From: Eledone cirrhosa
Lineage: Eukaryota
Direction of reading: 5' to 3'
DNA: 64,000 bases
Assembly (NCBI GenBank): GCA_964016885.1
Contig: OZ024743.1
Span: 281,046,001 to 281,110,000, forward strand
Positions 1-64,000 of the stretch are shown piece by piece. Every line of letters begins with the position of its first letter. The stretch's first letter is position 1. Both the position numbers and the translations under genes were made by a program. The notes under the pieces were generated by a model. It was given only the letters and a program-made list of their open reading frames with translations. It was not told the DNA's origin and did not search any database.

Positions 1-408
1 ATAATTCCTATATAGGCTCTGTCAATTTATGGTAACTCGAGCGAAAGAAGGAAGCCTGAAAACACTTTTCCTGTTTCTCAATTCAAACTCTTTATTCATT
101 CTGCTATCTTTTCGTTATTTTTTTCGGTTGGAAACAAGTATGTAGGTGTTGTTAATGTTATTTGTGTTTGTGTTATGCAAATTTGCGTTGTTGGTTATTA
201 AATTGTGATTGTCTGTACGAGAGTGTATCATTTTATTTTATTGTCATTTTGTTTACTAGTTTTTATTCCTCTATTTTGCTCTTCACCTCGACAATGACTT
301 CTTCCGATGGACTTGTCTTGACCTTGTTACAGGGTGAGGTCTCTGATTACGATGGGATTCAGGTAGTGCCTTGTCTGTATTTGTATTTTGGTGGGCTTAT
401 GTGAGTAG

Positions 409-645
409 CTATTTTGGGACTGTGTTAGGGGTGACGAAGCTGTTTCTCTGAACTGTCGTTGCCTTCTCTGACAGCAATGCCAGCGCCCCCTCCATTGATC
501 TCTGTTGTGGACAGAAGGTACTCACGTAGTTAGTACTGCTTGGAAGATCCATTTGGTCCGGAACTTTTCCAAAGATGGGTAGTGTAAAGAATGGTATTGA
601 TGAGGTAAGCGGCTTGACTAGCCATAATCTCAGTTCATATGCCAT
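409..645 (-). mobile_element. Degraded non-LTR retrotransposon ORF1-like remnant (related to 34840-35370)
   Basis: Translation NYVSTFCPQQR resembles DYMSAFCPQQKR at ~34860. DNA ctgttgtggacagaaggtactcacgtagt matches ctgttgtgggcagaaagcactcatgtagt. Looks like a decayed gag-type zinc-knuckle end. Confidence 0.4.
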
Positions 646-1461
646 TTGTCACAGTTCAAGTTACCTAGCTTACGTCATTGATTATGGTTGTGTACTTTTT
701 CTTTTCTCGTCCCTATCGCTGTTTTTGTTGTTATTGTTGTTGTTGTTGTCGTTGCTGCTGCTGCTGATGCTGCTGCTGCTCTTGCTAGACGTGTTAAGGT
801 TGTTCATTTTGATGTTGTTGTTAATAATTTTGAGATCAGGCTGAGTGTTGCTATTTTGTCGCTGTTTGACATGTTATTGAATCTAAGAACGCCAATGTCT
901 CTCTACTGAGCGGAGCCTGTGGTAGCGGCGCTAGTAATGGTTCATAGTAGTAGTCTCAGCGATAGCTAAGAAAATGAGAAAGTCGTCGTTGATGAAAATG
1001 GCAAAGAAAAAGCTTTCGGTGGCAACCTCCACCTCCACACAGATTGAATCACTTCCTACTTATCGTTTGAATTCATTCCATGATTCCAGTAGCTATATCA
1101 ACATCCACTCAAAAGCTGTTTGGTTACTCCTATATGGCGTAACTATATTTATGATTTTCACATATTTATTGATAACTCTAACGCTAAAAATATACACTTT
1201 ATTTCAATTTCTATTTGCTAGGGTATGTGTGCATCTATTGAAGTGGTTGCTGTTATTGTTTTTAAAGTGATATTATGGTTGCTTTAGCCCCAGTTCTATA
1301 TTTTATTTTGCAGACCAATGATCAAAACGTTCTAGCTATGTAGTTGACATATCTAAGACTAGATTGGACAATATGTCCTTTTTATTTTAAAATAATAATG
1401 TAATAAACAGGAAGAGAGGATAAACGCAGGAATAGGAAGGAAGCAAATTCTACATTCCGGC

Positions 1462-1750
1462 TTAGCTCCACCCCGCGGATAAGATGGCGAAAGCATTGCC
1501 ACCGCGAACAGCCATTGACACTTGCTGCATCAGCCATACTACCTCACGGGGCTCGTTCCTCAAGAGGGATCCACTCCTCCCAATTTTGTGGAGGAAAACG
1601 ACAATCCAATGACCGAGAACACAGAAGGTCTCTACTGCGACCGACAGGAAACTGAAACAGTCAGCCAACTCCTGGAATTTGGAAGACTTTCCGCTCCTCT
1701 GTGTTAGAGGCTGCAGTGTCACAATTTCTGGTCGTAGCGACAAGACTGGA
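1462..1750 (-). mobile_element. CRE-like non-LTR retrotransposon 3' fragment (restriction-like endonuclease C-terminus)
   Basis: KFQEL..FSFLSVAVETFCVLG...FLHKIG.....EPRE..WLMQQVSMAVRGGNA.AIL matches the F.P.AVET.G..G / QR.S.A.QRGNA motif of CRE-clade RLE domains. Confidence 0.7.
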
Positions 1751-2699
1751 ACCTGAGAATGTCTCACAGCTTAATCCCCTTTGAGAAAAATGTGGCTATT
1801 ATATTACATTATATCTAGCTTGTTGAGTGACCACATACAGGCTTCCTGGTTGGTTCAGCAAGTAACCACTGTTACATAGATTTCTGTCTCAGTTCCAATC
1901 TACTATTAAAATATATTAGATCTAGTCCTTGATAGAGACGCATCTGTTAATAACCATAACATGGCGATTATTATCCCACTTCAACATATAAATATATACA
2001 TGCATGTATATATATTTTTTTTCTTTTAAAATCTCAAGTACAAATGACCATTTTAAAATACATTTACACTCGGTTTCATCGTCATGTAGCCAATCAAATC
2101 AGATTTCGTGGGAACGTGAAGCTAACGTCATTTCTCTAACTACTTATCCGTTGAGACATTTAAGGAAAAGGAAAAAAAATTAGTCACTTGAACGCTGTTA
2201 AAGTTTGTACATTGTCGCCATTAGCAGTTTTTGTAGTTGTGTTGTCTATCTTGTTTCCAGTGGTGTTTGTTTTTAATTTGTTATTGTTTTTGTTATTGTT
2301 GTTGTTACTGTTGATATTATAGTTGTTGTTCTCCGCCTAGTTTCCACCCAACTAAAAGTACAATTATCACAAATAAAACTAAAATTAAAAAGACAAAAAA
2401 AGCTATGAAGTGAGCTTAATTTCTAGAACTACATTTAATTTGTTCGTTGTATTATTAACAAAACGAAGAGATATGTCTAATCAAATAGAAAGTTGCACTT
2501 TACAGTCTCTTCTCATCTCTCTCTCTCCACACACACACACACATGCAGTACATATATATGTGTGTGTCTGTATTTGTATATTTATATACATGTGAGTATG
2601 TGTGTGCGTGCACGTTTATGTGGGTGTAATATATGTATGTATATTCAGTTATATATGCGTGTGTGTGTGTGTGTGTGTGTGTTTGTGCATATATATATA

Positions 2700-3715
<1,016 letters not shown>

Positions 3716-3804
3716 CCATTGTAACTATTTCAATAAACAAAGAATCATCCTTTAAACGCCGCCATTATCAGCCATTTTGTAATTTTCTAATCGTTCAAAA
3801 TTAG

Positions 3805-4650
3805 TATTTTTTTGTTTTACTTTTGTTTGTTTTTTGTTTGTTTTTTGTTTGTTTTTTGTTTGTTTTTTGTTTGTTTTTTGTTTCTCAGGCATTATATTTA
3901 TTATTGTTGTTATTGCTATTTTCGGGATTGTCATCATGATTATTATTATCGCCGTCGTTGTCACCATCATCATCATCATCATCATTATCATCATCATTAT
4001 TATCACCATAATCATCGCCATTATCCTCATCGTCTTCATCATCATCATCATCATCATCATATATTTATTTGCTTGTATCAGGTAATTGTTCTACAAATCA
4101 CTTATTCTGTTACTATGTCGTATTTCTTGGCGATAAATTAACTCTACATTTTAATATCATCAGCGTTTCGTGTTCTATCATCATCGTCAGCATCATCATC
4201 AGCAGCAGCAGCAACAATGTCACCATCGTGATTATATCATCATATCAGCGTCATTAAGATCATGATAGTCATCACCATCATTATCATATTTAACCATTAT
4301 CCACCACCGTCATAGCCACCATCCAATATCAGCATAATCATCGCCATCATCATCATCATCACTACCATCGCCGTCATGATCATGTCACCATCATTATCTT
4401 AGCCATCATCATATTCATCATCATACATCATTATCATCATCGCTATCATCATCATCATCATCGCTATCATTATCACCATCATCATCATCATCACCACCAT
4501 CATCCTTATCACCATAAGCAACATCATCCCCACATTATTATCATCCTTACCATCATCACATTGGGATCATCATGATCATCATGACTCATCAAGATCCACC
4601 AACCCCACACCCACCATCATCGTCATCATCATCGTTGTTATCCTCATCAA
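3805..4650. repeat. (TTTG)-type repeat followed by degenerate (ATC)n low-complexity region
   Basis: Directly visible. Confidence 0.9.
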
Positions 4651-4876
4651 TACTAGTGTGTACATATTCATATGTAACTTGACAGTACGACAAATAGAGA
4701 TCGATAAATTAGTACCAGATTGAAAAGTTACTGGAGGACGTTCTGCAGCATGGCTGTTGTTTAATGACAGAAAACAGTAAAATAATATGTGTGTGTATAT
4801 GCGTATGTTTGTGCGCATGCGCTTGTTTTATAGGTTTGTGTGCTTACATTAAACACGCTCAAAATATCCTTTTATG

Positions 4877-4964
<88 letters not shown>

Positions 4965-5189
4965 ATGTGTGTGTTTACATAGTTCAAGAAATATCAAGAC
5001 AAACACACACACATCTAAGGACTAGCGTCCAGAACGTTAGGACAATCTTCCTACTATTTTAAGCGTTAACCTAATATATTCCTTCCATATACTGTACCGA
5101 TTGTGTTGTTATTTCTGTTACCTTTTACACACACACGCGCGCGTGCGCGCGCAGACGCACACACACACTATATATATATATATATACAT

Positions 5190-5380
5190 GATGTAAGGTT
5201 TTTGATATATCCCACAAGGGTAAAAATATAGGGAAAAGAATTTGAAAACGCAATTGGAGCTTTTAAGAAGGTTTATTTACAATAATTTATAACTTTACCG
5301 GTTTCACAAGTTCAAAAGTTAAGAGAGATGGAGAGATGTGTGGCTATGGCGACTTGTAACTTCTATCTAACTGATGTTAG
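5190..5380 (-). mobile_element. Penelope-type pLTR remnant with decayed hammerhead
   Basis: Minus strand acaagt...acttgt stem followed by GAAA-CCGG-UA (5295-5365), next to (TA)n; the CUGANGA box is degenerate. Confidence 0.4.
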
Positions 5381-5959
5381 GGGAATTTCTTTCGGTTGGA
5401 ATTTCTTTCGGTTTTATGCAAAAAAAAATGTGGCTTAGATTGCAATATTTTTGAAGTGCAATTTAATAGGTTAAGGAACATCATGTGATTAGTCATCAAA
5501 TATTTTAGTTATTTCGCGCCAAAAATCAGGAGTGTCATGATTTTTATGCAGAAAAATGGCTCATGTCTATGTTATCATTGAAATTCTTGACCTTGTTGTT
5601 GCTGTCACTGTTTCTATTATTGTTACATGTTCATGGTGTTGTTGTTATCTCCCTCACTGATTCTCACTGAGACTTTGTTCTCAAAAATATAGAAGCCATG
5701 TTGAGCCGTTTTTACCAGCAATAGTGTATCGCGGGTTACACCATCCGGTGTGTATCTTTTTATTAAATGATTTTTGTGTCTCTGTGTATGTGTGTGTGTG
5801 GAAGGGGTGCGTGTGTGCGTGCGTATGTGTGTTTCTTTTTTTTTGTTTTAGGGCTTTTTACCATAGCCTTGGATCGATCTAATTTTTGTGATTGACATTG
5901 TGTTCCCAGAAACTGTAGAACTCTATTTGTAATCCAAAAGACTCAGTTTTGTATTCTTT

Positions 5960-6175
5960 TGGCCATTACCTAACATTCATGACCATAGGTAAAGGTAGGC
6001 ATTGAAACTGAATTGAAGAAAACAAATTTGGCTTTTACACCTACCTTTTGACAACCGAGTGCTGAAACTGGCCCATTACTACACAAGTCAAGCCCATGAC
6101 TTCCATCACTCATGAAAACGACCCCGAGATACTTGAACCTTTCCACATGCGTCAGAGTAATTGCCCTCACATGCA
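5960..6175 (-). mobile_element. RTE-clade LINE fragment
   Basis: VERFKYLGVVFMSDG and KAKFVFFNSVSMPTFTYGHEC motifs; DNA similar to 33660-33718. Confidence 0.75.
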
Positions 6176-6334
6176 TGCAGACTGCACAGAGGTAAACCAA
6201 CAGCAAGATGGTTGGATAACATCTATAAGAGCAGCTAGTTTGGCTTGGGAATTCAGTCGAATCATTTGGTGACGGTTGCTTCGGGAAAGCATGCTTGAGA
6301 TCTCTGCTTCCAAGATCTTTGCGGGAATAAGGGG

Positions 6335-6823
<489 letters not shown>

Positions 6824-6926
6824 CACATCTTCGAAACAGACGGAAATTCCTTTTAAAACATATATAGGTATGTATTTATGTATGCATGTGAATGTAGGTA
6901 CGTGTGAATTTTTCACTGTATATGCG

Positions 6927-6958
<32 letters not shown>

Positions 6959-7074
6959 AATATGTAAATATGTATGTATCTTTATATGCATGTATGTTTG
7001 TATGTATGGTATGCAAGTATGAATGTATTGTATGTATGTATATATGCACGTATGTAAGTATGTTGGTATATGTT

Positions 7075-7121
<47 letters not shown>

Positions 7122-7522
7122 TTCGGGAGGGTCATATTTGTGTAATATTGCCAGAATTAATAACAGAACACACTCACTGTTTGGTTGGTTTTCGCTTCTC
7201 GCTGTCTTTTATATCTGCGATCTAACTTAATCGGTCCTCAATGTTGCCATTGACTGACCGACGGTCAAAAATAATACAGATACAATATAGACACAAACAC
7301 ATATATATAGTTTACATAATTACATAAATCTTTCGTTGCACATCTGCGACATCGTCAGTGGTGTTATATTTTTTCCTCCTGTTGTGTTGTATATCTACGC
7401 CATTTTTTATTCAGTCTGTGTATATATTTATTTATTTATTTGCTTGTTTGTTTATTTTATTTTGTCTTCTTTGCGCATGCGTTTGCGTGTGTGTACAGTG
7501 TTGTGTGTGCTGTGTCCCCAGT

Positions 7523-7557
<35 letters not shown>

Positions 7558-7609
7558 AAGCATGCATGTAAGTGAAGTTATGCAGGTATATATAAATATA
7601 TATATTATA

Positions 7610-7694
<85 letters not shown>

Positions 7695-7712
7695 ATATAT
7701 ATGTTATGCAGG

Positions 7713-7744
<32 letters not shown>

Positions 7745-7903
7745 CATATATGATATGTATATATATATATAGAATAGAATGAAACGAAATTTCATTTCTC
7801 ACTCTTAGTACGACATTTACTTAAATGCAAGTGTGTATGTATGTATACGTACATACATATATGTATAGAGACGTACAGTAGTATGTATATATATACATAC
7901 ATG

Positions 7904-7958
<55 letters not shown>

Positions 7959-8080
7959 GTATCGGTTTACCGAACATTTATTATAATGCTAGGTTTGTTT
8001 GTTTGTAAACAAACAGCCCGAATTACGCCGTACAGTGTTTAGGCAACCACGTCACCTTTTTGTTCAACACTGACACAGGA

Positions 8081-8123
8081 ACGATGTACAAGTTTCAAGC
8101 TTATTAGCTATCGTCAGCATCGT
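8081..8123 (-). ncRNA. Minimal type-I hammerhead ribozyme (family A)
   Basis: Reverse complement: acgaug-CUGACGA-u-agcu-aaua-agcu-u-GAAA-cuug-UA-caucgu. Confidence 0.75.
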
Positions 8124-8713
8124 ATACCTTCCTGCCAGATGGTTGAACGTCTGAAAGTATATACTTTCCTTATGCATATTAACGGCTGAGCAGCCTAATT
8201 TGCATATCGAGTGAGTTCAGTCGGCCGGGCACACCCAAAACGATAAATGGAATAGAATGAAACGAAATTTCACTTCTCACTCTTAGTATGGCACTTACTT
8301 AAATGCAAGTATGTATGTATGTATACGTACATACATATATGTATGCAGACGTACAGTAGTATGTATATATATACATACATGCACACATATATATATATAT
8401 GCACGTATCGGTTTACCGAACATTTATTATAATGCTCGGTTTGTTTGTTTGTAAACAAATATATATGTGTGCATGTATGTAGATATATACATACTACTGT
8501 ACGTCTGTATACATACATACATACTTGCATTTAAGTAAGTGCCGTACTAAGAGTGGGAAATGAATGAAATTTCGTTTCGTTCTATTCCATTTATCGTTTT
8601 CGTTGTGCCCGGCCGACTAAACTCACTCGATATGCAAATTAGGCTGCTCAGCCGTTAATATTCATAAGGAAAGTATATACTTTCAGACGTTCAACCATCT
8701 GGCAGGAAGGTAT

Positions 8714-8756
8714 ACGATGCTGACGATAGCTAATAAGCTTGAAACTAGTACATCGT
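8714..8756 (+). ncRNA. Minimal type-I hammerhead ribozyme (family A)
   Basis: acgaug-CUGACGA-u-AGCU-aaua-AGCU-u-GAAA-CUAG-UA-caucgu: 6-bp stem I, 4-bp stem II, palindromic minimal stem III, GUA cleavage triplet. Confidence 0.85.
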
Positions 8757-9099
8757 TCCTGTGTCAGTGTTGAACAAAAAGGTGACGTGGTTGCCTAAAC
8801 ACTGTACGGCGTAATTCGGGCTGTTTGTTTGTTTACAAACAAACAAACCGAGCATTATAATAAATGTTCGGTAAACCGATACGTGCATATATATATATGT
8901 GTGCATGTATGTATATATATACATACTACTGTACGTCTCTATACATATATGTATGTACGTATACATACATACATACATACTTGCATATATATATATAAAA
9001 ATATATATATATATACGTGTATTGTATATGTGTGTTTATCCGTACGAATGGACATCTGTACTTATGAATTACGAATATAATGTTCATTATGCTCACACA

Positions 9100-9175
<76 letters not shown>

Positions 9176-9202
9176 GACATATATATATATATATATATAG
9201 AC

Positions 9203-9237
<35 letters not shown>

Positions 9238-9302
9238 CATATATATACATATACATATATATACATATACATATATATACATATACATATACATATATAT
9301 AC

Positions 9303-9379
<77 letters not shown>

Positions 9380-9471
9380 CATACATATATCTATATATAC
9401 ATACATATATATATATATATACATACATATATATATATACATACATATATATATATATACATACATATATA

Positions 9472-13980
<4,509 letters not shown>

Positions 13981-13998
13981 ATAAATATATAGATATAC

Positions 13999-14073
<75 letters not shown>

Positions 14074-14086
14074 CATATATATATAC

Positions 14087-16051
<1,965 letters not shown>

Positions 16052-16077
16052 ATATATATATATATATATATACATAC

Positions 16078-16129
<52 letters not shown>

Positions 16130-16131
<2 letters not shown>

Positions 16132-16365
16132 TTATATTGTTATAATTTGGGAGGGTCATGTTGCCAATAAGAAACACACGCACCAGCTGCATTCACTTCA
16201 ATTTATTATAAATAAAATTTATAAATTTAGGAATTTATAAATTTCTGGTTGGTTGGTTGGTTCCACAACCAGACGATTGTTCATATATTCTCAAAGTTCT
16301 TTCAATATCGGTTTCAACACACGTTTTCAGATAAAGAATCTTGCTAAACAAATTCAGAAACGAAA
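16130..16365 (-). mobile_element. Short pLTR-like insert between (TA)n tracts
   Basis: Minus strand CUGAAAA-cguguguu-GAAA-CCGA-UA, a hammerhead-like core at ~16304-16332. Confidence 0.35.
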
Positions 16366-16396
16366 TATATACATATACATATATATATATACATAC

Positions 16397-16469
<73 letters not shown>

Positions 16470-16470
16470 C

Positions 16471-16527
<57 letters not shown>

Positions 16528-16571
16528 CATACGTGTATATATATATATACATATATATATATATACATACG

Positions 16572-16603
<32 letters not shown>

Positions 16604-16609
16604 CATACG

Positions 16610-16641
<32 letters not shown>

Positions 16642-16647
16642 CATACG

Positions 16648-16687
<40 letters not shown>

Positions 16688-16752
16688 CACATACGTATAT
16701 ATATATATATATATATATACATATATATATACATATATATATATATATACAA

Positions 16753-16803
<51 letters not shown>

Positions 16804-16808
16804 CATAC

Positions 16809-16881
<73 letters not shown>

Positions 16882-16914
16882 CATATATATATATATACAT
16901 ATATATATACATAT

Positions 16915-16963
<49 letters not shown>

Positions 16964-16970
16964 TATATAC

Positions 16971-17017
<47 letters not shown>

Positions 17018-17028
17018 TATATACATAT

Positions 17029-17083
<55 letters not shown>

Positions 17084-17626
17084 ATATATAAAATGATTAT
17101 AAAGAAAATATTATTAAATCAAAAAAATTAATCATATAGAAAAAGTAAAAATAATAATGAATGAATAAATAGAAATAAGCGTAAAAGAGATTTTGATTCG
17201 GATGTAATATGTATCATCTTTTATCTATTGGAAGATTTTCATGAAAATCTATGTTACAATCGGTACATAGCCTGTGATTAACATAGTTTATATGAGGAGA
17301 TATAATAATGCCGAGGAAACGAGTTCTCATCCAATTAGCGACTAATGCTGTGTAAATTCTTGTAAATCGTATATATGAATGTATGTATGCATGTATACAC
17401 TCATCCGCATATATATATATATATATGTATATATATACATTTTTATATATATATATTTATATATATATATATTAATATATTTATATATATATATATATAT
17501 TAATATATTTATATATTATTTACATATATATATATATTGATATATTTGTGTGTGTTATATAGATTCGCACATCATATACATGCATTTACCTATAGACTTA
17601 TGTTTGTATGTGTGCGTGTGTTTACA

Positions 17627-17707
<81 letters not shown>

Positions 17708-17893
17708 TTAATTATACATAAGCATAAAATTATACAGAAATGTGTATAGATGTATACTTATAGAAATACATATAGAAATACATTTATTTCTACCACAAGC
17801 GTTACACACACTAACCCCTCTCCCCCTTATGTATATATATACATATATATATATATACGCATACATGTTTCTGTGTGTGTACGTATGTGTAAA

Positions 17894-17935
<42 letters not shown>

Positions 17936-17958
17936 ACTTTTTTAATGTATATAATATA

Positions 17959-17995
<37 letters not shown>

Positions 17996-18059
17996 CCTAT
18001 TTTTTAATGTATATAATGTTATAATATATTATTTATATATATATAGATACATACATATA

Positions 18060-18184
<125 letters not shown>

Positions 18185-18419
18185 GGGGGAGATGGTTGCA
18201 ATCATTCGTTCACACTCACACATACACACATACCTACACACACACATACACACAATGAAACAAGACATGTGACACGGTTAGCTAATCATTTTCCTTAAAT
18301 ACACTTTAACCAACTTGGAAATAATCTGGATAATTGGCGGGAATTACAGCTATTTTAGAGTTCTGTCGAAAAGCGCTATATAGTCTATATAGCCACATAC
18401 CATCAGCTTCAATCATCAT

Positions 18420-19000
18420 CTGCTCCACCACCAATGTTTTCTCCACCGTCACCACTATCTCTGCCAACACCCCCGCCATCTCTATCACAACAGCCATTAC
18501 CTCTACTGTCCTCCCCATCACCAATACTATCTCCACCGCCACTTCTGTCATCACTATGTACACCACCTATGCCACTATCTCCTCGACCACCATTACTACC
18601 CCACCACCTCCACCACTATTTCCACCACTATCTCCACCGCCATGACCACCATCACTATCTCCGCCATCATATGTATCTCTACCACCATCGCCACCATCAC
18701 TATCTCCACTATCACCCCCACCAATTACCACCACTATCTCCACCACCATCACTACCATCACCACCATCACTATCTCCACTATTACCCCCACCATTACCAC
18801 CAGTATCTCCACTGCCAGTTCTACCGTTGCTATCCGCACCACCATCACCACCACCACCACCACCACCACCACCACTTTCTCTACAACCATTACCATTAAT
18901 ATAATCATCACCACCATCTAGCAGCACCACTACCGCCATTTCCGCCATCGCTGCCTTCCCTACTGTTGCTACTACTACTAACTACCATCGCTGCTATATT
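18420..19000. repeat. Degenerate (CAC/CAT/ACT)n low-complexity region
   Basis: Directly visible. Confidence 0.9.
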
Positions 19001-19134
19001 CTATGACTATCTATAACTAATATCACTATGACGATTACTATTAACGTCACCACTGTGTGTTATAGTGTGCCTATGAGGTAACTTGTCTTGCAAGAAATAG
19101 CAACTATATATATCTTTAAATAATGATTTCTTAT

Positions 19135-19342
19135 ATAGGCACAAAGCCAGCAATTTTGGGGGAGGGGAAAGTCGATTAAATCGACCCCAATGCATGACTG
19201 GTACTTTATTTTATCGACCCCGTAAGGATGAAAGGCAAAGTTAACCTCGGCGGGATTTGAACTCAGATCATAAAGGGGCGTAACTCGGTGCTGCAAAGCA
19301 TGGCGTCCGACCCTCTACCGATACTGCCAATCCACCGCCCTT
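19135..19342 (-). mobile_element. tRNA-derived SINE
   Basis: Minus strand B-box-like gagttcaaatccc followed by ttgcctttcatcc..ggggtcgataaaataaagtacca. Further copies at ~20440-20625(+), 30365-30535, 35925-36050, 41765-41888, 59295-59390, 59462-59643. Confidence 0.85.
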
Positions 19343-20879
19343 ATATCTTTAAATAATAAACTCGCTACCGTATTCAAAAATCTACAAGTAAGAACACATT
19401 GAATTATGTTGTCCTAGATATATTATTTCTGAAATCAAAACAGCGAATCCAATCATTGATCAATCATTATTCATTATTGATCCATTATTTCTTATTATTG
19501 ATCAATCATCACCCATCACTCATCAATCATGATCTATCATTTATCATTATTCAGTCGTCAATCCTCCTTCCATATCGAAGAAGCGTGAAAACCTTCGCAA
19601 CCTCAAGAGAATTATGTGGCAACATTGCTAAATGTGCCTTAGTATCAGCTTCATACGTAGCCCTGTTACAAAATCATATAACTTCATTATAAAATTATTG
19701 TTGTATGAGTTAGAGAAGTAGCTTCCACCTGGCAATCCAACCTGTTAGAAATAGTAACGAAACCATTCGGAAAATCACAGTCGTACGGACTTATACGTAA
19801 ATGGAAATGACTCATTGGATAATGTAGTCTTAAGTACACAAAGGATGGAATGGTAACTGCCAGAACCACGTTGACTCTAGGTTTGTTCGGTTAATTCAAC
19901 TTGCTTCGTATTTAATGTCAATGGCAATGTTTTTTATGATCGAAAAATCTACAAGATATAACACGATCACTACGTGGACAGTGAAGTGAAGAATCCTTAG
20001 CGAGAGCACTCGGGCGATGGAGTTTTATATTTAAAACTGAAAGAAGTATATAAAAGAATAATGTAATTTTATCTAGATGTGAGATATTTTCATCTTTGAA
20101 CTCAACCGAAAGATTTTTTTATGGGTTACTACTGCGATCAGAAAAGAGGGGTACTCTGACTTGACTTAACTAGTGGGTGGGTAACCCTAAATGTTTTATA
20201 ATCTTGTATTAATTAATGTGTTTTATAATAATTTCATACATATTTCATGTTTTATAAATTTAATCCGTCTGTTATATAACGTTCCTACCCTCGTTGTTAT
20301 ATAACTTTGATTATCTAGCCCCACATGTATTGTAACTCTTGTGTGTATGTTTATTCTATTATACGTGCAAGCTCTGGTGGATAATAAAGAAATTATTTTT
20401 ATTATTATTACATGAATATCGTTTTCAATGGTGTTTCAGGAAACAAAACCTTTTGTCTATGTTACACGCCGAGTTCAATTCCCACCGAAGTTCACTTTTC
20501 GTTTCAAACTTCTAGGATCGATTAAAATCAGCTTCGTACATGTATAGGGGTCAATTATCTCTACTATTAATCTCACTGCCTTACAAAATACATGACCCCT
20601 TATATCAATGTGTCAGAAATTATGATTTCTGTTATCTTTTATTTATTTCATTTACGTGATTGAGTGCGTGCATGTCTCTGTGTGTGTGTATGTATAAAAT
20701 ATAGGTATATATGTATGTATGTATGTACGTATGAATGTATGTAGGTACGCATGTATGCATGTATGTATGTGTGTATGTAAGTGTTTCTACATGTCTTGTG
20801 TGTGTATTTCTACATGTCTTGTGTGTATGTATCTATGTAAGTGTGTATGTTTGTACGTATTTGAGTGTTTGCATATATT

Positions 20880-21135
20880 TTATGTGTACGTATGTGTACG
20901 TATGTGTACGTATGTGTACGTAGATGTACGTATGTGTACCTATGCGTACGTAGATGTACGTATGTGTACGTATGCGTACGTATGTGTACGTATGTGTACG
21001 TATGTGTACGTAGATGTACGTATGTGTACGTATGTGTACGTTTGTGTACGTATGTGTACGTATGTGTACGTATGTGTACGTATGTGTACGTATGTGTACG
21101 TATGTGTACGTATGTGTACGTATGTGTACGTATGA
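20880..21135. repeat. 10-bp minisatellite (TATGTGTACG)n, ~25 units
   Basis: Directly visible. Confidence 0.95.
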
Positions 21136-21274
21136 TGTTGTTACATCACAAATAATGTTTCGTTTTATTAGTGTAATTTTACTGTTGAAAGCTCATTGTA
21201 TTAAATTGTAATGTGTCTTTTGTGCCCTTGTAACAATTAAAGAAACAACTATTATGATTGCTGTTGTGCTTCCT

Positions 21275-21349
<75 letters not shown>

Positions 21350-21883
21350 TGATGTTGTAGCCCTCTTTACTGATTTCATAAACATTTTAAAACTTCATTA
21401 CGTTGTGTATATGTATATATATATATGTTTATATATATATATATATATGTGTGTGTGTATATATATACACATATACACAATGTGTATCTGTGTGTGAGTG
21501 TGTATGTGTGTGTATTTGTATGTAAGTGTGCGATGTTGTTTTGGTAGGTTTAATAGAATGTATCCTTCAAATAAGTTAGCCGTATTAATAAGACAATTTG
21601 CAATACTGCAATGTGGAAAAATACAAATTCACAAACTAAACGCAACACACGCGCACGCAAACATATACTTACATACATGCATACCTGTATATGTGTGTAT
21701 ATATATACATATATACATATATATATATATATATGTATGTATATATATATATATATATATATAGATATATATATATAGATATATTTACATATATATATAT
21801 ATATTTATATATATATATATATATGTATGTATATATATATAGATATATTTACATATATATATATATATTTATATATATATATG

Positions 21884-21921
<38 letters not shown>

Positions 21922-21956
21922 TATATTTACATATATATATATATATATTTATATAC

Positions 21957-22018
<62 letters not shown>

Positions 22019-22028
22019 TATATATGTA

Positions 22029-22125
<97 letters not shown>

Positions 22126-22280
22126 GCATATATATTACACATAGATATATATATGTATATATATGTGTGTGTGTGTATGTATATATATATATATATATAT
22201 ATACATTATATATGTATGTGTGTATATGTGTGTGTATATATATATATATATATATTTATACATACATACGCATATATATT

Positions 22281-22387
<107 letters not shown>

Positions 22388-22746
22388 CATATATATATAT
22401 ACAACCCCAGATACACGTATTCATAGAAGCAAACACTAACACTAGCAGACAAACAAATAATGCATTAAAAATAGTGGAAAGTATTCATTCAAGAGATTCT
22501 CAACAATAAAATAATGACTTTTCATCGCGCAATAATACATTGGACATTAATATAAGAGCTATAGAAATTGTATTATTTTATGATTACTATTGAAAATATA
22601 TGTTATTGTGTTCACCATAGAAATATTAAGCTATACGATCACCATGGAAACAGGATACCAAATATTTGATTTTTTGTTGGGTTTTTTCACTCATGTTGTA
22701 TGTGAACTACTTTCCATATATTAACCCGGAGGGCATTGTGATTGTA

Positions 22747-22801
22747 TGTGTGTGCGTGTGTATACGTAATGGAGTGAACGACTGAGGGTGTGAATAATGC
22801 T

Positions 22802-22845
<44 letters not shown>

Positions 22846-22905
22846 CATACATTATTCACACCCTCAGTCGTTCACTCCCTTACGTATACACACGCGCACA
22901 CACAC
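22747..22905. repeat. ~55-bp inverted repeat with central (TA)n
   Basis: tatacgtaatggagtgaacgactgagggtgtgaataatg is the inverse of cattattcacaccctcagtcgttcactcccttacgtata. Confidence 0.9.
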
Positions 22906-22915
22906 ACTCACACAC

Positions 22916-22990
<75 letters not shown>

Positions 22991-23162
22991 TGATATATGT
23001 GTCCAAAATAATTTTCAAAAATACCATGTGAGGGTGTGTGTGATAAAGAGTACGAAGGAATAAGGAACTAAATGAGGAGTAAATATTTATGTGTTTGTCC
23101 AAAACAATTTCTAAGAAATACCTGCAAGCATATGAGTGTGTATGTGTGTGCATTTCTTTGTC

Positions 23163-23212
<50 letters not shown>

Positions 23213-23284
23213 AAAACGCACACAAATCATTGGCTCAATATTGGAAACATATTTGACACACACACACACACGCACATATATATA

Positions 23285-23381
<97 letters not shown>

Positions 23382-23439
23382 AATATAGTTGGAGCAGCTG
23401 CACTTCTACATGTATAGTCTGTTTTACACCACTACAGAT

Positions 23440-24330
23440 TAAAAGCTTATTTGAGCTTTCTACACCAATGATAACACGCTCTCATATCACCATGAAAAGA
23501 CTGATAATTTTTCTAAGTTTATCACGACCACTAAGCTTTTGGAGTGTTTTCCATAACACATCAATATTCATTGAATCAAAAACCATAGTGAAGTCAACGA
23601 ACCTTTGATAGAGGTCAAGTATTTGCTCAATGCAAATGAGCAATTGTAAATAAGTTGAAATATAATGGAATTCATTCCTCGTCCAACGCGACAACATGGC
23701 TGACCTCGAGAAGAAGCGCGGTCCAATGTGAATAATTGTGCTATAACACTAGGGAGTGAAATGTTATGACAGTTATAACATATTATCTTAACACCTTTTC
23801 TTTTGTACAGCGCATCTCTGCAAGCTTGAGAAACTGTCGTTTTCTCATATGTTATAAATAATATTATTCAGAGGATTCCGCATTCTATTACATCATAGTT
23901 TGAGCCTTTCTACCGGATAGTTTTCCTTCTAAATTTGTATAACGTATGTCATTGGTTGTGTGTAGGTCATCAATAAAATGTTCTGCTGAAATTTGCTAAA
24001 AAAGCTAATTAGTTCTTGATGAGCAATATAGCTGATCAATAAAATATTCCATTCACCGTTTAAGGATCTTTTTTTAATCTTTGATGAGAAGGATCTTATT
24101 TGAATCCTTGTTAAATGTTTTGTCATGATTAGCCCTGATATGTGTACAGAAAATGGAGTGAGAGCCGTATAAAGATGATTCATAAAAGAGTAAAACTCCC
24201 TAGTATACTTTTTTCTGAATGTTTCTTGAAGATTATTTAATCTGCCACTTATTTTTCATGCGACTGGCTGAATTCTGAACCTTGACGTGTGTTACCATTC
24301 CGGCCAACACCAACCTTCTTACTATCAAAC
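23440..24330 (-). mobile_element. Highly decayed RTE-clade LINE (RT N-terminal region)
   Basis: QLLICIEQILDLYQRFVDFTMVFDSMNIDVLWKTLQKL resembles QLQEKC.EQ..DLY..FVDLTKAFD.V....LWK.L.KLG; upstream frameshifted linker. Confidence 0.7.
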
Positions 24331-24734
24331 AAAATCCTCCATTTTAAATAGTTCTTGTTTAAATTATAATCTTTCAAAATAATTTTAGTAGATCATTCCA
24401 AATTCTTCATTAATAAATTAATTTAAATAGAGTGTATTTTATTATAAATATGGTCACGAAAGGGTTAACAGTTTTATATTGGGCCAATAAATATGTATTT
24501 CCAAAATATACTCAATGCGTCCAAACATTTTAAAACGGATCGTATTAAACATAAAATACACAAAATTGAAAGGAGACGCAAGGAGAATAAAGCCCATAAA
24601 CAGTAGTAATTCCTTTAAATTACGATCCGATTCATCTCTCTATGACTGGTCTTGTTACTTACTCTCGTGGTTACATGAAATAGACCAGCAAGATAATAAA
24701 GGATTATTATCACCTTAAAGAACGTATATCTGCC

Positions 24735-25290
<556 letters not shown>

Positions 25291-25796
25291 ATATTAATAT
25301 TACAGTAATTCAATGCGAAATTAACCTTTAGTAATTTTTTAACTAAATTGTTATCATTTCCTAGACTAGCTTATTTTATCGATGATAATTCGATCAAATG
25401 ATTCAAAGCATTCAGCTACACACTCACTTCCGGTAACCTGAAAAGTTATTCGGAAGTTACCCCCTACTTACTCTCACCTTGTATCAATGATAACCTCAAA
25501 GAAAAATCCACATAGATGTCTCTCCTACCACCTCCACCACCACCAATGCCACAATCACCACCGCCACCACCATAACCATTATAGTCAACGTCATCGTTAT
25601 CATCAACATCATCATCAACATCATTATCATCATAATAATGCCATTGTCATCATCGTCACCACAACCAATATGACTTACTATCAACAACACCAAAAACAAG
25701 AATAGCAACATTAACAGCTTCACCATCACTCTCAACCACCATCAAGATCGTCAATGTTTCCACTGTATAATCACCAAAACATGAGTTGATTATTCT

Positions 25797-25877
<81 letters not shown>

Positions 25878-25944
25878 CATACATACATATATATATATAT
25901 ATGTATATATATACATACATATATATATATATATATGTATATAT

Positions 25945-25989
<45 letters not shown>

Positions 25990-26056
25990 CATACATATAT
26001 ATATATGTATATATATACATGTATATATATACATACATATATATATATGTATATAT

Positions 26057-26141
<85 letters not shown>

Positions 26142-26171
26142 CATATATATATATATATGTATGTATATATA

Positions 26172-26207
<36 letters not shown>

Positions 26208-26208
26208 C

Positions 26209-26239
<31 letters not shown>

Positions 26240-26250
26240 TACATACATAC

Positions 26251-26306
<56 letters not shown>

Positions 26307-26313
26307 GTGTGTG

Positions 26314-26344
<31 letters not shown>

Positions 26345-26366
26345 GTATGTATATATATATATATAT

Positions 26367-26430
<64 letters not shown>

Positions 26431-26519
26431 GTATGAATATATATACATACATATATATATATGTATGTATATATATACATACATATATATATATATATAT
26501 GAGTGTGTGTTTGCGTGTG

Positions 26520-26552
<33 letters not shown>

Positions 26553-26941
26553 ACAAACATACATATGTACATAAGTACACATACATATATACACAAGCCT
26601 AAGGCCTGATAGGAGGCTTAGATTTTGTCAAAGAGAACAGCCTGCATATCTACGGACATGGATGCAGCGAGGTGGTCCAGATGAATGAAACTCCCGAATA
26701 TCACATGATGTGTGTGCTTCCTTTACTTAATAACGTCATTTCCGCTAGGAAAGTTTTTGATCACCACCGATGAAAATTCGTTTATACTGATATCCTACTT
26801 TTTCCTGTAACTTCTACACTTTAGTTCAGTCCTGTTCGCTTTTACTTTTATTTACTAATATACCTGCTCTTTCATGTCTATGTATATACATATATATCAT
26901 ATATATATATATATTATATATGTGTGTGTATGTGTGTGTAA

Positions 26942-27075
<134 letters not shown>

Positions 27076-27254
27076 AAGTATATATCCCTACACGCAAAAA
27101 GCGTCCAGGGACACATGTATTGTCCAACCATATGCCAATGTGGTTCAATGGCTAGTTAATAAATTAACGAGCCAGAACATATATAATCAAGGTTTAGCAA
27201 ATAAGAAAAAGTTTCAAAATAAATTTCAAAAAATTCACTGTACTCACTATGGTT

Positions 27255-27341
27255 ACCTTTACCGAATCGGTTTCGAGTCTCAAAAATAAATGGCCAGTCC
27301 TTGCGGCCTTCCATTTTAAAGATAAACTCTCGTCAGAAGGT
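27255..27341 (-). ncRNA. Type-I hammerhead ribozyme (family H), left arm
   Basis: Inverse copy of 27831-27917. Confidence 0.85.
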
Positions 27342-27830
27342 TCTTTTCACTCGGAGAATATAAAATTCCCGAGTTCAAATTACGAACTGGCGTTATTCAA
27401 AATTGTTCCCGAGATGAGAATGAATGATGTGGAAGCAATTCTGTCCAGTGCCGTGTGTAAAGATAGAAGCAGAGGCAGGGAGGTCAGTCTACTACCACAA
27501 TAAATAGCAGCAGTCAAAACGACCAAATTTTATCTCGACCAAGAGGAGATTAATAATAATAAAGTATATATCCCTACACGCAAAAAGCGTCCAGGGACAC
27601 ATGTATTGTCGAACCATATGCCAATGTGGTTCAATGGCTAGTTAATAAATTAACGAGCCAGAACATATATATAGTGGTAGTAGACTGACCTCCCTGCATC
27701 TGCTTCTATGTTTACACACGGCACTGGACAGAATTGCTTCCACATCATTCATTCTCATCTCGGGAACAATTTTGAATAGCGCCAGTTCGTAATTTGAACT
27801 CGGGAATTTTATATTCTCCGAGTGAAAAGA

Positions 27831-27917
27831 ACCTTCTGACGAGAGTTTATCTTTAAAATGGAAGGCCGCAAGGACTGGCCATTTATTTTTGAGACTCGAA
27901 ACCGATTCGGTAAAGGT
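27831..27917 (+). ncRNA. Type-I hammerhead ribozyme (family H) with full stem III and extended stem II
   Basis: accuu-CUGACGA-gagu...(long insert)...acuc-GAAA-CCG-auu-CGG-UA-aaggu. Confidence 0.88.
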
Positions 27918-27966
27918 AACCATAGTGAGTACAGTGAATTTTTTGAAATTTATTTTGAAACTTTTT

Positions 27967-28038
<72 letters not shown>

Positions 28039-28055
28039 AAAAAGTTTCAAAATAA

Positions 28056-28137
<82 letters not shown>

Positions 28138-28304
28138 ACATATATATATACATGCATACATGCATGCATGCATACATGCACACATACATACATACATACA
28201 TACATACATACATACGTACATACATACATACATACATACATACATACATACATGCATACATACATTTATACATACATACATACATACATACATACATACA
28301 TACA

Positions 28305-28334
<30 letters not shown>

Positions 28335-28335
<1 letters not shown>

Positions 28336-29940
28336 GGTCTAACTGTTACACCAATATCTGATGAGGACTGCTACAGATACCTGGGGATAGATGAGAACAT
28401 ATCCTATAATGGTATCTGTAATAAAGAACGCGTAACCCGATTAAGAAAGATTTGGTCATCGGAACTCTCTGCGCAAAACAAAACAGTGGCTCACAGGCTC
28501 ACAATGTGTTTTATGTGCCTGTCCTAACACCAACGTTTGGAATACTCAATTGGACGATAGACGAAATGTTAGAACTCGAAAAATACTAAACAACACCGGA
28601 AACTTCCACATCAACAGTGACATAGACCGCCTTTACTTGAAACGTAAGCAGGGAGGCAGAGGCCTAACATCAGTCCAGACAGCATTTTAATGTCGCATCA
28701 TATCCCTCCGACAACATCTACGAACCTCGAAGCGTAGGAGCCCGTTTCTTGAGCAAGTCTATCTGCATGAAACAGATAGGCTCATGAGAGTTGGGAAGGA
28801 ACTCCTTGAGAGATATTCCCTGTGTGATAATCAAAGACTCACACCCAGGGAAGTCGCTCAGCAGTATCGCAGTGAATCCATGGGTGAAAAATTGCATGCT
28901 TATCAGCAAAAAATCATGCATGGATATGTTGCCAGGAAGCTCCAGAGTGAGTGTAATATAGATAAAGAAAGTAGTCTATCTTGGACCAACAACCGCTATA
29001 TTGGCTCCCACTTTGAAGGATACGCTTTTGCAATCCAAGAACAGGAGATTAACACGAAATACCTGATTCACAAAAGAGATAGGGATGCAGGCAAAACACC
29101 TAGATGTGATAACAAGTGCAGACTCTGCAGAACTTACATCGAGGATATCACTCATGTCATCAGCAGCTGTCCAAAGATGTCATCGCGGTACTATCTACCT
29201 ATGAGGCATGATGTACTGGCCAAAACACTGTACAATGCAGTTCGTAAAAAAGATAGCCTCAATAATAAACACATTAAAAGCTACAGCAATGTGGAAGACA
29301 TACACATACATAATATGAAAGAGTACTGGTGGAATGTTCCAGTAAAAACCCCAATAAAATGCAGATATAACAGACCAGATATTATGATATGGGACAGGGA
29401 GAAGAAAGCATGCACAGTAGTGGAAATTAGCTGCCCAGCAGATGCCAATATAATATCAAAGATTAGTGAAAAGGAAGATATTTATGCAGAACTGATGAGA
29501 AATCTGCAGATACTCCACCCTGATTACACATTCAGATTTATGCCTGTGATTATTGGGGCATTGGGGTATGTTAGTAACTGCCTCAATACAAATCTTGAGA
29601 AGCTAGGCTTCACAGGAACAGAAAGAACAGAACTAGTTAGGAAATTACAAGTACAATCCATTAATGGAACAGTAAAAATATGTAAAACATTCCAAAAATG
29701 TTGCATCTAATAACTGCATATACACATGTACAGATACAAAGCATATACACATGCACACATACAACTCAAAACATACACATCCACACATACAATAACATCC
29801 ATATTTACACATGCATGCATACATACATATCTACCTAGTTGATGTTGTGGAAATTCCAATGAGAGAGTCTTGTGTCTATGTTAGAAACCGACTCTCTCTC
29901 TATTGGGAAAAATTTGTGAAATTATAAAACCAGAAGAACA
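28335..29940 (+). mobile_element. R4/Dong-like RLE non-LTR retrotransposon, 5'-truncated, in (CATA)n
   Basis: YRYLGI and RLYLKRKQGGRGL (RT end); CRLC....EDITHVISSC zinc knuckle; RHD; NRPDI..WD....VVEISCP...K...K..Y RLE motif; PVIIGALG. Confidence 0.88.
28784..29710 (+). pseudogene. Uninterrupted 308-codon C-terminal part (CCHC + restriction-like endonuclease) of the R4-like ORF
   Basis: ORF-track translation with the motifs above; the upstream portion has frameshifts and stops. Confidence 0.85.
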
Positions 29941-30314
29941 TACACACATACAGGCATATATACATACACGTATCTTCAAAGAGGAATCGAACTGGTATTC
30001 TTGCCGTTTAATGCCACAAGGCTATGTACGTGTATGCTTTACTGTTGAAGGATGAAAGGCATTGTCTACAACTCCTTTAGGACATCACAAACGAGGGAGG
30101 TCAATGAACGGCAGTCTCTATAACCTCATTAGTACCTCACAAACTAGATATATCGATGGGATAGTGTTCAGTTTGAACTTCATGTAGAGTAGGGAATAGT
30201 TATGGTGTCTGTCTCAAATGGGTCGTCAAATCATAGGGAGGATGTTGATGATGATTATGATGATGATAATGTTGATGATGAGGATGTTGATGATGATTAT
30301 GATGATGATAATGC

Positions 30315-30360
<46 letters not shown>

Positions 30361-30700
30361 AATTGTTTCTACTATTGGCACAAGGCCAGCAATTATATCA
30401 GTACATTACTGGTACTTTATTTTATCGACCCCGTAAGGATGAAGTTAACCTCGGCGGGATTTGAACTCAGAATGGCAAGGGCCGTAACTCTATGCATCAA
30501 AGCATGGCGTCCGACCCTCTACCGATACTGCCAATTTACGTGATGATGATAATGATAATGTATTAGTAGAGAGGGAATTCTAGAAATTTTATTTGTGGTG
30601 TTATATAATGGGGAGTGACGAAAATAGAAATAGGTGCTTCAAATGGGTTTATGTGAAGGTAGTACAAAGTTTAGAAACCGGTGTATTTTCCAATGAAGAT

Positions 30701-30762
<62 letters not shown>

Positions 30763-30848
30763 TACGAGTGCATATATATATATATGTATATATGTAACTA
30801 AACAATGTACGAATCCGAATTATCGGCTTTTGAATCGCTGAGAATATA

Positions 30849-31062
30849 TGTATATATATAAGTATAAAGAAAGTGCTAAAGGGCACAAATGCTATAAAGA
30901 TAGATTATAAAATAGGGTGAAGATCCTTAAAAGACGGAAAAAGAAGCTGCCAACGAACTGTATGAGGAATTGAACCCCATATCTTCCAGATACCAGTTTT
31001 ATTAGGTATTTTTAAAGCATTTCTGCGCTTGCGCACTTTCTTTATACTTATATATATATACA
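30849..31062. repeat. Small foldback with ~28-bp arms in TA-rich context
   Basis: atatataagtataaagaaagtgc is the inverse of gcactttctttatacttatatat. Confidence 0.6.
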
Positions 31063-31145
31063 TATATATATGTGTATATATATGTGTATATATATATTTA
31101 TATATATATATATATATGTATGTATTTATATATTTACCCACACAG

Positions 31146-31175
<30 letters not shown>

Positions 31176-31176
<1 letters not shown>

Positions 31177-31228
31177 AGGGTGAAAGCAGCGATTCTTTGC
31201 TTAAACTTTAATCTGTTATTTTAATAAA
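31176..31228 (+). mobile_element. ~50-bp fragment of the PLE1 pLTR (family C) in (TA)n
   Basis: aagggtgaaagcagcgattctttgcttaaactttaatctgttattttaataaat is the inverse of ~11170-11222. Confidence 0.85.
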
Positions 31229-31229
31229 T

Positions 31230-31260
<31 letters not shown>

Positions 31261-31268
31261 AATATATG

Positions 31269-31387
<119 letters not shown>

Positions 31388-31392
31388 TATAT

Positions 31393-31424
<32 letters not shown>

Positions 31425-31440
31425 GTATATAAATATATAT

Positions 31441-31619
<179 letters not shown>

Positions 31620-31974
31620 TATAGATATATTGTTTATAGTTAAAACAGGGCCATGGGGGAAAAATATTCACTATTACCCCTTATCTCGTTGCATTCATTA
31701 CTCACTTAATGAGACCAGATTTAAACGTATTAAACGTGTAAATCTGTACTGTGTGCCTACGGAGGGTTATTTGTAATGAGGGCAATTGCACATTTTCTCG
31801 ACCATGGTTTCCATGATATAGACTGATTAAATAAGTGAATTTGGGACTTGCTTTACACAACGGCTGCACTGTACAAAATGTACAGACCTTTAACTATATC
31901 CCTTTATCAACGGGCACTCTCCGGATCATAACAGAGGGCGAAAGTAGCCAAATATATATATACACACACATATT

Positions 31975-32031
<57 letters not shown>

Positions 32032-32376
32032 TCGCAATTGCGTAAATAAATTAAATTGAATTATCAAAGTATCGAAACAACACGTCACACTCGATGATAT
32101 TTTTGCTGTCCGTGACAAGAGGCTCAGGGGACATATATATTAATAATTATTTAGAAAGTTGGAGTTACTTACAAGATTTTATGGTTATCAAATCAAGAAA
32201 TCTGTTCCGTTAAGATATTCGACATTATATTAAGAAGCAATGAATAATCTGAGGTTATCTGATCAACTAAAATAACCATGGATATTTACCAGGCAACATC
32301 GAACTTAGGTTACAATGCTATATGTGTGATTGATTGTGTATGTACGAAAAAGAAACTCACACACACGTACACACAC

Positions 32377-32408
<32 letters not shown>

Positions 32409-32436
32409 ATGTGTGTGTGTGTGTGCATGCGTGCGT

Positions 32437-32468
<32 letters not shown>

Positions 32469-32989
32469 ACGTATGTATGTATGGACATACGAAATTTGTT
32501 TTTTGTTTTTTTTTACTTTGAAAAAGACCGATATAGGTGAACATTGAGTTTACAAACGAATAAAACAGTTTTAAATCACATGCCTTCTTAAAAGGGTTCC
32601 AAGTTTTCTAAAAAATTAAAAAAACAACTTTCAAATACGTTTAAAATGTATTGCAACGCTTCAAAAGCGTAATTTTTCACTATTACCTAATAATAAACAA
32701 ACACACACACGCATATATTTTTAGGAGAGGCAGTTATATCTGTCATAGAATTTTGTAATTTTAGTATATCATTACTATACATCTAATAAACTGATCTGCC
32801 AACTCTTGTTATTTCAAAATGAGGGAGACAGCTGTAACAGCAATTTGAATACACCTTATTAAACACTGCTTGTCACAGCTGATTAGTTTACAGAATGTAG
32901 TCGGGACGTGAAGACCATTTGGAAGCTCACTATGCAATAAAGTTTTGGTAAACTAGGCAAATATGCTTATGAAATGCTCTAGACTGCTT

Positions 32990-34520
32990 ATGGAGTAACT
33001 TGTATGATCCGAGCATGTTAAAGAGGAGATGAGAGACAATGAAAGGTGTGGGAGAGAGAGGAATATTAGAAGATCAACGTTGGTTGAGAAAATGTACAAT
33101 TTTCTGGATGAATACTGTTGTGCATCTTTAAAGACAATAAGCATACACTTTGGATTTGGTGAGACAACTGTTTTCGTCTTCTTCTTCTTCTTCTTCTTCT
33201 TCTTCTTCTTCTTCTTCTTCTTCTTCTTCTTCTTCTTCTTCTTCTTCTTCTTCTTCTTCTTCACCCACTTAACCCTGAAAGGGTCGTGAGGGGCATAGTC
33301 CTCAAACACTCTTTCCAACGGGCCCTGTCAGAAGAAACCGTCTCCAGCTAATCCGGCTTGATCCTCAAGTGAGACCAGCCAAGCTCATAGATGTTATCCA
33401 ACCATCATGCTCGGGGTCTACCCCTAGGTCTCCTGTAGGTTGGATTTACCCGTAAAATCTGTTCAGCGATTCTCTCCTGAGACATTCTAGCCATATGCCC
33501 ATAGTATCTGAACTGTGATCTCTCGATTCGGAGAAGTAGCAGCTCTACCTGGAGAGATCCTTTGATCTCCGAGCTACGCACTCCATCGAGTAACGTTACT
33601 CCAAAGACGCTTCGGAGGATCACCATTTCGGCTGCTTGTATTCGCAATCACATTCTTTCGGTCATTACCCAAGATTCATAACAATAGGTAAGGGTTAGCA
33701 CGAATACCGAATTGAACATAGCTCAAATGTGACAAGGCTGCTGGGGAAGATGAAATCCGGTCCGAGATGTTAAAAGCCTTAAATAGAGAAGATATTCTCT
33801 GGCTGACTCGTGTAGGCTGAGTGGCCTGGAACCCTGGAAAGGCACTTAAGCAATGGCAATAGGGAGTGATAATCCCAATTTTCAAAAGGGGAGACAAGAG
33901 AGAATGTTCCAATTACAGAGGGATCTTTTTGTTAAATCTCCCCGGTAAAGTCTATGCTAAGTGTCTGGCAAAGAGATGCAGGGAGATTGTTGAGTCCAAG
34001 CTAGCTGTTGAGGAGTGTGGTTTCCGCTCCGAACGCAGCACAGCTGACCAAATATTCACACTGCGGCAGGTCCTGAGAAATCATGGAAGTATTGCCAAGA
34101 GGAATATTCTTGTTTTGTATGGCAACTGTGCACAGAATTATTCATGAAGATCTGAACATGCAGAAAATGATGCAAACTTTGTTCCCAGGGTTCTCAGTGA
34201 CAAACAGAAGGAAGGACAGAGATTGGCATCAAAATTGTCCCCTCACCCTCGCTACAGTCCAGACCTTGCTCCCTGTGACATTTGGTTGTTCCCCAAGCTG
34301 AACGAGAACCTCGGGAGCAGTCATTTTAAAGACATTAAGAAGGTGAAGTAAACTGTGACTAGGGTTCTGGACACCTTCACTTTGAAGGACTTCCATGGGC
34401 CTTCAGGAAGTGGTTGGAACACTACAACTAGTGCATTGAAGTCAGAGGATCCTACTTTGAAAGTGTTTAGAGTTTTGTACTTCTTTAGTACTCAAAACTT
34501 CCTAAATGCACCTTCCTGTT
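32990..34520 (+). mobile_element. Mariner transposase remnant interrupted by an RTE insertion
   Basis: DNERCGR...LVEK...FLDE....S..TI...FG.G..T before the insertion; TVHRIIHEDLNM.K...FVPRVLS and HP.YSPDLAPCDIWLFPKL after it. Confidence 0.8.
33172..34110. mobile_element. RTE LINE insertion with (GAA)n tail and inverted 5' part
   Basis: 33265-33718 minus: RIQAAEM..LR...G.T..D..RS.EI...GH..RM...R.RGRPR, with tail (GAA)n at 33177-33262. 33720-34090 plus: KAAGEDEI..EMLK, IIPIFKRGD..ECSNYRGI.LL..PGKVY, GFR..RSTADQIFTLRQ. Confidence 0.88.
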
Positions 34521-34839
34521 TGCATTTTGAATAAGAGTGGAGGCCGCTAGGAAGTTGTTTACGAAGGAGTTTGTGTCCTGTTCCGTTGCTGCTGTTTTTT
34601 TTTGTTTTGTTTTTTTTTGTTGTTGTTTTTTTGTTGTTTTTTTTTTGTTGTTGTTTTTTTTGGGGGGGGGTCTATTGTTGCAGTTTCTATTGATGTTGCT
34701 GGTTTTGCTGCCTCTATTGAGGCTGCTATTTCTACCGTAGCTGCTATTGTCACTTTTACCTTTGGTATTGCAGCAGCTGTTACTGGTGTTACTATTATAA
34801 TTGTTGTTGTTTTGCTGTGGGTGTTGTATTATCAGCAGT

Positions 34840-35370
34840 GCGGGTCTTTTCTGTTGTGGGCAGAAAGCACTCATGTAGTCGCCGCTTCCACCTGAGTCTT
34901 CTACCTGCCAACATAACATTTAGTTGTGCCTCTATTTAGATCAATACCTTTGTCAAAATACTGGACCAATTTTCCTGCACGTCTATCTTCAAATTCATCA
35001 GCGTGTCCCCTCCAGCAAAGACAATGCACGTCACCATCTACCATCCAAATCTGGCGGCATGCCCATCACCTTACTATTTGCTTGCTCAAGTAGGTGAAGA
35101 GGATATATTTTCTCCTGCATGCGATCTTGAAGTATTTTTTCACAATGGCCTCCGAGAGGAATTAGACTTCGACATTGCTGTATTGTGTGGTTCAAACGAC
35201 GACGTCGATGTTATTCCTCATTACTTTCTCAAAAACCTTTCAATTTCTGTATTTGCTGTCTTTGGTGTTTCCAACCCAGTGGGATGCGATGGTTTTTCAA
35301 GTTACCCTCACTAAATAGTCCTTGGGTATGTCTTTTTAGGTCCAGCTTTTCGGCATCACTTAAGAATTTG
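34840..35370 (-). mobile_element. Degraded LINE ORF1-like remnant
   Basis: Frameshifted LNVMLAGRR....DYMSAFCPQ, resembling the V.V.GR.P.C..C...GH....CP knuckle region. Confidence 0.4.
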
Positions 35371-36084
35371 TTTTTTCTTCAATGCAGATATTTTCAAACG
35401 TTTTTGTAGTTCCTACAATGCTGGTATTGGGGGTTTCGTTTATGTGGATGGAGCTGTTGCTGTTAATCTCTACGGCCATATTGGATATGGTAGTAGCAGT
35501 AACGGCGGCGGTGGCGATTGTGGTGGTGAAAAGCGTAGAAGCAGTTCTCACTATTTCTCCCGTTGTTGAAGTAGTAGATGCAGTTGTTGTTGCTTTTTTC
35601 ACTTTTATTTGTTGCGGTGATGTTGGTAGAAAAGTATAAGAAGAGTGGAAAACCATTGTTTAGGGACAAAAATTTGGAGTGGGAAAAACAACTCTCATCT
35701 CTTGCTTATATTTAGGAAAAAATAAAAATCGTTTTCTTCAATTAACAATTGTTTTCTTCAAAATTAAACCCCGCGGGGAAAAAACATATTGAGGTGATTC
35801 AGGATCTTAAACGGCTTACCAGCAAAACAGTATATGAAATCAAACACACAATCCAAATTAATGAATAAAATACAAAACTTAGTAGTCGAAATGAAGCACA
35901 TTTGAATAAACCGAGCAATAACAATAATTTCTACTAGAGGGGAAGTCGCTTAAATCTACCCCAGTGCGTAACTGGTACTTTATTTCATAGACTCAGAACT
36001 TAAAGGGGCATAACTCAATACCGTAAAGCATATTGTCTAACGCTCTACTCATAATAAAATTATTATTATTATTATTATTATTAT

Positions 36085-36216
36085 TATTTTGTTATTGTTA
36101 TTTATATTGTTTACTCGATTTTTCTGTAAAACCCCACTGTCTCTTGTATTGTCCCCTATATGTCGGCCCTTGTGGCCAATAAATGAAATCCTTATTATTA
36201 TTATTATTATTATTAT

Positions 36217-36220
<4 letters not shown>
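36085..36220 (+). mobile_element. 3' terminus of L1/Tx1-like LINE (same family as 62500-62615)
   Basis: tattgtttactcgatttttctgtaaa..ccccactgtctc...tatgtcggcccttgtggccaataaa followed by (TTA)n. Confidence 0.75.
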
Positions 36221-36275
<55 letters not shown>

Positions 36276-37048
36276 TTGTTCTAAATCTGTCTTGATCATT
36301 TTAAAGTTGTATACAGGAAATTTTGAAATGTAATCTCACTCAGCTGAATGGATCAGCAAATTAAAGTGTGTGTATGTATGTATGGAGGATGAAATAATGA
36401 TGGCGGTAGCGGTGGGAAACTAAAAATATAACTTGAAGAAAGATAAAAGTTAAATATATACAAAAATTAGAATAAAAAATTCACACAAATTATCACGAAG
36501 AATCCTCATATATTACGAAAATGGTAAAAGAGAAAAAATAACGTTATCCATACTGATATTGTAAAATAACTTACACAATATCGTAGATGTTTCCGTATCA
36601 CATATACATATGAAGCGCACATTTTTGAGAGAGTTACCGCCATTGTTAATTCAGATTGCAATTACAGATTAAGAAGAAAACCTCAAACTTAGACAGCTGA
36701 CCAAAAAAAAAATATAATGACGTTTCTCCGAACAAACACAGCAAAAATAACCCTCAAAACAACACCCCCCCACACACACACACACACATACACACACACA
36801 CACACACACTCTCACTCATATCCACACACATACTCTCACACCTTCACACGCGCACATCCACACACACTCACACACAAACACACACACACAAAAACGCACA
36901 CACATACACACACACACTCTCACACACTCACACACGCACAAACACAAATACATACAAACACACATTAAAAGTACACAGAAGCAGACAAAAATACATCACA
37001 TTTTTCTGTTGTCTTTCTTTTCACCTGTTAATTTTTATTATTCATTTT

Positions 37049-37097
<49 letters not shown>

Positions 37098-37575
37098 CGT
37101 CATCGTCATCATCATCATCATCATCATCATAATCATCATCATTGTCACTATTATTATTATTGAGTTATTTGATGCGGTTTATTTTTCGGGTTTTGTTTGT
37201 TTTCGATTTTTGTTTTTTATATAAATATTTATCAGAATAATGGAAAAATTAAAATGATAATAATGTGTGAAAGATCATTCGACTCAATTTGACAGGGGGA
37301 CATTGCAAAACGATAAGTGGCGCGGGGATATAACCGAGAAGACCTGACTTAGAATTTATCGCTGCTTCAAACTACTTCCACCTCATCATCCATCCATCTA
37401 TCCATCCATCCTTCCATACTTCCATACATCCATCTTTGATTCTACACATACACACACATATACACACACATATAAACACACATATAAACACACACACATA
37501 CATATACACACACATATAGACACACACATACACACACATACACACACATACACCTACACACATACACACACATAG

Positions 37576-37647
<72 letters not shown>

Positions 37648-38005
37648 ACACACACGCACACACATACATACACACACCATGCTATTACATTAGTTTATTT
37701 TCGATGATCAAAGTATCGATTCGGGTAGCTTTATGTTATTTTATTTTATTATGCATATTTTTCATGTTTGTTCGTAAAATCTTTTTATATTTTATTTTGT
37801 TTCTATACTCTTTCTTTTTGTATTTTAAAAGATGTTTTTTCCCCATTTTGTTGTTTTTGTTGTAGAAAAAACATTTTTTATTTGTTATTCATTTTTTTTT
37901 TTTTAAATTTGTTTTCATAAATTTTTATGAGTTGAAATATTTTTTTTACTCAATTTCACTTTTCTCTCTCTCTCTCTCTCTCTCTTTCTCCCTCTCTCTT
38001 CCCTC

Positions 38006-38084
<79 letters not shown>

Positions 38085-38089
<5 letters not shown>

Positions 38090-38632
38090 TGTATATATAG
38101 TGTATTTTGCAATACACTGTATGCTTAATTAAAGGCATTTCGAAGACCTTACGCTATTGTTTTAGAGTAGTGACAGTCTCACTTACTTTAATTTTCAGCA
38201 AACCGGGGAGATAAAGCTGACAGAGCTCTGTTTCGTACTTTTTGGTGCTTATCAAAGCTAAGTACTCCGCCTGTTTGCCGAAAATCATAAATGTTTGATT
38301 CTTATAGAATTCTAGTAATAATCAGGAACTGATTATACAGAGCGGTTACCGGTCAAGCAGAAATTGAAAATTAGAATTGGTGCTCTGTATGATCAGTTCC
38401 TGATTATTACTAGAATACTATAAGAATCATGATTTTCGGCAAACAGGCGGAGTACTTAGCTTTGAAAAGCACCCAAAAGTGCGAAACAGAACTCTGTCAG
38501 CTTTATCTCCCCTGTTTGCTGAAAATTAAAGTAAGTGAGACTGTCACTACTCTAAAACAATAGCGCAAGGTCTTCGAAATACTTTTAATTAAGCATACAG
38601 TGTATTGCAAAATACACTAAATATACATTCAT
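38085..38632. mobile_element. Family J foldback (~250-bp arms, ~40-bp spacer) in (TA)n
   Basis: 38085-38343 is the inverse of 38382-38632. Degenerate hammerhead-like CUGAAAA...GAAA at 38519-38579. Confidence 0.9.
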
Positions 38633-38659
38633 ATATATATCGCTATTTCAGAGCACCAA

Positions 38660-38723
<64 letters not shown>

Positions 38724-38725
38724 TT

Positions 38726-39432
38726 GGATTTCACTAAATTCTGTGGATGAATCTATATCCTGATTCTCTTTGAGATGAGTTTGAATTATTTTTCCCATAT
38801 CTTACACTAACTATTTTTCCCATTTTGACGCTATAGTCACTTATATATTATGGAATACTGTTGGCTTTTTGCTACAATGTTTTCTATACCTTTCATTTAT
38901 ATATATATACTCGGATTTCTTTCCTAGAGTGCTTAAATTATTTGTGACTAATCCCGGTATTTTTTTATAAAAAACCGCGATAATATTGCTTTTTGCTGAA
39001 CTCCTTATTGTAGAGTTTTGTTCGGAATGTTTTTTGACTGTTGTTTCTTGTAAACAAACATTCGTCTCATTCTGACGTCACCAGCCCTGTCTTTCCACAT
39101 GTGCGTTTTATTTTCCATAATCACGCATGATGGTGAACTAGCCTGTTTTAAATTCACTTTTTGGCATATTAATCTGTGAGAATTTTGGTTATCGAGTTGA
39201 GCTCTGCTGAGGATCGAATTCCAAGCGTGACCATCTCCACTGAAAGTTTTCGTGAAATAGTCTTTAAGACTATACAGAGCATTTGAAGTTTTTCCAAATT
39301 GAAAGATGAGTATTTTAAACTTTATTTTATCATGAGTTAAGGCTCCATTGATTTTTCCCTGGATTTCACTAAATTCTGTGGATGAATCTATATCCTGATT
39401 CTCTTTGAGATGAGTTTGAATTATTTTTCCCA
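38726..39432. repeat. Unit with 72-bp terminal direct repeat (635-bp period) adjoining (TA)n
   Basis: ggatttcactaaattctgtgg...ttatttttccca at 38726-38797 and 39361-39432. Confidence 0.85.
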
Positions 39433-39637
39433 CATCATACGGATATATATATATTGATCTATCGATCTATTTATCTCTGTATATTACTTTTCATATGTGT
39501 TCTATTTCTTCATGATCTCTCTATTTTCTTACAATCACCTTCACTAATGCCGTTAGAAACTAATACCATTATCAACATCCTTCTCAGTAATAATTATATA
39601 TAACCACATTGTATATAGGTTCATACACGATTTTATA

Positions 39638-39782
<145 letters not shown>

Positions 39783-40067
39783 TTATTATTTATTATTGCT
39801 AAGTGGTGAGTTTTGATGCTATGGAGTTTCACTTGTGTACTCACAGGATGATCATACATACATACCCACATACATACACACATACATACACGCATACATA
39901 CATACACACATGCATACATACATGCATACATGCATACATACATACACACATACATACACGCATACATACACACATGCATACATACATGCATACATGCATA
40001 CATACATACATACATGCATGCATACATACATACATACATACATACATACATACATACATACATACAT

Positions 40068-41311
40068 GGCGTCTGCCAACTCGTTTTCGAGTACGGCCAC
40101 TACTTTATATCCATGTAGGAGAACCCCTACCAATGCGCTGAACGAGTGTGACTTTTTAGTCCAGCCAGCGACTTGAAAACTCTGGTACAAACACTACACT
40201 TGTGACAATTATTGACACATAGTGCTGGGCCCATGGTACCATGTGACGACAAGTGCAGAGAGATCTCCAGATATAAAGCAATGCCTGTGCTGTGAAGCTT
40301 TTATAGTGAGCAAAGGCACTGCACAAAGCCAGTCCCACTCTCTTAACCAAGATGATATTTACCAAAAAGAAGAACAATTCAACATCATTGGATACCATCA
40401 GGGTTGCAGGTGTTATATCAGAGTTTTCCTTCTCCTAGAATTCTGCCTTGACAAAGGCTAAGGGGTCATCTCTCCCGGTGATTTTGGATGGCTATTGACT
40501 CTTAAGAGCCCCTTTGCCCTTTGACAGGTTTTGTTTTTAGTCCTGCAGGATGTCCAAAGCCACCCTCCTCACCAAGAAACCTTGGTGGGGTTGCCAGTTT
40601 AGTCGCCAACGACCCGACCATGAGACAGGTTGTACTGGGATACATGTTACCAATAGCACCAACTGGTGACCTGACACATACATACATACATACATACATA
40701 CATACATACATGATGATGGCTGCCCCCTCGTTATCGAGTATGGCCATTGCATGATATACTATTATTCATAATTATTAATTAATTCTATCGTGCAATGCCT
40801 GTGCGTGAAGATATTTTCTAAAGTTAGGAAAGGCTGTGCACTAGCCAATCCCACTCTCTGAGAGACAGTAGTTATAACCCGAAAAGAAGAAAATATCAAC
40901 ATCATCGGTAACTACTGAGCCGCAGGTTTTATATCGGAGTTATCCCAGTTTCCTGAGTTGCCTTCTCCTAGAAGAATGCCCTGACAAAGGCTAGGGGTCC
41001 TTCACTCCCAGTGGTTTAACCGCGCAGTACATGTGTATACACATATTTACACACTTTTGGATGGCCGTTGACACTTATGACTTCTTTCTCCCTGTGTCAG
41101 GTTTTGTTTTTTGTCATGCAGGGTGTCCGAAATCACCCTCCTCACCATGTAAAATTGGTGGGGTTGCTGGTTTAGTCGCCGACGACCCGACCATGCGACA
41201 GGTTGTATTGGGTTACATGTTACCAATAGCACTCTAGAGTGACCCGACATACATACCTGCATACATACACACATACATACATACACACATGCATACATAC
41301 CATGGTGGCTG

Positions 41312-41387
<76 letters not shown>

Positions 41388-41763
41388 TACATACATACAT
41401 ACATACATACATACATACATACATACATACATGGTGGCTGCCAACTCGTTTTCGAGTACGGCCACTACTTTATATCCATGTAGGAGAACCCCTACCAATG
41501 CGCTGAACGAGTGACTTTTTAGTCCAGCCAGCGACTTGAAAACTCTGGTACAAACACTACACCTGTGACAATTATTGATACATAGTGCTGGGCCCATGGT
41601 ACCATGTGACGACAAGTGCAGAGAGATCTCCAGATATAAAGCAATGCCTGTGCCGTGAAGCTTTTATAGTGAGCAAAGGCATTGCACAAAGCCAGTCCCA
41701 CTCTCTTAACCAAGATGATATTTACCAAAAAGAAGAACAAGTCAACATCATTGGATACCATCA
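40068..41763 (-). mobile_element. Head-to-tail cluster of three non-autonomous RTE-derived (bipartite) retroposons separated by (CATA)n
   Basis: Copies at 40068-40675, 40711-41248 (diverged) and 41433-41763 (5'-truncated). RTE 5'UTR motif ctaggagaaggaaaactctga (40418-40438, minus). 3' part encodes CSVCTRVFKSLAGLKSH, like the RTE C-terminal zinc finger. (TATG)n tails. Confidence 0.75.
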
Positions 41764-44068
41764 AGCAGCACTGAACTATTTTTTATCGACCTCGAAGGAG
41801 TGAAAAGCAAATTTAACTTCCGTCGGTTTTCAACTCGGAGAGTAGAGAACCGAAGCGAACACTGCAAAGTATTCTATCTTCACCGCTTGAAATAAATATA
41901 AACATCAATAACATAGCGACTCTAACACCAATGCCGACAGTTCACCCACCATTAAGCTTCCTCGTCTCTGCTGTTACTAATCACAGTCCGCAAGATGACT
42001 CCAATATTATGTTAAATATCTTCCCAGTTATCTTTTCCCATCTTCTCCACATGCTTTTGTTAAAATTGCAGGTTTATGCAGTTTTAACGATCCAGCATAC
42101 GGTTTTCCTTTAGAATTGAATATCTACTACTACTACTACTACTACTACTACTGATGATGATGATGATGATGCTACTATTGATACTACTACTACTGCTACT
42201 ATCATCATCATCATCATCATTTTAAATGTTGTCGTTTAAACGAGTGGCTTGTGTGGGGGGAGTAGTGTATTTGTCACCCTATGGATGTGCAATGTTCCTT
42301 TTAGATTTCTTTGTTTCACAATATCCTGTTGTGGCAGAATTTCATTAGGCGAGCAGTTACGTGGAGTAGTCACGTGGCAGAGAGAAGTGGTGTGCAGATG
42401 GGTGAAAATGCAGTTAATAAAAGAAATAATAAAAATCACGAGAAATATGGAGATGTTAATACGATGAATCGGGTGGTACCCCACTCAGTCACCTAAACCA
42501 CATAAACCTCCATTTTCTCCCTGGAGTAATTCTTAGAAATTTACAAATAATTTATTTCTTTTGCTTCGCTTCCTTTTTTTCTTTCTTACTTTCTTTTTTT
42601 TTTTTTCTTGGGTTGAATGCCCAAAATATGCTACTTCGAAGGGAAAATTTTTTCACGAAAAAACAGTACACATTAAGGACGGCCCACTCGAATAAACGGC
42701 CTGCCTTATGGGCTTGAGCAGCAGCATCGACCAGACAAATGGCTCTGCTGTTGAATTGAAATCCAGAACTGGCGAAAGTCATATTGCATTTTTCCTGTTC
42801 AATAACATCTGGGAATTGATACTCTAAAGTTCACATCTCTTTAATTCAAACGTGGAGCCGAAACTTGAGGGTATATGAAAGCCACCTTCAAGAAGATCCA
42901 GGTCTTCATTCACCACTGTCATTACGAGGCTACTCAGCACAGAAGCCATTGGTCAAAGAAAATCAACAACATGACCTTGTAGGAGCAAATCCATCAGATC
43001 CTCGTTTATATAGAGATCAAATGGAGTAAGTAACACTTTATTGAACCCACTGTCAGAAGGATCCAACACAATGTCACCAGATAATCTCTTTGCTGGAAAC
43101 CCCGGGCAAAAGCAAGAGAGAAAGGCCAAAGAAATGAAGTGAGATTTGGATGGAGCTAGAGGTAATCGGAGAAGGCCCAGAACAAGCATGGGAGGAAGAA
43201 AATTGTCGATGGCCTTCTGGTGGAGTTTCACATTCTAATGACGGGGAATGGGAAAAAAAACTATTATCAACTGAAACGATTCTTGTTGGAGAGGGCTGTC
43301 AGATTATGTGAAAAAAAGCAAGGAAGAGAACCGCTATAGTCTGAGATGATCCAATTTTTTAGGAATATTTTTAGCACTGCACTTTCTTTTTATGCGAACT
43401 TGGAAGAAGTAATGAACACTGATATGAGATATCAAAGCTGATAAAATAAAACGCAGGGAAAACATGACAAACAAATATGTTGATAGGTAACCGCAAGGGA
43501 AAGAAAAATATTGTTACAAATTATTTATCAGCTATGAGCCGGCCAATTTTCCATTGAGCAACGCACACATGCATCTGAAGACAACTATATACACATCAAC
43601 GTGTATTTACACATCAACATGTATGTTCTAAGGTAGGCCAAGTGGGAGAATCTGGGTAGTTATGATCTTTCTTCACAACTGACAATCTGTAATTTTAGAG
43701 GAAAAACTAGCATTTGCACGGAAATATTTTAAAAGAAATGTTGTAGATAACAATTGCGGTGATGGAATCGATAATATAATTCCTATTTAAATCTAACAAA
43801 TAAAAAATAATAAAAGACTGATAAAGGCGTCTAGTAGAAAAGATACAGGTGTTGTTATTTAGCCGGTGCTAAATGAGATAATATCAAGTAGAATTTATTT
43901 GTTATAATTACTCTGGTTCTTAAATTCCTATAGATACGATTAGGAGTATAGATTTGATTCATATACGATATCCTCTTTACGTTGTATTACTGGGTTAGTG
44001 GTGGTGATTATATTCCATAGATTTGTGATAATCACCTTGATGTCAACGGGTACGATTCTTTGATAGGC

Positions 44069-44790
44069 TACTACTACTTACTTTGACTCTAAACTCCACC
44101 AGTTGTAGACTGCGCATCAACATGAGATATTTTTCTCCACAAAGTTCGATCACCAACAGCAGAGTTTAAAGAGTAAAGATCAAGTCCAGTCCATAAGTTG
44201 ACATTGTCAAGCCATCGTTTTGGCTGCCGACATCTACTTCTCTTACCAGCCAAACATCCCTCCAGGCATAACCTACTCACACCATGAGTTGCTATTTTTA
44301 TATAACCGTATCGTGTGAGTACTCTTGACTTGACAATTAATGTAATTGGTCTAAGTCTGGTAATGTTGAGCAGCTCACTGATACAGATACGGTCGCTGAG
44401 CCGCTTGCCAGTCATAAGTCTCATGATGTGGTTCTGGAATGTAGAGAGTTTCTGAAGTGACCTTGTCATCCAAGTAACACAGTCAAGACCATATAACACA
44501 ACTAGTAGGATGTAAGTATCGAAGATCTTAGCCTTCAAATGATAGGAAACTCGTTTGATGTTAGTACTTCCTTGTTCTTGTTGAAAGCTGCCGAATTTAG
44601 AGCGATGCGATACTGCACAGCAACCATTCCATTGTTGTTTGATGATAGTTTGTGACCGAGATATACAAACTCCGTAACTTGAGCAATTTGTTGATTGTAG
44701 ATTGTGAGTTGGAGATTGGCATTGTTGTTATCAGTTGATAGGCGATCGACACCAGCTACATACTCCAGGCGTCTGAAGGTCACGAAAACA
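44069..44790 (-). mobile_element. RTE-clade LINE 3' fragment with (TAG)n tail
   Basis: VTEFVYLGHKLS, KAKIFDTYIL.VVLYG, CLEG...GKRSR.RQPKRWLDNV. Confidence 0.85.
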
Positions 44791-44810
44791 TGCCTGAGGT
44801 AGGTTGTAAG

Positions 44811-44922
44811 AATTACTTCTACAGAACTAGAACTGTTTCATTCCTAAGAAATCATCAGGAAAATCCGGACTTTCCTGGTAATTTCTGACGAATAAAACAG
44901 TTCTAGTCCTGTAGAAGTCATT
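44811..44922. repeat. 112-bp imperfect palindrome centred on TCCGGA (MITE-like)
   Basis: aattacttctacagaactagaactgttt...aaacagttctagtcctgtagaagtcatt. Confidence 0.8.
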
Positions 44923-44950
44923 TATATTATAAAATGAATATATATATATA

Positions 44951-45053
44951 TGGAAAAGAATGAAACGAAATTTCATTTTTCACTCTTAGTACGGCTGATA
45001 CCTAAATATAAGTATGTATACGTACATACATATATGTGTACATACAGACGTAC

Positions 45054-45084
<31 letters not shown>

Positions 45085-45528
45085 CATACATACATGCACA
45101 CTTATATATATATATATATGTACGTATGGGTTTACCGAACATTTATTATAATGTTCGGTTTGTTTGTAAACAAACAGCCCGAATTACACCGTACAGTGCT
45201 CGGCAACCATCGTCGCCCTTTTGTTCAACACTGACACAGGAACGTATATACTTTCAAACGTTCAATCATCTGACAGAAAGGTATGCGATGCTGACGATAG
45301 TTAATAAGCTTGAAACTAGTACATCGTTCCTGTGTCAGTGTTGAATAAAAGGGCAACGATGGTTGCCGAGCACTGTACGGCGTAATTCGGGCTGTTTGTT
45401 TACAAACAAACCGAACATTATAATAAATGTTCGGTAAACCCATACGTACATATATATATGTGTGCATGTATGTATAAATATACATACTACTGTACGTCTG
45501 TACACATATATGTATGTACGTATACATA

Positions 45529-45535
<7 letters not shown>
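44951..45535. mobile_element. Family A foldback, copy 2
   Basis: Left arm 44951-45245, right arm 45246-45535, hammerhead at 45286-45326 (+). Confidence 0.9.
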
Positions 45536-45573
<38 letters not shown>

Positions 45574-45578
<5 letters not shown>

Positions 45579-46361
45579 TTCAAAATAAATTTCAAATATA
45601 TATATATAGAGAGAGAGAGAAAATTGAGGTTGGTAATGGCACATGGAATATATAAGAGACAGAATACTTTTTTGTGAAAAAACATATAATTTTATAAGGT
45701 AAGGAAATAATAAAGGGTATAAAAAATGACCGGTTTCGATGGGTCTGAAAAAGCCATCTTTTCAAATGTTGATTAATATTAAGAAAAATTAATAATAAGA
45801 AGAGTTAAAATTTGAGATTTGAAAATTCAAGTATAAAATTCATTGTGGGATTTCATAGTAGTTTTCATCTTGGTAGCAGCTAGTTGATTGCTGTGTGCCT
45901 TTCTGGTAGTGAATGAGAAGTTATTTGGGGGTGTGGGTTATTTTATAAAGGTCAGATTTAGCAATGGCCAGATGGCCAGCTGCTTATTAAATAATATAAA
46001 ATAACCCACACCCCCAAATAACTTCTCATTCACTACCAGAAAGGCACACAGCAGTCAACTAGCTGCTACCAAGATGAAAACTACTATGAAATCCCACAAT
46101 GAATTTTATACTTGAATTTTCAAATCTCAAATTTTAACTCTTCCTATTATTAATTTTTCTTAATATTAATCAACATTTGAAAAGATGGCTTTTGCAGACC
46201 CATCGAAACCGGTCATTTTTTATACCCTTTATTATTTCCTTACCTTATAAAATTATATGTTTTTTCACAAAAAAGTATTCTGTCTCTTATATATTCCATG
46301 TGCCATTACCAACCTCAATTTTCTCTATAACCTTCGTTTTGTGTAGTAAATTACACTTTTC

Positions 46362-46393
<32 letters not shown>

Positions 46394-46440
46394 TTGAAAT
46401 TTATTTTGAAACTTTTTCTTATTTACTAAACCTTGATTAT
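45574..46440. mobile_element. Family I foldback (~330-bp arms, ~47-bp spacer)
   Basis: 45615-45947 is the inverse of 45995-46326. Outer segment tttgaaatttattttgaaactttttcttat is shared with family H. Confidence 0.92.
46172..46219 (+). ncRNA. Hammerhead variant with U3:A8 core (family I); inverse copy at ~45723-45770
   Basis: aacau-UUGAAAA-GAUGG-cuuuugcagac-CCAUC-GAAA-CCGG-UC-auuuu. Confidence 0.65.
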
Positions 46441-46452
46441 ATATATATATAC

Positions 46453-46531
<79 letters not shown>

Positions 46532-46536
46532 TATAT

Positions 46537-46598
<62 letters not shown>

Positions 46599-46599
46599 G

Positions 46600-46907
46600 A
46601 TATTAATAAATGGAAACTATATTTATAAAACCATATTTATTTCATTATACATATTTCAGGGATACCACATTAAATTATGGTGTTGCTTAACACTATGACT
46701 TATTAAAATAATATAAACAATTCACTATCCAGACAGCCTCCAAAAGTAATGGTTGCATTTTAAAAAGGTACGTCAAAGCTATTTGTAAAACTGTTATATA
46801 TTGTATTTTGTCTGATGAAGGCATACCATAATTTAATGTGGTATCCCTGAAATATGTATAATGAAATAAATATGGTTTTATAAATATAGTTTCCATTTAT
46901 TAATAAC
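46600..46907. mobile_element. Family K foldback with hammerhead at 46805-46867 (+)
   Basis: 46602-46682 is the inverse of 46824-46905. auuuugu-CUGAUGA-aggcauacca..ugguaucccu-GAAA-uaugua-UA-augaaau. Confidence 0.85.
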
Positions 46908-46999
46908 GTATATCTACTCCAAAAACTTGTCGAGTACTTTATATCAGTTATAAAAATATTTACTTGTTGTATCCCAACAACTTTAAATAGAACTTTTGC

Positions 47000-47033
<34 letters not shown>

Positions 47034-47211
47034 ACACATATATATATACACACATATATATATATATATACACATATATATATACGCATATAAGTAGAAG
47101 GGATATTTAATTTGTTGGAAATCCGACAAATATAAATGTTTATAACTGATTTAGATCACTCAATGTTTATAACTCATTTAGAGCACTCAACCGATAAGTG
47201 GAGTAAATATT

Positions 47212-47576
47212 CAATGATATTAAATAAATGGAAACTATATTTATGAAACCATATTTATTTTATTATATATATTTCAAGGGTACCAAGACACATTGGTACG
47301 CTTTCCTCAGATAAAATACAAAGTTTGTTTTATAAATAGAGACATACCCATGAAAATCATACCTTATCGGATGGATATTCTTTGGATATTCTCTGGACTA
47401 TCCAGCGAATATCCAACCGATAAGGTATGATTTTCATGGGTATGTCTCTATTTATAAAACAAACTTTGTATTTTATCTGAGGAAAGCGTACCAATGTGTC
47501 TTGGTACCCTTGAAATATATATAATAAAATAAATATGGTTTTATAAATATAGTTTCCATTTATATAATATCATTGT
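47212..47576. mobile_element. Family K2 foldback (~165-bp arms) with a hammerhead in each arm
   Basis: 47212-47377 is the inverse of 47411-47576. Confidence 0.9.
47470..47530 (+). ncRNA. Type-I hammerhead ribozyme (family K2)
   Basis: auuuuau-CUGAGGA-aagcguaccaa-uguguc-uugguacccuu-GAAA-uauaua-UA-auaaaau; perfect 7-bp stem I. Confidence 0.85.
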
Positions 47577-47610
47577 ATATACACACATATATATATACAC
47601 ATGTATATAT

Positions 47611-47647
<37 letters not shown>

Positions 47648-47651
47648 CACC

Positions 47652-47709
<58 letters not shown>

Positions 47710-47742
47710 TATATATACACACACACACATATATATATATAT

Positions 47743-47787
<45 letters not shown>

Positions 47788-47810
47788 TATATATATATAC
47801 ACACACACAC

Positions 47811-47919
<109 letters not shown>

Positions 47920-48063
47920 AAAAAGTACTACCCTAAGTATTGAGTACTCTGGTGCATTATGGTCCATCTGGTTCCTTACCACAATTCCTTTGTTATATAT
48001 ATATATATAGGAAAATCAGCTTTAGGGAAATCTGATTTAGGAAAATCTGCTTCGTAGAATCAA

Positions 48064-48159
48064 GACGTATCTGAGGACCTTGCGATTTTCAGAGTCAGGT
48101 TCAATCATCACATCGATCGTGCCTCGAGCTGGTCGCCAGAGAAACTATTGTAATATGTC
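48064..48159 (+). ncRNA. Type-I hammerhead with long stem II insert, in a 260-bp (TA)n-flanked insert (48010-48270)
   Basis: gacguau-CUGAGGA-(63 nt)-GAAA-C-uauu-G-UA-auauguc. Confidence 0.65.
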
Positions 48160-48332
48160 CAATTAATTCCATTCGTTGCAACATTGATTCTCTTTTTCTG
48201 TGATATCATACTCTGCTCTATGAGGGCATCGAGTGCTCAAACGGACGCTTTAAGCATCCAACACCAATTATATATATATATATAAGTTAAAACAATGAAA
48301 TAAAAAATCAAGTCATTAGAGATATGCTTCAC

Positions 48333-48468
48333 TGCTTTACGGTCGTTTCTAGATGGTGATAATACATTGTAGCTATACTCAGTAATTGATCTATGTAAGG
48401 TTATTTACAAACTATCAGATAAAGAGAATATTTACTTACATGCATATCACCAGCTGTTTTCAAAAGCA
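48333..48468 (-). ncRNA. Hammerhead variant (U3:A8) with ~100-nt stem II, in a PLE-type 3' end remnant
   Basis: Reverse complement: ugcuu-UUGAAAA-cagcuggugaua...uaucaccaucua-GAAA-C-gacc-G-UA-aagca. Confidence 0.55.
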
Positions 48469-49239
48469 ATAATAATTTTATTCAATAATGATTTTATTCA
48501 GAATTAGTAGTATGTTAGTATTATGTTCTTATTTGGAGGTAGTTGAAGAACTGACGAATCAAATTGTTTTTTTCATATGGTGTTAAGATGAAAAGTAATA
48601 TACTTTAGTTGAGGTCATGACCCTTTGAAAGGAATGGTTGAAGGGTGTTAGTAGAGTTGGCATAAAAATCTATTAGGAGGAAAGGGATTGTCAAACTGAT
48701 AGTTGAATGTATCTGGTATAGTGAAGTTTAAAAGGAATGTCAAAATAAATGGTGATTAGTGTTGTATTGAGTTTTAAGGTGAATATAAATTAAGGTTATG
48801 GCTAGGAGAGATAGTATATTAAAAGATGAAAATTATAATAAGATAATGAGATACAGTAATGCGATAATATACAACTTAACCAACACAATATAGTACTGTG
48901 TGGTAAATTGCATTTAGTATAATATAGCATATGATACGTTCTAAAATACTATCACGTATGTTTATGCATAAATAATCAAACTCAGATAAATACATTTTGG
49001 CATAGTTAAAACACATAAATTTCATAGATTACAAAGTGCATATACCCACACTATATGTAGAGAGAGGTACAGTTAAATTGATATCCAAACAAAAATATAC
49101 ATATGCACTAATAGACGCAAATCTAAATACACATTTACACGCATGCATATAATCATATACATACATATCCATACATATCTATATCCACACTTACACTTCT
49201 ATACCCACATATATACATATATATATATACACACACACT

Positions 49240-49307
<68 letters not shown>

Positions 49308-49400
49308 TATATACACATATACATATATATATACATATATGTATATATATATATATATACACATACATATACATATATATACACATACACACACACACAT

Positions 49401-49482
<82 letters not shown>

Positions 49483-49667
49483 GTGTGAATATATGTACAC
49501 TCCTCATACATGTACACATACTCACACATAAACACTCATACACCTATACTCACACATACACACAAAGAAACACATATATATATACATATATATATATATA
49601 CACATATATATATATATATATACATACATACATACATACACATACACACATACACACATATATAAGC

Positions 49668-49704
<37 letters not shown>

Positions 49705-50094
49705 TACATAAATACATATACACACATATACATATATATACATACACACACATAAATATATTTCTATATCATACATAGATATATATTTACTCATGCAATT
49801 ACGGGTGGTTGTGTATCTTGTTGCCTTTAGTCATTAACACATAAATCTAAGGAAGCTAAAACATTAAAAGCCAAAAGATAAGCATGAATGCATATAATTA
49901 GGGGAAAGAGGTACTAATAAATGTTACACTATATGGAATTATAGTGAGTTGCTATTTAGAATATTTAATTAGGTTTACAGTATTTAATTAGGTTTATAGT
50001 ATTTAATTAGGTTTATAGTATTTAAATGTTTTTCGTATACGGTGATTACAAACTATGATCAAATCTTGTCTTTTATTTAATAATATATATATAT

Positions 50095-50316
50095 ATTTAT
50101 TAAAATAACAGATTAAAGTTTCAGCAAAGAATCGCTGCTTTCACCCTTAACGGGATCTTCTGAAACTAAAAAGTCAATCTGTGAACGCAGAAGTAAATAT
50201 TTCAAAAAACGTTGCAACCGAAGGAAGACAGGAAGACAAAGAACAAAAAAAACGAAGATAATACGTCATTATTTGGTCCGGTGAAAACAATTACACGCAA
50301 AGACAAAACCACTTTT
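50095..50316 (-). mobile_element. PLE1-family pLTR fragment (family C)
   Basis: Matches 11170-11425 with an internal deletion. Confidence 0.9.
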
Positions 50317-50363
50317 ATATATATATATAGAGATATAGATATATACATATATATATATGTATC

Positions 50364-50605
<242 letters not shown>

Positions 50606-50618
50606 TATACACACATAT

Positions 50619-50649
<31 letters not shown>

Positions 50650-50766
50650 TATCTACATATATATATATATACATATATACATATATACATATATATATAT
50701 ACATATATACACATATATACATATATACATATATACATATATACATATATATATATATACATATAT

Positions 50767-50827
<61 letters not shown>

Positions 50828-51082
50828 GGAGGTGAGTTTTCTTATAGCACAATAAAGCAATGCAAATATCGGATAAGTACCACTCTTCTTTTAACCATCT
50901 TTTTATCTTATATTATTTATACTCCAGTCCTACAAACTGTAGAGTGCTACTTATCCGATATTTGCATTGCTTTATTGTGCTACAATAAAACTCACCTCCT
51001 ACATTAACTAGCTCCTTAACTGTTTGAGCGCTAACCCTCATATCGGATACCTTTTGATGGTCTTTAATTTTTCTTCTACAAC

Positions 51083-53480
51083 ATGGATTATTACAACATA
51101 ACCACTTCAACTAAAGACATTCCTATACCTGGTAAATCTGAATTCACCAAACTTCTGATTGAAAAATCTGACTCCTTTATGAGAAGGCTTAGATGGATAG
51201 CTTTTTTCCACGACCAGCGCCAAAAAGAAAATTTCTATACTAAGGAACATAACTTTCTTGATCATTTATTTAACTCTAGAAGAAATCCTCCTACCAACAA
51301 AAATCTAGTGCAGTTCGAGGAAAAATTAACTAATATTATAAGAAATCTTAAATTCAAGAGAAACCCTTACAGAGGACAAGAGCACCTTGTAAATCTCAGG
51401 AATACGATTTTAAACCTTAATTCCTCTAAAAATGTCTTAGTCCACTCCGACAAAACTAATCATTTATATGGTGTATCTAGGGATAACTATAATAACCTTA
51501 TCCTTAAGGAACTAAGGAAGAACTATTGTAAAACTAACCATGACAATTTGGAATCTATAAACTTTGAAGCTTCTGAGATTATGGCAAAACTTGGCATTGA
51601 AAAAAGACCGAACCATTCCTCCCAAGAACTCCGAGGATAAATCTCAAGGATCATAAATGTAATTTTCGAACGGAACTACCTGTTAGACTAATCGCCTCCT
51701 CTAAATCAGATCTGGGGGTTGTTAGTAAAGCCATCTTGGATAGAATTATCCCACAGGTTCGTTCTAATTGCTCTATTTCTAACTTAAATTTCTGGTTTGG
51801 TACATCTGAAGTAATTGGCTGGTTCAACAACCTGAATAAGAAAAACAAACAAAAATGTATTCAATTTGATATTGCCAGCTACTATTCTTCTATTTCGCCT
51901 TCACTACTCAACAATGCTCTATCTTTCGCATTTAAATGTTCTGACATCACCACAGATGAACTTCACATCATTCTCACCGCAAGAAAAACCATCTTAGAAT
52001 TCAACAATGAATACTGGACTAGAGCCGATACTTCCAACAACTTTGATATCACAATGGGTGCTTCCGATTCATCGCAATTGACTGATTTGATTGGTATTTT
52101 TATTTTGAATTCTTTAAATCGGAAAATTCCTCAATTTCGCGGTGGATTTTATCGTGACGATGGACTTTTTACTATCTTAAATTGCAATTTAGTTAACCTT
52201 AATATTATTAAGAACAATATACGTGATCTCTTTAAGCAACATAACCTTAAAATTGAATTTGATAACAACGTCAAACTAGCTAACCTCTTGGATATGTCCC
52301 TTAATCTTGACACTGGCCTATATTACCCGTACCATAAAAACAATGAGAATCTAAATTATGTTAATTTTAAATCTAACCACCCCACTAACATTAAAAATGC
52401 TATGGTCAGTAATATTGGAAAAAGAATATCAAACCTATCTAATAAAAAATATCTTCGATGCTAACGCCAATTACTATAATAATGCGCTTTCTAAAGCCGA
52501 TTATCCTGATAAAATTAAATACAGTAAATAAACCAATCCTAGAAGGTCTTACAGTAAAATAATTAATTATGATCATTCCAATAACTTAAATAAAAGACCT
52601 AGATACAAAAATATAATCTTCTATATTGCTCCTTTCTCTATTTCTATTAATAATAATATTCCTAAACTATTCTTTATGGCCTTAGATAAATGCTTCCCTC
52701 CCTCACATATCTATAGTAAAATCTTTAACAAACATACAATAACATTTTCCTATTCCACCTCCTCCAACATCTCTAACATTATCTCTAAACACAACAATAA
52801 AATATTAAATATTAAATCACATCCTTCCAACACTGAGCGTCATAATAATAGCAGTAGTACTCCCGACGTCATTGTTAACTCTAGGCTAGATTCTGCATAC
52901 TCAAATACGACGTCAAATGTAACTTCGTTGAATGTTCATAATACCAATCTAAATCAGGAAACTATTATTCCTATCGTAAATAACTTCTCCAATCCAATTC
53001 CTCCTATAAATAACACTAGGTCACTTGTTAATAACTCTGTTAATTTCTCTAATCGCAATTGTAATTGCCCTGTTAGAACTAAATGTCCTCTCAATAACCA
53101 TTGTCTTGATAAAAACTTAGTCTATGAATGTAAGGTTACCAATTCCTTTACCTATTTCGGTTCCACTTCCACCTCCTTCAAAGCTAGATTTTATAATCAC
53201 AATTCGTCTTTTAAATACCAACTTAAAAGAACTAACACGGCACTCTCATAACCATATGGTCCTTGAAAGCGAAAATATTAACTATAACATCTCTTGGAGA
53301 AAAGTTTGTTCTACTTCTCCCTACTTGAATGCCTCCCTATCCAGAACATGTAATCTTTGCCTAGCTGAGAAATTTACCATTATATCTAATTTCAATTCCA
53401 TAATAAATAGACGCACTGATTTTTTTTTCTCTCTGCTTGCATAAATTCCTCAGAACATTCCATAAAGTATACAGCTAATA
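51083..53480 (+). pseudogene. PLE2 RT + GIY-YIG ORF with frameshifts (~51610, ~52450, ~53250, ~53425) and a TAA stop (~52530)
   Basis: N-terminus STKDIPIP....F...LIEK.DSFMRRLRW.AFF typical of Naiads; SDKT, QFDIASYYSSI, FDITMGASD, FYRDDGL, CNC....CPL...C, LVY..YFG...FKAR..NH.SSF, CNLCLAEK..I. Confidence 0.92.
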
Positions 53481-54622
53481 TCTAATACCTTACTAGTTTA
53501 AAATCCTTTTTCTTAAAAATATACCCATTTTCTACCTTATTTCAATATTATTTATTATATATTATATAATACAAGTTACTCATTCTATATCATTCCTCTT
53601 TATCACTTTCCTTTCTTCCTCTTTTCTTTTTAATTTCTAACCTCTAATCTGTACTTTTTCTTCCTAACTACTTCTCAATTCTTATTATTACTCACCACAA
53701 CATTATCCATTCTTCCATCTTTCCTCATATCATTGGCCATAAAAATTATTATTATTTTTTTAATACATTATAGTATTACCTTTAATAGTCCTTCGTAAAC
53801 ATAAACATTTTTTTTACGTTAGATTTTTCTTCATTAAGTTCCTTATCTCATCCTTTCATGCTCGTTTGACTTTTACATATTACAATACATAAAAACAAAC
53901 TTAAACCCTAACTAATTTCTTTTAATATATTATATTATTACCATTAGAAAATATTTCGTAAACATATATATTTTTTATGTTAGATATTTTCTTCCTTAAA
54001 CATTCTTTTCTTCTTTGCTTTCTGCGCTCATTTTTAAACAAACTATTTACGTACACGTATTACGCACACATATTAAATTACATAAAAACAAACTTAAACA
54101 CTAACTAATTCCTCTAAATTCATAACTCATTCATTCTTCTACTTCTTTTCACATTATATCCTTAATAACATTAATATTTTTATTTTAATAATACATATTA
54201 ATAATTTCTTTTCCTCGCACAAATTATTAATATACAATATACAAACCTTAATTTAATATTATTCTTAATCCCTTTTTCTCTTCATGCATAAACCTCATTA
54301 ACTTTTAATTTCAAATTCTTTTAAATTATCTATTATCTTCCAACGGCTTTTTAACTTCTCTCTGTGAGACAATATTTTTTTTTCTCAGTTGTAAAGACTA
54401 TCTCTCTCTCTCTTTATCACCCATCTCTCCTCCTCTCTCATCCTTCCTCCTTATACTCCTTCCCCACCATTCTTTACTCTCATCTCCTCCTCTTCCTTAC
54501 CTTTTCCAACCCCCCACCTCACTTTTTCCCAATCTCATACATCAATCTTAAATTATTTGTTCATATGTTGATTTAAAACTTCACTATTCACAAGTGTTTT
54601 TTAAGCTTCATATCATGTATCC

Positions 54623-54693
54623 TATTTTATCTGATGAAAACGCAGATATCATTCCATGATGATATTTGTTTTTTAAATGCGCGTAATAAAATA
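54623..54693 (+). ncRNA. PLE2 pLTR hammerhead, probably inactivated (GAAA to UAAA)
   Basis: uauuuuau-CUGAUGA-aaacgcagauauca..ugauauuuguuuuu-UAAA-ugcgcg-UA-auaaaaua. Confidence 0.75.
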
Positions 54694-54802
54694 CTTGGAA
54701 CTCTTTTAACCATCTTTTGATCATATATAATATATATATAAACATATATACATATGTATATATGTATATATATATATATATATATACATATATACATATG
54801 TA

Positions 54803-54886
<84 letters not shown>

Positions 54887-54944
54887 TATGTATATATGTA
54901 TATATATACATATATACATATGTATATATGTATATATATGTATA

Positions 54945-55175
54945 TAAAGTATCGTCTTCCTGTCTTCCTCCGGTTGCAACGTTTTTTGAAATATTTACTT
55001 CTGCGTTCACAGATTGACTTTGTTGGTTTCAGAAGATCCCGTTAAGAGTGAAAGCAGCGATTCTTTGCTTAAACTTTAATCTGTTATTTTAATAAATATT
55101 TGCTCTACGGTTCTTATATATTTGATATATGTTTATCCTTATCGAGCCCTCTTTGGATTTTAGTCTTATTATTAT

Positions 55176-55180
<5 letters not shown>
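54945..55180 (+). mobile_element. PLE1-family pLTR fragment (family C)
   Basis: Reverse complement of 11080-11320, ending at the same 3' terminus (ttattattacta). Confidence 0.9.
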
Positions 55181-55246
<66 letters not shown>

Positions 55247-55413
55247 TATACATATATATATATATATACATATATATACATTTATATATATACCTATATA
55301 TATATACATATACATATATATATACATTTATATATATACATATATATATACATATACATATATATACATTTATATATATACATATATATATATATACATA
55401 TACATATATATAC

Positions 55414-55452
<39 letters not shown>

Positions 55453-55725
55453 TATACATTTATATATGTATACATATATATACATTTATATATATATATA
55501 TACATATATATACATTTATATATGTATACATATATATACATTTATATATATATATACATTTATATATATATATACATATATATACATATATATATACATA
55601 TATATATACATCATCATCATCATCATCATCATCATCGTTTAACGTCCATCTTCCACGCTAGCATGGGTTTGGATGCATATAAATATATATATACATATAT
55701 ATACATTTATATATATATCTATATA

Positions 55726-55765
<40 letters not shown>

Positions 55766-55777
55766 TATACATTTATA

Positions 55778-56790
55778 TAAACGGAAAAAATGAAACGATA
55801 TTTCATTTCCCACTCTTAGTACGGCTGTTACTTAAATATAAGTATGTACACGTACATACATATATGTATACCGACGTACAGTAGTATGTATATATATATA
55901 CATACATGCACACATATATATATGCACGTATGGATTCACCAAACATTTATTATAATGCTCGGTGTGTTTGTAAACAAACATCCCGTATTAAGCCGTAGTG
56001 TCTAGCAACCACTGTTGCTCGTTTGTTCAACACTGACAAAGGAACGCTGTACTAGTTTCAAGCTTGTTAGCTATCGTCAGCAACGTATACCTTCCTGCCA
56101 GATTGTTGAACATATATACTTACCTTATGCATATTAACGGCTGAGTAGCCCAATTTGCATATCGAGTGGGTTAATCGGCCGGGTGCACCGAAAACGATAA
56201 ACGGAAAAAATGAAACGATATTTCATTTCCCACTCTTAGTACGGCTGTTACTTAAATATAAGTATGTACACGTACATACATATATGTATACCGACGTACA
56301 GTAGTATGTATATATATATACATACATGCACACATATATATATATGCACGTATGGATTCACCGAACATTTATTATAACGCTCGGTGTGTTTGTAAACAAA
56401 CATCCCGTTTCATTTTTTCCGTTTATCGTTTTCGGTGCACCCGGCCGATTAACCCACTCGATATGCAAATTGGGCTACTCAGCCGTTAATATGCATAAGG
56501 TAAGTATATATGTTCAACAATCTGGCAGGAAGGTATACGTTGCTGACGATAGCTAACAAGCTTGAAACTAGTACAGCGTTCCTTTGTCAGTGTTGAACAA
56601 ACGAGCAACGGTGGTTGCTAGACACTACGGCTAAATACGGGATGTTTGTTTACAAACACACCGAGCATTATAATAAATGTTCGGTGAATCCATACGTGCA
56701 TATATATATGTGTGCATGTATGTATATATATATATACATACTACTGTACGTCGGTATACATATATGTATGTACGTGTACATACTTATACA
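55778..56790. mobile_element. Family A foldback, copy 3 (420-bp monomer)
   Basis: acggaaaaaatgaaacg at 55781 and 56201. Inversion junction ~56405 with CGT microhomology. Hammerheads at ~56044-56086 (-) and 56537-56579 (+). Confidence 0.92.
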
Positions 56791-57119
56791 TTTATATATA
56801 TATCTATATATGTATATATATATACATATATATACATCTATATATATATAGAGAGAGAGATAGAGAGAGAATTGTATAAGTATGTATATGTATATAAATA
56901 TATTATGTGTGTATGTGTATGAGGGGCTTGTTATGTCCCTGGAGAGGTTAAAGATTAAATCCGATATAATTTCTGTTATTTCTTTCTCTGTGTAACAAGT
57001 TGTTTATTTACTTCGCATGCAAACTGACGGAGGTTCAATCGATCAACCTTGCAGACGATAACCGAGTACCAATCCGATCTTTACGTCCAATTCACTAATG
57101 TGGTAGTTCCGGGGTGGAG

Positions 57120-58157
57120 GGTGAGTGGTGGTGGGGGGGGGGGGGGGGTTATAGTGGTGGGAGTGGTGATGGTGGTGGTGGTGGTGGTGGTTAATGTGAT
57201 AGTGGGGGGGGGACGTAGTGGTGGTGGTGGTGGATGTGGTAGTGGTGGTGGTGGTGATGGTGGTGGTTGATGTGGTAATGGTGGTGGATGTGGTAGTGGT
57301 GGTGGTGGTGATAGTGGTGGTTGATGTGGTAATAGTGGTGGATGTGGTAGTGGTGGTGGTGGTGATGGTGGCGGTTGATGTGGTAGTGGTGGTGGTGGTG
57401 GATGTGGTTGTGGTGGGGGTGGTAGTGGTGGTGGATGTGGTAGTGGTGGTGGTGGTGGTGGTGATGGTGGTGGTTGATGTGGTAGTGGTGGTGGATGTGG
57501 TAGTGGTGGTGGTGGTGATGGTGGTGGTTGATGTGATAGTGGTGGTCGTGGTGGATGTGGTTGTGGTGGGGGTGGTAGTGGTGGTGGATGTGGTAGTGGT
57601 GGTGGTGGTGATGGTGGTGGTTGATGTGGTAATGGTGGTGGATGTGGTAGTGGTGGTGGTGGTGATGGTGGTGATGGTGGTGGTTGATGTGATAGTGGTG
57701 GTCGTGGTGGATGTGGTTGTGGTGGGGGTGGTAGTGGTGGTGGATGTGGTAGTGGTGGTGGTGGTGATGGTGGTGGTTGATGTGGTAATGGTGGTGGATG
57801 TGGTAGTGGTGGTGGTGGTGATGGTGGTGGTTGATGTGGTAATGGTGGTGGATGTGGTAGTGGTGGTGGTGGTGATGGTGGTGGTTGATGTGATAGTGGT
57901 GGTCGTGGTGGATGTGGTTGTGGTGGGGGTGGTAGTGGTGGTGGATGTGGTAGTGGTGGTGGTGGTGGTGATGGTGGTGGTTGATGTGGTAATGGTGGTG
58001 GATGTGGTAGTGGTGGTGGTGGTGATGGTGGTGGTTGATGTGGTAGTGGTGGTGGATGTGGTAGTGGTGGTGGTGGTGATGGTGGTGGTTGATGTGGTAA
58101 TGGTGGTGGATGTGGTAGTGGTGGTGGTGGTTGATGTGGTAGTGGTGGTGGTGGTGA
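57120..58157. repeat. (GGT)n-derived minisatellite with higher-order repetition
   Basis: Directly visible; gives the poly-V and poly-G ORFs. Confidence 0.9.
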
Positions 58158-58384
58158 TAAAAACTAGGAGAATTAGTTTGATAAGAGTTATGTTAAGTTA
58201 CTATTGCCGTTACTACTGTTGTTGCTGCCGGTGATGTTGTTACTGCTACAAAATTCTGTTTATCAATATATACAAAGAAAAACAATTTTCTATCTTCAGT
58301 AGGTTACTGATATTTTGTTTGGTTTATATAAAATGTACTTTAGTTGAGGCTTCTGTCACAATTTGTTAGTGTTGTACTGAGTAT

Positions 58385-58590
58385 TCAAGTTGTTTGATCA
58401 AAGGAATAGCCCGCTCGTGAAATTAATGTTCTAGTGACATACCCTTAACATATATCTCAGGAAGATTCAGCATGACACAGTACATGATAAGGTAGGCTCT
58501 TTCAATTACAGATGAGTGGACTGGAGCAATATGAAATAGTATAATGTTCAGGGACACAGCGCGCAGCCAGGAATCCAACTAAGAGCCATA
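58385..58590 (-). mobile_element. Decayed CORE-type tRNA SINE (related piece at 58740-58900, plus strand)
   Basis: gagtggactggagcaatatgaaata...cagggacacagcgcgcagccaggaatccaac, the inverse of a B-box and CORE-like segment. Confidence 0.55.
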
Positions 58591-59029
58591 CCTTCACTAA
58601 CTTGTATAGCAGATATGGTTGAATGGTGGTCGTGGTAAGGTATGTGTTTGTTTTTCTTACTTTATTCACCCACGTTTTTTAATGATTTCTAAATGAAAAC
58701 GATATTTTTTTCCACGTCAACCAATCAGAAAGGCACGCGAAGGCACGTGACTTAGTGCTTTAGAGAACAGAAATCGCAATCGTGAGATTGCGAATTCGAT
58801 TCTCGAACCAAGCAAAGCGTTATGTCCGTGTGCAAAACATTTTATTTCACGCTGCTCTTTCTGGCAGGAGTTGCGACATGTAGATGGTATCTGCAATGGA
58901 AACATTGTTACCTTGGTCCGATTTGACGAGTTCCGCCTCACTTGGTAAGTCAATGAGAAAAAAACAAAAGAAACGGCCGTGCTCACGCGTGAAAGTCGTT
59001 TAGATCAAGTGATGTCTGTGCTTGAAGCA

Positions 59030-59240
59030 TTTTTAAGTGAAGAAAGGTCTTACACTGGACCAATCCCACTCTCTGAAGAACAGTGACAGCTATCCAAAAA
59101 GAACAGGTCAGCATCATTGGTTGCCATAGAGTCGCAGGTTTTACATCAAAGTTTTCTTTATCCTAATAGAGGTCTCTCACTCCCGGTGGGATAACCGCGC
59201 GCTGGGGCACCAAACTGAGAATTCCCATGTCCTCGCACAT
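59030..59240 (-). mobile_element. Diverged fragment of the 40-41.7 kb RTE-derived family
   Basis: ccaatcccactctctga, catcattggtt and cactcccggtgg..taaccgcgc are shared with 40845-41025; adjacent CATA repeats. Confidence 0.65.
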
Positions 59241-60039
59241 ACATACAAACATACATATTTGTGTGTGTGTGTGTGTGTGTATTAATATATATAATTGTTT
59301 CTACTTTTGGCACAAGGCCAGCAATTATCCCAGTGTATTACTGGTACTTTATTTTATCGACCCCGTAAAGATGAAAGGCAAAGTTAACCTATTATATTAT
59401 ATATAATATTCGACAGGCTTTCACACAATCTCAGTCTACCAAGTTCTACTCACGTAACTATAATTGTTTCTACTTTTGGCACAAGGCCAGCAATTATTAC
59501 TGGTATTTTATTTTATCGACCACGTAAGGATAAAAGGCAAAGTTAACCCTGGCGGGATTTGACCTCAAATCATAAAGGACCGTAACTCTTTGCTGCAAAG
59601 CATGGCGTCCGACCCTCTACCGATACTGCTAATCCACCGCCCTCACATAACTATAATAAAGGATTGTTGCTCAAGATGTGGTGCATAGTGGGATTGAACC
59701 GGCAACTGAGTAGCAACCAAACCTAATTATTATCCACATCTCTATATTCTTTTTAAACACTTTATTACTGGTTGCTATTTTATAGTTGATTACATCAACC
59801 CTAGTATTTTTACTGGTATTATTTTTAACGAGGCCGGTGGTGAAGAGAGGGGGTAAAATTAACCTTCGGCAGATTTGTACATAGAACAAAATGGGACAGA
59901 ACAACACATCACAAGGTATTTATGGGGTTTTGTTTGTTTGGGGGGGGGGTATTTTTGTTTTTTGTTAGTTTCTAGTGTTGGTTTTTGAAGGGTGATAGCT
60001 TTACTATACAATTCTGTCCGCCTGTCTGTATGCATGTAT

Positions 60040-60093
<54 letters not shown>

Positions 60094-61073
60094 GTGTGTA
60101 TTTGTCTCCAGTCACGCATTACTTATATGTACAAAACTCATATCTATTATTCTGTTTGTTTATTTCACTGTTTCTTTCAATTTTATGTTATAGTATTCCT
60201 TTATATAATGTATTCCTTTATTTCATGCATTCCTCTATTCGCCCATTCAATGTCTGTTTATGTTCATTTAAAAAATTGTTTTCTTATATATATATATATA
60301 TATTTGTATATACATACATACATACATACATACATACATACAATCATATATGCATCAAAGTTATATATACGTACGTATATGTCTGTGTTTGTGTGTGTCG
60401 AAATATCTAGTTAACGCTGCGAAAACAATTGTTTATCAAATCCATATCGGATAAGCACCATTAAGTGTAAATCTCGCTGAAGGATATAATAATGGTGAAT
60501 GGTGGGAGGAGCGGGTAGGGGAAGTGGATAGGTGGAGGTGAGGGTGTTCAAGCAGCTGTTATAATAGTCGTGACACTCGAGATGCTTGTTTCAAGGTTAC
60601 CTTTTTTTTATTTTCTGAAACACCTTAAAACAACAATGATTCTTGAAGGAAAGGAAGATGGCACCAGCAAACGTCAAACATGCATATGCAAAATAGAAAC
60701 AGTGTATGATTTTAGCAGACGACAGCGACGTGACGTGGATTTAATATCTCAAGAAATATTTTAAGTGGAAAAAGGGAAACAGAGTCCTCAGAACGACCGA
60801 GCAGTCGTAAACTCCGCTTCTTTCCTTTTCATTTATTTTGTATTGATTTTTTTTATATTTCCTTTTGTTTTTCTTTTTGTTGTTGTTGTTGTTTGTACTT
60901 TCTGTATTTTTTATCTTCCTTTAACTCCTTTGCATCATTCTCCCTGCTTCTTCTTCACCACCATTCACTATTTTAACGGTCATTGTGATGGCGATATTAT
61001 GTATGTATGTACATCCATGGATATATACATGCGTGTGCATATGCGCATATATATGCAAACACAAACACACAGA

Positions 61074-61125
<52 letters not shown>

Positions 61126-61349
61126 TTAAAATTAAAATTAAATGAGAAAAAATTTTAATTACTTGAATATATGATAGACGGGAAAATGTTTTCTTCTAAC
61201 TTTGCTTATATACAGATCTCCCTACCATGGTTTCATATGAGGAAGAATTATTATTGGAACTACCAATAATTCAAGAAACGCCATACCCTTCAGGGGCGTT
61301 AGAATTCTTCAAGTCTAAGAGAAATGGAACAAGATATAATACTTAAATT

Positions 61350-62615
61350 CCGATCACGTCCATATACGATAACCTCCACCTCATGGACAGACGGACAGAA
61401 ATCCTTCGCTTGGCAGTGCTACTGAGAGGCACTGCCGGTTCGAGATAAACTCTACAGGCACAGAAGTGTGGTCAGACGGACCTGTCTGAGCTACGAAACT
61501 GTTCTGTACGCACTCCTCCTGTGTCCGAGTATTACTGACTTGTGGAAGTATGTCGAACAGCTGTTATCACGTGTGGGACAGATCCGGCTATCGATCGAGT
61601 CCATCATGAAGATCGACTCACCGCCTTCTTTTATCTAGGAAGAGCAGACAGTTTTCCTCTACCTGGTGGCTGTAGCCACAGAGGTTGTCTGGTGGACGAG
61701 GTTGAAAGGACGGAAGACTGACACTTTTCTCTTCCATCACCAATTTTTCAAGTTTCATTTGGAAAGGAAGGTGAGGGGGAAGAAGGATGTGCTGCTCCTC
61801 TGTACATTTGCTAAAAGGTGGGGGAATGTTGCGATTTGGAGTGGAGAGGGTGAATGTGGCTGATTTAGAGTGGAGAGGGTGAATGTTGCTGATTTGGAGT
61901 GGAGAGGGTGAATGTTGCGATTTGGAGTGGAGAGGGTGAATGTGGCTGATTTAGAGTGGAGAGGGTGAATGTTGCTGATTTGGAGTGGAGAGGGTGAATG
62001 TTGCGATTTGGAGTGGAGAGGGTGAATGTGGCTGATTTGGAGTGGAGAGGGTGAATGTTGCGATTTGGAGTGGAGAGGGTGAATGTTGCTGATTTGGAGT
62101 GGAGAGGGTGAATGTGGCTGATTTGGAGTGGAGAGGGTGAATGTTGCGATTTGGAGTGGAGAGGGTGAATGTGGCTGATTTGGAGTGGAGAGGGTTAATG
62201 TTGCGATTTGGAGTGGAGAGGGTGAATGTTGCGATTTGGAGTGGAGAGGGTTAAATTCGCTGATTTGGAGTGGAGAGGGTTAATGTTGCTGATTTGGAGT
62301 GGAGAGGGTGAATGTTGCGATTTGGAGTGGAGAGGGTTAAATTCGCTGATTTGGAGTGGAGAGGGTTAATGTTGCTGATTCGGGGTGGAGAGGGCACCCT
62401 ACTCGCCTGTTCTTGAAGCGCCGGGTGTTTCAGGATTGGTCGGGTCCTTGAGTCGCCCCTGGATGGTTCTTCCCACCACCCCTATTGGAGAATTTGTATT
62501 GTTATAATGTTATTGCTTTTTATATTGTTTACTCGATTTTTCTGTAAATCCCCCACTGTCTCTGTTTTTGTATTACTCGCAATATGTCGGCCCTTGTGGC
62601 CAATAAAGAAATCAT
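61350..62615 (+). mobile_element. L1/Tx1-like LINE 3' remnant
   Basis: RSIYDNLHLM (RT piece); W....ALPVRDKL....C...ETVLYALLLCP....LW (C-terminal cysteine-rich domain); 3' UTR with AATAAA. Confidence 0.75.
61825..62395. repeat. 28/29-bp minisatellite (gaatgttgc[t]gatttggagtggagagggt), ~20 units
   Basis: Directly visible, inside the LINE remnant. Confidence 0.95.
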
Positions 62616-62968
62616 TTTTTTTTTTATTAATGTTATTCATTAGACCAAGGTTAATATGTGAAGTGAAGCTGAAATAGGACGGGGTGGGTAGATATTGAAG
62701 GCACTAGAATTGTAACGCCATTATTGATATAACAAGCACATCAACATCAGTATCATCATCATTAACACCAGCCAACAGCAGCAGCAGCAGCTTCCCTATC
62801 ATCATCATCATCATCATCATCACGTTTACCAACCCCTGCAGCAGCAGCAATGGCATTATTATTGTCACCGCTATCGACTTGATCATTATCATATCCAAGA
62901 ACATCAGCATCAGCATCAACATCTACATTGTCGTCATCTCAGTTTCTGTCATTATCCCCGTCACCCTC

Positions 62969-63000
<32 letters not shown>

Positions 63001-63202
63001 CATCATCACTATCAACATCATGTTTATCATCACCATCATCACTACGATTGTCAAATCAGCCTCTCACCTCATCATCAATTTCAATGTCCTCAGCAGCAGA
63101 AGTAGCAACAGTAATAGCAGCGATAGTACCACACCATTGTATCATCAACAACCACACCATTTCTACATTCCTCCTTCTGTCCATTACCGTTATCACCATC
63201 GC

Positions 63203-63705
63203 CACCATAGCCATCCATATCATCACCATAGCCATCCATATCATCACCATAGCCATCCATATCATCACCATAGCCATCCATATCATCAACATAGCCATCC
63301 ATATCATCAACATAGCCATCCATATCATCACTATAGCCATCCATATCATCACTATAGCCATCCATATCATCACTATAGCCATCCATATCATCACTATAGC
63401 CATCCTTATCATCACCATAGCCATCCATATCATCACCATCATCCATATCATCACCATAGCCATCCATATCATCACCATAGCCATCCTTATCATCACCATA
63501 GCCATCCATATCATCACCATCATCCATATCATCACCATAGCCATCCATATCATCACCATAGCCATCCTTATCATCACCATAGCCATCCATATCATCACCA
63601 TCATCCATATCATCACCATAGCCATCCATATCATCACCATAGCCATCCATATCATCACCATAGCCATCCATATCATCACCATAGCCATCCATATCATCAT
63701 CATCA
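63203..63705. repeat. 21-bp minisatellite (catagccatccatatcatcac)n with 18-bp variants
   Basis: Directly visible, embedded in a degenerate (ATC)n region. Confidence 0.95.
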
Positions 63706-64000
63706 CCATCATCACAGCATTGCAACTTATTTTTCTGAACGCAGACAGCTGAAACAACCATGGCAACTTTTCTAGCCGACATTCTAACGACTCTACCGCC
63801 ACCTGGTGCAATACACCAACACGATCGTTTCACCGGTTAATCAAGATATCTTCAGACGCCCGGCATACTCGCAGCGAAGTATAAATAATTATGTATTTTC
63901 TAACCTTAAACTTATGCTATAAATTTGAAAGGTCTATGTCCAAACTCAAATGACAATGAGGATAGAGAGGATGTTGTTGTTGTTGTTGATGATGATGATG

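Follow-up and report, generated by a model that had tools for sequence, protein, structure and literature searches.

Non-LTR retrozymes have been described in coral, mussel and axolotl (PMC7229834; bioRxiv 10.64898/2026.07.22.740005) as metazoan repeats that lack an open reading frame (ORF) and carry one type I hammerhead ribozyme. In the sections of these papers covered here they occur as tandem copies, in high copy number and together with Penelope-like elements (PLEs), their predicted circle is strongly self-paired and their circular RNAs have been demonstrated; the same sections describe the tandem repeats and leave the insertion ends unmapped. The axolotl ribozyme HHR_Amex1 has a one-pair stem III with a palindromic loop and cuts better as a dimer. 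Copying of more than one unit from a circular template has already been put forward as a hypothesis, in the parts covered of PMC4209133 and PMC7229834.

Two PLE systems are close in other respects. The Anolis Poseidon PLE PAc, in the covered part of PMC11167929, codes for its own enzyme, a predicted dimer, and uses two adjacent internal reverse transcription (RT) start sites that define a tail of 30–40 nt; both strands of an AT-rich target are cut and extended, a hammerhead lies upstream of the start sites, and in vitro there is neither a difference between the strands in start site nor homology to the target. Hydra-clade PLEs are marked by RWK, DKT, a CxCX5C linker, CxxC, CxH and (TA)n insertion, and show hammerheads, partial tandems, an inverted 5′-truncated copy and a tail that is often at one end only (PMC8557442, sections covered). 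The route by which tandem and inverted PLE insertions arise, the purpose of the hammerhead and the enzyme that mobilises animal retrozymes are all stated as open in the covered parts of PMC8557442, PMC11167929 and bioRxiv 10.64898/2026.07.22.740005.

The repeat analysed here, family A, was found in a window of 64,000 nucleotides of Eledone cirrhosa DNA, by which we mean the whole stretch analysed. It has the characters of the metazoan retrozymes listed above, including the PLE co-occurrence, and the stem III and palindromic loop of HHR_Amex1, whereas most of its copies are dispersed arms of 0.1–3 units, often paired head to head, which have PLE tails, lie in TA targets and show no visible duplication of the target; its circle, unlike theirs, is a predicted one. 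With PAc it shares the adjacent start sites, the cut and extended AT-rich target, the upstream hammerhead and the predicted dimer, but it is ORF-less, its tail is 57–58 nt long (76 nt in the sister family A2), each arm uses one site, and both sites end in UUUA or UUAU, matching the TA target. The (TA)n targeting, hammerheads, partial tandems, inverted 5′-truncated copy and frequently one-sided tail of Hydra-clade PLEs recur in family A, and the protein motifs of the clade are carried by autonomous elements of this genome; family A itself has no ORF, and there is no detectable pseudo-LTR sequence in common with the Hydra families sampled.

The retrozyme class itself is already known, and the anatomy is a new variant. 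Three points seem to be new: that mapping links a retrozyme to PLE two-site initiation, that autonomous as well as non-autonomous families follow an almost strict rule of one site per arm, and that both arms of an insert have a haplotype in common. Neither the pairing rule in quantified form, nor the retrozyme/two-site link, nor the shared arm haplotype was found in the literature searched, outside which lay subscription papers and one supplement.

Copies of family A in the window

Phases were counted on a natural 445-nt unit of locus L002 bounded by two successive predicted cut sites, position 1 being the first base 3′ of GUA, and arms were placed with a wrap-around aligner. Window positions 7765-8987 (copy 1) comprise two head-to-head arms flanked by TA tracts, and two further copies lie downstream:

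7525..7770, no strand: left (TA)n target tract, interrupted
7765..8459, minus: copy 1 left arm, 1.48 units, from phase 77 (5′ end) round to ~289 (site D) in (TA)n
7765..7821, minus: tail between the proximal (P) and distal (D) 3′-end sites, 57 nt
8082..8122, minus: left-arm type I hammerhead, predicted cut between 8087 and 8086
8459..8460, no strand: head-to-head junction of both 5′ ends, without foreign insert
8460..8987 (end ~8985-8987), plus: copy 1 right arm, 1.20 units, from phase 137 to ~230 (site P) in (TA)n
8715..8755, plus: right-arm type I hammerhead, predicted cut at 8750, after GUA
8986..9510, no strand: right (TA)n-rich target tract, interrupted
44946..45243, minus: copy 2 left arm, 0.64 unit, D end, 5′ end at phase 5
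45244..45529, plus: copy 2 right arm, 0.66 unit, P end, hammerhead 45291-45321
55777..56405, minus: copy 3 left arm, 1.48 units of the 420-nt subfamily, D end, hammerhead 56050-56080
56406..56794, plus: copy 3 right arm, 0.92 unit, P end, hammerhead 56543-56573

The initial annotation gave the copy 1 arms as ~1.4 and ~1.2 monomers, close to the 1.48 and 1.20 units measured here, and as starting at different phases, which are 77 and 137. By wrap-around alignment, each of these arms crosses the cut site once. The more general statement, that arms of the family exceed one monomer and read through the cleavage site, holds for copy 1 but does not extend to copy 2 (0.64 and 0.66) or to the right arm of copy 3 (0.92); the left arm of copy 2 has no crossing because its 5′ end, at phase 5, adjoins the cut site. 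A period of 420 bp is exact for copy 3, whereas the unit of copy 1 is ~445 nt and subfamilies range from 420 to ~540 nt. The left arm of copy 1 has a period of 478 bp owing to a TA expansion near 7910-7955.

One hammerhead motif is seen in each unit, as had been proposed. That of the copy 1 right arm is made up of stem I CGAUG/CAUCG, CUGACGA, stem II AGCU/AGCU, GAAA and CUAG, and contains the palindrome ACUAGU; in the left arm the stem III variant is CUUG and the palindrome is broken, so that in copy 1 the palindromic stem III previously noted applies to the right arm only. PLE hammerheads reportedly cleave as dimers. An Rfam search of the window gave nothing at gathering score. The repeats had been said to contain no ORF, and indeed the longest stop-to-stop frames over the window copies are low-complexity TA readings or short frames, none of those overlapping the copies being matched in a PLE protein comparison.

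All three window copies end at one P and one D site, and in copy 1 the P–D tail is found at the outer end of the left arm only. Hammerhead-like motifs of other repeat families lie at 44824-44858 (minus), 46812-46860 (plus) and 7321-7358 (minus), and an arm of a separate small hammerhead family, at 14190-14373 (minus) and 15183-15265 (plus), ends in (TC)n(TA)n. Repeat families whose stem III loop is palindromic are numerous in the window and the other loci, and self-comparison shows a short-period tandem repeat at 61820-62394.

Family A genome-wide and its fixed 3′ ends

In the 3.0-Gb genome an exact 40-mer has 1,810 matches and a degenerate 31-mer 24,270, giving at least 24,270 family A hammerhead copies. 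A 45-mer of the young subfamily matches exactly 8,261 times and a looser pattern that includes A2 30,924 times; reversed control patterns gave 0 matches. A2 has a unit of 471 nt, ~65% alike to A over the aligned parts, and can be aligned with it round most of the unit. It is found at L165 5800-7000 and in L286-L315, where it is young and likewise shows head-to-head arms with two end sites.

The type I hammerhead has a stem III of a single pair; its core and three stems are present. All 70 cells pair across 7 natural hammerhead sequences and 5/10 pairs are changed on both sides; most of these two-sided changes come from A2 and the structure was drawn from the same sequences, which means that the shuffle control should not be read as a probability. 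The stems covary across the subfamilies and A2 although A and A2 are so far diverged. The minimum free energy fold of the hammerhead 49-mer differs from the active fold, and circular folding of the unit gives z from −9 to −13 (25 shuffles), a value to which we attach little weight because TA-rich palindromes inflate it. In the young subfamily the cut site is crossed twice or more in 25/52 arms, as against the one hammerhead per arm of copy 1, and arms reach 14.95 consecutive units without an ORF insert. The data thus support a self-contained, ORF-less unit with a predicted type I hammerhead that appears to have been copied for more than one lap. Family A has the genomic characters of a non-LTR retrozyme, its self-cleavage and circular RNA being predictions; since the unit has no RT + GIY-YIG ORF, it is not filed as an autonomous PLE.

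Mapping of the arm ends onto the unit, which the initial annotation had suggested, shows 5′ ends spread over the phases and 3′ ends concentrated at two sites. The latter were collected from 115 loci (120 fetched, 5 duplicates dropped), and 168/198 arms end within phases 205-236 (P) or 276-289 (D), windows that were chosen after inspection of the data and together make up 46/445 phases; the P window is a low-complexity stretch. The informative feature is the fixed 3′ ends rather than the differing starts. A (TA)4 lies within 24 nt of the 3′ end for 134/167 old, 48/49 young and 35/40 A2 ends, against a background of 0.148.

Arms were taken as pairs where the gap between them was at most 70. Among the classifiable head-to-head inserts 73/76 pair one P with one D end. 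In the old set, reduced to 114 loci by the further removal of an edge-cut array, the 66 head-to-head pairs comprise 40 P+D, 2 P+P, 1 D+D and 23 in which one or both ends lie elsewhere, so that P+D accounts for 40/43 classifiable inserts. In the young set (30 loci) the rule holds for 16/18 pairs, the other 2 each having an end outside the two sites (16/16 classifiable), and in A2 (23 loci) 17/17 pairs follow the rule. Paired arms are joined with a gap of at most 10 bases in 17/18 young and 17/18 A2 cases. In the old set, microhomology at the junction does not exceed chance (mean 0.9, with 0.76 expected, n = 24); it is modest in the young set (3.1, n = 13, including one value of 16) and A2 (1.8, n = 12). 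Arm length has no consistent bias with end type, the D arm being the longer in 17/40 old, 11/16 young and 15/17 A2 pairs. Family A shows the PLE-type marks of 5′ truncation, partial tandems, an inverted 5′ copy and a tail at one end, and we consider it very probable that it is copied from two sites in the manner of PLEs.

Directly after 8 D ends at phase 282 there is a (TC)n run (L004, L024, L027, L041, L043, L072 and L098, with L072 having it at both ends), and after 4 P ends at phase 223-228 a (CA)n run (L015, L017, L018, L090). These runs echo the last two bases of the arm and possibly reflect slippage at initiation as in telomerase, unless the targets were compound microsatellites. In contigs X1-X6, which are of unclear kind, may include the source sample and have no bearing on expression, loose ends run into TA at the D site and also near the P site.

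Penelope-like elements and the search for a parent

The genome contains a young autonomous PLE with an open frame of 785 codons, more than 100 copies of which are identical over the 195 aa searched; it lies intact at L266 2680-4998 and in L236-L285. Its 773-aa protein carries RWK, DKT, CxCX5C, CxxC and CxH, as read by eye, and the element answers the Hydra-clade description by these predicted motifs and its TA ends rather than by a tree. Sequence searches of Pfam and PDB with the PLE proteins gave no match. It has two 3′ ends 118 nt apart and forms tandem units of ~3.55 kb (3.6-kb element). Hand counts give P+D pairing in 8/8 inserts of this element that show both ends (20 regions) and in 10/10 inserts of a second PLE family, W2. 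Divergence between the pseudo-LTRs of the 773-aa element is 1.2 within an arm, 1.6 between arms and 5.5 between loci, in events per 500 nt.

W2 has at least 2,569 candidates, the best 40 being 98–99% alike. Its copy in the window (50818-54738) is a frameshifted Hydra-type PLE with a short inverted arm, P+D ends and its own hammerhead-like motif near 54633. A 5′-truncated Hydra-type PLE ORF with 526 codons open lies at 12399-13976 (minus).

As autonomous PLEs share the P+D anatomy, arms of more than one unit that cross the hammerhead are ordinary PLE anatomy, and, as Hydra-clade PLEs obey the same rule, family A is an ORF-less unit with the pseudo-LTRs, tails and inversions typical of PLEs. The earlier proposal, that the arms derive from a circle or a tandem multimer, names the appropriate alternatives: the copying of an ORF-less type I hammerhead unit for more than one lap is supported, and the sequence variants considered below lean towards a circle. 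The shared anatomy also bears on the idea that family A behaves like a satellite, dispersed and inverted through DNA recombination with no part for reverse transcription. Long arrays do contain higher-order repeats and local duplications, and L176 is a duplicated two-arm insert, but this idea leaves unexplained the two fixed 3′ ends in TA runs, the scattered 5′ ends and the P+D pairing, as well as the identical anatomy of PLEs that code for an RT; we give it hardly any credence. Recombination as the main route is refuted by the pattern of ends and remains a secondary process.

The unit might instead be the long pseudo-LTR of an ORF-bearing PLE outside the sample, the arms being truncated copies. 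Many Xenopus retrozyme families match PLE pseudo-LTRs (bioRxiv 10.64898/2026.07.22.740005, part covered), and the sample here covers just a few hundred copies out of more than 24,000. Of 398 loci, many of them overlapping, 323 have an A or A2 hammerhead and 41 of these also a PLE ORF match, which lies upstream on the same strand in 9. Seven of these 9 are neighbours (lying in common TA tracts), nested copies or a chimera, 4 judged by sequence and 3 by arm maps, and lack an ORF–3′UTR–unit arrangement. The initial annotation had named constant attachment to a PLE ORF, with no RNA of monomer length, as the observation that would count against a self-contained unit, and no ORF-bearing parent was found in this sample of ~1% of copies. 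Together with the runs of 14.95 units without an ORF and the alignment of A with A2 round most of the unit, this makes the pseudo-LTR origin very improbable.

The enzyme that copies family A probably belongs to the Hydra clade, as its candidate helper. Sequence does not name the helper, because none of the PLEs sampled has a pseudo-LTR homologous to A: a search by protein, in which 150 of 24,354 candidates were scored, and comparison of the pseudo-LTRs of PLE families B, Y and W2 with A and A2 revealed no homology of this kind. At L206 a W2 arm with a D end is joined to an arm that has a PLE ORF at its 5′ part and a family A 3′ part with a P end; the pairing fits P+D, and the locus would fit a template switch during co-mobilisation. 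The other A/PLE chimera, L025, is D+D, against the rule.

Circular and linear templates

Units of one insert are more alike than units of different inserts. Units of the young subfamily differ by 0.23% inside one arm, by 0.36% from arm to arm and by 1.23% from locus to locus; the corresponding values are 0.84%, 0.67% and 1.35% in A2 and 4.8%, 4.8% and 6.8% in the old set. A hairpin haplotype is common to both arms in 14/16 two-arm young inserts (chance 0.094), with 18 haplotypes among 29 young loci, and L216 has 6.56 + 2.75 near-identical units; young arms in L166, L217 and L218 are not uniform. The exact junction 10-mer is present in 320/341 crossings (109/112 young, 51/52 A2) and 5′ ends fall at the cut site in 4/292 cases against 8.3 expected if uniform, but as the loci were mostly found with patterns spanning the cut site, crossing rates are inflated and the 5′-end count is biased.

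The end-to-end jumping known of the R2 RT shows how a ribozyme-cut linear monomer could yield such arms, the enzyme passing from the 5′ end to the 3′ end of the same or another molecule. The left arm of copy 2, ending at phase 5, is what such a template would leave, and a precise jump within one molecule would look identical to a circle in these data. The scarcity of 5′ ends at the cut site and the exactness of the junctions speak against it, and the haplotype shared by the laps of one insert against jumps between molecules. The shared haplotype and the lack of a pile-up of 5′ ends at the cut site thus favour one circular template over a cleaved linear monomer, which we regard as improbable.

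It is harder to tell a circle from a linear multimer that is transcribed from homogeneous young arrays and copied uncleaved by a PLE from two sites, with the ribozyme acting elsewhere in the cycle or rarely; the two would leave very similar patterns. In vitro the anole PLE works mainly on uncleaved RNA, and its insertion is unaffected by ribozyme mutants (PMC11167929, part covered). Homogeneous young arrays of 9 to 15 units could be sources, a dead-core array exists, and L124 resembles a read-through template. On the other hand, to yield 18 haplotypes in 29 young loci many source arrays would have to have been homogenised independently, the short junction gaps mean that source flanks are rarely captured, and in a linear lineage the number of units would only fall unless DNA duplication restored it. 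We consider the multimer rather unlikely and incline to a template that is circular or functionally circular. On the genomic evidence taken together, we think it likely that family A is a non-LTR retrozyme and that a Penelope-like enzyme of the Hydra clade copies it from a monomer RNA that is probably circular.

The route would then run as follows. A genomic copy of more than one unit would be transcribed, the hammerheads would cut, perhaps as dimers, and the monomer would be ligated to a circle. The RT-endonuclease, likely a dimer, would nick both strands of a TA run, as suggested by in vitro work on another PLE (PMC11167929, part covered). The genomic pattern shows that the copy on one strand starts at P and that on the other at D, 57 nt further 3′. 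Both copies would follow the same RNA circle across the ligated cut site, stop at scattered places and be joined 5′ end to 5′ end. DNA duplication later expands some arrays.

It is possible, and we put it forward tentatively, that a single RT dimer holds one circular RNA at the two adjacent start sites, with both subunits rolling round it. If true, one mechanism would account for the pseudo-LTRs of PLEs and retrozymes, one-sided tails and inverted 5′ copies, and arrays of alternating live and dead cores like that of L308 would be copies of dimer circles. The one-site-per-arm rule and the shared haplotype constrain the mechanism and allow a bench test of circle against linear template, for which the genome supplies a young family (8,261 45-mer matches), a sister family and a young intact Hydra-clade RT (more than 100 identical pieces); the latter element (773 aa, 118-nt tail) is a candidate for in vitro work.

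Live and C3U cores alternate in L308 with a 923-bp period, which fits the dimer-circle prediction. A genome-wide search for C3 variants of the young subfamily gave 68 matches, with 0 pairs at dimer spacing and 4 at monomer spacing; in the first 30 of these loci the variant is never in all hammerheads of an insert, and a loop control (17 hits) behaves likewise. In L393 the alternation of live and dead cores is irregular, as from local duplication.

Higher-order repeats of 6 and 9 units are seen in an array exceeding 42 units, most of whose units, like its partner arm, carry a dead core (C3A). Such repeats and the irregular sharing of variants point to amplification of long arrays at the DNA level, and many identical laps therefore need not derive from one RT run. 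The family A array at L163-L162-L130 (G000 C1 70.056-70.077 Mb), of ~49 units with higher-order repeats and mostly dead cores, is a satellite forming from a retrozyme insert. At L124 3800-6870 both arms of a PLE-fragment insert have an identical junction to antisense family A; the locus may be a chimeric template or an inverted duplication, and could represent a linear read-through template.
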